NCBI RefSeq assembly: GCF_000142905.1
Contig: NW_013657659.1
Coordinates: 398,442 to 462,441 of the forward strand
Origin: Thecamonas trahens ATCC 50062
Taxonomy: Eukaryota > Protista > Apusomonadida
DNA: 64,000 nucleotides
Reading direction: 5' to 3'
Shown here piece by piece: positions 1-64,000 of the stretch (its first letter is position 1; every line of letters starts with the position of its first letter). Position numbers and translations under genes: made by a program. The notes under the pieces were generated by a model that worked only from the letters and a program-made list of their open reading frames with translations, was not told the origin of the DNA and did no database searches.

Positions 1-1163
1 GTCCGGGTCTGTGAGTGAGGCCTCTAGAAAGTTGCCCACACGCGAGTCAATGGTATCTGCGGCGTGGGCACGGGCAGTGAGCTTGCGGAGCGTGGCCATG
101 CGGGTACGCGACTTGTCAAAGGCAATGACGCGGCCGTCGCCGCCCATGCGGGCAACGAGATGCGAGGTCTTGTTGCCTGGAGCGGCGCAAGCGTCGATGA
201 CCGAGGCGTGCGGCGGCGGCGCTAGCAGAGCCGCCGGGAAGCACGAGGCCTTGTCCTGCAGGATGATGCCACCACCGAGGTAGACCTCGTCGTCGTGAAA
301 GTCTGTCACGGGGCAAACACGAGCATGTCGCTGAGGATGTCATCGCGAGCGACCATGCGCTTGCCCTCGTCGCTCTTGGCCATCCAGGCTGCCATGGCGA
401 CGTCGAGGCTCACCTCAACAAAGGGGTCGACAGCAAGAGTGGTGTAGTGCTCGAGAACGAGGTCGACCGAGGCGATTAGGGTGTTGACGCGGGCGTAGCG
501 CGGAATGAGCGGCATGCACCGGATGTGCTCCGGGAGCAGGTCGATGTCGGACTTGGCCTTGGCTTTGATCTTGATGCGGGCCAGCGCGGTCGAGAGGCGA
601 GACTTTGAGCCCATCAGCAGCTTCTTCACCTTGCCCCCGCCCTCGATCTTCTTCTTCCCAAACAGTAAATCGTACAGCGCGACGTACGCCACCCATCGCG
701 AGCGCTCGTTCTTGAACATGCTTGCGCGAGCCACCTCGGGCACAGCAGCCACCACCGAGGCCAGCACCGACTTCCCTGCGAGCGGCGAGTCGTCACCCCC
801 TCGTCATTGCCGCAGCCGATCATTGTCGGATTCCGAACACAGTCGCAGTGCGGCCCAATAGCCCAGCATGGTCGCAGCCACAGATCATCGACACCACACA
901 AGGCAACCGCCAGGCAATCATAGGCCAGCACAGGCAACCGAATCAACAGATCACACACACCATAAGTGACGCCCCTCCCTTGTCTCCCTCTCTTGCCCCC
1001 TCTCCTTCTCTATCGTACACTTGAGCGTCTCAAAGACGAGGGCATAGACCTTGCGGAGCGTGGCGGGCTTGTCACCCGTAGTGAGGAGAGCATTCTTGAG
1101 AGAGACCTTATGGGCATGGACCATCTGCAGCACCTTTCCCGCCTGGGTATACGCATGCGACAT
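1..1163 (-). CDS. NSUN5: NOL1/NOP2/Sun-family rRNA m5C methyltransferase (NSUN5/Rcm1), 3' end outside window; intron 776-1018; apparent 1-nt deletion at 310-313
   Basis: Exon 1 MSHAYTQAGK..VYALVFETLK, donor GTACGA, acceptor CGCAG. Exon 2 has YDLLFG and IPRYARVNTL. After the frameshift it reads TDFH..IILQDKASCFPA..VIDACAAPGNKT (SAM-binding motif I). Confidence 0.88.
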
Positions 1164-1745
1164 CTCCCCTTTTCCTCCTCTCTTCCAAGAGATGAGTGTG
1201 CTTCCTTCCCCTACGTTCTCCCTCATCCCCATCCCCATCCCCATCCCCATCTCCCCTCACCCGTCGTCCCTTGCTGTGGGATCCCTCCTCTCCCTCCCCC
1301 CGCCCCCACTGCCCTTGCTCCCATTCCCTCACCCCAGCTCACCGATCTACCTGCGCGCACCCTGCCACACACACACTCTCTCTCTCTCTTTCCCGCTGCC
1401 TCTCCCATGGCTACCATCCAACCATCCACATCGTATAACTCTTCCATCTCCATCGCTCCAACTACTTGGTCACCCACTGTGCTCCTGCTGCCGCGTCATG
1501 GACGCTCTCTGCTCGCCACCCTTGCCCACTGCCCTACACGCCCACCACCAGTCCATATCCACCCAGATTTATCCCGATCCCATCTGCACACTGCCTCCTC
1601 CTCCGATCTATCCTTCTCATCTCCATCTTCCCCGCCCATCCCGCCCCTTCAGCCCATATTGCCCTCACCCCCCCCCTCCCCTATGACTCGACTCATGCCA
1701 CAGCCACTGCCGCTCACACACGCACACACCACTCGGTCACCGATC

Positions 1746-3712
1746 ATGTTCCGCATGCTCGCCCCGCTGCAGCTAGGTATGTACACACTCGAGCAGTGTT
1801 CATGTGATGCTTGCCGTGCATACCGCCTTGCACATGCAGTCTCTTCCCCTCACTAGCGAGTGGGTCGGGGGGGGGAGAGGGGGAGGAGAGGGGGGGGGAC
1901 GGGGTGGAGGGGGGAGATGGTGATCGATGGCAGACGTCCATCCAACACCACCGGCAGAGGACGACCAGGGGATCCGTTGCGGGAAGGGGGTGGGGAGGGG
2001 GGGGGGGGGAAGGAACTCATTGGAAGAGGTTTGGAGGGAGAGTAGCAGCACGGGTGGCGCAACGAGGTGGGGTTTACGCAGCTGCGCAGGGGGCTATGAC
2101 TCGGCATTGGGCAAGTCAGACGGGGCAAGTCGGAGGGGAGCGGGCGAGTGGCGGGGCGGTGTCTGCGGCGGTGGGCGCGGTGCTGCGGGCACAATCGACG
2201 GGTGATGTGGAGGCGGCGGTAGATGCGCGGTCAGAGATTCTGTCGGGACCGTCATCAGATAGCTTGACGAGCTCACAGTGCGCCAAGCTCATTCTCAAGC
2301 TCACCAAGTTTGGCGTGTGCGAGCCTGTGCGGCACCTCTTTGCCCGCTACCATTCGCTGGTGATGGAGGAGGCAGAGCGCAAGGCGAGCGGGGCCGATGG
2401 CGGGAGCGGCGAGACGCTGGCCAAGGCCGGGCGGGTGTACGATGCCATGCTCACCATGCACTGCAAGCAGAACGATGTGGTGGGGACGGAGAGCGTGCTG
2501 GCGCAGCGGGCGGCGGCGGCGGTCCCGCTCTCGACGCAGACGTACAACACGCTGCTGTACTTTTACGGGGTGCGGAAGGAGTTTGACAAGGTGGAGGCGA
2601 CGCTGGCCGAGATGCGCGCCAAGGGCCTGCCCGAGTCGCTGACGACGTACTCGATCCGCATCAAGGGCCTGCTCTCGGTGGGCATGGCTGACGAGGCCGC
2701 CGACGTCTTTGACGCCATGGTCGCCGCCGGCCTCGAGCCGAACCGGTACATCTACCAGACGCTCATCTCGTACTTTCTCAAGCAGCACGAGTTTGACAAG
2801 GTCGACCAGCTGATGAGCGCCATGGCCGACGCCAACATCCTCCCCAACGTTGTCCTCTACACCAACATCATCGATACCTACCTCAAGGCCGACGACTTTG
2901 ACGAGGCCAAGCGGGTGTACTCGACCATGCTCGCCGAGCGGGTCAAGCCCAACGTGGCCACCTTTACTTCGTTCATCCAGGCCTACCTCAAGGCCGGCGA
3001 CATCGACTCGGCCCGGCTCATGTTCCAGAACATGCTCGACCTCGGCATTGCGCCTACGGTCCGGACCCACACCGCGTTCCTGGTGTACTACACCCGCGCC
3101 GGTGACGACGCTGCCGCCAAGGACACCCTCGACACCATTCTGGCCCTCCGCCCGTCCAAGCTCGACCGCATCGTCTACACCGCCATCATGCAGCCGCTGT
3201 ACAAGGCCGGCGAGACGAGCCAGGCCTGCGCCGTCTTTGACTCAATGTTTGCCAACCGCGTCTTCCCGGATGCCCGGCCGTACAACATGATGATGGCGCT
3301 GTACCTAAAGGACGGCGACATGGCTGCTGCCGCCGACATCCTTGACCTCATGGCCACCCACAAGCACCCGTTCAAGCTCTGGTCGCTGCTCTTTGCCGAG
3401 AAGCGCCTCGTCGCCGCCATCGACCCGGCTGTTCTCGACGCCTTTGTCCTCTCGGCGCTCTCCCGCGAGCGCGCCTACAAGCTCTCCAACCGCGACATGC
3501 GCTTCCTCGTCCGCCAGTTTGTCTTTGCCGGCATGGCCGACGCCGCAGTCCGCACCTTTGCCCAGGGCCCGGCCCTCATGGGCGCCTCGTACTCGCGCTC
3601 GACCTACAACTACCTCGCCGGCGAGCTGAACAAGGCCGGCATCCCGCTCCCGGACAAGGCCGCCATGGCGGCCGTCAACGACGACCCGCGGAGCTTTGCT
3701 ACCGCCGAGTAG
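1746..3712 (+). CDS. Pentatricopeptide-repeat (P-class PPR) protein, probably mitochondrial; predicted intron 1777-2045 (or 2048)
   Basis: About 9-10 tandem 35-aa motifs (TYNTLL..AEMRAKG, PNVVLYTNIIDTY, PNVATFTSFIQAY). Exon MFRMLAPLQL followed by a GTATGT donor splices in frame to AARVAQRGG, giving an Arg-rich, acid-free presequence. Confidence 0.88.
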
Positions 3713-3722
3713 CGAGCCTAGC

Positions 3723-5444
3723 TCACCGCACCACCGAGCTCGAGTTGATCCGCTCAAAGACCCCGCGCGGCGTGCGTGGCATCGACAGCCGCGACCGCCG
3801 CGAGCCGTTGGACTGCACAGAGAGCGGGCCGCCCGATGAGACTGCGCCCGGGCGCACCGCCGCCTCGCGGATCTGCGCCATCTGCTTGAGCCGCGCCAGC
3901 GAGACTCGGTCCGTCACCGCCGCCGCATCCGCCGACCACACCACCAAGCACGGCGTCGCCAGCCCGTCCTGGAGACATCGCGTTCCGAGCCGCAGCCGCG
4001 TCTCGGCCGCGTCGTACGGCACCGCCAACCACGGCATGCCCTCCAGCACCGAGAGGTACGCGTCCCCCGTCTCATCGAGCCCGACCATCACAAACTCGAG
4101 CTCCTTCTCACCGGCTTTCAGCTCGGCGTACACCCGCCGCAGCTCCCGAATGAACCACGCGCCGTCTGGCCCGTCGTCGATAGAGACAAACACTAGCCCG
4201 ACGTTGCTCTGCACGCCGTCGGTCGCCACCCGCTCCATTGACTCAAACTCGCGTGCGAGCTCCAGTGATGACCGCGTCACCTCGCGGAACGACGCCTGCG
4301 GCCGCAACAGCGTCCGCCGCGAGGGCGTGTCAGACGACCCGCCCAGCACCGTCGCCGGCACCGTGCCCATCGTCCGCGAGCTGACAAACGAGACACGCGA
4401 GCCGGCAGACACGTCGCGGGTGAGCAGCGGCGGGAGCACCGGTCGCCGCGGCGCCAGCGAGTGTGCCGACGGCGACCCGAGCTTGGTCAGCGTCGCGCCA
4501 GAGCCACCGGATCTAAACCCGCCTCGCGGTGACGGCATTGCTGTGCCGGCACATTCCATCTGTGAGCCGAGCCAGCGCTCGCTCCCGCCAGACGAGTCCT
4601 GCGCCAACAAGCTGTCAACGCGTACTTTGCGCGGCCGCCGTTCACCGGCCGCCAGTACCTTGGACTCGGCCGCCGCCAACGCCACCCCAGCCGGATAGCG
4701 CCAGAGCTCGGGCCCAAGCAGCCGCACGTGCGAGGCCAGCGGTGGTGGCTTGGCCTCGCTCCGCAGCGCCGCCAGCGCCCGACGGACCTTGGTAAACTGG
4801 CTGGTCTGGCTCCCCCCGCGCGCCGCAGTGCCGTCGCCGTCGGCCGCGGCATCCTCGCCCTGTGTACCGCTTCCGACTGCGGCTGAGCTCACACCAGCGC
4901 CCGCCAACACCGCCTTACCCGGCGCCGCCTTGCGCACTCCTTGTGGACGGACCTTTCTCCTTGTCCGCGAGCTCCCCGACGCCACTCTCAGCGACTCGGG
5001 AGGCCGCGGGTGATTCGGTTGGCGCAAGTGCAGCGATCCAGCGACAGACTCTACGCTGCCACCTCCAGTCCGGCCCAGACCACTCGCTACCGACCGTGGC
5101 ATCGAGGCCGTCGAATGGCGGCCCAGGCCCAGGGAGCCCGAGTGCTTTGCCAGCGACGCACTGCCGCGCATCGATCCGGAGGCGCTCCTGGTGTTCCATG
5201 CTGCGGGAGCCAGTCCATGACGTATATGATGATGACCATGTTCTCCCCAATGACCATGCCCGTGGCCATGACCATGACCATGACCATGACCATGACCATG
5301 ACTCGTCCCTCCGCCAGGCGCCACCGACCGACCTACGCTCTCAGGCACGGGTGTGCCAGCCGACGACGCCCGGGTGCTCCACCGCGACCGGCCTCCACGT
5401 AACGACGCATGCGCCCCTGTCCGCAGATGAGCCACTCCTTCCAT
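3723..5444 (-). CDS. Low-complexity protein with (HG)n tract and C-terminal nucleoredoxin/tryparedoxin-like thioredoxin fold lacking CxxC
   Basis: C-terminus VGLVFVS..ELRRVYAELK..LEFVMVGLDE..MPWLAVPYD..TPCLVV matches the nucleoredoxin-type pattern. Start codon uncertain (5444 or 5600). Confidence 0.65.
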   Translation of the reverse strand: MEGVAHLRTGAHASLRGGRSRWSTRASSAGTPVPESVGRSVAPGGGTSHGHGHGHGHGHGHGHGHWGEHGHHHIRHGLAPAAWNTRSASGSMRGSASLAKHSGSLGLGRHSTASMPRSVASGLGRTGGGSVESVAGSLHLRQPNHPRPPESLRVASGSSRTRRKVRPQGVRKAAPGKAVLAGAGVSSAAVGSGTQGEDAAADGDGTAARGGSQTSQFTKVRRALAALRSEAKPPPLASHVRLLGPELWRYPAGVALAAAESKVLAAGERRPRKVRVDSLLAQDSSGGSERWLGSQMECAGTAMPSPRGGFRSGGSGATLTKLGSPSAHSLAPRRPVLPPLLTRDVSAGSRVSFVSSRTMGTVPATVLGGSSDTPSRRTLLRPQASFREVTRSSLELAREFESMERVATDGVQSNVGLVFVSIDDGPDGAWFIRELRRVYAELKAGEKELEFVMVGLDETGDAYLSVLEGMPWLAVPYDAAETRLRLGTRCLQDGLATPCLVVWSADAAAVTDRVSLARLKQMAQIREAAVRPGAVSSGGPLSVQSNGSRRSRLSMPRTPRGVFERINSSSVVR

Positions 5445-5697
5445 GAGAAGGGAGGGGGGGGGGGGGGGAGGAGAGAGAGAGAGAGAGGTGGGCCCGGCTG
5501 GCGGGTGGTGGCTGTGGTGCAGCGGTGGTGGGGTGGTGGTGGTGGGGGGGCGGGGCGCGGCTTTGGAGGCGATGGGGGTTTGGCTACTGGCTGTGATCAT
5601 TGGCTTGGGTTGATGACGAAGTGTCGATGGCGTGCGGTGTGGGGGTTTGGTATGGGTATGGGGAGGGCAGGGGGCAGGGGAGACCGCGGGCCACTCC

Positions 5698-6807
5698 CTA
5701 CGGGCTCATCGATCCTCCATTCTCCGACTCGATGCCGGTGTCGTCGTTGGACTGAGCTTGTTGGTCGGCGAGGGTAGCAAGAAGGGCATCGATGGCAGCG
5801 GCGTCGAGTTCAACGCCGAGGTTGTCGAGCTGGGCTCGGACGGTGTCGGGGCCCGCCGTGTGCAATGAGTCTTCAGTGGCAGCCGGGACGCACTCGATGG
5901 TCTCGACGGCAGCTGGCTGCGGTGCGATGCCGGCAACGTCGGCATAGGTGCGGCAGACTGCTGGCGCGTACAGCCGCGCTACAAACCTCGCCCGTGCCAC
6001 CAAATCGACCGCCTCGAGCCGCTCAGCCTGAGCCGTTCGGTCCCAGAAGTCCAGCGACCACGGACAGGCGACAACCACAGTGGCTGCTTCGCGTCCATCC
6101 GGACCAGATAGCTCCAAGACGAGATCAAACAGTGCCGCGTCCGAAGGAGATGGCTTCCGCCGCCAACGAGCAGCATCGGCCGATGCGCTTGCGACCTCGG
6201 TGCTCGCCACCACCTTGTCATACTTGACCACACGCAGCTCCAGCGCAACCGCGCCACCACTGTCGACACGCAGAACCCACTCGGCAGCAGCAGCGGCGGG
6301 ATGGGCGTCAAGCGCGTCGGCGACAACTGCAATGTCCGCCACGTCGTAGGCCGGCGCAACCAGCGCCGCAGGCAGCATCCCGCTCCACGAGCCTTGACCA
6401 GAATCCAAGCTGACGACGTCCGCCATCATGACCGGCCCGGCATCGCCAATACCTCCGTCGCCACTGACCACGTCATGCTGTCCCCCATCGCTACGGGAGG
6501 CACCCGGCAACGAGCACAGGTGGGCCACGCCATGGTCGTCAACCATGGACACCCGTCGAGTCGGATCCCGCACCTCGCGCAGCACCTCGCCATGTCTCCG
6601 CACCATCACGTTGTAGCTCATCTGCCTGCCGTTGCCGCCACTATCGCTCCGATGAGCCAGCGGAATGGTTCTGGCCTCGGCCGAGTCGGCCGTCACCGCC
6701 ACCACCGCCACCACTGCCATCACCACCACCGCCATCACAGACAGAGAGAGCCTTGCCACATTGCTCCCTACACCTCGTCGTAGTCTATTGTGTCCAGGTG
6801 ACTGCAT
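5698..6807 (-). CDS. Secreted/ER protein, possibly a degenerate OS-9/erlectin-like MRH-domain protein
   Basis: Hydrophobic signal (LSVMAVVVMAVVAVVAV). MVDDHGVAHLCSLP and GPDGREAATVVVAC..YAPAVC..TIECVP resemble the Cys spacing of the OS-9 family. Confidence 0.45.
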   Translation of the reverse strand: MQSPGHNRLRRGVGSNVARLSLSVMAVVVMAVVAVVAVTADSAEARTIPLAHRSDSGGNGRQMSYNVMVRRHGEVLREVRDPTRRVSMVDDHGVAHLCSLPGASRSDGGQHDVVSGDGGIGDAGPVMMADVVSLDSGQGSWSGMLPAALVAPAYDVADIAVVADALDAHPAAAAAEWVLRVDSGGAVALELRVVKYDKVVASTEVASASADAARWRRKPSPSDAALFDLVLELSGPDGREAATVVVACPWSLDFWDRTAQAERLEAVDLVARARFVARLYAPAVCRTYADVAGIAPQPAAVETIECVPAATEDSLHTAGPDTVRAQLDNLGVELDAAAIDALLATLADQQAQSNDDTGIESENGGSMSP

Positions 6808-7029
6808 CTCGCGGCTTGGCACTCGCACTGAGAGCGGTGTCGTGGACGTGTGTTGCGGCGGGCTGGTTGGGGCGCTGTGGCTGGTCGTCCGCCGACTTGC
6901 TCCCCGATTGGGTCGTGGCCCACCACCACCACCACCACCACCACCACCATACCATACATCATGATCATATATCATGTTCGTGTAAAGTAAGGAAACGATG
7001 AGATCGACTCGATTTCTCTCACGCGCTAA

Positions 7030-7140
7030 AGCCGGGCGGGCCGACGAGTGACGGGCCGACGAGTGGCGGGCGGACGAGTGGCGGGCGGACCGAGTGACCG
7101 AGTGGCGGGTGACAGAGTGGCGGGCCGACGGGCGGACGGC
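7030..7140. repeat. Degenerate ~15-bp tandem repeat (GGGCCGACGAGTGGC-like) in a divergent intergenic region
   Basis: About 6-7 imperfect units directly visible. Confidence 0.7.
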
Positions 7141-7263
7141 TTGCATCCACCCAGTTTGGCGGGAAGGGACGATGACGGAAGAGGGGAGAGGGGAAGAGGG
7201 AAGGTCGGGTACACTTCACCCGTACTCGGAAGAGGAGGGGGACACGGGCTTTGGAGGAAAGCT

Positions 7264-10200
7264 ATGTCTACTCATGAGAACGAGGAGGTGGGTATGTCCA
7301 CCGAGGGTGGCGCTGGTGGTGCCGGTCGGCAGGCCGGGGACGAGAGCCAGGAAAGGGGCCAAAAGACGGGCGAGAGCCCTGCGGCTCTTCCGAAGCTTCC
7401 CTCTGCTGCTGGTGCGCTAGGCGCTGTCAAGACTTCGTTCGCTGCCAGTAAGAAGCGTAAGGTCATCTCAGAGTCGGACTCGGATGACGACGACGACGAT
7501 GACGCTGTGGCTGCTGGCCAGGTCGGCCAGGACGACGAGTTGGCAAATTTTTCGTCGCTAGCCACGGGAGCAGCGGGTGCGTCCGGGAGCAACGGTGGGC
7601 GTGCTGAAGCTGCCAGCGACGACGGGAGTGACGACGGGAGCTCGGGTAGTGGTGGTGCTGTCTCGCAGCGGCGTCCTCAAGCGCCGCAAGCTTCTGGGTG
7701 AGGGTGCAGGCGACGACGGCGCCGAGAGCGGGCGCGACTCGGCGGTCGACGCCGAGGCCGAGGCCCGGGAAATTGAGGAGCGGTTCGGCCTGTCGTCGTC
7801 GGACGACTCGTCGTATGACGAGGAAGATGAGGAGCAGCGGCGCGACGACGAGTTTGTGGTTCCGTCTGGGTTTGTGGTGGAGACTGCCGCTCAGGCGCGG
7901 GCGCTGGATCGCGAGCGCAAGCGCAAGCGGAAGGAGGCCCGCCGGCGGCGGAGAGAGCAGCGCAAGCGGTACGGGCTTCAGGCCGACCTCATGCGCGACC
8001 GTGACGAGCTGTTTGCGGCCGTGGGCGAGGATGCCGAGGAGTTTATCATCGACCCGTCGCAGTTTGGCGACGCGTTTAGCAGCCAGGCTTCGGGTGCAGC
8101 GGGCAAGCCGCTGACGGGCGCTGCCGGCGACGCAGACGAGCTTGCGGGTGTGGATCCGGAGGACCCAGAGGCAATGGCGCTGAAGGAGGCGATTGCTGCC
8201 GAACGGGCGGCACTTGAGCAGCAGAAGCTCCTTGAGTCGATGTACGAGCCCGAGGAGCTCAAGGCGCGGTACTTTACGGCGCGCGACAACGAGATCCGGC
8301 GGGAGGATCTCCCGGAACGGTTCCAGATCAAGTTTCCGGACCGGTCGATCCCGTCCGAGGAAGAGCTGCAGGACGAGACGCGGTGGATCTTCTCGTTTGT
8401 GTTTGAGCAGGAGATGATGCGACGGGCGGGGACGCGCGAGAGCCTTGTGGAGGTCATCTCGACAGTGCTCCGGCTGCTGGTTGTCGACCGGGTTGAGGTC
8501 CCGTTCATTATGATGTACCGCAAGGAGAACTGGCTGGGCATCATCTCGTCGTACGACCTGTGGCGCATCGCCGAGGCCGACGAGCGGTACTACAAGATTG
8601 CGCGGCGGAAGGCCAAGCTCCTCGAGCTGTACGAGTCGCATGGCGAGGACGTGCCCGAGGTGTGGGTGGACGACCTTCCCGGTGTGGCCGAAGAGGTCGA
8701 GATCGCGGACCGGTTTGACCAGTTTGCGCTCACCTTTGGCTACCGGTTCCAGGACGAGTCGGCGAGCGGCGGCGAGCAGCGGGCGGTCGACGCTGGCGCG
8801 GCCATCGACACGTACCAGACCTCTGCCGAGTTTGACCTTGTTGGCTCTGAGGCGCTTGCCGGGAACGGTGGCGACGAAGACGACGATGGCGACGAGGACT
8901 ACCGCGAGGGCGACGAGGACCTGCTGGAGGCTGAGCTGTTTGGAAGGCCGGGAGACGATGACGAGTTTGGGCTTGGCGGGGTGGGCGACGACGGCGTCGA
9001 GGCGCCGGCGCCGGCGCCAATGCGGATGCTGCGGCGGGCCGGACGGCGCGACCGGTACGCGCGCTACCTGCAGGCCGGTGTCGGCGAAATGGCTGCGCTG
9101 TTTGGGCTCGAGCCTGCACTGCTCGGCGAGAACGTGACGTCCGAGGCGCAGATCCACTTTGCGCAGGCACCGCTGCTTTCGCCGTACGAGGCTGCGGAAG
9201 CGTTCCTGAGCAACAACACTGCTGCGCTGTTCAAGCGGCTCGAGTCGAACCAAGCTGCGGACGCGGTGCTTGACGCAGCGCGGTTTGTGTACGCCAAGCA
9301 GATTGCGGCGGAACCGTCTGTGCGGTCCGGGCTCCGTGACCTGCTCCGGAGCGATGTGGTGGTGGACGTGGCGCCGACGGCCAAGGGCGAGCGCGAGATT
9401 GTGGGCGTCCACGAGTACGCGTCGTTCAAGCGGCTGCTCGCCAAGCCGCTGTCGTCGTTTGGCCTCGACGTGCCGGTCGACTATGACTGGGGTGCCAAGA
9501 TGGCCGACGCCGAGTCGTTTGTGCCAGAGTGGGAGGGCCAGGCGGTGGCGGCCACGCCCAAGCCAACAGACGAGTTTGTGGACCAGCTGTTCGGGTGGCT
9601 CAAGCTTCTCCGCGCCGAGCGCGAGGGCTTTGTGACGGTGACATACAAGTCGCGAAACGGTGAGGCGATCAAGGAGCGGCTGCTCTCGTTTATGCGGTTC
9701 GAAGAGGAGACGTCTGCGTCGTCGCTGTGGGCAGCGCAGAAGGAGCGCGTGGTGGGCCTTGTGGTCGACAAGTTTGTCTTTCCGTCGGTCGTGGACGAGT
9801 TTAAGCGGCGGCTGACGCGGTCAGCGGAGCGGCTGGTGCTTGCGGGCGCGCAGGAGGCGCTTGCGGAACGGGCGTTTATGCAGCCGTTCCCGCTCCTGCC
9901 GGACGCCGAGGCGTTTGAAAACCCGCACCCGTACGGCGACGAGCGCGACGACGCACGGGCGTCGCTCCCGCGCGGCATCCGGGTCATTGCTGTTGTGGCG
10001 CGGCGCGACCAACCGACGGTGGCGGCGCTTGTGGACGGGTCGGGGACGATGGTCGACTTTGTGCGCGCGTTCCGCGGCGAGAACGACAAGCTGACGCGGT
10101 TTGTGGACGCGTGCCTCCCCACGGTGGTTGTGGTGGCGACGACCGGCATGGGCGCCATTCACACCTTCCGCGATCTCTCGGGCCACGTGCAGATGCGAAT

Positions 10201-12675
10201 TGGCGAGGGCCGTCTCTCGCCGTTGACCCAGGTGGGCATGGTGGCGAACGACGTGGGCGCGATCTTTGCGGCATCGCCGCGGTCGAACAAGGAGTTTTCG
10301 GAGCACTCGCTGTCGGTGCGCGAGGCGGTTAGCCTGGGCCGGTTTGTTGTTTCGCCGCTTGCGGAGCTCGCAGGCTTGTTTACGCGGCCGGAGCCGTCGT
10401 CGGAGGCTCTGCTCCTCAAGCTGCACCCGATGCAGTGGGCGCTCAAGCGGGAGGTGCTCCTTGCGGGACTGGAGGACGTGATGGTGCGGACGGTGGCGCT
10501 TGTGGGTGCCGACGTCAACGACATGATGTATCACCCGCACTTTGCAGGCGCGCTCAAGTTTGTGGCCGGACTCGGGCACCGCAAGGCGAATGCGCTGTAT
10601 GAGACGATTGTGCGGTCGGGCGGGATCAAGGCGCGCGAGCAGCTGCTGCGCGACTTTGGCGTCGAGCCTGTGGTCTACCGCAACATGGCCGGCTTCCTCA
10701 AGATGTCCAAGCTGAGGGTGGAGACGCAGTACCTGGAGTACGAGGTCGAGGCGCTGTCTGTAGAGACGACGCGGATCCATCCCGAGTGGTACCCGCTTGC
10801 GGAGCTGCTTGCGCGCGGCGCGCTCAACATGCCGATGACGGAAACGGACGACTTTTACGACTACTGCGCAGACGTCATCAAGGATCCGGCGAGCCTGGAC
10901 GTGGTGGACTACGAGGCGCTGGCGACGCAGCTGCGTGAGAAGCGTGGCGAGGAGCTGCTGCAGCGGCTGCTTGTCATCCGCGCGGAGCTCAAGATGCCGT
11001 TCCGCGACTTGCGCGACGTGGTCAACGCCATGGGCCAGCGCATTGCGGCATGGGCGTGGCCATCGCCGGTGCAGCTCTTTGAACTCCTCACCGGGTACTC
11101 GGCGTACAACCTGCCTGCGGGCTCGGTCATGCATGGCCGGGTGGTCCGCGTCCTGGACTCTGGACGGGCCAAGGTGGTGCTCGACAACGGGGTAGTTGGG
11201 TGGCTCTCGGTGGACGAGGGCATGTACTCTGGCGGCGCGCCCGCGGTCAACGAGGGCGCAGTTGTCAAGGCATACGTGCGCGACCTGCGGTACGAGACGT
11301 ACGAGATTGAGCTCGGGCTGCAGGAGCCTGGCGAGGGCTTTATTCCGCGCGACATGTACTTTGACGCAGCCGGCGAGGCGGCGGCGGAGGCCAAGTCGCA
11401 CGAGGCCGAGTCTGCGGCGCGGCGGTATGTTTCGCGGGTCATCACGCACGCTCTGTACAAGAACGTGACGTACAGCGGCGCGGTGCGGGCGATGGAGTCG
11501 GCGCATCCCGGCGACGTCATGTTCCGGCCGTCGTCCAAGGGCGTGGACAAGCTGACGCTGACGTGGAAGGTCTCGCGTGAGCTGCTGGCACACATCGAGG
11601 TGACTGAGCTCGACAAGGACCACCAAACGGCGCTGGGCAAGCGCTTGTTTATGCGCGGCGAGGAGTTTGAGGACCTCGACGAGATCGTGGCGACGTACGT
11701 GAACCGTGTGAGCGGGAACCTCTCGCGTTTGGTGGCCAACCAGTACTTTAAGTCAAGCCTCAAGACGCCGGCCGACGCTGCGGCGTACCTGACGACGCAG
11801 AAGGAGCGCAAGCCGCGCAAAATCCCGTACGTGTTTTATCACCACCCCAAGTACCCGGGCGAGGTCGTGTCGCTTGCGTACATGCCGAACAAGCGGGCGC
11901 GTGTCGAGCGCGTCTTTATCACGCCCGACGGCTTCCGGTACCGCAACCAGGTGTTTGAGTCGCCAAACAAGCTGCTCTACCACTTTAAGAAGCACTTTAA
12001 CGAGCCGCCGCCGCAGGACGACCCGCTGCCGTCATCGGTTCCGCCCGAGCTCGCTGCCGCCGCAGCGACTGGTCCGGCGCCCATGGCGGTCGAGTCGGCT
12101 CCGCCCGCGCCCAAGCAGGATGCCCGCCTCTTCCCCACCGCCACCGCCGGCTCGTCGATGTACGCGTACTCGCAGGTCGCCGCCACTCGCGACGTGGCTC
12201 CGGCCGCCGCCGCCGCACAGGCAGCTCCGGCTGCGCCGTACGGCGACTATGGCTCGCAGCAGCAGCCGGCTTACGCCTACTCGCAGACTTCATCGGCGGC
12301 AACAACCGCCTACAGTGGCATGCAGCAGGGCTACGGTGACCAGCAGCAGGGCTACGGTGGCCAGCAGCAGGGCTACGGTGGCCAGCAGCAGGGCTACGGT
12401 GGCCAGCAGCAGGGCTACGGTGGCATGCAGCAGGGCTACGGTGGTCAGCAGGAGGGCTACGGTGGTCAGCAGGAGGGCTACGGTGGCATGCAGCAGGGCT
12501 ACGGTGGTCAGCAGCAGGGCTACGGTGGTCAGCAGCAGGGCTACGGTGGTCAGCAGGGCTACGGTGGCATGCAGCAGGGCTACGGTGATCAGCAGCAGGG
12601 CTACGGTGGTCAGCAGCAGCAGGGCTACGGTGGTCAGCAGCAGGGTTACGGTGACCCACAGCAGGGCTATGGTGG

Positions 12676-12711
<36 letters not shown>

Positions 12712-12730
12712 GTATGGCCATGTCCAGTGA
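7264..12730 (+). CDS. SPT6: Transcription elongation factor / histone chaperone SPT6; frame change near 7675
   Basis: Acidic N-terminus; YEPEELKARYFTARDNEIRREDLPERFQ; VPFIMMYRKE; YqgF-like domain; LKFVAGLGHRKA (HhH); TRIHPEWY; S1; tandem SH2 (FRPSSKGVDKLTLTWKV). The acidic ORF from ATG 7264 joins only via a frameshift or an unresolved intron. Confidence 0.93.
12318..12710 (+). repeat. Coding tandem repeat (about 21 nt, QQQGYGG) plus polyQ at the SPT6 C-terminus
   Basis: About 17 copies of CAGCAGGGCTACGGTGG variants, then a CAG run. Confidence 0.95.
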
Positions 12731-12841
12731 TGAAAAATTGCTCATGGGATCATTGGGGAGGGAGGGGGTAGGGGTAGTGGCGGCGGGCAGCGAGTGCGGC
12801 GAGAGCAAGACGTATCTCGCAACAAGACAGACCTGACTGGC

Positions 12842-14331
12842 ATGCCTTGGATCGAGGTGGTGGTGCGGGCTCCTGGTCTCCCTCCAGGTGTAGCAGACTC
12901 TGCGCAGGTGTTTGTAGCCAACACCAAGACGGTATGAGTGGCAGAGGAGGGGTGGGGTGGGGGGGGGGGAGGGGGGGCGACATGGGGCGACATGGAGCGA
13001 CATGGGGCGACATGGGGCGACATGGGGCGACATGGCTGACACAGGGCGTACATGGGGGGGGATGGCCGCTTGGTGTCCAGGTCAACGAGCAGCTTGGGGA
13101 TATCGCATGTGGACTGGTGGCGGGCGGGACGGGAGGTGGCGAGGCTGCGACGGCAAGGGGAAGGAAGAGCAAGGCAACGCCGGAGGAACTGGTGGCGGCA
13201 GTGCTGGAGAGCTGCGAGTTATGGCATGGCATGGAGGAGGATGGTGCGGCGGTGCCAGCTTGGATCAAGGGCTCAAAGTTGGTGACAAGGCAGATCAATG
13301 GCAATCGTTGTCCGTATCAGATCCCGCTCCGCCCGGGCGCACGGCTGGTCTTTGCAGAGCCAGCAGGCGCAGCAGCTAGCGCCGGCAAGGGCAAGGCTAG
13401 CATGAGGGAGGATGACAAGCTCTCCGAGCCGCTGTCGGATGATGACTTGGAGGAGGCGCCGCGGCAATCGATGGACGAGGGCGCCGGGCAAAGTGAAGCG
13501 GCGCGGCGGACAAATCCCTACAAGCGGCGGCGACAGCGACGGTGCGTCGGATGCGCACGGACGGTGCACGGCTTTGACAAACGAGTCGAGGTGGCCGGTG
13601 CCCGCGGCGAGCAGTGGCTCTTCCATCCGCAGTGCTTCACCTGCTCGGTCTGCTTTGTGGTCCTCGACGCCGGCTCGCCCGCGACGTGGGTGCTCGATGC
13701 CGAGACCGGCAAGATTGTGTGCATCGGGCGCGAGGCGGCACACGTGGAGCTGCCGCGCAAGGTTGCGGCGCGGAGCACTGAAGCAGCGGTTGCGACGTGC
13801 ACCAAGTGCAAGGCGCCGGTCTTTCGTTTTGAGCAGGCAGTGGTTGGCGCCGACGACGAGTGCGGCTTGTGCCAGGCTGTGGGAGTGGCGAGCAAGCTGG
13901 AGCTCGCGGATGGGGCAGCAGTGGCGCATGCGCGGTGCTGCGTGTGTCGGCTTTGCGCGCGGCCGCTGGAGTTTGGCGCCGACGGGCAAATGGCGTGCGG
14001 AGTCGAGTGCGATGTGGCGGCTGCGGCCGGCGAGGAGGCGCGAGCGGCAGCGGCCGCGCACAACTCGGCCGCGAGCAAGTGTCCCGAGTGCCGGCGGCCG
14101 GTCTTTGGCTTTGACGCGGCCGTAGAGCTCCGCGGAGCGTGCAAGGTGTGGAACCGGCAGACACAGCGTGAGAGCGGACTGCAGGCTGTGGCGATCCACG
14201 TGGCGTGCTTTACCTGCCGCGAGTGCTTCAAGCCGCTTCCTGTGGGCAGCAACGGTGTGGTGGAGGCGGCGCATCGCGACGACGTAACGTGCGCGGGGTG
14301 TGTGGAGCGGCGGGAGACAAAGACCAGATGA
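12842..14331 (+). CDS. Three-LIM-domain zinc-finger protein with possible N-terminal ubiquitin-like domain; predicted intron 12932-13080
   Basis: CxxC..HxxCFxCxxC repeats (CVGC..HPQCFTCSVC; CTKC..HARCCVCRLC; CPEC..HVACFTCREC..CAGC). A 30-codon exon with GTATGA donor, CTGAC branch point and TCCAG acceptor joins in phase 0. Confidence 0.75.
12976..13035. repeat. Intronic 10-bp minisatellite (CATGGGGCGA)n
   Basis: About 5.5 near-perfect copies after a G-run. Confidence 0.9.
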
Positions 14332-14358
14332 AGGCGGTTTATGTGTGGGGCCGGACAA

Positions 14359-15015
14359 TTACGAGAGGGTGCCAAACTTGTTCGAAGTGCGGAGGCGGAG
14401 GTGAGCCGGGCGGGTGTCGACCCAGCCGCCGGCGGAGCGAGCGGGCATAGCGGCACCGCCGCGGCGGCGGCGGCCACTGCCGACGACAGAAAAGCCGTCG
14501 TTAATGTCGGCTTGGATGTCGACGTCCTTGGCGGCGGCGAGGGTGGGGAAGGCGGCGGTGGAGAGCTCGGTCTCCGACTCTGCAGGAGCGGCCGGGGTGG
14601 CCCAGCCAGTCTTGCGGACCGGGGCGGCAGCCTCTTCCACCTCGTCAGTGTCAGCCTCGGGAGCATCGATGGGGGCATCCATAGGATGGAGAGTGATGTC
14701 GTCGTCGACGACATCCTCCTCGACCTCCTCTGCAGCCTCTGCGGCGAGGGTGGAGAAACCGACGACGGAACGCGAGCTGGCGTGGACGACCGGCCCGGTG
14801 TTCTCATCAGGCTCCTCAACCCAGCCAGCAGAGGAGATGAGCTCCTCAGCACGAGCGTTGGCTTCCAGAGCCACAGCAGCCTGTGCGTCCATCTCCACCT
14901 CCTCCTCCATGGCAATGGCCGAGGCGGCAGCAAGGTTGATCTTCACGGGCTTGAACTTCTTCCCGGTCGCCTTCTTGGCAAAGAACGAGCTGAGCTTGGT
15001 CTTGTTGTCGGACAT
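14359..15015 (-). CDS. Acidic disordered protein, CDV3-like
   Basis: N-terminal LSSFFAKK..KK, acidic middle, AFPTLAA and terminal RPAHLR..SNKFGTL resemble short motifs of the CDV3 family. Confidence 0.5.
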   Translation of the reverse strand: MSDNKTKLSSFFAKKATGKKFKPVKINLAAASAIAMEEEVEMDAQAAVALEANARAEELISSAGWVEEPDENTGPVVHASSRSVVGFSTLAAEAAEEVEEDVVDDDITLHPMDAPIDAPEADTDEVEEAAAPVRKTGWATPAAPAESETELSTAAFPTLAAAKDVDIQADINDGFSVVGSGRRRRGGAAMPARSAGGWVDTRPAHLRLRTSNKFGTLS

Positions 15016-16415
15016 GGTATCCAGTCTGGTCAGTCTTGAGTAACAAAGGTAGTAGACGGTGCCGTTACGGCGGGGTAGCGGTACGAGGGGGGGACGGGGG
15101 GAGAGGGGGTGGGGGGGGGTGGGCGAGAAAAGGGTCGCAAAGAGCCTTTGAATAATCTCACCAAAAGTGTGAGAAGAGCGAGCAGGGGTTCGGCTTGGGT
15201 ATGGGCAAGATAATAGCCGAAGGAGGAGGGGGGATGAGGTGGGTGACGGGGAGGGTGGCAGAAACGCCCGGACGGTCCGACTGGTGCTAAGCTTGGTCTT
15301 GAAGCTGCCTTTGGTGGGGTGTTGTCGCCTCTCGACGTGTCTGCCTCGGCCACATGGGATCACCGTCACGATCAACATCGGTGGCAATCGTGATCGTGAT
15401 CGTGATCGTGATCTTGTTATCGGTGCTGGCAACCGGGTGCTGAGAAGGGAGGAGAGGGGGGGGGGCATATATATATTTATATATATGTATACTAGCCGGT
15501 ACTACGTCATGTCTCCGACCATTGCTGCCACCTTGAGCCCGCACAAGCCCGCACAATGCCTTTGACAGCTTGTACGTGTTGTTTTGGAGTTGTGGTGGGT
15601 GTGCCTGAGATGTGCTCTGGTGGCCGACGCTCACCGCTGCTGAGCACACATCATCAACATGTGGCACAGGTAAACGTGGCACAGGTACACGTGGCCCAGG
15701 TACGCCTGCTGTCCTCGTCATACCATTTCAAGACCGACATCGAGAAGGAGTCATCCGGCCAGTCGACCGATGATCTCCCGGAAGGAACCACACCCCGTCT
15801 CGCCACACTCGATGGCATCGGTATGGTCCGCATCAAGTCATTCGACGGAGAGATTCGTTGAGAAGGCGCGCCAACTCGTCTCCGGTCGCCCCGCGCCAGG
15901 CACAGCCATTACCCCACATCCGAACGATATATAGAGCGAGAGCACCAGAGATAGAGAGAGAGAGGAAGAGAGTGTGTGTGTGTCACACCAAGACCAAGTC
16001 TACGTACTCGCCACCACCGCCACCAACCACCCCTGCTGCACCAGCCCACCCCGGCCTCTCCCCCCCCCCCCCTCCCGTATCCCAGGGGGAACAGACATCG
16101 GCTGGCAGGGACGACATCATCCACCCACACAGCCAGCAACTGGAAGAAGTCGAGACGGTGCTGGAAATTGCGCAGATCGCACAGTCATCGGCTTTGTACT
16201 TGCGTCGTCTTTCGCTTCTCCGTGGCGTGGTCAGACCCGTGGCGCCAGGTGGTGCTGCTCTGGTACTCGGCGTTGGCTGGTGACACAGCTGCTGACAGAT
16301 ACCGCACGGCGCAGCAAGAGGTGCAACGACAAGCACAAGGCTCATACTCGCTGACAGAAGGGGACATCGGCTCGCTGAGAGGAGAAGACAGTTGCTGAGC
16401 TGAAATCGTTCGGCC

Positions 16416-18683
16416 ATGTCGTCTTTCTCATCGCTCTCGCCGCTCTCGGCCTACCCGCCGAGTCAGACAGAGAGTCCGTACGCGAGGGATGGAGGGCGTG
16501 GATTCCATCGGGGCTCTGGCGAGGAAGCGCGGCACTGGCAGCGTGACGAGTATGGGTACGACGGCGGCCACCGTTGCGGCGCGTCGGTGGCAAGCGCAGC
16601 ATCGGGCACAAGCTACGGCGACTCGTTCCGCCGCCGCCAGATCCACTCGCGCGCCAACTCGATCGAGTCCAATCGTTCGGTCATGTCCGCCAGAACAGAG
16701 TCCGGTCGGACCTCGCGAGAGATGTACCGCGAGGCAGCCGAGCGTCGCCGCCGAGCCGCGCGCCGGAAGCAGGCCGCGCGCCGCAAGGCTATGGCCGAGG
16801 AGCGGGCGCTGCTCGAGGAGCGTCGCGCGCGTAAGGAGGCGTACTACGTCGGCAACGTGTCGATGGCATCCGCAGCGTCGCGGCACGATGCGTCGATGCG
16901 GTCCCAGGCTTCCCAGGCGTCGACAGCGTCGCGGCCGCACTCGCGCGTCCTCTCACGGCGAGCGTCGTCGCGGACGTGGTCACGAGCACCGTCGCGCGCC
17001 CGCTCCCGCGACGGCTCCATCCCGGCCTGGAACGCCCGGCAAGGCTCCCAGCTTGCTGACGCCTACGCCGACGACGCCATGATTAGCCAGCTGCTGGCCA
17101 TGCCGTCGTCGTCGCGCCCGTCGTCGCGCGCCTCGTCATTGGCGTCGGCGCCGTCGGTCGCCATCCCATCCCGCCGTGGCCCACTGAGGGCCCCGCGCCG
17201 GGCCAACGCGCTGTCAGCGCTCATCGGCGACGGCCACGCATCGCCCAAGGCCTCGCCCAAGCGGTACGCTGGCTACCGATCCGACTCGTCGTCGGATGAG
17301 AGCGGCGACAACGGGTCTGCTGGCATGCCGTCGGTCTGCGCACCCAGCCCGCGCCTCGCGCCGCGATACTCGCAACCACGCGAGACCGCGGCCGAGCCGC
17401 AGCTCCACCGCGAGCACGACAGCGGTGGTTACGCCAGCAGAGGGCAGGCGCATCGCGGCGGGGCTGGGCGTCCAAGTTCCGCCACCGCGCGTGCTGCCGC
17501 GCTCGACCGGCTGCGAGAGAAGGAGCGCCGGCGGTCGCTGGCCAAGGTCTCGGCCGACCAGTTCAAGGTGCCAGAGCGGCGGCCGGCACCGGCCGCACCA
17601 CCGCGAGTCGTCTCCGAGTTCAAGGCTTCGCAACTCGCCGAGCAGTACTTTACCCGCCACGAGCCGATGGTGCCCGAGCTTCAGGACAAGGTCGGCCTTG
17701 CAGCCCGGCCTTCGACCGCCGAGCTCGCCGCCAAGATGCAGGGCTACGACAGAAGCGAGGTGCAGAAGCTCGCTCGCCGCGCCAGTGCGCAGCCGCGGTC
17801 CATCGTCCGTGCCGCAGGCACCCTCCGCGGCATCGTGCCCGAGACCGAGCTCTCACACGAGGAGGAGCGCATCCTCAAGTCGATTGCGCGTCTCAATCTT
17901 GAGCTCGAGAAGGCCCGCGCCGAGGGCAGCCGCACCGAGAGCGCTCGCGGCTCCGAGGCCCCGGTCGACTCGCGCCAGCACCCGCGCCAGCGCCCGCGCC
18001 AGCTGCGACGCCCTCGCGCCACCGCCCGCCGCCCACGTAACTCGCCGCTGCCCGGCCCGCTTCCGCCGACCCGTGCTGACTCTGCGACCAGCTCGCAGCG
18101 ATTCGAGTCGCCGCGGCTGGCGTCGCCGGCGCTGTCGTCGGCTAGGTCGTCGGGTGCGCCATCGCGGGCCTCGTCGCACCGCCCCTCGCGCGCGCGTTCT
18201 GCGCGATCCCTGACATCCGCCGCGTCGTCGCGGTCGACAGCATCGTCAACATCGTCGTACGCAGCGCGGATGATGCGCCGCAAAAAGGTCGGCGTCGCTG
18301 CGGCGTCGGGCCTCCCGCAGCGCGGCATTCGCCGCGGCGGTTCACGCTGGCGGGTGCCGTCGGTCTCGGACGCTCGCGTCTCGGCCGCTCGAGCGTCGGG
18401 CGCTCCGGCCCGCACGCTCCCGCCAATGCCGACCGCCGCAGCCGAGCTCTCGCGGGCCTCGCCGCGGCACAAGCCCATCATCAAGCCGCGCCACCGCCCT
18501 CCACGCCGCATGCCGCCAGCTATGGCCTCTCCCGAGCCGGCGGTGCCATCGCCGGCCCGCCCACTCCTGTCGTCGTCCGACGACGACTCGCCGCTTCCGC
18601 CGCCGGCAGACAAGCCAGCCGTTGTCCACGTCCGCGAGTCAAAGCGTTCGTTGGTGGCTCGGCTGTTCGGCAACGCCGGCTAG
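16416..18683 (+). CDS. Hypothetical Ser/Arg/Ala-rich protein with short coiled coils
   Basis: 755-aa ORF with host-like codon usage; EEERILKSIARLNLELEK coiled segment. Confidence 0.65.
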   Translation: MSSFSSLSPLSAYPPSQTESPYARDGGRGFHRGSGEEARHWQRDEYGYDGGHRCGASVASAASGTSYGDSFRRRQIHSRANSIESNRSVMSARTESGRTSREMYREAAERRRRAARRKQAARRKAMAEERALLEERRARKEAYYVGNVSMASAASRHDASMRSQASQASTASRPHSRVLSRRASSRTWSRAPSRARSRDGSIPAWNARQGSQLADAYADDAMISQLLAMPSSSRPSSRASSLASAPSVAIPSRRGPLRAPRRANALSALIGDGHASPKASPKRYAGYRSDSSSDESGDNGSAGMPSVCAPSPRLAPRYSQPRETAAEPQLHREHDSGGYASRGQAHRGGAGRPSSATARAAALDRLREKERRRSLAKVSADQFKVPERRPAPAAPPRVVSEFKASQLAEQYFTRHEPMVPELQDKVGLAARPSTAELAAKMQGYDRSEVQKLARRASAQPRSIVRAAGTLRGIVPETELSHEEERILKSIARLNLELEKARAEGSRTESARGSEAPVDSRQHPRQRPRQLRRPRATARRPRNSPLPGPLPPTRADSATSSQRFESPRLASPALSSARSSGAPSRASSHRPSRARSARSLTSAASSRSTASSTSSYAARMMRRKKVGVAAASGLPQRGIRRGGSRWRVPSVSDARVSAARASGAPARTLPPMPTAAAELSRASPRHKPIIKPRHRPPRRMPPAMASPEPAVPSPARPLLSSSDDDSPLPPPADKPAVVHVRESKRSLVARLFGNAG

Positions 18684-19213
18684 GCCTTGTCCTCAGCCTG
18701 AGCTTCGGCCTTGGCCTTGGCCTGCCGCTCGATGCGGGCTTTGAGCGCCTCGAGCGTCGACTCGAGCTCGTTGGCGTGGTCGGCCACATACTCCAGCGCA
18801 TCGGCTCCGTCCAGCTTTCGCAGCTCCTTGCCCTTGGCCTTCAGAATGGCCTCGAGCGTGCCAGGCGGGGCGCCGGACCCGCCGGCGTCGGTCCAGCCGA
18901 GGTTGTCGGCGACGAGATGGTGCGACTGGCAGCCATCGCAGCGGACGAGCACCACACCATGGTGGTAGGCATGCCTGGAAAAGGTCTTGGCCGACCGTGT
19001 CTCACACACATCGCAGGTAAAGACCATCATCAGCGTCCCGTCAGGGTCATCCACCGCCCCGCCGTCGCCGCTCCCGCCAGCCAGCGACGAGCTGAGCCGA
19101 GCCGCCCGCCGCCAAGTCGCCGCAGCCCCGCCGGCCGCCACCACACCCACATTCGCCTGCCGCAGCATCCTCTGCATCCCGCTCACCACCCGAGCGCCAA
19201 GAATACGCAGCAT
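18680..19213 (-). CDS. DNLZ: DNL-type zinc finger protein (Zim17/Hep1, mtHsp70 escort)
   Basis: FTCDVCETRSAKTFSRHAYHHGVVLVRCDGCQSHHLVADNLGW; Arg-rich presequence. Confidence 0.93.
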   Translation of the reverse strand: MLRILGARVVSGMQRMLRQANVGVVAAGGAAATWRRAARLSSSLAGGSGDGGAVDDPDGTLMMVFTCDVCETRSAKTFSRHAYHHGVVLVRCDGCQSHHLVADNLGWTDAGGSGAPPGTLEAILKAKGKELRKLDGADALEYVADHANELESTLEALKARIERQAKAKAEAQAEDKA

Positions 19214-19628
19214 GACTCGCTCGACCCAAGTGTGTACGCGTCAACTGTTGACGCTGGCAGGCCAATCTCCTGGTCGCTGGCGGTCGAGTCGGGCCGACGA
19301 GACACGAGCGAGGGATCCAATTTGTCGCGCCGGCAGGGAGGACTGGAAGTAGCCTAGTGTGAGCATGTAGATAGCAAGGCAAACGGATTTTTGTGATCAC
19401 GTTAAAGGTAGTGGGTTGAGGCTGTTGGCGGGAGAAGAAAGAGATCAAAGGTCCTGGGCAGGTTTTGCAGGTGGGAAAGTGCGTGACGGAGGGTGGCGGA
19501 AAGAGAGGAGCGAAAATCGGAGATCACGCTGCGTTGGCATAGTAAACATGGCCAGACATGCTGGTGGGGGGCAGAAGCAACCAGGTCAGACGAGAGGCGG
19601 CGGCTTTATCGAGCTCATAACGTGCAGG

Positions 19629-21400
19629 CTACGGATCGCGAGGAGTAAGCGAAGGAGTGCGGGCGCCACCGCGGATGTTGAGAGCGATGGAGCCAGAGAT
19701 TGAGCCGGTGACCAGACCGCCCTTGAGCAGGCGGAGCGAGAACGGGGCATCGGGCGCGGTTTCGTCGTCGTCAGGGAGGCGGATGTGCGGGCCGAGCGGG
19801 AGTTTGGCCTCACCGCGGGAGGTGCCGGATTTTGCGTCGATGACGGCGAGGATGATGGACTGCTTGGCGATAAAGTCGGGCTCTGAGAGCGAGGGCCGGA
19901 GGAGCGGCAGCGAGTCGCCGTCCCAGTGCGGCTCCCATGACTTTTTGACGACCGACGAGCGAAGGCCGAGCGAGTGCGAGCCCGGGAGGAAGGGAGCCCA
20001 GACGGCGAGGAACGAGTCACCCGGCTTGGCCTTTGAGGCCGGCTGGACGAGGGAGACCGAGATGTCTGAGAGGAGGAGGGCGCAAGGGAGGGCGACGCGG
20101 TCCCAGTGCTCGGGACGGTAGGGGACCTGGACCGAGACGGTGAAGAGGGCAGAGACCGGGGCGTGGTCCGAGGTCATGATGGACTTGCAGTCGGTAAAGT
20201 AGACGAGGTCGGGCTGGTACGTCGGAGACTCGCACTTCCACATGATGCGGTCGCACCAGGCTGGGATGCGCGGGTGTTTGCCGGCGGCGTACGTCCTTGT
20301 GTTGCGAGCGTACTTGTAGGTGCAGGGAAAGTCAAGCGTGGCTTCAGTAAAGCCGACAAAGGCGGCGTCTGCGGCGATCTGGGCCTGGAGCTGGTCGTTG
20401 GCAAAGAGGACGTCCCACGAGCGGAGGAGGTTGAACTCGATGACAGCATCGCGTGGGAGTTCGATGCGGTAGTTGAGGTCGCCGCACCAAAAGACGTAGT
20501 CAGCGACGTTTGTGATGTCAAACTCCTTGTTGGTACCAAGGCGGAGGCCTGCGACGATGTTGGCGTAGTCTGCGTTGCGCTCGGCAATCTTGGACTGGTG
20601 CGCGGCAAGGTGGGCGCCGATGAAGCAGAACGAGGTCTCGAAAAAGTTGAACGAGACAGCAACGCCGCCCTTGTTGCCTGCCACGTTGGCAATGCCTGTG
20701 GCGACCTTGGAGAACTCGACGTCCATGATCTTGTTGTAGTGGCAGGAGCGGACGGCGACGACAAGGCGAATCTCCCACAGCGAGTGCTTGCAAAGGACGA
20801 CATATCCGGGGCCCAGCGCCTCTTGGACGTAGTCGTACCAGTGGTCGCGCGTCTCGCAGGGGATTTTCTTGCCGTGGGCGTCGAGTGGGACGTACTTGCA
20901 CTCTTGGACGCAAAAGGCGTACATGTCGTGCTCGCCGGTCGGTAGGTAGTCGCCGAGCGAGTCGGGTGGTGGCGCATTGCCCATGTTCCACGAGCCGACC
21001 CAGACCGAGAGCGGGAACGAGAGCTGGCCAATCTTATTGCCAGCGTCAATGTGGGTGGCCCAAAGGGTCTCGTACACAAGGTCGCGCCACGACGGTGAGA
21101 GGCAGAGGACGGTGTACGTCGGCGTCTTGCCCTCAAACACAATGTAGAGCTTGTTGGCGTCGGACTTGCACTTTTCGAACCGCCACACGTCGGCGGCGCG
21201 GAGCTCCTTTCGCTTCTCGCCCTTGCGGCGGGTCTGGATGATGGCAAACGATTGCCGCTTGATGTTGACCTCGAGGACCCGCGGCTTAAAGCCCTTGAAA
21301 AAGCCCGAGCCCTTGAGGACGTACACGTCAAAACGCTGGATCGACTTGGCCTCGGTCCGCCGGACTCGGGTCTCGGCGAGCGGCACGACCGGCGAGGCGT

Positions 21401-21431
<31 letters not shown>

Positions 21432-22735
21432 CTTGCTCTCGGCGGCAGCGACTGAGCCGGCCCGCGACGCCCGCCGTTTTGGCCGCAGCGTCATTGACTT
21501 GTTGTCCATGGTGGCAAAGGTCATGAGTTCGACCGACTGCAACGACTCCCAATCGGCGTACGACGGCATGGCCACCTCCTTGGGCGGCGACGAGGTGCTG
21601 GTTGACGGTGCGAGTCCGGACGAGCCGGCCGAGACAAGCGTCGGCTTAGGCGGCCCGTTGTCCGACTCGCTCCCGTTGTCCGGCCGGCTGGCGGCTGCGG
21701 AAGGCGAGCTGGGCTCCGAGACCGAGACCTCGCCCGAGTACGAGCTGATGGAGCCGTCATCACCAGCGGTGCACCCGTCCGACTTTGAGTCCGAGTCCGA
21801 GTCCGAGCTTGAACTGCCGCTCACCCGCTCATTCTGCGAGCGGGAGCGAGAGCGCGAGTGCATCTCATCCGAAGTCGAGCCCATCGACTCGGGGTCGCCG
21901 GTTGGGTAGCGGATGCGGTCGATCTTTTTCTTGTGCTTCTTCCGGCCGCTGCTGCTCCGGGTGGCGCCACTGCCACCAACCTGACGCGGCGAGACAATCC
22001 GCCCAGTTGTGGGCCTTTCGGACGAACGGGTGTTTGTCGCTAGATGCAGATAGTACACCGATCCGTCAGCATCCTGCAGCGAGACCCACTCATCGCGATT
22101 CGACGACACATCCGCAGCCTCTGGTGAGAGAATGCCCTCAGTCCCGTAGTCTGGCGAGACCGATCCACGTCGAATGCGGGAGTTTGCCTGAGGCGGCTCG
22201 ACTGCGTGCGGAAGAGGATGTGAGTTGGTGGAGGGGGGAGGGGGGGGACGGGGGGGGGGGGGTGTGGTGGTTGATCAGCGGGCGATCGATCAGCGGGCGA
22301 TCGATCAGCGGGCGATCGATCAGAGGCAGGCAAGGCGGACGTACGGTAGGCGAGGTCGGAGAGGGTATCCTCCGAGTCTGTGGCGTGTGGGGTGGCGTAT
22401 GCAGAGGAGGTTGGAGTTGTGGCCAGCGGGGTGAGGCAGTCGGTGGTGGTGGTTGTGGTGGTGGGGTTGGCGGCGTTTGCGGCGTTGGCGAGGTCGGCGG
22501 TGGGAGTGGTGCGAGTGGTGGGAGAGCCAGGCGGAGTGACAGCCGAGACAGAGACCAAAGGGTTGGAAGCGAGGGAAGCGAGTTGGGAAGGAGAGGAAGT
22601 GGAAGAGGCTGCAGAAGTAGTGGAAGTGGTGGTGGATGAGGAAGAACCGGATGTCTCTCCATCAGTCGAAGTACTGCTTCCGGAACTGGTGCTGCTCTCA
22701 GAGTCGGAGAAATCAACAGACGCAAGCCGCTGCAT
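19629..22735 (-). CDS. SHIP-type inositol polyphosphate 5-phosphatase (WW - PH-like - 5-Ptase - C2); intron 22202-22344
   Basis: GSWNMGNAPPP, TGIANVAGNKGGV, FWCGDLNYRI, PAWCDRIMWK, IMTSDHAPV; WW-like EWVSLQDADGSVYYLHLATNTRSSERP. A GTACGT donor and CGCAG acceptor join the Ser/Thr-rich exon in phase 1. Confidence 0.9.
22272..22322. repeat. Intronic 15-bp tandem repeat (GATCAGCGGGCGATC)x3
   Basis: Directly visible. Confidence 0.85.
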
Positions 22736-22930
22736 GGCTGGCACCACACGCTTTCCGGCGACGAGTGCTTGTTGCTCAGGACACGGGTCTCATCAGGCGG
22801 TGACGATGAGGCGAGGATGGCCGGCTGTGTTTGCCCCCATCCCACATGCCTCGGCCTGATCGTTCCGCTTCTCGCCCTCTACACCGCTTTCTGTGCCGAT
22901 GGCGGGCGTGTGCGAGCTGTACTGTCTTTG

Positions 22931-24034
22931 CTATGCTACACTGCTCCAGTGAAGAGTGTCCTGATAGAGAGTGGTGGCCATGTGGCGAAGCCTGCGCTTG
23001 GCAATGTTGGAGCGGACAAGGCGGGTGGTCTGATCGTCGAGGACGGTGGTCAGCCGCGGAGTGGCCGGGAACGGGCCGATACCCCATGTGGTGCGGGCTT
23101 CAACTCGTGCACGAGCCCGATCAAAGGCAACATTGTTGACGGCAACACGCTCTTCGCGGGCAAGGATCTTGAGCTCGACGGCGCGCTTCTTGTTGACCAC
23201 CCGGCGTCGGGAATCCAGACGTGAACGTGCGGCCCGGGCCTCCTTGGCCAGCCTTGCGCGGTCGCGGCGGAAGACGGCCCGGGCCTGCGCAAGTGCAGCC
23301 TGGCGGAGCCGCATCTTGCGGGCAACCTGGGTGTCTGCCACCCGGCGGACCGGCGAGCGCATCAGTGCGACGTCCGGCGGCAGCGGGATCATGGGCAGCG
23401 GCGAGGTTGCTGGGCGTGGAGCCGACGGGGCGTGCGGGGACTGTGGGCCCTGTGGGCCCTGTGGCGGATGCACAGCGAGCGAGCCTGTCTTCGACGCCAT
23501 CCGCAGCGACGCCGATGCAGCTCGCAGTCGCCGCCGTCTCAACCGCTGCGCCACGGCCGCCAGGCGCTGCTCCTCTGCAGCGGCCTCGGCCTTGACCCGG
23601 GCCCGCTCAGCCTCGACCTCCTTCTCCACCTTGCGCCGCTTGGCATCAAAAGCTCTCCGAGTCTCCAGCGCCTTGATCCGCAGCTCCTCTTGTGCCGCTC
23701 GCGCCGCCTTGAGCTCATCCCTCGGCGGGGCATGGACCATCTCCAGCACACACTCGGAGCCAACCGCACGGGCATGGATCTCTTCCGGATGGGCATCCTT
23801 TGCATGGCTCTCGTCGGCATCGGTCATAAAGGTAGCCCGAGTAGCAGAGCCACTCTCGCCAGCGCCTTCCGGTGTCCTGCCAGGGCCAGTTTCGGCCATG
23901 GCCATCATGGTTCGGTTGGTTCTTGTCCGTGCTCTCGCGGCAGCTGCGGCCGTCATGGTCTCTGCCAGACGAGCCGCCCGTGGCGAAGGGAAAGCAAAGC
24001 GGCTGTCATGCGCCCTTGTTCGCCTTCCTCCCAT
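22931..24034 (-). CDS. Hypothetical Arg/Ala/Glu-rich coiled-coil protein
   Basis: 367-aa ORF with charged helical segments; start uncertain. Confidence 0.55.
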   Translation of the reverse strand: MGGRRTRAHDSRFAFPSPRAARLAETMTAAAAARARTRTNRTMMAMAETGPGRTPEGAGESGSATRATFMTDADESHAKDAHPEEIHARAVGSECVLEMVHAPPRDELKAARAAQEELRIKALETRRAFDAKRRKVEKEVEAERARVKAEAAAEEQRLAAVAQRLRRRRLRAASASLRMASKTGSLAVHPPQGPQGPQSPHAPSAPRPATSPLPMIPLPPDVALMRSPVRRVADTQVARKMRLRQAALAQARAVFRRDRARLAKEARAARSRLDSRRRVVNKKRAVELKILAREERVAVNNVAFDRARARVEARTTWGIGPFPATPRLTTVLDDQTTRLVRSNIAKRRLRHMATTLYQDTLHWSSVA

Positions 24035-24186
24035 CCTTCCTCGCTCCTTCTTTCCGCTGTTCCTGCTCTCCGCCGCCCACTCCCGGCCGTGGTCTGCGTC
24101 AAGTGCTCTCCCTGCTGCTTCAAACTGCCTGCCGCAGCGGAGTCGGTTGTGGCTGCTGCTGCTGCGGGCATGGTGATGGAGCGATA

Positions 24187-24283
24187 GGGCGATGGGGCGA
24201 TGGGGCGATGGGGCGATGGGGCGATGGGGCGATGGGGCGATGGGGCGATGGGGCGATGGGGCGATGGGCGATGGGGCGATGGG
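24187..24283. repeat. 8-bp minisatellite (GATGGGGC)n; a (GTGGACAG)n array follows at about 24446-24486
   Basis: About 12 copies of the first unit and about 5 of the second, in the divergent intergenic region. Confidence 0.9.
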
Positions 24284-24516
24284 GTGATACAGCTCCGGTC
24301 AGTTGCGGCCATCAACTCGGCTGTCGTCTGGGCATGGCACTGTTCGCCAGTGGCGTGGTGGCCGGGACAGGAGGAAGTGGCTGGGAGAGGGACAGCGACA
24401 CGGCACACACCTCTTTGTCGAGGGTACACAACCAAGCCCAGGGAGGTGGACAGGTGGACAGGTGGACAGGTGGACAGGTGGACAGGCTGGCTGGCAGGGT
24501 TGGGAGCAGGTGGGCC

Positions 24517-26244
24517 ATGGCGCAACTGGTAGAGGTGATGGAGCATGGCTCCGGCATGGGTATGGGCATGGTCGAAAAGCAGGTACAACGGGACGAGGGG
24601 ACAAAGCGGAAGGTGCCTACGGCAGTCTCTCATCCGGACATTGGCCGGGATGGTGGCCTTGGCTCGGTTGCCCACCGCGGGGGCGTGGCGGGCGATCAGC
24701 ACGGCGCGCTCGCCGCTGGCGACTCTCTGGGTGCCGTGAGCGCAAACCCGTCCCGGGCTCAATCTGCTTGCACGCCGCACTCCCGGCCGCTGGCTGTTGC
24801 CGGCGCCGCTACAGTGTCGACAACATTGGCACGCGCGCTGGGTGATGAGGCCGTTGGCAAGAGTGATGCGGGAGCGAGTGTGAAGCGTGATCGTCCGACG
24901 TCGGCGCCTGTCCACCGACGCGGTGCCGAGGGCGAGTTGGTGGCGGCAGCAGCTGCTGCTGGGCTTGCGGGCCTGGTGTTTGAGTATGATCTCGGCCCCG
25001 AGTTTGAGCCGCGGGAAAAGGTGCCGTCGCGGTTTGCGGTGACTCGCGATCGGGTGGAGGCTGAGCTTCGCGCACGCGCCCCCGAAGCCCACATGCCGGT
25101 CCTTCCCGACGGCCGACGGCGGCGACTGGCGTCGGCGGCATCGCGCCGGATGCTGGCCCGCTCGTCGCGCGCGCGCGCCCGCAAGCCGTTTCTCGCCCGA
25201 ATGATGGACGACGTCGCACGTGCAAGAGCCGCGGCAAGCTTGCCCAGGCCGCCGCCGCCGGCCGCGGCGCCTGCCACGCTCCTTCACCAGCAGCTGGCTG
25301 CGGCGCGCGAGGCGGCGGCCCTGCCGACACAAAGCATCGAGTCTGAGACCTCGCGCCGAGTTCGCAAGCGACTTGAGCAGGCCGAGCGGCAGCAAAGGCG
25401 GCGGGAGGCTCGGGTCCGCACGCAGCTCAAGAACATCGCCCGGCAGCACGAGCTCATCCGCCGCGAGCTAGAGGAGGAGCGAGCTGCCGCGCGGATTCAG
25501 CGCCAAGACGAAGAGACTGCTCGCGCCACACGGCGGGCAAAACGGCGCGAGTCGGCCGGTGAGCGCAAGCAGCGACTTGCCCGGCAGCGTGCGCGCGATA
25601 TGGCGGCTCGCTCGCGGCGGCTGGCCCGGATCCGCGAGGAAAAGGCCCGTGCGCGCGAGCTAGCCCGACGCGACGCCGAGGAGCAGCAGGCCAAGAGAAG
25701 AGCGCGCGTGGCAGAGGCTGACGCGCAGCGAGCAGCACGATCGATCACGCTTGCCAGGGAGCAGGAGGCAGTGGTCCGCAGGCGCGAGGAGGCCCAGCTC
25801 CGCCGGATGCAGGCCATTGCAGCGTCACGCGCCCGCGAGGAGGCCCGGTCGAGAGCCGCCGCCGACAGGCGCGCTCGCAAACATGCCGCGACCGAGACCC
25901 GCATCCGGCAAGCCGAGCTCGCGCGGCTCCACATTCAAGAGCAAGTGGACCAGCGTCGGTCTGAGTTTGGCCTCGGCGTCGGCTCGCGGTTCTTCGACTA
26001 TCTCGTCGAGGAGTCGCTTCGCGAGAGCCTGGCCGGGCCCGGGCCCGCGAAGGGCGGTGGCGAGGGTGGCGGAGACGGCGAGAGCGGCAGCAGCGAGCAG
26101 GCCGATGGCGATGCAGGCGTCACTGCGGCGCTGTCGCCGCGGCCGCATTCGACGCCACGGCCGCCAAGCAGGCCACGGCCGAAAAGTTCGGGCGGGCGGC
26201 GACCGAGGCGGCGGCGAGCATTGAGCGGTGCGGGCAGGGCATGA
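24517..26244 (+). CDS. Hypothetical long charged coiled-coil protein
   Basis: 3' part of the 790-aa ORF, E/R/A-rich helix; start uncertain. Confidence 0.55.
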   Translation: MAQLVEVMEHGSGMGMGMVEKQVQRDEGTKRKVPTAVSHPDIGRDGGLGSVAHRGGVAGDQHGALAAGDSLGAVSANPSRAQSACTPHSRPLAVAGAATVSTTLARALGDEAVGKSDAGASVKRDRPTSAPVHRRGAEGELVAAAAAAGLAGLVFEYDLGPEFEPREKVPSRFAVTRDRVEAELRARAPEAHMPVLPDGRRRRLASAASRRMLARSSRARARKPFLARMMDDVARARAAASLPRPPPPAAAPATLLHQQLAAAREAAALPTQSIESETSRRVRKRLEQAERQQRRREARVRTQLKNIARQHELIRRELEEERAAARIQRQDEETARATRRAKRRESAGERKQRLARQRARDMAARSRRLARIREEKARARELARRDAEEQQAKRRARVAEADAQRAARSITLAREQEAVVRRREEAQLRRMQAIAASRAREEARSRAAADRRARKHAATETRIRQAELARLHIQEQVDQRRSEFGLGVGSRFFDYLVEESLRESLAGPGPAKGGGEGGGDGESGSSEQADGDAGVTAALSPRPHSTPRPPSRPRPKSSGGRRPRRRRALSGAGRA

Positions 26245-26340
26245 GAAGTGGTTCATTTCTCGGACGAAGGAAGGTAGGTGCGAGTGGTATGGGCGAGTGG
26301 CTGGATGTGAGTGGCTGTGTGAGTGGCTGTGCACTGTACA

Positions 26341-27901
26341 CTAGCGGAGCGCCGAGTCGGCCTGATAGGTAAAGCCCTCAAAGGCGCCCTTGGCGGCGTC
26401 GGCGAGCGCGCCAGACGGCTCAACATACGAATCGACGACGGGCATGTCAGTAAAGGTGGGATCAAAGAGCGACGAGTCATCCTCACCCTTGACGTCGGGG
26501 GTCCAGGGCGGAGTGATGTTCTTTGCGACGAGCTTGGTCCAGTTGATGTTGGCAAAGTATGGGTGCGACTTGATGGCCTCGCCGCCGCCGTCGCCAGCGC
26601 CGAGGCGGTTGGCAGGCGTGCGGTCGAGGAGCTTGCGGATAAAGTCCTGCGTGACGTCCGGGATGTCGTCAGGGAAGACCAGGTCCGAGTACAGGATCTT
26701 GCGGTACATCGTGTTGGTGTCGTTGGAGTAGAACGGCGGGAGGCCGGTGAGCATTTCAAAGAGGAGGACGCCAAGCGACCACCAGTCGACTTCCTTCCCG
26801 TAGCCCTCGCCCTTGAGGATCTCGGGCGCGAGGTACTCTGCGGTGCCGCAGAACGTCGAGGTGGTGTCGCCCTCGGCCATGTTCTCCTTGACCAGGCCAA
26901 AGTCGGTGATGCACAGGTGGCCGTCATTGGCGATGAGGATGTTCTCGGGCTTGAGGTCGCGGTAGACGACGTCGAGGGCGTGCAGGTAGTCGAGGGCGAG
27001 CGTGAGCTCGGCAGCGTAGAACTGGCAGCGAGCAGGCGCAAACTTGACTTCGTTCTGCAGATGGAAAAAGAGCTCGCCGCCGTTGACGTAGTCGAGGATG
27101 AGGTAGAGCTTAGTGTCGGTCTGGAACGAGAACTTGAGGCCGACAATAAATGGATGGTTGACCTGGCCGAGGACCCGCTGCTCGGCTCGGGTGTGCTCGA
27201 CCTCGTCGCGCGCGATGATGACCTCCTTGTTGAGTGTCTTCATCGCGTACAGGTTGCCAGTATCCTTCTTGCGCACCAGCATGACCTTGCCAAACGAGCC
27301 TTTGCCCAGGACCTTGAGCAGGTCAAACGCGTCGACCGAGAGTTTGGCGTCGCCCGCCGGCTGGCAGGTGTACTCGACTGCAAGGTGCACAGAGCCCTTG
27401 ACCTTGTCCTTCCACTGCTGCGGGATGAGCTTGAACCACTGCTTGTGCTCGCGCCCGGCCTCCAGGCTCGACAGCCGGATCTTGACATGACCGAGGAACG
27501 TCTTGGTGCTCTTGTCCCACACCGAGACCTGCAGCTCGCCCACCGACGACGTCACGTCAAACTTGAACGACGCGTTCCAGCTCGGGTTGGTTGCATCGTC
27601 CGACGCCTTTGTCTTCACCTTTTGCTTGTCGTACGTCAGCTTGCAGTACGGCCGCCAATCTGTGCCCACCTCCCCCAGCGCATTCCCAGCATCGACCGAC
27701 ATCGATCAGCATCAGTAACCCAATGAGTGCATTTCATAGCATGGCGTAACATTCCGCTTACCCCCCCTCAACACACACACTTGCCCTTCCACCCCCCCTC
27801 CCCCCCCCCCCTCCCTCCCCCCCTCAGCCCCTCCCTCTCACTCCCTCTCGCTCCACCGCTAGCAAACCTACCTCCGGGCTTGAGTTCCTTTGCACCGAGG
27901 A
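26341..27901 (-). CDS. AGC Ser/Thr kinase with N-terminal C2 domain (Ypk1/Gad8/SGK-like); intron 27660-27871; first exon further upstream, unresolved
   Basis: FDLLKVLGKGSFGKV, YRDLKPEN, DFGLVK, TFCGTAEYLAPE, hydrophobic motif FEGFTY. C2 segment PYCKL..NPSWNASFKF. A 30-nt exon (27872-27901, LGAKELKPG) has a GTAGGT donor. Confidence 0.92.
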
Positions 27902-28518
27902 CTGCCACCCATCGATTTCTCCAGTGAGTATGTCCATCTATACAGAAACATGTATGATTGTGTACGCGTGTATGTATGCGTGTGTGTGCGTGTGCGTGTG
28001 TGTGTGTGGGGGGGGGTAGGGGGGAGGGGAAGGAGTGGGGGGAGACATGGCTATTCCGTGGAACTCATTTCTTGGCGGCCTGGACGAGGGGGGGCAATCA
28101 GAGTATATGTGGATGGGGGGGAGGGATAGGTGGAAGAAGAAGATGTGCCTTGTGCTTCTTGTATGTGTGTGTGTGTGTGCATGTGTGCGTGTGTTTGTGT
28201 GTGTGGAGGAGGTCCCTGGAGGGAGCTTGGCTGTGGTGGAGGCATGGGCGGGTGCGAGGGGGTCACGGGTGTTGGTGGGTCGATCAGAACCAAAAAAGGG
28301 CTTCATTGCCAGGTGTGGTCACCATGGTCATGGGCATGGGTATGGACATGGGATGGAGGATGGAGACGGTGGAGGGTGGATATGGTTTGGTATGGGCTGA
28401 GGCTTACTCTTGACAGACAGAATGCCGATGTCGGAAGCTGCCATGGTTGGATGGTACTCGCGATGGCTCGGAGGAGGGCCGAGGTGACGACGAGTGTGGC
28501 CGTCTGTCGTGTGCCGTG

Positions 28519-31328
28519 CAGTGTTTGCAATGAATACCAGCATTCATCGGTCTATTCATCCAGGTATTCAATTCGGTATTCCCTTTCGGGGCTATGAATA
28601 CCCACATGTGCGACTTTGCCCGGACTTGACGCCAGAATCTACACCGCTCTCAGCACTACCATGACCGGCGATGTGCTGCGCAACTTGCGTGTTCGCAGTC
28701 AAAGCAAGTCAAGCGTGTACTGGTCGGTGGTTTACGAAGATGAAGGTGGCGAGGATGGCAAGTTTCGATGCATGCTGTGTGGCGTGCAGGTCACCGCCTC
28801 GCATGGTAAGACCTCCAACATCGCCAACCACATGAAGCTTCAGCACCGCAGCCTCATCCAGCGGCTTGCTAAGGCAGTCGGCCCTGAGACCTCGTCCCAG
28901 CCATCCATCACGCAGTCACTTGGGACGCTGTCCGGCAAGTCACTAGCGGCTCGCAAGAGGGCAACGGCGCCTGCAGCCGTCAAGTTCGTCCTGAGCTCGC
29001 ACTCGCCGTTCCGCATCATGGACAACCCCGACATGCACGCCATGGTGGCGGCGGCATCGCGCCTCTCTGTTGAGCAAATCAAGCAAGTACTTCCATCTGC
29101 GTACCAGGTAGCCGGACCTGGCCTTGATGCGTTGTTTGAGCGCTGCCGCCAGTCCGTCGTCAACCTGACAAAGTCCGGACCTGTCGTGCTGTATGTCGAC
29201 GAGTGGACGTCCAAGGCGACACACAAGTCATTTCTCGGCATGTGCGCCTCCTTCTACAATAATGATGGAGAGCGTGTAACCGTTCCGGTTGCTTTTCGTG
29301 CCCTCACGCCTGAGACTATGCTCGCGATCCAGGAGACTGGTTTGGATAGCGAGCCATCATCAGGCGCCGTAGCAGCGGAAGCACTGGATCACCTGTCTAC
29401 CAATGCGGCCACACTGGCCAGTATGGTGAAGGAATGCACGGATCGGATGGGACTGGAGTGGGGCCGTGTTTGCGGCGTGGCGACTGACACTACGTCGGTC
29501 ATGCCGTGCATGGCGCGTGAGCTTGGTCTGCCTTGGTTTCCCTGCCTATCCCACCGCATCAACCTCATCGCAGGCAAGGTCATCCGCCACCTCGGCTCGG
29601 TCGCCGAGCCCTGCCCTGAGCTCATCATGCAGGACAACATGCTCGACCTAGTCGGAGACAAGCTTGTGGACAACTTTTCGGACACGGAGGGGGATGACGT
29701 AGGTAGCGACACCGAGCCAATGGAGGCTAACTCGAGCGATCCAACGCCAGGTCCGTTCAGCGGAGCCGACTTGTCGGCGCCCGCACCAGTTGCGCCAGTG
29801 GCCAAGCGCAAGAACCCCGGTGCTACCAACGATGACGTCCCCCTCGACGATTTGTTGCTCTCAGACCTGCCCAATGCCCCTCTCGATGGTCGCCCGGATC
29901 CTCTGTCGAAGGCTCGTCGCATTGTGGCCCTCGTTCAGCGCTCGTCTAAGGTCAAGCGCTACCTCGACCATATCATTGACAAGAAGGAGCACTTGGAACA
30001 GGAGGAGTACAACATCGAGGTCTCCAAGTACAAAGGGCTAGTGCAGGGCGGATTGGCGCACAAGGTCGCCCCTCCTATCATGCCACGTCGTCGTCCGCGG
30101 TCGCTGCGCCCATCTGTCGTCACCCGCTGGGGGTCGACTGTTGCCATGCTCAATCGCATGCTCGACATGCGCGAGGACATTGACGAGCTCTGCTCCATGC
30201 CGGAGGTCTCGGTCGAGAAGCTTTCGGACGACGACTGGGCGCAGCTCAAGCTCGCGTACCCAGTCCTCAGCATGATCGACATGGCCTCCACCAGATCGCA
30301 GAGGGAGGATAATCGGCCCTCGGATGCGATTGTGACGATGCTGCATATGCGCTCCGGCATGCAAGAGATTATCTCAGTCCAGGCGTCTGGCGCGGGCACA
30401 GCCGCTTTGAAGGCAATCGGAAGCGAGCTCAAGTACTTTGCCGAGCAAGACACATCGCTATTCGCTTTCCTCATTGACCCCGAGGTCACCCATGAGCAAC
30501 TGCGAGAGTTTTATGGCTGCTACGCCAAGGCATTGTACGGCGACAGAACGACAGATACCTTGATCCAGCGCGTTCGCCGCGACGTGTGGGGCCGCTTTGC
30601 GAGCAAGATTGCGGTTGCATTCCATGACCAGCTTGCGCGCACCGAGAACGAACCTGTCCCGGAAGTGGTGGACATCGCGTTTGCCCCAGATGATGCTCCT
30701 CGGCGCGCCTCTGCATCTGCGAACAACATCAGTGCCGGTTCATCAGGTGTGTCCGAGTGCGGGACTGAGTCGTCACGATGTGATGAAGTTGTGGACCTTA
30801 TTCTGCAAAAGTACAAGCGCCAGCTTGAGGCTACCACCGGTAGTCGCGTTGGGTCCAAGAAGCCGCGCACGGCCTTTGCCCAGCAGGCGAGCAACCGCCC
30901 TTCCGCGACTCTGCTAATCGAGAGTTACTCCAAGGCACTTACTCAGGCCATCTTCGACTACAAGAACATCGGTGTAACGATGTCGCCAGACGCGCGCATC
31001 CAGCTGATCCCCGCCTTGGCCCGCACTAAGTGCCGCTTCGGTGACGATCAGCGCATCTTCGATCTTATGGAGGCAGCAACGGCGCTCCTTCGTCCGCTGC
31101 TGCTCCCCTCTGCTGCAGCTGCGAGCGTGGAACGGCTCAACTCGGTGGGCACAGACATGCTCACTCGTAAGCGCAACCGTCTTGACTCCGAAAGGATCGA
31201 GAAGATGGTGCTCACGCGCTGCTGGATCGCTGCCTCCACGAAGCTCGGTATCGACCTGTAGAGGAATATTCATTCCAAAGGTCCAGGTATTCATTCCTGA
31301 CCAATATTTCGCGAAATTTCAAACACTG
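28519..31328 (+). mobile_element. Complete autonomous-type hAT DNA transposon (2810 bp)
   Basis: TIRs CAGTGTTTG(C/A)AAT (28519-28531 and 31316-31328, 12/13 match); perfect 8-bp TSD GTGCCGTG (28511-28518 and 31329-31336); subterminal GGTATTCA/TGAATACC repeats; single transposase ORF. Confidence 0.96.
28661..31261 (+). CDS. hAT transposase (BED finger + DDE + C-terminal dimerisation domain)
   Basis: SVYW..CMLC..TSNIANHMKLQH (BED); VDEWT; ATDTTSVM; CLSHRINL (CxxH); TRWGST; SVERLNS..TRKRNRLDSERIEKMV. Confidence 0.94.
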   Translation: MTGDVLRNLRVRSQSKSSVYWSVVYEDEGGEDGKFRCMLCGVQVTASHGKTSNIANHMKLQHRSLIQRLAKAVGPETSSQPSITQSLGTLSGKSLAARKRATAPAAVKFVLSSHSPFRIMDNPDMHAMVAAASRLSVEQIKQVLPSAYQVAGPGLDALFERCRQSVVNLTKSGPVVLYVDEWTSKATHKSFLGMCASFYNNDGERVTVPVAFRALTPETMLAIQETGLDSEPSSGAVAAEALDHLSTNAATLASMVKECTDRMGLEWGRVCGVATDTTSVMPCMARELGLPWFPCLSHRINLIAGKVIRHLGSVAEPCPELIMQDNMLDLVGDKLVDNFSDTEGDDVGSDTEPMEANSSDPTPGPFSGADLSAPAPVAPVAKRKNPGATNDDVPLDDLLLSDLPNAPLDGRPDPLSKARRIVALVQRSSKVKRYLDHIIDKKEHLEQEEYNIEVSKYKGLVQGGLAHKVAPPIMPRRRPRSLRPSVVTRWGSTVAMLNRMLDMREDIDELCSMPEVSVEKLSDDDWAQLKLAYPVLSMIDMASTRSQREDNRPSDAIVTMLHMRSGMQEIISVQASGAGTAALKAIGSELKYFAEQDTSLFAFLIDPEVTHEQLREFYGCYAKALYGDRTTDTLIQRVRRDVWGRFASKIAVAFHDQLARTENEPVPEVVDIAFAPDDAPRRASASANNISAGSSGVSECGTESSRCDEVVDLILQKYKRQLEATTGSRVGSKKPRTAFAQQASNRPSATLLIESYSKALTQAIFDYKNIGVTMSPDARIQLIPALARTKCRFGDDQRIFDLMEAATALLRPLLLPSAAAASVERLNSVGTDMLTRKRNRLDSERIEKMVLTRCWIAASTKLGIDL

Positions 31329-31422
31329 GTGCCGTGTGCAAGTGCGTGCGGCGAGCGGCGCGGGGCGCTCGATCGGGCAGAAAAGGTGATGAGGGCGGGG
31401 TGGGTCAGGGGAGTAAGGGGGT

Positions 31423-32914
31423 TTAACGCCAGATCTGGCGGATGCTCATGTTCTCGTTCTCGTTGCGGTGCATGACCTTTGCGACGGCCATGGTAAAGTC
31501 CTCCTGGGAGATGTGGATGCGGCGCTCGCGGAGGGCAAACATGCCGGCCTCTGTGACGACGGCCTTTGTCTCTGCGCCCGAAGCGCCGCCGAGAAGCGAA
31601 GCGATCTTCTTGAGGTCGATGCCGCGGGTGAGATTCATCTTGCGCGAGTGGATCTTGAGGATGTCGAGGCGTGCGGTCTCGGACGGGTTGGGGAACTCGA
31701 TCTTGCGGTCGATGCGGCCCGGGCGGAGGAGGGCCGGGTCGAGGATGTCGATGCGGTTTGTGGCCATCAGAACCTTGATGTTCTGCGAGGCCTCAAAGCC
31801 GTCAAGCTGGTTGAGTAGCTCGAGCATGGTCCGCTGGACCTCCGAGTCGCCGCGCGAGCCTTCGATGCGCGACGAGCCGATCGAGTCGATCTCATCCATA
31901 AAGATGATGGACGGCGCGTGCTCGCGCGCCATGATGAACAGCTCACGGACCATGCGCGAGCCCTCACCGATGTACTTTTGCACCAGCTCCGAGCCCGAGA
32001 CCCGGATAAAGGTGCACTCGGTGTGGTGGGCGACGGCGCGGGCGAGGAGGGTCTTGCCGGTCCCCGGCGGGCCGAACAACAGCACGCCCTTGGGCTGCGC
32101 GATGCCAAGCGCATCAAACAGTTCCGGGTGCTTGATGGGGAGCTCGATGACTTCGCGGATCTGCTTGATCTGCTCGTCGAGCCCGCCGATCATGTCGTAC
32201 GTTGCGTCGGGCACCTTCTCGACACGCATCAGCGACACAATCGGGTCGACCTTGTTGGGCAGGATCTTGTGGAGCTTGTACGACTCGGACCGGAGCGCAA
32301 CTCGCGTGTTCGGCTTAATGTCCTTGATGTCCACTCCCTTGTCGAGCTTGACCACGTACTTGCCCTCCGGGTTGACCTTGACCAGCACCCGGTCCTTGCC
32401 CATGGCCTTGACCACCTCGCCCACGTACGAACCAGACGTCGAAAGCACCTTCAGCTCCTCGCGCAGCTCACGGACCTGCACTCCCCCACCCTCGTGCAGT
32501 AAGTGCTAGCTGTAGCTGCTGAGGAGCCTTGGCCCTGCACAACTGGCATGCCAGGCAAGGCAGTGGCAGCCTTCGATCGGGCGCAAAAAATGGACGGGTC
32601 GCCCTGCTGCTTGCTGCTTGGCGCGCCACCTTCCATAGCAGGCAGGGGGCGAACAGGTACAGAGCAGGGGGGAGGGGGGGGGGGGGGGGAGTAGGGGAAT
32701 AATGGGCTGGAGACTGGGAGTATGGGGAGTAGGGAGGGTGCAGGGGAAGGAGGCGGCACGGTACCTTTGAGTTGAGGTCGTTGCGCTGGGCCTCGAGCCG
32801 GCGCAGGTTCTCGGTCTTGTTCCGGACGGTGGCCTCCAGCTTGAGGATGCGGTCAGCGTAGTAGGAACGGAGGCCCTCGTGGCTGCCTGGGGCGGCCGCA
32901 GACGACTTTGTCAT
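31423..32914 (-). CDS. PSMC5: 26S proteasome AAA-ATPase subunit Rpt6; intron 32476-32764
   Basis: [15 protein letters not shown]|VRELREEL; [18 protein letters not shown]; FMDEIDS; [29 protein letters not shown] intron in phase 0. Confidence 0.97.
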
Positions 32915-33099
32915 GCTCTTTGTGTGAGCGGTGACGAGTGTGGGTGGTTGGGTGGTGGTCGAGGTAGGACGTGCGCTGCGGGAGGGCGAGGTCGCTGAGC
33001 GGCGGGCGACGGGCGACGGGCGACGGGCGGAGGGTGACGGGCAATGGGTGGCGGGCGGGAATGGAAGGAGGGGCATATCATTCTAATGGTCAGAGTCTG

Positions 33100-35094
33100 T
33101 CAAAAGAAAAGCTCACCATCCGAGTCGGCATCCGCGTCGGGTGGATCGCTGGGCGATGGTGCGGGGTTGGGGTTGGGGTTGGGGGTAGCGGGTGCGGGCG
33201 CGGGTGAGGCCGAGCCGGACGACGACCAGTCCGAGTCGGAGAGGGCATCTGCGGGCGCAGCGCGTCGGGTGCCATGCGGGTCCAGCTCGGGCCTAGACTT
33301 GGACTTGGACTTGGACTTGGACTTGAGGCTGAACTTGGACTTGGACTTGGACTTGGCCTTGGCCTTGGACTTGGACTTGGACTTGGCCTTGGCTTGAGAC
33401 TTGGACCTGGCCTTGGACTTGGACTTGGCCTTTGTCTTGGATGCTGATCTGCGTGACGGTGTTGCGCGCGAGGAGCGCGACTTGGACATGTCGGAGCGCG
33501 ACGAGCGGTGGTGATGGTGGCGAGATGAGCGCGAGCGGGAGTGGCGATGGGCCGACGACGAGGCCGAGGCAGATGCGGAATCCGGGGCAGATGCGGATGC
33601 CGAAGCGGATGGCGAGGCGTGGCCTGAGCCTTCGGCCGAAGCCGGGCCAGAGGCATGACCGGCGTGGTCAGCATTGTCGGCGTCTGCGTCGGCGGCAAGG
33701 TCGAGGCTCGACGCCGGGCGCGGCGAGGAGACCGGGGTGTGGTCCTCGGCAGCGTTGCCGGCAGTGCCTGCGTCCGAGTTGCACGACGAGAGGAGAGTGG
33801 CATCGGAGCCTGCCGGCGAGATGTGTGCGGCAGTGGCGTGAGCGATGCGGGCCTTGCGGGCCTCTTGCTTGGCAGAGAGGCGCGACTGGACGGAGAGCTC
33901 GGCGAGCTGCTCAAACATGGCCTCCTGCTTGACGCGGGCGAGGTCAAGCTCGACACGCGCGGTAGAGAGCTCGTTGGCGAGGCGGGCGTTGTTGGCCTGT
34001 GTGGCGGAGAGCTCTTCCTCGAGGGCAGCGGCCTTGGCCTCTGCGGCGGCGCGGGCGGTCTCGGAGGCGTCGAGGTCCTCGGTGACCTGCTTGGCGTAGG
34101 CCTCGAGTGACTCGAAGCGCGGATCCGGGCCGCGGCGCTTGACGTTGGAGACAAACTCGTACTTGCGCTGCAGCTCGGCGTAGGCTTCGTTCGAGCGGGC
34201 GAGCTTTTTCTTGAGCACATGCAGCGTCATCGACATGTTGCGCAGCTTGTTGGGCGAGACTGGGACGGTGGCCGGCCCGTGGTGCTCGTCAAGGAGCTGC
34301 TCGGGCGTCGGGGTGCCCGGCGCGTAGCTGACCGACTTGGAGTGGCTCGCCTTGGCAGGCGGAGCCGGGGCCGGGATCGACGCAGCCACCGCCTGCGCCT
34401 CCTGTAGCAGCGACTGTAGCTTGCTGACCAGGGCAGCGTGCGCGGCCGAGTCGGTGGCGGAGACCCGCGGCGAGCGGCCCGACGGGCGCGGCATGTCGTC
34501 GATCGACAGCAGGCCGGGCGGGGCACCCGAGCCCGTGCCGATGCTGCCTAGCGGCGAGCGCGGCGGGCCGGCGGAGCTTGCACTCTCCTCGCTCTCGCGG
34601 CGGGAGCGGGGGAGTTGACTCTCCGAGTTTGTCGAGGCCAGGCTCGCACCGGAGCGCGAGACCGCAACCGAAACCGAGCGCTGACGGCCGTTTGCAGCAC
34701 GCTCGTTGTGGGCAAGCTTGCGATGGGCAAGATTCCTCGGGTGGGCCTCCGAGTCGAGCTCGGGCACCGAGCCAGAGAGGTCGACGCGGACGAGCGGAGG
34801 CTCGCGGCTCGACGTCGAGCCTGTGCTGGCGTTAAAGCGGACGTTGTTTTCGGGAGGGGCGGGAGCAGTTTCAGCAGCAGGCTGCGGCATGGTTGCAACT
34901 GCCGGGTCGTACTCGTGGGCGTGGGCGTCGGCGTAGGCAGCCAGAGCTGCCAGGTCGGTGGCGTACGTTGAGGCCAGGTCCTCAAAGGCCACGTGAGGCT
35001 GCAACACCTCGCCCGAGCCAAAGGCAAAGCCAGGTGCGCCAATAAAGCCAGAGCCTGTTCTCGGGTCAAAGGGCTCAAAGGCACTGGTGCTCAT
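33100..35094 (-). CDS. Hypothetical coiled-coil protein with basic (SK/AK)n tail
   Basis: ORF from MSTSAFEP; central heptad region; C-terminal KSKSKAKAKSKS encoded by (GACTTG)n on the plus strand. Confidence 0.65.
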   Translation of the reverse strand: MSTSAFEPFDPRTGSGFIGAPGFAFGSGEVLQPHVAFEDLASTYATDLAALAAYADAHAHEYDPAVATMPQPAAETAPAPPENNVRFNASTGSTSSREPPLVRVDLSGSVPELDSEAHPRNLAHRKLAHNERAANGRQRSVSVAVSRSGASLASTNSESQLPRSRRESEESASSAGPPRSPLGSIGTGSGAPPGLLSIDDMPRPSGRSPRVSATDSAAHAALVSKLQSLLQEAQAVAASIPAPAPPAKASHSKSVSYAPGTPTPEQLLDEHHGPATVPVSPNKLRNMSMTLHVLKKKLARSNEAYAELQRKYEFVSNVKRRGPDPRFESLEAYAKQVTEDLDASETARAAAEAKAAALEEELSATQANNARLANELSTARVELDLARVKQEAMFEQLAELSVQSRLSAKQEARKARIAHATAAHISPAGSDATLLSSCNSDAGTAGNAAEDHTPVSSPRPASSLDLAADADADNADHAGHASGPASAEGSGHASPSASASASAPDSASASASSSAHRHSRSRSSRHHHHRSSRSDMSKSRSSRATPSRRSASKTKAKSKSKARSKSQAKAKSKSKSKAKAKSKSKSKFSLKSKSKSKSKSRPELDPHGTRRAAPADALSDSDWSSSGSASPAPAPATPNPNPNPAPSPSDPPDADADSDGELFF

Positions 35095-35274
35095 ACCAGG
35101 CGTGACCGTTGTTTGGGTGAGTATGAGCGAGAGAGGAGAGCGGTGGTTGGCGGTTGGCTGGCGGTGACTTTGTTGGGGGAGGAGGGGGGGGGTGGGGTGG
35201 TCATGATTCCATAAGAGTTTGTTGTTGGTGGGAATGGTGGGTGGCCCAGGCACATTCGTCTCGCTCTCGCCGGA

Positions 35275-36714
35275 ATGAAGTCGCAGCCGTTGGCCGGTCC
35301 ATTTGCTCCCGGCATGGGAATGGGTCCTGGCATGGGCATGGGTATGGGTATGGGTATGGGTGTTCCGCAGCGAGTGCCTGTCGGCCCAGCAATGGCTATG
35401 CCGCAGGGTAGAGCCATGCCTATGGCTGGCGGCCCGGTCGCCCACGGCCGTCCGTTGCCTCTCGGCCAAGCCGCCGCCGGCATGCCGCACCCGCATCTCG
35501 GCCCGCAGCAGGGCCACCCGGGCTTCGCCCCACACATGCCGCACGTTCCGCACCACCACCCGCAGTCGCCGGTCGGAAAGTACTACAACCATGGTCTGCA
35601 CGCCAGCGGACAGGCCGGCGGGCAGGCGGCGGCAGCGGCGGCGGCGGCGGGGCAGTCCAGTGTCGCGCCCGAGGCGTACGCCGTTCGTGCGGCGCTCAAG
35701 GCGTCGATTGCCGAGGCCGAGGCGCGCCAGCTGCGCAAGGCCAACTCGGTCCTTGTCCGGCAGCATGTGTCGTCCAAGCTGCATCGGCTGCCGCCGGCGC
35801 CGCGCGACTCGACTGGCGCCCGCGAGTACCGGCTGGAGGAGGCGCTGGTGACGGAGCGCGCCGAGTTTACCCGCATCCTCGCCGACCTGGAGCGCGAGCT
35901 GGAGGAGGTCAAGGCGGCGGCGGCTCGGTATGCCGGACAGGACGGCTCGGCGGCACTCATCAACCGCGTGGCCGAGCTCGAGGCCGCGCAGAGCCAGGCC
36001 GAACAGGCCATGGCCGTCCTCCGCCGCGAGCGCAACGTCGCACTGCAGCAGACCGATCTTTGGGCAACGTCGGCAAAGCGGCTGGGGTATGTGGCGCAGT
36101 CCGGCCGGCGGGCCAAGGACGCCGCGGCGGCGCTCGGCCCGGTCGTGCGTGGGCCAGCGTCAGCCGCTTCAGGCGCGCTCGCCCTCGAGAACGAGGCACT
36201 GCGGACCAAGCTTGCCCAGGCCCGCGCCGCCGCCGACGCCCGCGAGTACGAGGCTGCTAAGGAGCGCGAGGTCCGGGTCATGACCCACGGCCAGTACGCA
36301 GACCGCGACGTCGACATCCTCCGCATCAAGAACGCCAATCTCCTCCGCGACCTCAAGACTCTCGCCCACGAGAACCTCCGTACCAAGCGCCGCTACAAGC
36401 TCGCCAAGCGGACACTCGAAGAGACCGAGCGCGCCTTGATCGACGCCCAGGGCGACGACGTCACTCTCGCAGGCACCAACGCGTTTGGCGCACAAGGCTC
36501 GCAGCACTCGCTCGCCTCGACCGCCTTTGCCTCCCGTCGCCCGGCAGGCATTCCGGGCGTCGTCCCGGCCGTTGGCCCGGCCGCCGCGCCCTACACTCTT
36601 CCGGCTTCGCTCCCGCCGCAGGCTGCGCCCTACGGCCGTGGTCCCATTCATGGCCTCGCCGGTGGCCCCGCCCGTGGCCCGCGCACCAACATCCCCGGCG
36701 TTGTCCGCAAGTAG
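35275..36714 (+). CDS. Hypothetical coiled-coil protein with M/G/P-rich N-terminus
   Basis: 479-aa ORF with host codon bias and extended heptads. Confidence 0.65.
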   Translation: MKSQPLAGPFAPGMGMGPGMGMGMGMGMGVPQRVPVGPAMAMPQGRAMPMAGGPVAHGRPLPLGQAAAGMPHPHLGPQQGHPGFAPHMPHVPHHHPQSPVGKYYNHGLHASGQAGGQAAAAAAAAGQSSVAPEAYAVRAALKASIAEAEARQLRKANSVLVRQHVSSKLHRLPPAPRDSTGAREYRLEEALVTERAEFTRILADLERELEEVKAAAARYAGQDGSAALINRVAELEAAQSQAEQAMAVLRRERNVALQQTDLWATSAKRLGYVAQSGRRAKDAAAALGPVVRGPASAASGALALENEALRTKLAQARAAADAREYEAAKEREVRVMTHGQYADRDVDILRIKNANLLRDLKTLAHENLRTKRRYKLAKRTLEETERALIDAQGDDVTLAGTNAFGAQGSQHSLASTAFASRRPAGIPGVVPAVGPAAAPYTLPASLPPQAAPYGRGPIHGLAGGPARGPRTNIPGVVRK

Positions 36715-37299
36715 TTGCATCGCGCATGCAAGCGATCTTGAGTGAAAGACATGATCTGTGCAGCGAGGTGGATGGATGAGAGTGGGGACGGAGGTAAGTG
36801 GGACTGTGGGGTGGCGCGAGGTCCGGGTCGGAGTAGCAGTCCGAGCTGGGCTCTGCCTCGGTTCGAGCCACCTGACTCTGCTCTAGCGTACGAGCGTCGG
36901 GAAGCGACCGATCTGGCCGCCACTTCACGCCGGCGACTACACAGACTTATTTCTATCTCTCTAGCACTGTGAGCGCAACCATGATGGACACGTACCTGCT
37001 GGGGTGGTCGTTGTGGATTCTTGCCTCGTTCTGCTGCGTGGTGGCTGCACCCGTCCTCGCTGCCGTCGCAGACAACCGACGCCAGCGCTCTGGCCGCGCA
37101 CTCTGACAACCTTCACCTTGCATACTCTAGCGGTGGTGGCGGTGGTGGCTGTGGGGCCAGACATGTCGCCCTGCTGGCGACGCGGGGGCCCGGCGGCGAG
37201 GCGGGGCCAATGATTTGGGTCAGGTTGGGCCCAACCGCGCGCAGCGATTGGTGCTGCGGGCGAGGTAGATGTGTAAAGCGGCGCTGTGACAGGTGTGCT

Positions 37300-38389
37300 T
37301 TATGTGAGAGCGGCGGCGATGGTGTCGAGTGAAGCGACAAACTTGGGCAGCGAGTCGAGGTTGAGGAGGCGGAGATGGTTGAGGGCAGCGGCGGCGGCGG
37401 AGCCGATGGCCGGCGCGCAGTCGTCGAGCGGCTCGTCCATGGCGGCAGCGGCAGCAGCGTCATCGACAGCAGCGTACAGCGCCTTGCTCAGGTCTAGCAA
37501 GTCGTCCATCCACACGACCTGCCAGCCGCGGCCGTTGATGACGGCGTCCCACTCGGTCGGGCGGAGGGTGTCGAGCGACTCGGCATCGCGTGAGGCGAGG
37601 TACTTGACCGCCGACGCCGACGCCATCAGAAGCTGGTGCGCCGACGCGGCCGTGGCCGCCAGCGCTAAGAGCGCCGCAGCATGCGGATCGTCACTGGCCG
37701 CGCTCGACCCGGCGCCGTCGGGTCCGACGCCGGCGTCCTCGTTGAGCTCGTTGATGGCGTCGGTGAGGACAGCGGCCCAGCCGCGGATCCGACCAATCAC
37801 CGCCTTACCCGAGTCAACGGGTGTGGTAGCCAGCGCCTCGCAGGCACTTGTCAGCATGCCGACCTTGGTTGCCGGCACCGAGTCTGGATCGTTGGCCAGG
37901 GCGGTGAGGACCGCCACCGCCGCGCTGAGCACAGCATCCACGCGGGCAGCCACGCCGAGAGCCACCTCTCGACAGGCATGTGCGTCGGTGGTGGGAATCA
38001 GCGCGGCGATCTTTGACAGAGCCTCGCCGATGTGCCCCCGCAGTGAGGCCACCGCTTGGGCTTCCGAGTCGGCTGTGAGGCCGAGCACAACTGCCATCTC
38101 CTCGATCACCCCCGATGTAAGTCCACAACCAGTGATCTTCCTCTCCTCTCACTCGCACACTCCCACTACCTCACGTACACTCGATAAACTGCTTGCGAGC
38201 AGTGAGCGCAAGCGGCGAGACGTTTGCCAGCAACTCGCCAGCCTCTTCGACCGAGAGCGCTGGAGCCGAAGCGACGCTCGAGTCACCACCGGAAGCATAG
38301 GCAGCTGCAGCGACCCGTGTCCGCACCACATCAGCAAGCACCTCCCGAGCAAGTACACGGCGTTCGTCGTCCACAGCTGTCCCGCTCAT
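37300..38389 (-). CDS. All-helical protein resembling the GCIP/CCNDBP1 family; probable short intron near 38110-38178
   Basis: VGMLTSACEAL..P.D..KAV..LTDAINEL pattern; upstream MSGTAVDDERR exon ends near a GTACGT; junction not resolved. Confidence 0.45.
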
Positions 38390-38749
38390 GACTCTGTCTA
38401 TGTGTGTGCGTATGTGGTGTGTGTGTGGGGGGGGGTGTTGAGTGAGGTGTGGCCAGTCGAGTTGGCTGAGATGGGGGACGGGAAGGGAGAGAGGGGGGGA
38501 CATTCGCTCGCTGTGGGCTTCCCTGCCGCCTTGCGGGGAAGTACGGCCTGTATCGCCCGTCTTGACACGATGATGGGGGTGGTTTGTGGCTAAGTATGAT
38601 CGATGGTTGTAGTTGGAGTGATGGTGGGAGGAGGAGGAGGAGGCGGTGTCAGTCGTGGGTGCTGCTGATGCCGATGTCGATGGCCGTGCCAACGCCACTC
38701 CACTCGCTGGGAGACAAGGCGGAGGGGAGCGAAAGGAGCGAGGCGAGGC

Positions 38750-39145
38750 ATGCGTGTGCTGGGACTTGGGACGGACATTGTGAGCGTGGCGAGAGTGGCG
38801 GCGACGGTGGGGCGGACAGGCGGACGGTTTGTGCAGCGAGTGCTGACGAGCAACGAGCTGCAGGAGTACTCGGCGAGGCTGTCCGAGGTTGGCGAACACG
38901 GCGCGCATCAGTACCTCGCTGCCCAGTGGGCGGCCAAGGAGGCGGTCTACAAGGCACTGGGCGGCGAGTCGGTGGTGGTGTGGAGGGATGTCGAGGTCCT
39001 GCGGGCGCCATCGGGCGCGCCTACTGTCACCATCCCCGACGACGTTGTTACCGATCGCGGCATCGACTCTGTCCTCATCTCGCTCTCGCACGAGGAGAGC
39101 CACGCCGTGGCCACAGCCATTGTCCAGGGCCGCCGCACTGCGTGA
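38750..39145 (+). CDS. acpS: Holo-ACP synthase (AcpS-type 4'-phosphopantetheinyl transferase)
   Basis: GLGTDIV..R; YLAAQWAAKEAVYKALG; SGAP; ISLSHE; 131 aa. Confidence 0.92.
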   Translation: MRVLGLGTDIVSVARVAATVGRTGGRFVQRVLTSNELQEYSARLSEVGEHGAHQYLAAQWAAKEAVYKALGGESVVVWRDVEVLRAPSGAPTVTIPDDVVTDRGIDSVLISLSHEESHAVATAIVQGRRTA

Positions 39146-39243
39146 CAGCGTGCCATCGGGCGTCGCTGAGGTGGCTAGGCGGAGCAAGACTGGGCTTGTT
39201 CAGCTGAGATTGCACTGCTCCTCGGCCTCGGCTGATATTGGGC

Positions 39244-39551
39244 GCGTCTCGCCACCGACGTGACGAACGGGCTGGGTCCGACTCAGCTTTGTCCGACTCG
39301 TCCGGCCCGGCCCGGCCCGGCTCGTCCGGCCCGGCCCGGCTCGTCCGGCCCGGCCCGGCTCGTCCGGCACGGGCTCGGCTATTCCGGCCCGGCTCGTCCG
39401 GCCCGGCCGGGCTCGTCCGGCACGGGCTCTGCTATTATCGGGCTTTGTCCGACTCGTCCGGCCCGGCTCGACTCGTCCGGCCCGGCCTGGCCCGGGCCGA
39501 CTCGTCCGGCACGGGCTCGGCTATTATCTGCCGCGTCTTGCCACCGACGTG
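39244..39551. repeat. Nested GC-rich minisatellite (CTCGTCCGGCCCGG and CACGGGCTCGGCTATT units) bounded by 19-bp direct repeats
   Basis: GCGTCT(C/T)GCCACCGACGTG at about 39244 and 39533; about 8 CTCGTCCGGC cores between them. Confidence 0.85.
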
Positions 39552-39663
39552 GCGATCGGGCTGTGCTTGGCTGGGCCCGATTCAGCTGGGCTCAACTCGT
39601 CCGAACTCGGCCGGTCGAACTCGGCTCATCTCACTCGTCTCTGGCCGTCTGTTCAACGTATCC

Positions 39664-41322
39664 ATGACGACCCTCGACGACTACCGCGTGCTCGATGCCA
39701 ACCTCGGCAAGGGCTCCTTTGGCCAGGTGGCCCGCATTGAACGCAAGCGTGACGGCAAGGTACGTATACAATTTCCCCATCCCCATGCCCGTCGCTCTCC
39801 TTGTTGCCTCTCCCTATGGCCATGCCCTCCTTGGCTAGTGCGTTGCCGGAGCCTCGCCTGCGCGCGCGCAACATGAGCGAGCCAGGCACCGCCCGGGTGC
39901 AAGACAGCAGGCTCCCTCCCGACCACCAACCATACCACCAGCTACACCACTACCATGAACATCACTCTAGCTTGTCGCGATTTGTGTGGTATGTGGCGGT
40001 GTCGCGGTAGGCGGGCTGGTGAGGCGGGCGAGCGGGTGGGGTCGGGTTTAAGCGCCAACAAAATCTGCAAAATTTCAAACGGAATTTGCTTCGGGCACGG
40101 CAGCAGAGATAGTGGCCCATGACGTGGGAGAACTCACTCACGAGAGCGCGTGGGCTGGGCGGTGTACAATGGACAGACGCTTGTGTGGAAGGAGATGGAA
40201 TACGGGAAGATGTCCGAGAAGGAGAAGAAGCAGCTCGTGTCCGAGGTCAACATTCTGCGCGACCTCCGGCACCCGAACATTGTGCGGTATGTGGACCGGA
40301 TCATTGACAAGGACTCGTACAAGATCTACGTGATCATGGAGTTCTGCGAAGGCGGCGACCTGGCGCAGTTTATTGCCAAGTGCCGGCAGCAGCGGCGGTA
40401 CATCGAGGAGGATCTCATCTGGCGGGTGCTGACGCAGCTCCTGCTCGCGCTCCACGACTGCCACTCGCGGCAGATCCTGCACCGCGACATCAAGCCGGGC
40501 AACATTCTCCTCGACGCCAACAAGAACGTCAAGCTCGGCGACTTTGGGCTGGCGCGTGTCCTCGGTTCAAAGTCGCTCTTTGCGCACACGTACGTCGGCA
40601 CGCCGTTCTACATGTCGCCGGAGCAGGTCCGTGGTGTGGCGTACAACTCCAAGTCGGACGTGTGGTCGCTCGGGTGCCTCATCTACGAGATGGCGGCGCT
40701 CTCGCCGCCGTTTGTGGCCTCGACCCACACCAAGCTCATCGAGAAGATCAAGGAGGGCCGCTACCGCCGGCTGCCGTCGGTCTACTCGGAGGACCTGACC
40801 AAGGTTATTAAGGCCATGCTCGAGATGTCGACGACCCGCCGGGCCTCGGTCCGTTCGCTTATGGACTTTCCGCCCATCGCCCTTCGCCTCCGCGAGCGCA
40901 AGGTCTCGCAGCACTACGCAGCGGTGAAGAAGCGTGAGGAGGAGGCCGAGAGCCGCGCTGACGAGCTCACCGCGCTCAAACGCTCGCTCAAGGCGCGCGA
41001 GGCCAAGCTCGCCGAGCGCGAGCGTGTCGTCTCCTCGGTCTTTGCCACCCTCAAGGCCAAGCTCGAGGCCCTCGGCGAGCCCGTCCCGGCCCTCGAGTCG
41101 CTCTTCGCCGAGGCCCGTGCAGGCGCCTCCCGCGAGGCCACTCCCGAGCTCGAGGACGCGTTTACCATCTCGCATACCTCGCCGCCGACTTCGGCCGACC
41201 TCGCCACCGCCGCGCCCTCGTCGTCGTACCTGACCTCCGACGCTTCGCAGCTGCGCTACGGCGCCAAGCTCCGCTCGCGCGCCGTGCCCTCGACCACCGC
41301 TACCTATGGCATCCGCTCGTAG
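39664..41322 (+). CDS. NEK2: NIMA-related kinase, NEK2 type; intron 39760-40176
   Basis: LGKGSFGQV..DGK|TLVWKEMEYGKMSEKEKKQLVSEVNILRDLRHPNIV; HRDIKPGN; DFGLAR; GTPFYMSPE; C-terminal coiled coil. Confidence 0.92.
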
Positions 41323-41380
41323 TACCTTTCCTCCACTCTATCTCTCTGCTAGAGCCAATAACATCTAGCGTGTACCCTCT

Positions 41381-41785
41381 TCACCTCTTGCCGCCAGCAT
41401 GCTCGTCCCACGAGGCGATCTTGGCCAGCCAGTGGGCAGCGAAGTTGTCGTCGTCACATTCGGCGTCGCTGTCGGCGTCGCTGTCAGCGAAGCTGTCGTC
41501 GTCGCATTCGGCGAGCCACAGCTGATCTGCACCTTCCGCAAAGTCATCGCCACTGCTAGCATCATCACCAGCACCATCGTCATCACCAGCACACACACTG
41601 TCTCTCCTCCCAACCACCCGCCTGTGCCACGGGTGTAGCCGCGGGCCAGCACTCCGTCGTGCCTCACGGTCGAGTGCCCACAGCCGCCCGAGCCATCCGC
41701 CGAGCCGTAGCACCAGCACCACACCAAGCGCCACATAAACCGCATCCAGCACAGGGTCCATCCATGTTTCCAGCAGTATGTCCAT
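41381..41785 (-). CDS. Possible small single-pass membrane protein with acidic tail
   Basis: AVYVALGVVLVLRLGGWL hydrophobic segment then Asp-rich region; no family recognised. Confidence 0.3.
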   Translation of the reverse strand: MDILLETWMDPVLDAVYVALGVVLVLRLGGWLGRLWALDREARRSAGPRLHPWHRRVVGRRDSVCAGDDDGAGDDASSGDDFAEGADQLWLAECDDDSFADSDADSDAECDDDNFAAHWLAKIASWDEHAGGKR

Positions 41786-42008
41786 CGTCTGCCAGCAGCT
41801 CAGTGCCACCTAGCGTCGAGTGGCCGCGTCTTGGCCAACCCTGGCGAACACGGTCGCGATCGCGATCGCGAACCCGGTCTCGATCGCGGCCTCGATTTCG
41901 AGGCTCTTCCCCCCCCCCCCCCCCCTCCTCCCCTCCTCCCACTTCCTCCCTTCCTCCTCCTCCCCCCTCCCCCCCCTCTCCACCACCCTCCACCATCCAA
42001 CAACGTCC

Positions 42009-42039
<31 letters not shown>

Positions 42040-42221
42040 CCATCCTCACTTATCCACCCTCTCCGTCGTCCAACACCTGTACGATCAGGACACTCTGCCA
42101 CGCCCCCTGCTCGCACGACCTTTTTCGGTGCCATTCGCCAGAACACAGCGACAGCGACAGCGACGGCGAGTAGTGACGACGACGGCGACGGGCACACCTC
42201 ACGCACGACGACAGATACAGG

Positions 42222-45200
42222 ATGTCGGACGACTGGGATGACATTCTCAACGACTTTGCAGAGACGACGGACATGAGCTCGGTGACAGCTGCGTTGGAGG
42301 AAGGCGGCAAGACGGTGGCGGCCGAGGCCGAGGCTCTTGCTGCTGCCCAGGCACGCATTGCCGCCGCCACCGAGGAGGCCAAGAAGGCCCGCCCGCCTCC
42401 GCCATCCGGCCCGCCGCCATCCGGCCCGCGCCAGCCACCGCCTCCGGCCCATCGTCCGCCGGACGGCGGTGACGGTGGTGATACTGACGCGGTGGCTGCT
42501 GACGATGCCGACGCTGTCCGCGCCAAGCGGCTGGCCGAGGCCAAGGCTCGCCTCGCCAAGCAGGACGCCGAGCGGCGAAAGGCAGCACAGGCGGCGGTTG
42601 CTGAAAAGATCAAGGCCGAGGAGGCGGCCAAGCCCAAGCTCAATCTCGCAAGCAAGGGAGCGGTCAAGCAGAGCAAGATGCCCAAGGCCGAGTCACCAGC
42701 GGAGGCGGCTGATACGTCGGGAGATCCTGCTGCGCCTGAGCCTGCGCCGCTGCCGAGGGCGAGCCTGACCGGCGGGCCAGCTGGTGGCGACGCGTCGTTT
42801 GCGACGTCGACGGCCAATCCCGCGCCCAAGCTCACTCCTGCGCCGCTGGGGCTGGACGCGGCGGTGACGCCCGGGGGCTCGTCGGTGGCGCTCGATGGGG
42901 GCGACGGAGCGAGCAGCTCCACCGATCCGGAGCTGGCAGGCGTTGATCCGGCGCAGTACGCGCACGTGGTCGAGCTGAGCAGCGCATGGGACGCGCACAC
43001 CGCCGGCGGCTCGTTCAACTACCCACAGACGGTGGGCAACAACCCGCAGTTCTTCCTGACGGTGCCCGAGGAGAGCGGCGGCGTCGAGGTGGTGTTGGTC
43101 TTGACGCAGCTCGAGCGGCCGACGCCGCAGCAGAACCACTCGATGCAGATCCTAGTGACGCAGTCGGGCGGAAAGCGGATCTCGGGTGGCGTGTACCAGA
43201 ACGAGGTGGTGGCCAACTCGGGCGGATACGTCAACACGACGTCGGTCAAGCTCGCGGTGCGGCTTGAGGGTGCGGCGACGCCGTACACGGTCCTTGTCTC
43301 GACGTTTATGCCCGGCAATGAGGCACCGCTCAAGGTGACTCTGTGCACCGACGAGAGCGAAGTGAGCCTCGAGCCGGCGGCAACGGTGGCCGAGGCCGGC
43401 AAGTACGTCCACAAGCGGTCGCTCGACTCGGCGTGGCATGCCGACAACTCGGGCGGCTGCATGAACTATCCGACGATGAAGGACAACCCGCAGTTCTTCA
43501 TCACGACGCCCAAGCCCGGCCCGCCGTCGGCGCCCAAGCCGCCGGTGGCGGTCCACATCTCACTCACGCAGAACCTGCCTCCGGGCTCGGCCCTGCATCC
43601 GATCGGGTTTGTGGTGGCGTACCGCAACGGCTCGCGCATCACGTCGGCCCTCCGCAAGAGCGAGCACATTGGCTCGTCGGGCCAATTTGTCAACCTTGCG
43701 ACGGTTGATGCGAGCTTTGAGCTCGAGTGCCGACCGCGGCCGTACACGCTCGTGGTCTCGACGTTTGAACCCGGGTGCGAGGCGCCGTTCACGGTCAGTG
43801 TCGAGTCTGCCACGCCGCTCAAGGTGGTGCAGGCGGCGCCAGCGTCTGCGCCGCGGGTGGAGATCCACAACACCAACACCGAAGCCAAGATTGTGGAGCA
43901 CCACTCGGGCAAGTCGTTCCTCAAGCGGACGCTGCACCACCCGCCGAGCGAGCCGTCACCCGAGTTCCTCTCGGCCGAAGTGTCGTCGGCCGGGCGGGTG
44001 TACGTCGACCCGACGTTTGGCGAGCCGAGCTGGCGGCGGTTGGTCGAGCAGGAGGTCGACTCGCTGCCGGACGGACGGCTCCCGGCGTGCTGTCTCTTTG
44101 ATTCGATCGATCCGGACGACATTGTGCAGGGCGCGCTCGGAGACTGTTGGCTGCTCTCGGCCATTTCTGCCATTGCCGGCCGCGACGAAGCCGTGCTTGA
44201 CCTCTTTGTCAAGGACGAGACCTCGGACGCCGGGGTCTACGGCGTGTGGTTCTGGTCGGCGGCGGGCGGGTGGACTGAGGTTGTGGTCGACGACCGGGTC
44301 CCGTTCCTCGGCGAGCGACCGCTGTATGCGTGCTCGGATGAGAAGCACGAGATGTGGCCGTCGATTGTGGAGAAGGCGTACGCCAAGTTCCAGGGCTCGT
44401 ACGCAGCGCTCGACGGTGGGCTGTGCAACGACGCGTTTGTCAACCTCACCGGCGGCGTCGGCGAGTTTATCCAGTTCAAGAACGAGGTTGGCGCCGCCGA
44501 GGCCCTATGGGAGAAGCTCGTGCTGTACCACTCGGAGCGGTTTCTCCTTGCGTCAGGTTCGCACGGCAGCGACGATGCTGAGGAGAACGAGGACGGCATT
44601 GTCGACGGCCACGCGTACACGATCCTCGACGTGCGTGAGATCGATGGGTACCGCCTGCTCAACATCCGCAATCCACACGGGACGAATGAGTGGAGCGGCG
44701 ACTGGTCTGACCACGACACGCGACACTGGACGGCTGCGCGCCGCGAGGCGCTTGGGCACACCGCCGAGGACGACGGCGAGTTTTGGATTTCGATCAACGA
44801 CTTTATGGCCAACTACCGGGTCATGTACGTGTGCAAAGTGTTCCCGTCGGACGAGTGGACGGAGACGTCTGCGTCGGGCGTGTTTACTGGCGCCGAGCGC
44901 GGGCCGGCCGACTGCCCGCAGTACCTGCTGACGAACCCTAGCTCTGAGCCGATGCACGTGGTTATTTCTGTGCGGCAGGCCGAGGTCCGCCCGCGCAACG
45001 CCTCGCCGCTGTACATTGGGTTCGAGGTGGTTGATCATGGCGGGCGTCCTCTGCCGCACCTCTCGGCGACGTTGAACTTTGTGGTGCCGCCCTCGCAGTT
45101 TGTCAACTTTCTGGAGGTCTCGTGGGAGGGCGAGCTCCCGCCGTCGGAGACGCCTTACACGCTCATTGTGCGGACGTACCAGTACACCGGCGCCAACCGG

Positions 45201-45671
45201 TTCCTCCTCCGCGTATTCTCCAAGGTGGCCGGCGGCGCGGATGCCGGCGGGGAGGGCATCCAGCTCAAGGACATCACCGGCGATGCGCACACGGCGTCAT
45301 GGGTCGCAGCTTCGGCGTCGGGTGCTGCCAGCACAGGCGGCGCGCCGAGCAGCGGGCCCAAGCCGTGGATCCCGCTCGCGGCAGCGGTCAAGTCCGAAGT
45401 CGCCGGTCTCCGGCAGTATGAGGGCGGGACGGCCGAGGCGATTCCGCTGGCGCTCCGAATCGGGCAAGCGATCAAGGCGTTTTCAGCGGCGCTGCCGACG
45501 TCGGAGACGACGCGGCCCGAGTACGCAGACGGCCCGCCGGCGGTGGCCATCTTTTCACAGCTTGTCACCTTTTGCAAGGTAGCCTCCAGCCATCCGGACC
45601 CGGACGTGCTCGCGGTGTGCGACTCGCTCGAGGCGCTGCTGGACAAGATCTGCCGACGGGCTCGGGGTTGA
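42222..45671 (+). CDS. Calpain: two N-terminal domain-III (C2L/CBSW) repeats + CysPc + a third domain III
   Basis: Catalytic QGALGDCWLLSA, GHAYTI, IRNPHG. Domain-III signatures W..TAGGS.N..NNPQF and W..NSGGC.N..DNPQF precede the protease; CPQY..F.LRVFS follows it. Confidence 0.93.
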   Translation: MSDDWDDILNDFAETTDMSSVTAALEEGGKTVAAEAEALAAAQARIAAATEEAKKARPPPPSGPPPSGPRQPPPPAHRPPDGGDGGDTDAVAADDADAVRAKRLAEAKARLAKQDAERRKAAQAAVAEKIKAEEAAKPKLNLASKGAVKQSKMPKAESPAEAADTSGDPAAPEPAPLPRASLTGGPAGGDASFATSTANPAPKLTPAPLGLDAAVTPGGSSVALDGGDGASSSTDPELAGVDPAQYAHVVELSSAWDAHTAGGSFNYPQTVGNNPQFFLTVPEESGGVEVVLVLTQLERPTPQQNHSMQILVTQSGGKRISGGVYQNEVVANSGGYVNTTSVKLAVRLEGAATPYTVLVSTFMPGNEAPLKVTLCTDESEVSLEPAATVAEAGKYVHKRSLDSAWHADNSGGCMNYPTMKDNPQFFITTPKPGPPSAPKPPVAVHISLTQNLPPGSALHPIGFVVAYRNGSRITSALRKSEHIGSSGQFVNLATVDASFELECRPRPYTLVVSTFEPGCEAPFTVSVESATPLKVVQAAPASAPRVEIHNTNTEAKIVEHHSGKSFLKRTLHHPPSEPSPEFLSAEVSSAGRVYVDPTFGEPSWRRLVEQEVDSLPDGRLPACCLFDSIDPDDIVQGALGDCWLLSAISAIAGRDEAVLDLFVKDETSDAGVYGVWFWSAAGGWTEVVVDDRVPFLGERPLYACSDEKHEMWPSIVEKAYAKFQGSYAALDGGLCNDAFVNLTGGVGEFIQFKNEVGAAEALWEKLVLYHSERFLLASGSHGSDDAEENEDGIVDGHAYTILDVREIDGYRLLNIRNPHGTNEWSGDWSDHDTRHWTAARREALGHTAEDDGEFWISINDFMANYRVMYVCKVFPSDEWTETSASGVFTGAERGPADCPQYLLTNPSSEPMHVVISVRQAEVRPRNASPLYIGFEVVDHGGRPLPHLSATLNFVVPPSQFVNFLEVSWEGELPPSETPYTLIVRTYQYTGANRFLLRVFSKVAGGADAGGEGIQLKDITGDAHTASWVAASASGAASTGGAPSSGPKPWIPLAAAVKSEVAGLRQYEGGTAEAIPLALRIGQAIKAFSAALPTSETTRPEYADGPPAVAIFSQLVTFCKVASSHPDPDVLAVCDSLEALLDKICRRARG

Positions 45672-45759
45672 GGTCGCGGAGCGCCCATGACGGTGCGGTG
45701 GGACGGGCGCATTGTCGCGCGCATCCAAGTGAACAACACAGTGCTATGGCTTGGGAGGT

Positions 45760-47819
45760 TTAGCTTGTCGGCTGCTGCGAGGTCTCGCCGTCGTACTGGT
45801 ACTGGTACTCGTAGGTGGAGTGGTACTCGTACTCGACCGAGGCCGAGGTCTGGCGTGCGGGCGAGGAGAGGCCAACGTCTTCCTCGCGGTCGGCCGGGGT
45901 CGAGTCGCCGCCGGCAGGCATGGCAATGGAGGAGCCTGCACCGGAGTGACCGTAGGTGGCAAGGACCTTGCGGCGAGTGCGCTTGCCTTTGTGGCCTGTG
46001 CGGCGCGGGTGGTGTGCGGGCGCGGGCGAGAACGACGAGGCCGACGAGAGGCGAGCCGGGGCGGCGTCGGGCGACGAAGAGGACGAGGCGCGGGGCGGGT
46101 GGAGGTGCGGGTTGTGAAGGACACGCTCGGCCGAGGCGGAGGACGGGCGGTGGGGGGCGGTGCCTGCGGCCGGGTCCGGGCGGTGGTGGTGGCGGGCATC
46201 GCAGCTGTTGTTGCCGTCTTGGTCGTCGTCGTCAGCGTTGGTAGCCGAGGCCGAGTCGGACGACGAGAGAGCAAATCGCTGTGGGTCCGAGAGCGGGAGC
46301 GGGTTGTGGGGCGAGACGGTGGCGTCGGGCGGCGGCGGGCAGAGGGCCGGGTCGTCGGGCGGGGGGGCGGTGGCGGTGTCGATGGAGCGGAGCATGGCGT
46401 CGTCTTCGGGCGAGCGGACGGCGTCAAAGTACGGATGGAGGAGCGCATCGCGAGCAGTGATGCGGAGCTCCGGGTCGTAGACAAAGATACGGTTGAGGAG
46501 GTCGATGGCTGCGTCCGAGACGGCGGGGCGGCCGCCGCGCGGGGCAAGCGCGGCGAGGTCGAGGCGCGAGCGCGAGCAGCCTGCGCGCTGGAAGAGGCGC
46601 AGCGGAAAGATATGGGTGTAGGACATGTACTTGGAGTACTTTTTGAGGAAGCGGACATAGTCGTCGACGCCGAGAATGGAGACGATGGAGACCATCTGGT
46701 TCTTGTTCCACTCGATCTTGTCGTCGTCCTTGGGGCAGGGAAAGAACGGGTAGCGGTTGAAGAGCAGAGCGCCCATGATGCAGCCAAAGGACCAGACGTC
46801 GGTAGCGTAGTCGTAGTACTTGTAGTGGAGGAAGAGCTCGGGCGACTTTGTGTAGCGGGTGCCCGGCCAGCGGGCGAGCTTAACGCCGGCCCAGTAAAAG
46901 GCGGCAAAGCCCCAGTCGATGAGCTTGAGCTCGCGGGTCTTGGGATTGTACAGGGTGTTGGTCGGCTTGACGTCGAGGTGCATGATGCCGAGGGCGTGGG
47001 TAAAGTGCAGGGCGCGGAGGAGGGCGTAGAGGTACCACACGCTCTCATCCGGTTTCATGCGGGCGTACAGCTTGGCACACGGCAGCGGCTGCTTGATGTA
47101 CTCAAAGACAATCATGGCGAGGTCGCGCTTCTTGTCGCGGACAAGGTCGAGGAAGCGGATGATGTTCGGCCCGTCGCTGACCAGCTTGAGGTTCATGATC
47201 TCCATCTTGAGGCGCTTGGTGTTGGCCTTTTCCGGCTTCATGGTCTTGACCACCACCTTTTCGCCCGACGGCATGTGAGTAGCCATGTACACGGCGCCAT
47301 ACGAGCCCTCGCCGACCTTCTTGGACCAGTGGACCTTGTACGCCGACCGCTTCCCCCACCGAATGTTGTACGTCCGCGACTTGAATCGCTCCTCGGGATA
47401 CCGCGCATTGACATAAGTGTAGATCGAGGCCTTGTACTGCGGCGGGATCTACGCAGAGAGCGAGAGGGTGACGGAGAGCAAGAGCGAGAGTGAGTCTGTT
47501 GCGCCCAGGCCCCACCCTGGTGGGTAGGGTGTGGTGTGTGTGTGGGGAGGGGGGGGAGGGGGGGCATGTATATGTATGCATGTATGCATGCGTGTGTGTG
47601 TGTGTATCTGTGTGTATGGTGTGCGGGTGTCCCCCCCCCCCCTCCCTTCCTCTCTCTCCCCCCTCCCTCCCCTTTGTTCGTGTCTCCCCTACCCCCCTTT
47701 GTTCGTACCGTCGGCGGGTCATCCTCGCCCTCCTCCCATGACGAGTCGTACGAGGACGAGCCCAGCCATTTTGACGAAGGAGGCTTGGCACCCAAACAGC
47801 ACCATAACGAAGAGAACAT
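45760..47819 (-). CDS. Divergent casein kinase II alpha-like kinase; intron 47449-47708
   Basis: [16 protein letters not shown]; GEGSYGAV; [13 protein letters not shown]; HLDVKPTN; LIDWGFA; [26 protein letters not shown] intron in phase 0. Confidence 0.87.
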
Positions 47820-48311
47820 TCCCCTTGTGCTCTCCTTCCCACGCCTGCCGTAGTGGAGAGGTGCTCTCACCCTCACCCTCACCTGCTGCTGCTGCGTGTT
47901 GTCGCTGCCACTGCTGGCTGGCTGGCCACGGCCGGGCTCGAAGCTGCTTATCAACCACTCGTCGGCCAAGCCCACCACCCTGCTCATCATCGCGTGTGCT
48001 GGGGACGATTTCAGATGCGATCGGATAGTTTTGTGGCAGGTGTGGTGGTGGTTGTGGCCGCGGTGGGATTGGATGGAGGCTGTGTGTGTGTGTGTGTATG
48101 TGTGTGTATGTGTGTGTGTGGGTGTGTGGGTGTGTGTGAGCGCATGGCGGGGTGTGGCAGCGTTTCTGTCGAGCGAATGTTCGAAGCTCCCATTGATTCT
48201 CGGATTGATGGACAAGAAGTCGATCACGGACGTCAGCCCCACCCCCGCCCCCCCTCCCCCGGACCGGTCACCGCACTCCTCTCTCTCTCTCTCTGCTGCT
48301 ACTCACACACC

Positions 48312-49340
48312 ATGGCGGCCAAGGAGCAGATTGTGGTGATGGGCATGGAGGGCTCTGCCAATAAGATCGGTGTGGGCCTTGTGACAGCCGACGGAGTCAT
48401 TCTCTCCAATGTCCGCAAGACCTACGTGACACCCGCCGGCGAGGGCTTCCTCCCGCGACACACGGCTGCGCATCATCGGTCGGTGGTGGTGGGCCTGGTG
48501 GAGGATGCGCTCGCCGAGGCCGGGCTGACGCCTGACAGGGTTACGGCCATTGCCTTTACCAAGGGTCCGGGCATGGGCGCGCCGCTGACGGCTGTGGCTG
48601 TGGTGGCGAGGGTCCTTTCGCAGCTGTGGGGCAAGCCGCTGGTGGGGGTCAACCACTGCGTGGGCCACATTGAGATGGGCCGGCTCATCACCAAGGCAGC
48701 GAACCCGACGGTGTTGTATGTCTCTGGTGGAAACACCCAGATTATCGCCTACTCGATGAGCCGCTACCGCATCTTTGGCGAGACCATCGACATTGCGGTC
48801 GGCAACTGCCTCGATCGCTTCGCCCGTATCGTCGGCTTGCCGAACGACCCGTCGCCGGGCTACAACATCGAGCTGGCTGCTCGCGACGGCTCGACCTTTA
48901 TCGAGCTGCCATACGTGGTCAAGGGTATGGACGTCTCGTTCTCCGGCCTGCTCTCCTACCTCAAGGCCGCCACTCCCCAGCTGCTGGAGAGCGGCAAGGC
49001 GACCGTGGCCGACCTCTGCTTCTCGCTGCAGGAGACCGTCTTTGCCATGCTCATCGAGGTTACCGAGCGTGCCATGGCCCACACCGGATCGGACGAGGTG
49101 CTCATTGTGGGCGGCGTCGGCTGCAACAAGCGACTGCAGGACATGATGGGCGTTATGGTGGCCGAGCGGGGCGGCACCCTCTATGCCACCGACATGCGCT
49201 ACTGCATCGACAACGGCGCCATGATTGCCCAGGCCGGCCTGCTCATGTACCAGCACGGCCTCACCACTTCGCTCGACGAGTCGACGGTCACGCAGAGGTT
49301 CCGCACCGACGCCGTCGACGTGGTGTGGCGGAGTGACTGA
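48312..49340 (+). CDS. OSGEP: tRNA t6A threonylcarbamoyltransferase Kae1 (KEOPS)
   Basis: [12 protein letters not shown]; [11 protein letters not shown]; LYVSGGNTQ; IDNGAMIA; [13 protein letters not shown]. Confidence 0.97.
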
Positions 49341-49355
49341 CGAGATGAGTCTGCT

Positions 49356-52300
49356 TCATTCGCTGCGGTGGGAGAGCGCCGGCCCAACCAGCCGCGCAAA
49401 GTCGTCAAAGGCGACCACGCCCTGGCGCGCCTCGTCCATCTCGCGGAAGAGTGCCCGCGCCACGGCTGGCGCAATCCGGAGGCCGAGCCGACTCAGCCCG
49501 GCCTCGAACGCTCCCAGAGTCAGCGAGCCGGCGGCGTCAGCGTCGAGCGCGGTAAAGGCGTCGAGGAGGTACCAGTTGCGGGCGTGAATGGCCCAGGCCA
49601 GCCGCGCGAGCGCAGCCGCCACATGCAGGACACTGACCTCGGTCACAATCCCGAGGACCGTCTCTAGCGAAGGCGGTGAAGCGGTCTGCCGGCGGCGGCG
49701 GACTGCGCGCGTGGCTGCGAAAAAGTCGCGCCGGGCTCCGACCTCGCTCCGCTGCAATGCGCGGAGCGCCGAGTTGCGGGCGAGGAGGCCAAACTCGACG
49801 TCACCGTCAAAGAACCGCAGCGCGCCCGACGCAAGGTCTGCCTGTGACGGCGGCGGTGGCGCGTAGCCTGCGGTGGCGTCGAGAACAAGCTCGCTCTCGG
49901 CGCCGATCCGGAGCGCAAAGTACCCGCCGCCGCCCATGGCCGCGGTTCCGGCTGTCCGCGCCGAGTGAACCAGCGCCCGCAGCGCCGCGGCCTCGTCGAG
50001 AGTCACAAGCACAAAGTACCGCCCACCTTGCTCGCGGTAGTACGCATGCGCCGCTAGCACTTGTGCAACCTCAGCCTCGCTCCTCCCCACGCTCGCCTTG
50101 ATCCACTCGAGCATGCCGGCAGAAGCCTCGGCCTCTACGTGGACGTCGAGTGCGTCGAGGAGCGCGTTGACGCCGGCTGGGCCGAGCTCGCGCCGCCGCG
50201 GCTCGCCGTCCATCTCAACAAGGAGGCCGAATGCGTTCTCAAACTCGGCGCGGACCTCGGTCCCGCGCTCCAGGTGAGGAACTCGGCGGACCCCGCCCGA
50301 CGCGCTCGATGTGCCAGACCCGTCGAGCTCGCTCGCCCGCGGGACTACCTCGAGCACCACGATCTTGTTCTTGAGCCGCCGCGCCGAGCCGGTCCAGCTC
50401 GGCTTGTAAAAGTTCCGCGAATGCAACAGGTAGCCCGGAAAGGCAAGTTGCGGACAGCGGGCGTCGAGGCGGAACGTCTCCAGTGGAATGAACGGGTGCG
50501 AGGCCGACGAGTTGGGCGGCTGCGAGAGCGACGCGCGCGGCCACGGCGCCGGGCCCTCGTCTGCACGCGAGTACCGGAGCGATGCAAACCGTGCCGTCTC
50601 CTGCTCGCGCTCCTTCTCGACCTGCATCTCCTGCTCTTGCTCTTGCTCTTGCTCTTGCTCTTGCTCTTGCTCCTGCTCCTGCTCTTGCTCCTGCACCGCG
50701 TCGAGCATCCGTAAGTCCGGCCCGCCGCTGGGCGAGCCGTCGCTGCTCACGGCGCGCGACCGGATGAGTGCACCGAGCGTCTCGCGCTCGTCAGCCGAGG
50801 TGAGGAGCGGGCCAAAGCGAGAGGCGAGTGACTTGACAAAGGCGACAAAGCCGGTCTCGCCTGGCGGGGCGCCACCCGGTGCGGCGCTCAGATCGTGGCT
50901 CACGCTCTCGCGGAAGACCTCGATAGCCAGCCGAGTCTCTTCCTCGGACGCGCCTGGGGTGGCAAGCACTTTTGCCGCGGCCTTGCGGTAGACGTTGGCG
51001 ATGCACTGCTCAGCGAGAAGCGCAGCCTGCAGGCCCTGCGAGGCAATCGAGTTGGCGAGGAGCCATGCGACGATGCAGGCAAGGTCTAGCCGCGGCTGGA
51101 TGGCGACGATGCGGGCCTCGAGCTGCGGGACAACCAGGACGTGGAGCCGCTGGCCTGCGCCGATGCCGCGCATGCGGAAGGCAGCCTGTGCGTAGTCGCG
51201 GAACGTCATATCCTTACCAAGCGTGAGGAGCGCGACGGCGGTCGGAGCCTGGGCAATGTCCATGCCTGTGGTGTGGACCTGGTCGTAAAAGGTGAACAGC
51301 CGCCGTGGCTCGACGCCGCAGTGGGCGAGGTCGACAACGGTGTACTTGGCGCCTCCAGAGACGGGCTCGTCCGGAGCCGGCCCACGCGCGACGGCGTCCT
51401 CGTCGACCGAGTGGACACGGAGCACCACTTTCTTGGCGTCGGCCTCGTCGAGGAAGACCACGCCAGCGCAGTGGGCGAGGCCAGCGTCGAGGAGGTAGAC
51501 CGCCACCTCGAGGTTGGACATGCCGGTGATGAGGGCGCCGGCGTCGATGAGCGCGTTGTACCGCGACTGCGCTGCGAGGCTGTCAAGGAGCGAGGCAGGC
51601 GTCCAGTCTGTCGGAGCGGCGACGAGCGACATGACGTTTCCCGACGTGAGGAGGTTGATCATCTTGCCGTCGTCACCAGCTTCGTAGCGACACGAGCCGA
51701 ACTCGCGCGGGAGCAGGTCCGATGGCGTGCCCGAGAACCCGAGGCGCGTGCCAAACAGCATCTCGCCGCCGAGCTCCTGGCCTGACGCCGAGAGCTTGAG
51801 CGGCTGGAAGGTCATGGTTCGTGGGAAAACAAAGGTGTCGAGGTAGTAAGCGATGGCGGCCGGTGACTTGGCCAAGAGTGCGTACATGGTCTCCATTTGC
51901 CCTGCATCGCGCGGGTTGAGCAGATGCAGCGGCCAGAGCTCGTCGTCCCACTCGGCAAGCTCTGCGGCGGCAGCACCGGCTACAGCAGCATCAGCAAAGG
52001 CGGCAGCAGATGCGGCGTCCGAGCTGGAGGCACCTGTAGGCGACGCCAGCCGCGCAAATCGGTCGGCATCTGACACACCGGCACGGAGCGAGCCAGCGAG
52101 TTTGCGAAGGTGGGCATAGCCGCGGACAGTCTTGCCGGCGGCGGCCACCCACTTGGCGTACATGATGGACGTGCGGCGGGTGAGGTAGGGGCCCGACTCG
52201 GCAGCCATCGACTCGCGGAGGACCGAGATGAGGGTGGCAAAGTCTGAGGAGCGGAGGCCTTCGTAGGTGTAGGCGAGGATGGTGAGGCCGATGGCGACTT

Positions 52301-55300
52301 CGGCGTGGGAGAACTCGTTGGTGCGAGAGGCCACGTCCTTGCCCACAAACGGCACCGCGAGGTACTTGCGCGTCTTGGGCATGGCGGCGAGGTAGGCGGC
52401 CGGAGCAGCGGCCTCTGCCGACGCCACCAACCGGCGCAGGTCGTGCGAGCGGAGGAGGCCGAACGAGACCCGATCAACCTTGCTCAGAATGTGCGGCAAG
52501 AAGTAATTGAGCCAGTCATGTGCCAGGTTGAGGACCTTGATGGCGTCCGGCTCACACGCTGTGGCAAGCGCAGCAACGACCCGGTTGGTGTCAACAGCAC
52601 AGTCGTCGCGGAACAAGAGGTAGTGGGTCAGCTCGCTCGCTGAGAGCGGCGCGCCCGAGCCGCAGAGTCCGCAGCCGTCTGCGAGCCAGACCCCGGCCCA
52701 CTCGACGAGAATCGGCTTGAGGCTGGCGTGGTAGTAGGACTTGGCGAGCAGGACCACATGCGGGTTCGTCTGCAGCGCCATCTGCGACTCGCCGGAGAGC
52801 AGCGCGGCGGTGAGGTTGTGCAGGATGTCGACAGCACGGCGCGAGTCGCGATAGCGCGGCGGTACGTCGAGGGCTGCCGCGGCAGCCACGCCCTCCAGCA
52901 GGTGCATCGGCAGCGCCCAGCGGGTACCGTCGTGAGCAAACTCGACCGGCTCTTGCTTGCCCATTGGCCAGTTGAGCTCTGACCTGAGCGGGTGCAAGAT
53001 GAGATCAACTTCGTCAAGCATGAGCACGCTCTCGCGGAAGATGGCGTTGACAGCCCGGGCGGTAGCGTGCTGCTCACGGAGCGCGACCGAGATGCCTGCC
53101 AGCGACGCAGGCGTCCCATCCCACTCGCGGGCAAACGACGAGAGCAGAGCGCAGCCGGCGTCGAGAAACTCGGCCTCGGAGCCGATGACCAGTCGGCCGC
53201 GAGCGGCATCACCCGGACTCGCAGCGAGGGCATGCGTCGGCTGCGACTGGCTCGACGGCTCGCGGGTGGCAAAGAAGAACGAGTGGACAGCGCGGCGTGC
53301 CGAGCGTAGCTTTGACGTGTCGGCAAGGACGCCGCGGGCCATGGCGGCTTCGACTGCCGGGGAAAAGTCGGCCAGGGCCGCGAGGACGTGTGATACCTCA
53401 ACAAGCTTGAGCTGGTACGACTTGATGGCGGTCGGGGTGGTGATGAGGACGGCGCCGCGGGCGCGCGCCAGGGTGAGCGCCTCGAGCAGCTGCGGCGCAA
53501 TGATCCGCGAGCGGTCAAACGCAAAGGTGTAGACCGGTTTGGTGACGACGGCGGCAAAGGCGGAGCGGAGGACCGATCGTGAGAACTCGAGGAGCGGCGC
53601 CGGCACAACTTGGACAACAAGCTGTGACGGAGAGGAGAGGACCAGCGCAAGCAGCGGCGCAATGACCGTCGTCTTGCCGGCACCCATGATCATCTGGTGA
53701 CAGAGCGACTGCGAGCACGACGCGGCGGCCACAAAGGTCCTCACAAGTCGGACTTGCGACGACCGGAGCAGAAGCTGGTTGAGGAACTCAAAGACAAGGA
53801 AGCGCGGGTCAAAGCAAAGCAGCGCCGACGAAGACTTGTGGCTCTCAAAGTACGTCCGCGGGGCGACGAGTTCGGCCGCGAGCTTAGAGCCTTTGAACAC
53901 GAGCTCCTGGATGAGCGCCGAGTCGAGCGCGCGGTTTGGCCGGTTCGACGCGTCGAGCATGTGGACAACCGCCGAGCCAAGCTCTGCGATGAGGCCCGAG
54001 GTAGCGGCAAGCGCGCGACCGACGTGGGCGACGCGGGAGGCGTGGAGCGCAGCAACGACAGTAAGTGAGAGGACACGGCGGAGGAGCGCGCGCGAGCCTT
54101 GGCTCGCCAGCCACGGGTTGAGCCGCTGGAGCGAAGCAGGCGCCTTGGTCGACATCAGCAGCTCAACGAGAGCTGGGAGCCGCGGCGACGGCTCGGTGCG
54201 CCCGAGCCTGGCGAACACGGTCGCCATGCCAGCGGCGGAGTCGTGCGGCGCGTAGTTGGCGGCGTCGACGGCGGCAGCGGCCGAGGCGGCAGCAGCAGCA
54301 GATGCCGTGGCGTGCGCCGCAAGCAGCTGTGCCTTGAGTGAGTCGAGGGCGGCGATGATGTCGGCTACGCGGGCGGCCTGAATGCTCGGACTCGCGCTTT
54401 CGATGCCAGACGACGGCGCGAGCGGCTCGAGCGCGGCGAGGCGGAGCGAAGAGGCGTCGCGGGCAGCGTAGGCAGCAATGTCGCCATTGAGCCGAGCAAG
54501 GAGTGCAGCGCCAACAGGTGAGTCTGCGCCTGGGACCGAGGCCGGGTTGAACGGCATGCTGCTCAACCGCGGTTGGCCATCGGCGGTTGACAGAACCATG
54601 TCCTCGACCCGCAGCAGCGAGGCGAGCGGAACCTGGGCGAGGGCCTGGAGCTCGGGGCCCGAGATGGCCAGGTCGGACGTGTTTGAGGCCGAAACCGGGC
54701 CGACAGTCCCGTTGCGCGAGCCGTAGTTGTCAACGACGTGAGCAAGGAGGCCCAGGGCAGCGGCACGTTCGCGCGCGAGCTGCGGCAGCGGCGCGACCGC
54801 GACCGGGTGCGAGGCCGGCAGTGGCCAGAGTGCCCAGCTCGCGACCGAGAGCGGAAGGCGCGGAAGGTTGGGCAGCGGGTACCGGGCTTCGGCAAGTGCT
54901 GCCGCCAGCGGCGCCACAAAGGCGTCAAATAAGGCCGCGGCGTCCTGCGCGAGAGCGGCAGCAGCCTCGGCGGATGAGCCCTGGTCGCCCGATGAGAAGA
55001 TCGAGATAACCGAGGTGAAGACCGACGAGTCGCGCTTGGCCTGTGCGGCGCGGACCTGGCGAGCGGCAGACTGGGCGAGGAGCGGCGGCTCGAGGGCTGG
55101 GAGTGCAGCAGTCTGAGCGGATGAGCGGGCGGCGGCAAGCTTGACGAGAACATGGTCAAAGAACGAGAGCGGCTCTGTCGGGTCGAGCGCAGCAGGACAC
55201 GTCATGTGGACATAGAGCGCAGCAGAAAGGAGAGGATCGTCCGACTCGAGGAGCTGCAGCGAGAGCGAGCAGGTGAGAAGCTCGTAGCAAAGAAGGAAAG

Positions 55301-58300
55301 CTGCCGGCGGCGATGGGAGATCGGCGGCCAGGAGGCTAGCAGCTGCCGTGCCGGTGATGGTGCGGTCTGCCGACCCGAGCGGGATCGGGCGGGAGTAGGG
55401 CGCCGCAACGAGGGCGCGTGCGGTGTCGAGCGTCGGGTCTGCGCTCGGTGCTGCGGCAGAGTATGCAGCGCGCGCGCGCGCGGCGGCTGTGGCGCGAGCG
55501 GCGGCGAGCTCGGCATGCTGGACCGCGCGCTGGACATGCGGGTACATGCCCGGGTCGGCAAGGAGCGCCGCGTGCGAAGCATGCGGCGAGAGGGCATGCG
55601 CCAGGAGCGAGTAGCGGTTGGCCATGTGGAGCGAGCGGCTCGGTAGCGAGTCGATGCCGAGGCCGCGGGCGTTCAGCCATGCATGGTAGAGCGAGAGCTC
55701 GGCGGCCGGCGCCAGCGCGAGATCGGCCGGAACAGCGAGACGGAGCTCGGCGTACCGCTGAAGCTCGGTACCGAGATCCCACGGGAGGATCGGGAGCGAG
55801 GCGGCCATGGCCGGGCCCTGCAACGCCGCAAGCGAGGCGTTGAGGAAAACAGCCGAGAGTGCGAGGCGAAAAGCGGTGGCGTCCGGAGAAGGCGGCGCCG
55901 AGGCAAGGACGGAGGTGAGGAGGGCAAACATCTTGGCTTCGAGCGGGGCAAAAACACCATCCGAGACCGCTGACTCGAGCGAGGCACGTGCAACAATGTA
56001 CTCGCAATGGGCGAGGCGAAGGGCGAGGAGGAAGAGGCCCGAGGCGAGCGAGGGCGGGACGAGGAAGGCGTTGGAGGCGTGGACACGGTAGAGGAACGAC
56101 TTGGTGTCGAGGCCGTCGATCCAGGCGGGCGGCGCCGATCGCCACAGAGTGTGGCTCGCCAGCGGCGCGTCTGGCGCTGCGGCGATGGCGGGAACGTGAA
56201 GCGCGGAAACAAGGACAAACCACGAGGCTGCAGCGTCGCGAAGGACGAGGGCGTGCGGAAGGGCGGCAAGGAGGCCAGCGAGCGCAAGCGGCAGGCGGGC
56301 GGCCGGCGACCAGTATAACCCAGCGTGGTCGCGTGAGACCAAGATCTTGGCGCCTGGTGCTGCATCGAGCTCGTCTTCCACCCGGAAGCGCAGGCCGAGG
56401 CGCGGGAGATCAACCGCGAGCGGCGCAAGGTCGAGGGGGCGGCCCAGACGAGGGTGTGGGAAGCGTCCTCAAGGCGGAGGAGGGCGGCAGCGAGCGAGGC
56501 AGCAAACGGCGTGGCCGATCCGGCGGCGCGGGCGTGATGGATGTTGAGCAGTACGACATGGTCTGGCAGGCTACGGAGGTCAGGCGGCGAGGGCATGAAC
56601 GCCTCACGGACTGCCGAGAGCGAAGCAGAAGAGATCGAGTCAAAACGGCGAACAACCGTGACAACGTGCGGGGCGAGGCCGAGGCCAAGGTCGAGGCTGT
56701 CGGCGGCGGCAGGGGCGAGAGGCTCGGCCCAGAGCTCGACGTGGACGAACGAGCGGGTGAGAGCCGGGCGGCGCGGGTGGCCGACAAGATGCCGGTTGCC
56801 GACTTGTTGCCAGAACTGGTAGTCGGCAAGGAGAGCGTCCGGAAGCGCGCCGTAGAGGCAGTCGTCCGGGATGAGGGTCTCGTAGGAGCCGCCGAGGTGG
56901 AGCATGTCAAAGCGACGGGTGATGACCAAGTCGGGCTCGCGAAGAGGCGGCGGGAGGCTTGGATCGCCGCCGGCAGTGGAAGTCGGGCCGGATGCGGTTG
57001 TGAGGAGCCGCGGGAGAGCGTGGAGGGCGAGCGGTGCGGACGAGGCAAAGCAAGCGAGCGATGGAAGACGCGGCCGACCGAGAAGACGTTGTAGACCGAG
57101 ACAAGGCGAGTGATGGGTGAGGCCGTGATGAGCTTGAGGGAGCTGTTGGGCCCAGAGGCGTAGGCCGCGAGAGGAAGCGGCGTGCCTGTGGGAGCGGTGT
57201 CTGCGAGCGGGAGGGCCCATGTTGTGCCCGGGAACCAGCGGGCGAGAATGGGTTCAAGCGCCGACCAGGCCCAGACGTATCGCGGCGGCAAGTGGTGGCT
57301 TGCGGCGAAGGAGATGGTGGTCTCCTGAGCGAGGAGGGCTGCGAGGAGCTTGGGGCCGCGGTCGTCCGGGGTGAGCCAGTGGGCGATGTCAAGCGGTGCG
57401 GCAAGAATGCGGTAGCGCGAGCGGGCGGCCGAGTGGTCGAGGGCGAGGCACTGGACGCGGGCACCGCCGACGGCCGGTTCACCGTATGCGGCGACAAAGT
57501 CTGGGGCGCCGCCGAGAGCTTCGGCAAGCATGGCCATCTCGCGGTTCTTCATGGTGAAGAGGCCGAGCTGGACGTTGACCTCGGTGCCGAGGTCGGGTGA
57601 GCAGGTGCGCGCGAGCCACGAGGCGTAGTCTTCACCGGGCTGGGCGCAGAGGTCAAGCGAGTCGGCGACGAGGGCAAGCTCGGCCTGTGGCACGAGGCGA
57701 CCGTGGCATCCAGGCAAGCCGATGTGGGTCCAGACCCGCGACGGCGGCGGAAGCGGATCAAGCGACGAGAGCGGCGGGCCGAGTGGGGCTGACTTGGCCA
57801 GGACGTTGGAGACGGCGTCCATGACGGACGAGGTGACGCTCTCGCCGGCAGCATCGAGAAAGGCAAGAATGGCGTTGCGCGACGAGTCAAAGAGGGTGTA
57901 GAGGGTGATGAGAGGGAGGCCACCGAGGGTGAGGCAAGCGTCATCGGCTAGGGCGGCGGCGGCGCGAGTCCGCTCCAGCGGGGCGTCAAGGTAGGGTGAG
58001 CCCTGGGTCGACGGCGGATCGAGGTTGAAGGTCAGGTTGGAGTTGATGAACAGCTGGGTGCGAGGAGGGTGACGACATGGGGCGCCGTGAGTGCGTAGGC
58101 CTCCAGATTGGAGATCGAGAGCGCGATGTGACCCATGACGGCGCATGCAACGTCGAGGTTGTGCTCAGCAAGCGCGCGGAGGCGCCATCGCTCGAGAATG
58201 CGGTAGATCTTGTCAAAGAGGAGCGAGCGAAGCTTGGCAGCACCCTGGGCGAGCAGGTGGAGACTCGAGTGGGCAAGAGCCGGCGGGGCAGCAAGGTCTC

Positions 58301-61300
58301 GGCGCGGAGCGCGGTAGGAGGCACTGGCAACGCGCGGGGCATCGTCGATCCAGGCATGATGGCGGAGGAGGGCGAGGACATGGGCCTCGACCTTGACGGC
58401 CAGCCTGATGAGGTAAAGAAGGACGGGTGAAGTGGTGGGGAGTAGCGGCCGGGATCGAGGTCGGCGGCGAGGACCAGAAGCTTGAGAACGGCCTCGAGGC
58501 AGAGGCGTGGCGAGTGGATGAGCTCGTTGAAGAGGAGGCCGTTGGAGGTGGCAAAGACCTCGGGCTGTTCGAGAGCCGGGATGGAGGCCGGGAGAGTGCG
58601 GGCACCCGGGGCGAGCCAGGCACCGGGCTCAAAGAGGGCGGCGTCGAGAACGGCCTGCAGCTCCGGGGCGGCGAGAGCGTAGACACGGGTCTCGTCGGCA
58701 AAGAACTGCATGAGGAGCGGAATGCGAAGATACGGCGCGGTGAGGGTCTGCAGCATCAGCTCCGAGTCGCGGGCGGAGAGGACGTCGCCGAAGGTGGGCA
58801 TGTCAACGATGTGGAGGACGTCGTCTTCGTTGACAATGAGGGGACGACGGCGATCAGCCGAATCGGGCAGGGTCGACGCCTTTGCGTCGGACGGGAGCAG
58901 AGCGTTAGGGTCTGCGGCCGAGGGCGCGATGCGCGGGGCGCGGCCGGACGGGTTTGTAAAGGTGCGAAAGTAGGCCGAGATGACCGAGGGGGTGTACTTG
59001 GACATGCCCTTGGCGATTTTCTGGCCGAGCGAGACGCACGACAGCTCCTTGCCACCAAATGCGGAGACCTCAAAGCCGACGGTGGGATCGAACGACCACT
59101 CGAGCGCCGCGTCGATGGGCCGCCAGGCAGCGACAGGTGGCAGGGTCTCGGACGACGGGACCATGAGGAGGCGAAAGGTAAAGACAACGTCGCGGAGGAT
59201 GCGGAACTCGGGAAAGTGGTCTACGAGCGAGCGGTCGATGCCGACAACGTATCGCTCGAGAGTGATCGAGTTTGGTGGACCGGTAGAAAAGCCAAGGGCG
59301 AGGCAGAGTTGCGAGACAAAGGCGGTGTCGCCCGGCGAGAGAAAGTTGGAGCCATCAAACGAGAACAGGTTGTGGTCTTCGGGCACAGCACGAGCGGTCG
59401 AGGCAAAGTAGTCGAGGAGGGCGGCGCGGGCGAGGAGAAGGTCGGGCGAGGCAAAGAGCATGGTCTCGGACTCAAGGGCGTAAAAGCCAATGGAAAAGCC
59501 AAACGGCGCGACAGGGCCGAGTGCGGCGCCGGCGTAGTGAAGCGAGACCGGCGACGGGCGGTCGCAGGCGACGATGCGGATGATACGGTCAGTGAGGGCG
59601 GCCATGCAACCAAGGGTGGTGATGCGGGTGGCATCAAGGAAGCGGTCGATGGGAAGCGCCAGCGCAGCCGACGCAAAGTGGCGCGAGAGCAGGTCGATGA
59701 GATGGAGGAGGCGGGCCTGGGTCTCGGCCCGCATGGGCGAGGCGAGCCAAAAGCACGATGGCGTTTGTGGAGCGTCGAGAGGAAGCGGGAGCGGAAGAAC
59801 TGAGACAAAGAGGCGAGCAATGAGGGTGACCCGGATGAGGTACCCGTTCTTGACCTGTGCACCTTGGTTGGCGAGGAGAATCGAGGCATCGAGGGTATGC
59901 CGGAGCGCGTCGAGCGCATCATCGAGGCTTTCCACGGTAAGCGGAACGTCCGAGAGCTGGACTGGGCGGAAAATGGGAGGCAGCGGCGCACCGCCAGCGA
60001 GAGAGGCCGTGTCAAACGGATCGATCAGATGGGCGAGGTTCGGGAAGTCGGTGAGCGAGGCCGAGGCAGGCATGCCAGACACTGGGCTCGGGAGCACCGT
60101 GTGAGCGGCAGTGTGGAGGCTCGCGAGATGAGCTGCAATATTGGTGAGCGAGGTGAGTGTGGCGAGCTGGATTTCGGCGGTGCGGGGAGACGGCGGAGTG
60201 TGTGCGAGGGAGCGCGCCAGCGACCGGGCGTAGACGTCGAGCCGCGTGGCGTCGGCGGCGTCGGTGGCGGCAAGAAGGTCGGAGTCGTCGAGTGGAAGAA
60301 GCGCCGAGTGGACGGCGTCGAGGAGGGCGTAGCCGAGAGACGATCGAAAAGCAGGCGGGTCGGGCGAAGCAAGAGCCAGGGCGGCGACAACCAGCTCGAC
60401 ATAGTGGGAGTCGGCCGGGACGGAGCCGGCGTCAAGCCAGAGCGGCGGCGGAGGCGGCGGACACGATCGGCAGGGGAGGCTCTGTGTGAAGCTCAGCAGC
60501 CTGGAGTACAGCAGATCGAGGCCAGCAGCAAACGAGTCCTGCTCTGTGACCATCGGGGTGTAGACGTAGTGCCAAAAGGCGCCCAGCAAGAGGCAGGATG
60601 CTGGGAGCGGGACCGAGAGCAGCGGCGAGAGCCGGAGTCGGCCGGTGGCGTCGTCGATGTCGTAGGCGTGGTAAGGGAGGGCAAGGCCGTCGCGGCGCAT
60701 TGTCGAGACGAGGGTGAGCCGAGCGTCGTGGGCCGAGGTTGTGACCAGAAGCAAGAGGCAGACGGTGTCGTCGGGCGTGGTGACGCCAGTAGGGACGATG
60801 ATCGACGCACCCGGCGGCATGGCGGCACAGAGGGCGACGGTGTCGGCGACGAGAGTGACAGTATGCGCCTGAGCGCGGAGGCCTGATGCGCCAGCCAAGG
60901 CAGATATGAGCGCGAGAGCCGTGGCGGCGGCCGGCGGTGGAGCCGCGAGGTGCTCGACAAGCGTGGCGAGGGTGTGGCGGAGACGGGCAAGGGCGAGGGA
61001 GCGGGTCTGCGGCTCGCGGGGAGCGGGACATACATGCGTCGGCGCAAAGAGGGCAGCGGTGATAGGAGAAGCAAGCAGCACAATCGGCGGCGGAATGGCA
61101 GGGCCCGGGTCCGGAGGCTGGAAGTGCAGCAGGAGAGGCGGCTCGATGCCAGCGAGTGTCGCATCTGGTGGCGCATTGGGTGTCGCGTCGGGCTGCGAAG
61201 GCTCGGACGAGACGGCGGAGGTGTCTGGCGCGGATGCGGGTGCATGCAAGGCAAGAACGGCACCAAGAGCTGGTGATGACGATGTTGCGTCGGCGGCAAG

Positions 61301-61501
61301 GAGATCGGTACCCCACTTTGGGCCCGAGGTCGACGGGTCGGCGGCGGCGGCGGCGGCAGCGGCGGCAGCTGAGGCGGCGGCCGAGGCAGCGGCGGCGGCC
61401 GAGGTGGATGTTCTTCCGGACGAGCCCGGTGTGTATTTGTTGACGGCCTTCTTGACGTTCTTTACCGTCCGTGTGAGAAAGTTGTCGGCGAGGAAGGACA
61501 T
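49356..61501 (-). CDS. Giant (~4050-codon) DUF3638/DUF3645-type P-loop protein with C-terminal EF-hands, interrupted by four 1-nt deletions
   Basis: Five successive reading frames each shift by one base (near 58438, 58057, 57048, 56437); restoring 4 nt gives 12150 nt. Motifs: HQMIMGAGKTTVIAPLL, LDEVD, LAVPFVGKD, GFSGT, QAAFRMR, (QE)n, DADAAGSLT and DEARQGVVAFDDF. Confidence 0.8.
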
Positions 61502-61586
61502 GACGTTGTGTGTGAGTGAGGTGGTGTGTGTGGGAACAATGGTTCTGCGGCGGCAGTGGCATGTGGGTGTCACGGCAGAGGATTGT

Positions 61587-62600
61587 TTACGAGGGTGCGG
61601 CGGAGGCCGAGTATGTGGCATGGAGGCCAAAGTGGTCAGAGATGAAGATGGGGTGGTTGGTGGAGGCATGGTGGGCAAAGGGGATGGTGCCAAGCCGGTC
61701 AATGGAGGCTGGCGCGAAGCGCGAGGGCTGGAATAGGAGGATGCGATCGAGGCGTGCGTGCTTGGCAGTGGGCCGAAAGAGGGCGCGCATGATGTTGATG
61801 TCGGTGTCCTCGGTCCAGCCCGGGTCACCGGAGTGGAGCGTCGACCACGTGTCGAGTGAGACGTCGCGGAAGGCGGCATTAAGGGCCGAGTCGGCCGGGT
61901 CGAGCTCGGCGCACTCGTTGGTGTCGCCCATGAGCCACACGTCGTCGCCAGCGGCGACAAAGGTGGAGAGGCGGTCGATGAGGGCACGGCCCTGTAAGAG
62001 CCGCTTGTGATCCGAGCCGGCATTGACGGCAGACTCCATGTGGACGTTGCCGACAACCAGGCCGTGGCCATCGGGCGGGCCGAGGCGGACATAGAGCAGA
62101 TCGCGGCCCTGCTCAGTATCGGCAGGCGGGTAAGCCATGCGGACTACGTCGACGGGGAGGTCGACGCCCGGCCCGTCGAGCTCGGGCACCGCGAGACGGA
62201 CAAAGGTGACAGTAAAGTACCAGGCAAAGTGATCGTTTGGCGGCCACGAGCCGAGGTAGCGCGCGGAGAGCTCCGGATGAGCGAGCCACTGGGCCTTGAA
62301 CCAGAGGGTGGCTTCCTGGATGCAGACAAAGTCCGGGTCGGCAGCAAGGATGGCGTCGGCGAGAGCAGCAAAGCGAGCTTTGCGCTCGTACATCTCAAAC
62401 CAGATGTTATACGAGATGAACGATAGAGCTGAGGACGAGGACGACGAGGACGAGGCCGGCGTTGACAAGCGCGGCTCGTCACTTGTGTGCGACAGGGCGA
62501 CAGCGGCAGCCAGCCGCGCAGGAACACACACTGTCTGCTTCAGACCAGCACCGTCCATACTCTGGCTTTCACTCTCTGTCTTTGATTGGTTCTTGCCCAT
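61587..62600 (-). CDS. EEP-family phosphodiesterase, TDP2-like
   Basis: ISYNIW..R, PDFVCIQE, VHMES, MGDTN, RLDRI, ISDHFGL. Confidence 0.85.
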   Translation of the reverse strand: MGKNQSKTESESQSMDGAGLKQTVCVPARLAAAVALSHTSDEPRLSTPASSSSSSSSALSFISYNIWFEMYERKARFAALADAILAADPDFVCIQEATLWFKAQWLAHPELSARYLGSWPPNDHFAWYFTVTFVRLAVPELDGPGVDLPVDVVRMAYPPADTEQGRDLLYVRLGPPDGHGLVVGNVHMESAVNAGSDHKRLLQGRALIDRLSTFVAAGDDVWLMGDTNECAELDPADSALNAAFRDVSLDTWSTLHSGDPGWTEDTDINIMRALFRPTAKHARLDRILLFQPSRFAPASIDRLGTIPFAHHASTNHPIFISDHFGLHATYSASAAPS

Positions 62601-62922
62601 ACAACGGGGAAGGAGAGGGGAGGGGGGGGGGGAGGAAGGGTGAGAGAGGTAGTCTTCCATTCGAGAGTTCGAATGGCGTGTGGCCTGGCCGCCGTGTCGC
62701 AGACTTGGTGGTGGCGTGGCATGTTCGGTGGTGGTGGCGTGGCCCATCAGACGGCGAGTGCGGGAGGAGGGAGGAGGGAGGGAGGGAGGGAGGGAGGGAG
62801 AGGGTAGTGGTAATGGTACTTGACGTGCACGGGAGTGGAGGTCGAGAGTACTTGCTACAGACAGAGTAGCAGGTGGTTATTGTGCTGGATTGGTTGTGGA
62901 GGTCTCGGCTGGTGAACGGGGT

Positions 62923-64000
62923 ATGTGGACAGTGGGCAAGCACCTCCTGCGGTTTGGCCGCAATGTCTCAGTCATTGTCTTTGCCGTCGTGGCTGCGCTC
63001 ACCTATCTGAGCTGGTCCTGGACATGGCGCCGGGTTGTGGTTCCAGCTTGGGCGTTCTGTGTCTCGTTTGTGGTGTATGTGAACCCGGACGATGCATCTG
63101 AGGAGGAGGAGGACGACGAGGAGGAGGAGGAGGACGACGATGATGACGGCGGTGGCGCGGAAGAGGTGGAAGTGGCCAGCGGCGGCGTGGCCGGCGATGG
63201 TGGGGCGAGTGCGGGAGGATCGAGCGGGGTGCGGCGGTCGCCGATGCTGAAGCGGCGGGTGCCGCGGCGGGTGTACCGGCAGAATCTGGGGGTACAAAGT
63301 GGGAGCGGTGGCGAGTCGCCGCTGGCGTCGCCGGGGGCGGCCTGTTCTACAGTCTGTTCAGCGGGGGATCGAACGAGGCGAGCGCGAGCGTGGCAAGCCT
63401 GCACGATCTTGTAGATGCCGAGTGCATGCCCGAGGCTAGTGACGGATTCGTGGCGGCATGGGGCAAGGCGCTGATGCCGGACGTGTGGTGGGTGTGCGCG
63501 CGGGCGGAGCTGCGGCGCTCGGAGCGCGAGTGCGGCGAGTTTGCGAATATGGCGGAGGATGTGGCGGGCGACGAGGCGGTGCTTGCGCAGGCCGGGACGC
63601 TAGCGCGCGACGAGTACAAGGCGCGTGTCCGCGACATCCTGGGACAGCTGACAGCGGAGCAGGCGCCGTGGCTCCAGCGCGTTGTCCTGCTCTGCACACT
63701 CAAGGTGCTACGGCTGCTGTACGCATCGGGCATTTTTGTGGACGTGGAGGACGTGCGCCGTGTGGTGCGTGAGATGGAGGCGCGGCCAAAGGCAGCGCTG
63801 CTGCTGCTCCCGACGCACCGATCGGCGATTGACTACGTGCTGGTGTGGTACATGTGCGTGGTGTGCCGGCTCCCGCTCCCGTACATGGTGGCCGAGTCGA
63901 AGCACCTCGAGCGGTCGTGGCTCAAGGCGTTGCTGGTGTACATTTTCCGGTCGCTGGGCTCTATCTTCCCGGACCATGCAGCGCTCGAGTCTGATCCGCT
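62923..64000 (+). CDS. Glycerol-3-phosphate/DHAP acyltransferase (GPAT/GNPAT-like), 3'-truncated; apparent 1-nt deletion at 63363-63367
   Basis: Frame open to the window end with LLLLPTHRSAIDY (HxxxxD), LPLPY, IFRSLGSIF; N-terminal hydrophobic and acidic part lies in the adjacent frame. Confidence 0.8.

Follow-up and report, generated by a model that had tools for sequence, protein, structure and literature searches.

A giant DUF3638/DUF3645 gene of Thecamonas trahens with a predicted SF2-type motor core and degenerate N-terminal and EF-hand modules

In a plain view of its open reading frames, the 64,000-nucleotide stretch of Thecamonas trahens DNA analysed here (the window) shows, on the minus strand, four long stretches free of stop codons. 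This raises the question of whether they belong to a single gene and, if so, what kind of protein it encodes. The initial annotation had proposed that five open reading frame pieces form one 12.1-kb gene once four single bases are restored. With six full-length homologues as tblastn queries, we indeed resolved five coding pieces (frames 0>2>1>0>2), joined by junctions that are each one base short:

49356..61501, minus strand: whole gene from its ATG (61501) to its stop (49356-49358), about 4,050 codons, intronless
58439..61501, minus strand: piece A, 1021 aa, with a low-complexity Ala/Ser/Pro head (about residues 1-200), the N-terminal module and a conserved alpha-helical region
about 58437-58441, minus strand: break A/B, C run TCCCCACC, one base short
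58059..58439, minus strand: piece B, 127 aa
58057-58058, minus strand: break B/C, C run CACCCAG, one base short
57052..58056, minus strand: piece C, 335 aa
57050-57051, minus strand: break C/D, at CTTGCTTTGCC, one base short
56435..57049, minus strand: piece D, 205 aa
about 56433-56437, minus strand: break D/E, C run GCCCCCTC, one base short
49359..56435, minus strand: piece E, 2359 aa, with the stop directly after it

Together, pieces A to E amount to 4,047 codons (minus strand, 61501-49359) with no in-frame stop. They are collinear with single homologues; along one of them, P0022, piece A matches residues 659-1549, B 1554-1645, C 1700-1984, D 1986-2186 and E from 2206 onwards. Since similarity runs on either side of every break and no residues are missing at the junctions, the pieces form one intronless gene. 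In this region (65% GC) the other stop-free stretches are mostly about 90-400 codons long, so that an open frame of 2,359 codons is not due to chance. Errors of sequencing or assembly are the most likely cause of the four breaks. Database searches and structure predictions were run piece by piece, while the amino-acid composition was counted on the pieces together. Neither Rfam on the window nor NCBIfam on the four stop-free frames that jointly span the gene gave a match.

The assignment to DUF3638 and DUF3645, already suggested by the initial annotation, is confirmed by Pfam. DUF3638 (PF12340) scores 90 bits (E 1.9e-25, residues 859-996 of a 2341-aa frame; gathering cut-off 31 bits) and DUF3645 (PF12359) 43.8 bits (E 1.5e-11; cut-off 25 bits), the latter over its full 33-position profile:

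53394..53807, minus strand: best stretch of DUF3638, with the Walker A motif inside
52281..52376, minus strand: DUF3645, within the insertion of the motor core; the model is of low confidence at its most conserved loop

The gene is thus a further member of the DUF3638/DUF3645 family, a known and widespread but uncharacterised group of giant helicase-like ATPases, and its product is a cytosolic giant of about 4,050 residues. A sequence search retrieved at least 152 relatives, with E-values down to 4e-208, and six family copies are present in this 28.7-Mb genome. Among relatives, the partner domains comprise UBA, RanBP2-type zinc finger, AZUL, WWE, thioredoxin, SH3, WW and EF-hand. We searched the literature on DUF3638, DUF3645 and DUF6606 and found no functional study and no biochemical datum for any member. 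The locus had also been put forward as an undescribed system, possibly of defence. This is not borne out: PADLOC found no match to defence-protein models on pieces A, C, D and E, the locus is flanked by a Kae1/TsaD gene and a gene of the endonuclease/exonuclease/phosphatase family, and the EF-hand-bearing architecture is already common in public databases (EF-hand Pfam matches in about 36 of the 120 relatives listed).

What activity, then, does the centre of the gene carry? All the helicase motifs quoted in the initial annotation, as well as the (QE)n spacer and two EF-like loops, were found at their positions:

50886..54239, minus strand: SF2-type motor core, 1118 aa modelled, with RecA lobe 1, an insertion, RecA lobe 2 and a long C-terminal helix
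53670..53687, minus strand: motif I (Walker A), MGAGKT
53004..53018, minus strand: motif II (Walker B), LDEVD, with D, E and D invariant in alignment A1
51726..51740, minus strand: motif III-like GFSGT, with FSGTP invariant
51255..51284, minus strand: motif V, DQVHTTGMDI, conserved
51168..51188, minus strand: motif VI, QAAFRMR, with its arginines, conserved
51168..51284, minus strand: block of motifs V and VI in alignment A1
50628..50693, minus strand: (QE)11 acidic linker, with an acidic counterpart at this position in relatives

Motifs I, II, III, V and VI follow one another in the SF2/SecA-like order, and each of their residues is either invariant or conserved to 90% or more across the 27 homologous sequences of alignment A1. 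The tandem RecA arrangement was tested with an AlphaFold model of the core (pLDDT 72), which predicts two RecA-like lobes and, between motifs II and III, a mostly helical insertion of 425 aa. In a VIA-align search, this model ranked SecA first (6itc_A, Z 15.7, rmsd 4.4 over 377 residues), with ALC1, SRCAP, CSB and DinG at about 15. A second, Foldseek-independent VIA-align search gave the motor of E. coli SecA (3bxz_B, Z 15.5, 345 of 440 residues), ALC1 (15.3) and CHD4 (15.0). In both searches the top 50 matches are all SF2 motors, with Z from 13 to 15.7 and alignments spanning both lobes. Foldseek E-values were weak (best 0.0096), yet every match was to an SF2 protein, the best being DNMT5 (SNF2), UvrB and Cas3; because of these weak values, we relied on VIA-align for the fold. 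At the sequence level, the profile of the core retrieved from the PDB only EF-hands, which come from the flanks of the aligned relatives, and phmmer with piece E retrieved EF-hand proteins and one non-significant Snf5 match (E 0.12). Altogether, model and motifs show the centre of the gene to be a predicted SF2-type NTPase with a complete motif set.

The substrate of such a motor is a separate matter. SecA is only nominally first in the structure ranking (Z 15.5-15.7) and is tied with Snf2 remodellers within 1 Z unit, so the fold gives no indication as to whether a protein or a nucleic acid would be handled. A nucleic-acid motor, either an Snf2-like translocase of double-stranded DNA or an RNA helicase, embedded in a giant scaffold, is the alternative that survives best, although we regard it as unlikely. 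It would be in keeping with the closeness to SecA, again within 1 Z, of ALC1, CHD4, SRCAP, CSB, INO80, DinG, Hel308 and DEAD-box proteins, and with the best Foldseek matches named above. However, Pfam SNF2-related, Helicase_C and DEAD gave no match at E 0.01 or better on any piece, and the 120 relatives listed contain no typical nucleic-acid-binding domain (RRM, KH, dsRBD and HTH, for instance), the exceptions being zinc fingers of the RanBP2 type and a single weak Tudor_5 match that falls below its cut-off. RanBP2-type fingers can also bind RNA. Moreover, the insertion separates motif II from motif III, as it does in SecA; in Snf2 proteins the large insertion sits between the lobes, and their Walker B motif is DEGH/DExH, unlike the DEVD found here. 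A protein substrate, possibly marked with ubiquitin, is more likely than nucleic acid, judging from the partner domains of the relatives, which is guilt by association, and from the cysteine-peptidase-like residue set of the N-terminal module described below.

The C-terminal end of the protein bears on how the motor might be controlled. It carries a recognisable but degenerate EF-hand pair:

49386..49568, minus strand: degenerate EF-hand pair (Pfam, phmmer, alignment), with loops at 49509-49544 and 49401-49436

The initial annotation had inferred a calcium-regulated translocase, in which this pair would bind calcium and switch the motor. The pair is recognised with an E-value of 3e-5 against an ALG-2-like EF-hand protein, and canonical loops are found in most relatives. 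In this copy, however, neither loop has oxygen ligands at all of positions 1, 3, 5 and 12: in loop 1 (DADAAGSLTLGA), Ala occupies ligand positions 5 and 12, in loop 2 (DEARQGVVAFDD) it occupies ligand position 3, and the Pfam EF-hand_7 score of 22.6 bits falls under the cut-off of 30. With key ligand positions gone in both loops, the calcium reading is unsupported for this copy and we judge it improbable, while the canonical loops of so many relatives make calcium control plausible for the family.

A further alternative is that the gene is a genuine pseudogene, its four frameshifts being present in the organism and the gene being dead. The crowding of all four breaks within 2 kb (56435-58439) would fit decay of this kind. 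Nevertheless, 4,047 codons without an in-frame stop, and homologue similarity that continues across each break, argue against this. The breaks are also all of the same kind and direction, a deficit of one base, and three of the four lie in homopolymers (C runs); two further breaks in paralogues from the same genome are likewise one-base deficits at short runs. A dead gene thus appears very unlikely, and errors of sequencing or assembly keep their place as the preferred reading of the breaks.

At the other end of the protein, the 2,500 or so N-terminal residues had been described as uncharacterised. This proved too weak a statement: the region is conserved family-wide, and its start corresponds to a candidate thiol-enzyme module that is degenerate in this copy:

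60389..60802, minus strand: degenerate N-terminal module (alignment with relatives, structure model)

In the family, the module has a near-invariant His/Asn/His/Gln/Cys set, and 2,628 protein clusters match it, giant Legionella proteins included. Among the 158 module sequences examined, His, Asn, Gln and Cys are present in 144 and the second His in all 158. In the present copy, Val, Ser, Gly and Ser occupy the family His, Asn, Gln and Cys columns and only the second His is kept. Indeed, the family PGGW is replaced by IIVPTGV, the His strand by CLLLLV, the Asn strand by TLVST and Q.SGTC by GSVPADS, while YH is retained; the position equivalent to the Cys falls at the N-terminus of model helix 176-189. 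We consider the family module a candidate cysteine-peptidase-like domain on the grounds of its conserved residues and the order of its secondary-structure elements. Module profiles matched neither PDB sequences nor E. coli ElaD, a CE-clan peptidase; Pfam run at E up to 10 on five module copies gave nothing credible, and Foldseek with a wide VIA search on the model of the N-terminal 832 residues returned nothing beyond generic helical repeats and three-helix bundles (Z at most 8.5). The Cys of 'VCNxGxG' had been another candidate for a catalytic residue and was dropped, as a paralogue and bacterial sequences have Thr, Ser and Ile in its place.

The automatic UniRef name 'ubiquitinyl hydrolase 1', borne by more than 20 relatives, would together with the peptidase-like set of the family module make this protein an active deubiquitinase. 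This is highly improbable: the Val, Ser, Gly and Ser just described stand in the His, Asn, Gln and Cys columns, Pfam finds a peptidase domain neither in any of the 120 relatives listed nor in this protein, and neither fold nor sequence searches gave a connection to a known peptidase. A published study of the VTD deubiquitinases deals with a different family (PMC9741609).

Finally, programmed ribosomal frameshifting or another form of recoding, by which real breaks would be read through, could account for shifts that all go in one direction, but the four sites have no slippery heptamer or other motif in common, four shifts within one gene would be costly, and the link of the breaks to homopolymers points to base-calling, which leaves this the least credible reading of all.

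Altogether, the account that we favour, and hold to be reasonably probable, is that of one intronless DUF3638/DUF3645 gene encoding an SF2-type motor that probably acts on a protein substrate, with an N-terminal module and EF loops that have degenerated. In such a machine, ATP would bind in the cleft between the two RecA-like lobes and hydrolysis would open and close them; since the lobes would move in this way, the motor could travel along, or pull on, a polymer that the inserted domain and the helical scaffold around it would hold in place. As the module keeps a single His and both EF loops lack calcium ligands, this paralogue would be expected to act through motor and scaffold rather than through thiol chemistry or calcium sensing.

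In a wider and more tentative reading, which we rate as rather unlikely in its full extent, the DUF3638/DUF3645 giants would form an undescribed enzyme class combining a thiol peptidase-like module, a helical scaffold and a SecA-like SF2 motor. They would carry out ATP-driven processing of proteins, possibly of ubiquitin conjugates, in many protists and fungi as well as in Legionella, Francisellaceae and Chlamydia-like organisms, which are bacteria associated with amoebae, the present gene being a pseudo-enzyme paralogue reduced to motor and scaffold. The gene itself is an ordinary member of a database-listed family, and its apparent fragmentation is most likely an assembly artefact. The interest lies in the family, which ranks among the largest proteins of many protists and couples a complete predicted SF2 engine with SecA-like features to an enzyme-like residue set found in more than 2,600 protein clusters. 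Which parts are intact and which degenerate in each paralogue can guide the choice of copy for a given assay.

Among known motors, SecA (3bxz, 6itc, 1nkt) is the top structural match, with 345-377 residues aligned. The protein shares with E. coli SecA the DEVD Walker B, a motif III of the form G(M/F)(T/S)GT, a large insertion separating motif II from motif III and a long helix that follows lobe 2; the helical insertion of about 425 aa seen here occupies the very position of the preprotein-binding domain of SecA. Nonetheless, hhalign of the core profile (A1) with E. coli SecA found no relation (probability 0.2%), Pfam SecA (SecA_DEAD) has no match on the protein, and SecA is the partner of a membrane channel whereas the protein described here is a eukaryotic cytosolic giant. 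With Snf2 remodellers (ALC1 7enn, CHD4 6ryr, SRCAP, CSB), both RecA lobes align (Z 15.0-15.5, about 335 residues) but the position of the insertion differs. With ALG-2/PDCD6-like EF-hand pairs (1y1x), the helix-loop-helix pair is recognised (phmmer against the PDB) but ligand positions are missing in both loops of this copy and the Pfam score is below cut-off.

The closest counterparts are the DUF3638/DUF3645 giants of protists and fungi, which bear UniRef names such as 'ubiquitinyl hydrolase 1' and 'NXN protein'. Relatives of 3,500-4,100 residues are collinear with all five pieces and have in common with them the acidic linker, a conserved post-motor region and the C-terminal EF-hand pair; even the best are only about 40% identical to this protein, which differs from them by its degenerate N-terminal module and EF loops and by the absence of UBA, zinc-finger, thioredoxin and SH3 partner domains. 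DUF3638 giants also occur in Legionella, Francisellaceae and Chlamydia-like bacteria, for example as a 4,141-aa open frame in L. quateirensis. They follow the same plan (N-terminal module, about 1,900 residues, then the DUF3638 motor), with motor motifs GxGKS, SGTP, HTTGIDI and Q..R.R and 26-29% identity to this protein in the motor. Their counterpart of the DUF3645 insertion is short or divergent, and they keep the N-terminal His/Asn/Gln/Cys set that this copy has lost. That Legionella and its intracellular bacterial relatives possess such giants suggests that genes have been exchanged with protist hosts.

The region has a G+C content of 65%, with genes on both strands and short spacers between them. 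On the minus strand from 62143 to 49359, long stop-free stretches are spread over three frames, and tblastn with six full-length relatives as queries delineated five collinear coding pieces (frame index 0>2>1>0>2), which sum to 4,047 aa. The giant gene and its neighbours are as follows.

48312-49340, plus strand: Kae1/TsaD gene (Pfam, 264 bits)
56435-49359, minus strand: piece E, 2359 aa
57049-56435, minus strand: piece D, 205 aa
58056-57052, minus strand: piece C, 335 aa
58439-58059, minus strand: piece B, 127 aa
61501-58439, minus strand: piece A, 1021 aa
61587-62747, minus strand: endonuclease/exonuclease/phosphatase-family gene (Pfam, 40 bits)

Each of the four junctions lacks a single base. 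Three of the sites are in C runs (TCCCCACC, CACCCAG and GCCCCCTC), the fourth is at CTTGCTTTGCC. No residues are dropped where homologues span the junctions: on the homologous protein P0022, piece A aligns to 1549 and piece B from 1554, while C runs to 1984 and D starts at 1986. Since the homologue alignment is continuous over each junction, the breaks are not introns. Of two paralogues from the same genome, one reads GGAAAGAC in place of the expected GGAAAAGAC and the other AAGACC in place of AAGGACC, so that a one-base deficit was found at all six breaks inspected (four in the giant gene, two in paralogues). Base-calling or assembly errors are the simplest account of the four breaks, and the initial annotation of five ORF pieces as one gene short of four single bases is borne out. 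These two paralogues are L004 (G000:C12, near 685-694) and L001 (G000:C14, near 2178-2202); the base is missing from a short homopolymer in each (AAA for AAAA, G for GG), as a systematic assembly error would produce. All searches and folding used pieces A to E each on its own.

In Pfam, piece E matched DUF3638 (90 bits) and DUF3645 (43.8 bits), as the initial annotation had proposed, together with a sub-threshold EF-hand pair (22.6 bits); pieces A, B, C and D had no Pfam match. A word-indexed search of protein sequences brought up at least 152 relatives, with E-values down to 4e-208 and a top identity of about 40%, from oomycetes, diatoms, a labyrinthulomycete, haptophytes, dinoflagellates, kinetoplastids and an amoebozoan. 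Lengths of 3,500-4,100 residues are common among them, and “ubiquitinyl hydrolase 1” and “NXN protein” are among the names assigned automatically. Counted over the table of 120 relatives listed, partner domains comprise EF-hands (about 36/120), UBA-type and thioredoxin-like domains (about 19/120 each), RanBP2-type zinc fingers (about 11/120) and, in a few, SH3, WW, SPRY, AZUL, WWE or Vps62 domains. The genome itself holds six DUF3638 loci, with 35-48% core identity to the giant gene. The literature searched names DUF3638/DUF3645 only as uncharacterised domains, and the giant gene is a further member of this known family. One 9,947-base contig labelled as an Anaerolineaceae MAG (PABI01000099.1) consists entirely of a 3,315-codon open frame with 41% identity to the core of the giant protein; it appears to be eukaryotic DNA that was placed in a bacterial MAG during binning.

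We read the protein as a giant ATPase of SF2 type, its motor set within a helical scaffold. In a 27-sequence alignment, Walker A (MGxGKT), DEVD, FSGTP, IDxGALxTG, FYDQxHTTGxD and Q.xxRMR are invariant or at least 90% conserved, and judged by its sequence the motor appears functional. The AlphaFold model of the core (54239-50886; mean pLDDT 72) has two alpha/beta lobes, separated in sequence by a largely helical insertion, and a 40-residue helix past lobe 2. Foldseek gave weak E-values, yet an SF2 protein stood in every row. A second look with VIA-align matched SecA (6itc_A; Z 15.7, rmsd 4.4 over 377 residues) and, at Z about 15, ALC1, SRCAP, SMARCAD1, CSB and DinG. In an independent wide search, the E. 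coli SecA motor 3bxz_B (Z 15.5, 345 of 440 residues aligned) was accompanied by ALC1 (Z 15.3) and CHD4 (Z 15.0), and 50/50 matches listed were SF2-type motors, which upholds the SF2-like core read from the motifs. Within DUF3645 (52281-52376), the most conserved stretch, GKDV.SR..EF.H..V, falls in a loop with low model confidence (pLDDT under 50 over model residues 630-644). The loop may be functional and ordered only upon partner binding.

The roughly 2,500 N-terminal residues, at first described as uncharacterised, are in fact conserved family-wide. The model of residues 190-1021 of piece A (pLDDT 70; a small alpha/beta module, then mostly helical) matched no known fold except generic helical bundles. 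When 1.84 billion representatives were searched by profile, the N-terminal module (family motif PGGW ... N.G.G..YH) turned up in 2,628 clusters (50% identity), in most cases at the very start of proteins of 3,000-4,700 residues. We examined 158 module sequences, namely the best 150 of the 2,628 cluster matches and a few earlier relatives. The first His is present in 151/158, Asn in 156/158, the second His in 158/158, Gln in 152/158 and Cys in 148/158; 144/158 have His, Asn, Gln and Cys jointly. In the module alignments (P0121-P0269), PGGW, GGH, N.G.G, YH and Q.SGTC are near-invariant. Beyond the family motif, GGH and Q.SGTC occur in the module of the bacterial proteins and of one eukaryotic relative (P0052). 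The residues follow the order His strand, Asn strand, Gln-x4-Cys, and the Cys-equivalent position of our copy is predicted at the N-terminus of a helix; this would be expected of a His-first cysteine peptidase (CE-clan-like or permuted papain-like). No link to known peptidases was found by sequence or fold. The module is not modelled in Pfam and shows no solved relative at the sequence level, which makes it a candidate for a so far undescribed thiol-enzyme domain.

At the columns for His, Asn, Gln and Cys, our copy reads Val, Ser, Gly and Ser, the His of YH being the only one kept, and the module of the contig 8 paralogue is without Gln and Cys. This supports reading the stretch 60400-60900 as a papain-like module in degenerate form. 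In most of the closest protist relatives the Cys column is occupied by Ser, Ala or Gly, the first His is often missing, and a Cys directly precedes the Asn. This VCNxGxG pattern (P0055, P0080, P0046 and other protist relatives, within N-terminal residues of about 140-330) could mean that the active site was rearranged or that activity was lost.

The core profile also retrieved bacterial giants with the module at their N-terminus, from Legionella quateirensis, L. worsleiensis, L. moravica and L. bononiensis; further sources are Legionellaceae, Francisellaceae, other gammaproteobacterial MAGs and one Rhabdochlamydiaceae MAG, whose version measures 1,052 aa. These giants have module and motor in common with the eukaryotic family. 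In L. quateirensis the open frame spans 4,141 aa; DUF3638 covers residues 1919-2123, and residues 97-155 show 37% identity to a eukaryotic N-terminal module. One module-search cluster contains a Legionella maceachernii protein that NCBI names “DUF3638 domain-containing protein”. The bacterial sequences correspond to loci L018-L030 (e.g. L027:241-12666), and the DUF3638 giants among them range from about 3,200 aa to over 4,500 aa.

Two further proposals fared less well. The C-terminal EF-hand pair is recognisable by sequence, with degenerate loops: Ala occupies positions 5 and 12 of loop 1 (DADAAGSLTLGA) and position 3 of loop 2 (DEARQGVVAFDD), where 27 aligned relatives have mostly Asp/Asn/Ser and Glu/Asp. 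Calcium control is plausible across the family, and these substitutions leave it unsupported for our copy. Cell-autonomous defence found no backing either: PADLOC had no match for pieces A, C, D and E, and neither neighbour, Kae1/TsaD or endonuclease/exonuclease/phosphatase-family gene, points that way. Kae1/TsaD is convergent with the giant gene, 15 bases separating their stop codons, and 85 bases separate the end of the other neighbour from the start codon of the giant gene downstream of it. Upstream of Kae1/TsaD are (GT)n microsatellites, at 47592-47605 and 48082-48097.

In the partly accessible literature, we found no paper on the SecA-like topology, the conserved N-terminal residue set or the giant bacterial members, and these may be new at the family level. 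As to the substrate, the relatives' partner domains and the peptidase-like module favour, by association, a role centred on protein or ubiquitin over one on nucleic acids. Snf2-like DNA translocation is a serious rival. The structural scores of SecA and the Snf2-type matches lie within 1 Z unit of each other, a tie, and we therefore limit our claim to an SF2 motor with SecA-like features and do not claim SecA membership. By hhalign, no sequence relation was found between the core and SecA. Among the matches, SecA aligns more residues than the others and reaches the N-terminal helices and the post-lobe helix of the core model. E. coli SecA and the giant core are also similar in motif wording (xMxxGxGKT, DEVDxxLxxxxxxxLxxxG and G(M/F)(T/S)GT), and in each of them a large insertion separates motif II from motif III.
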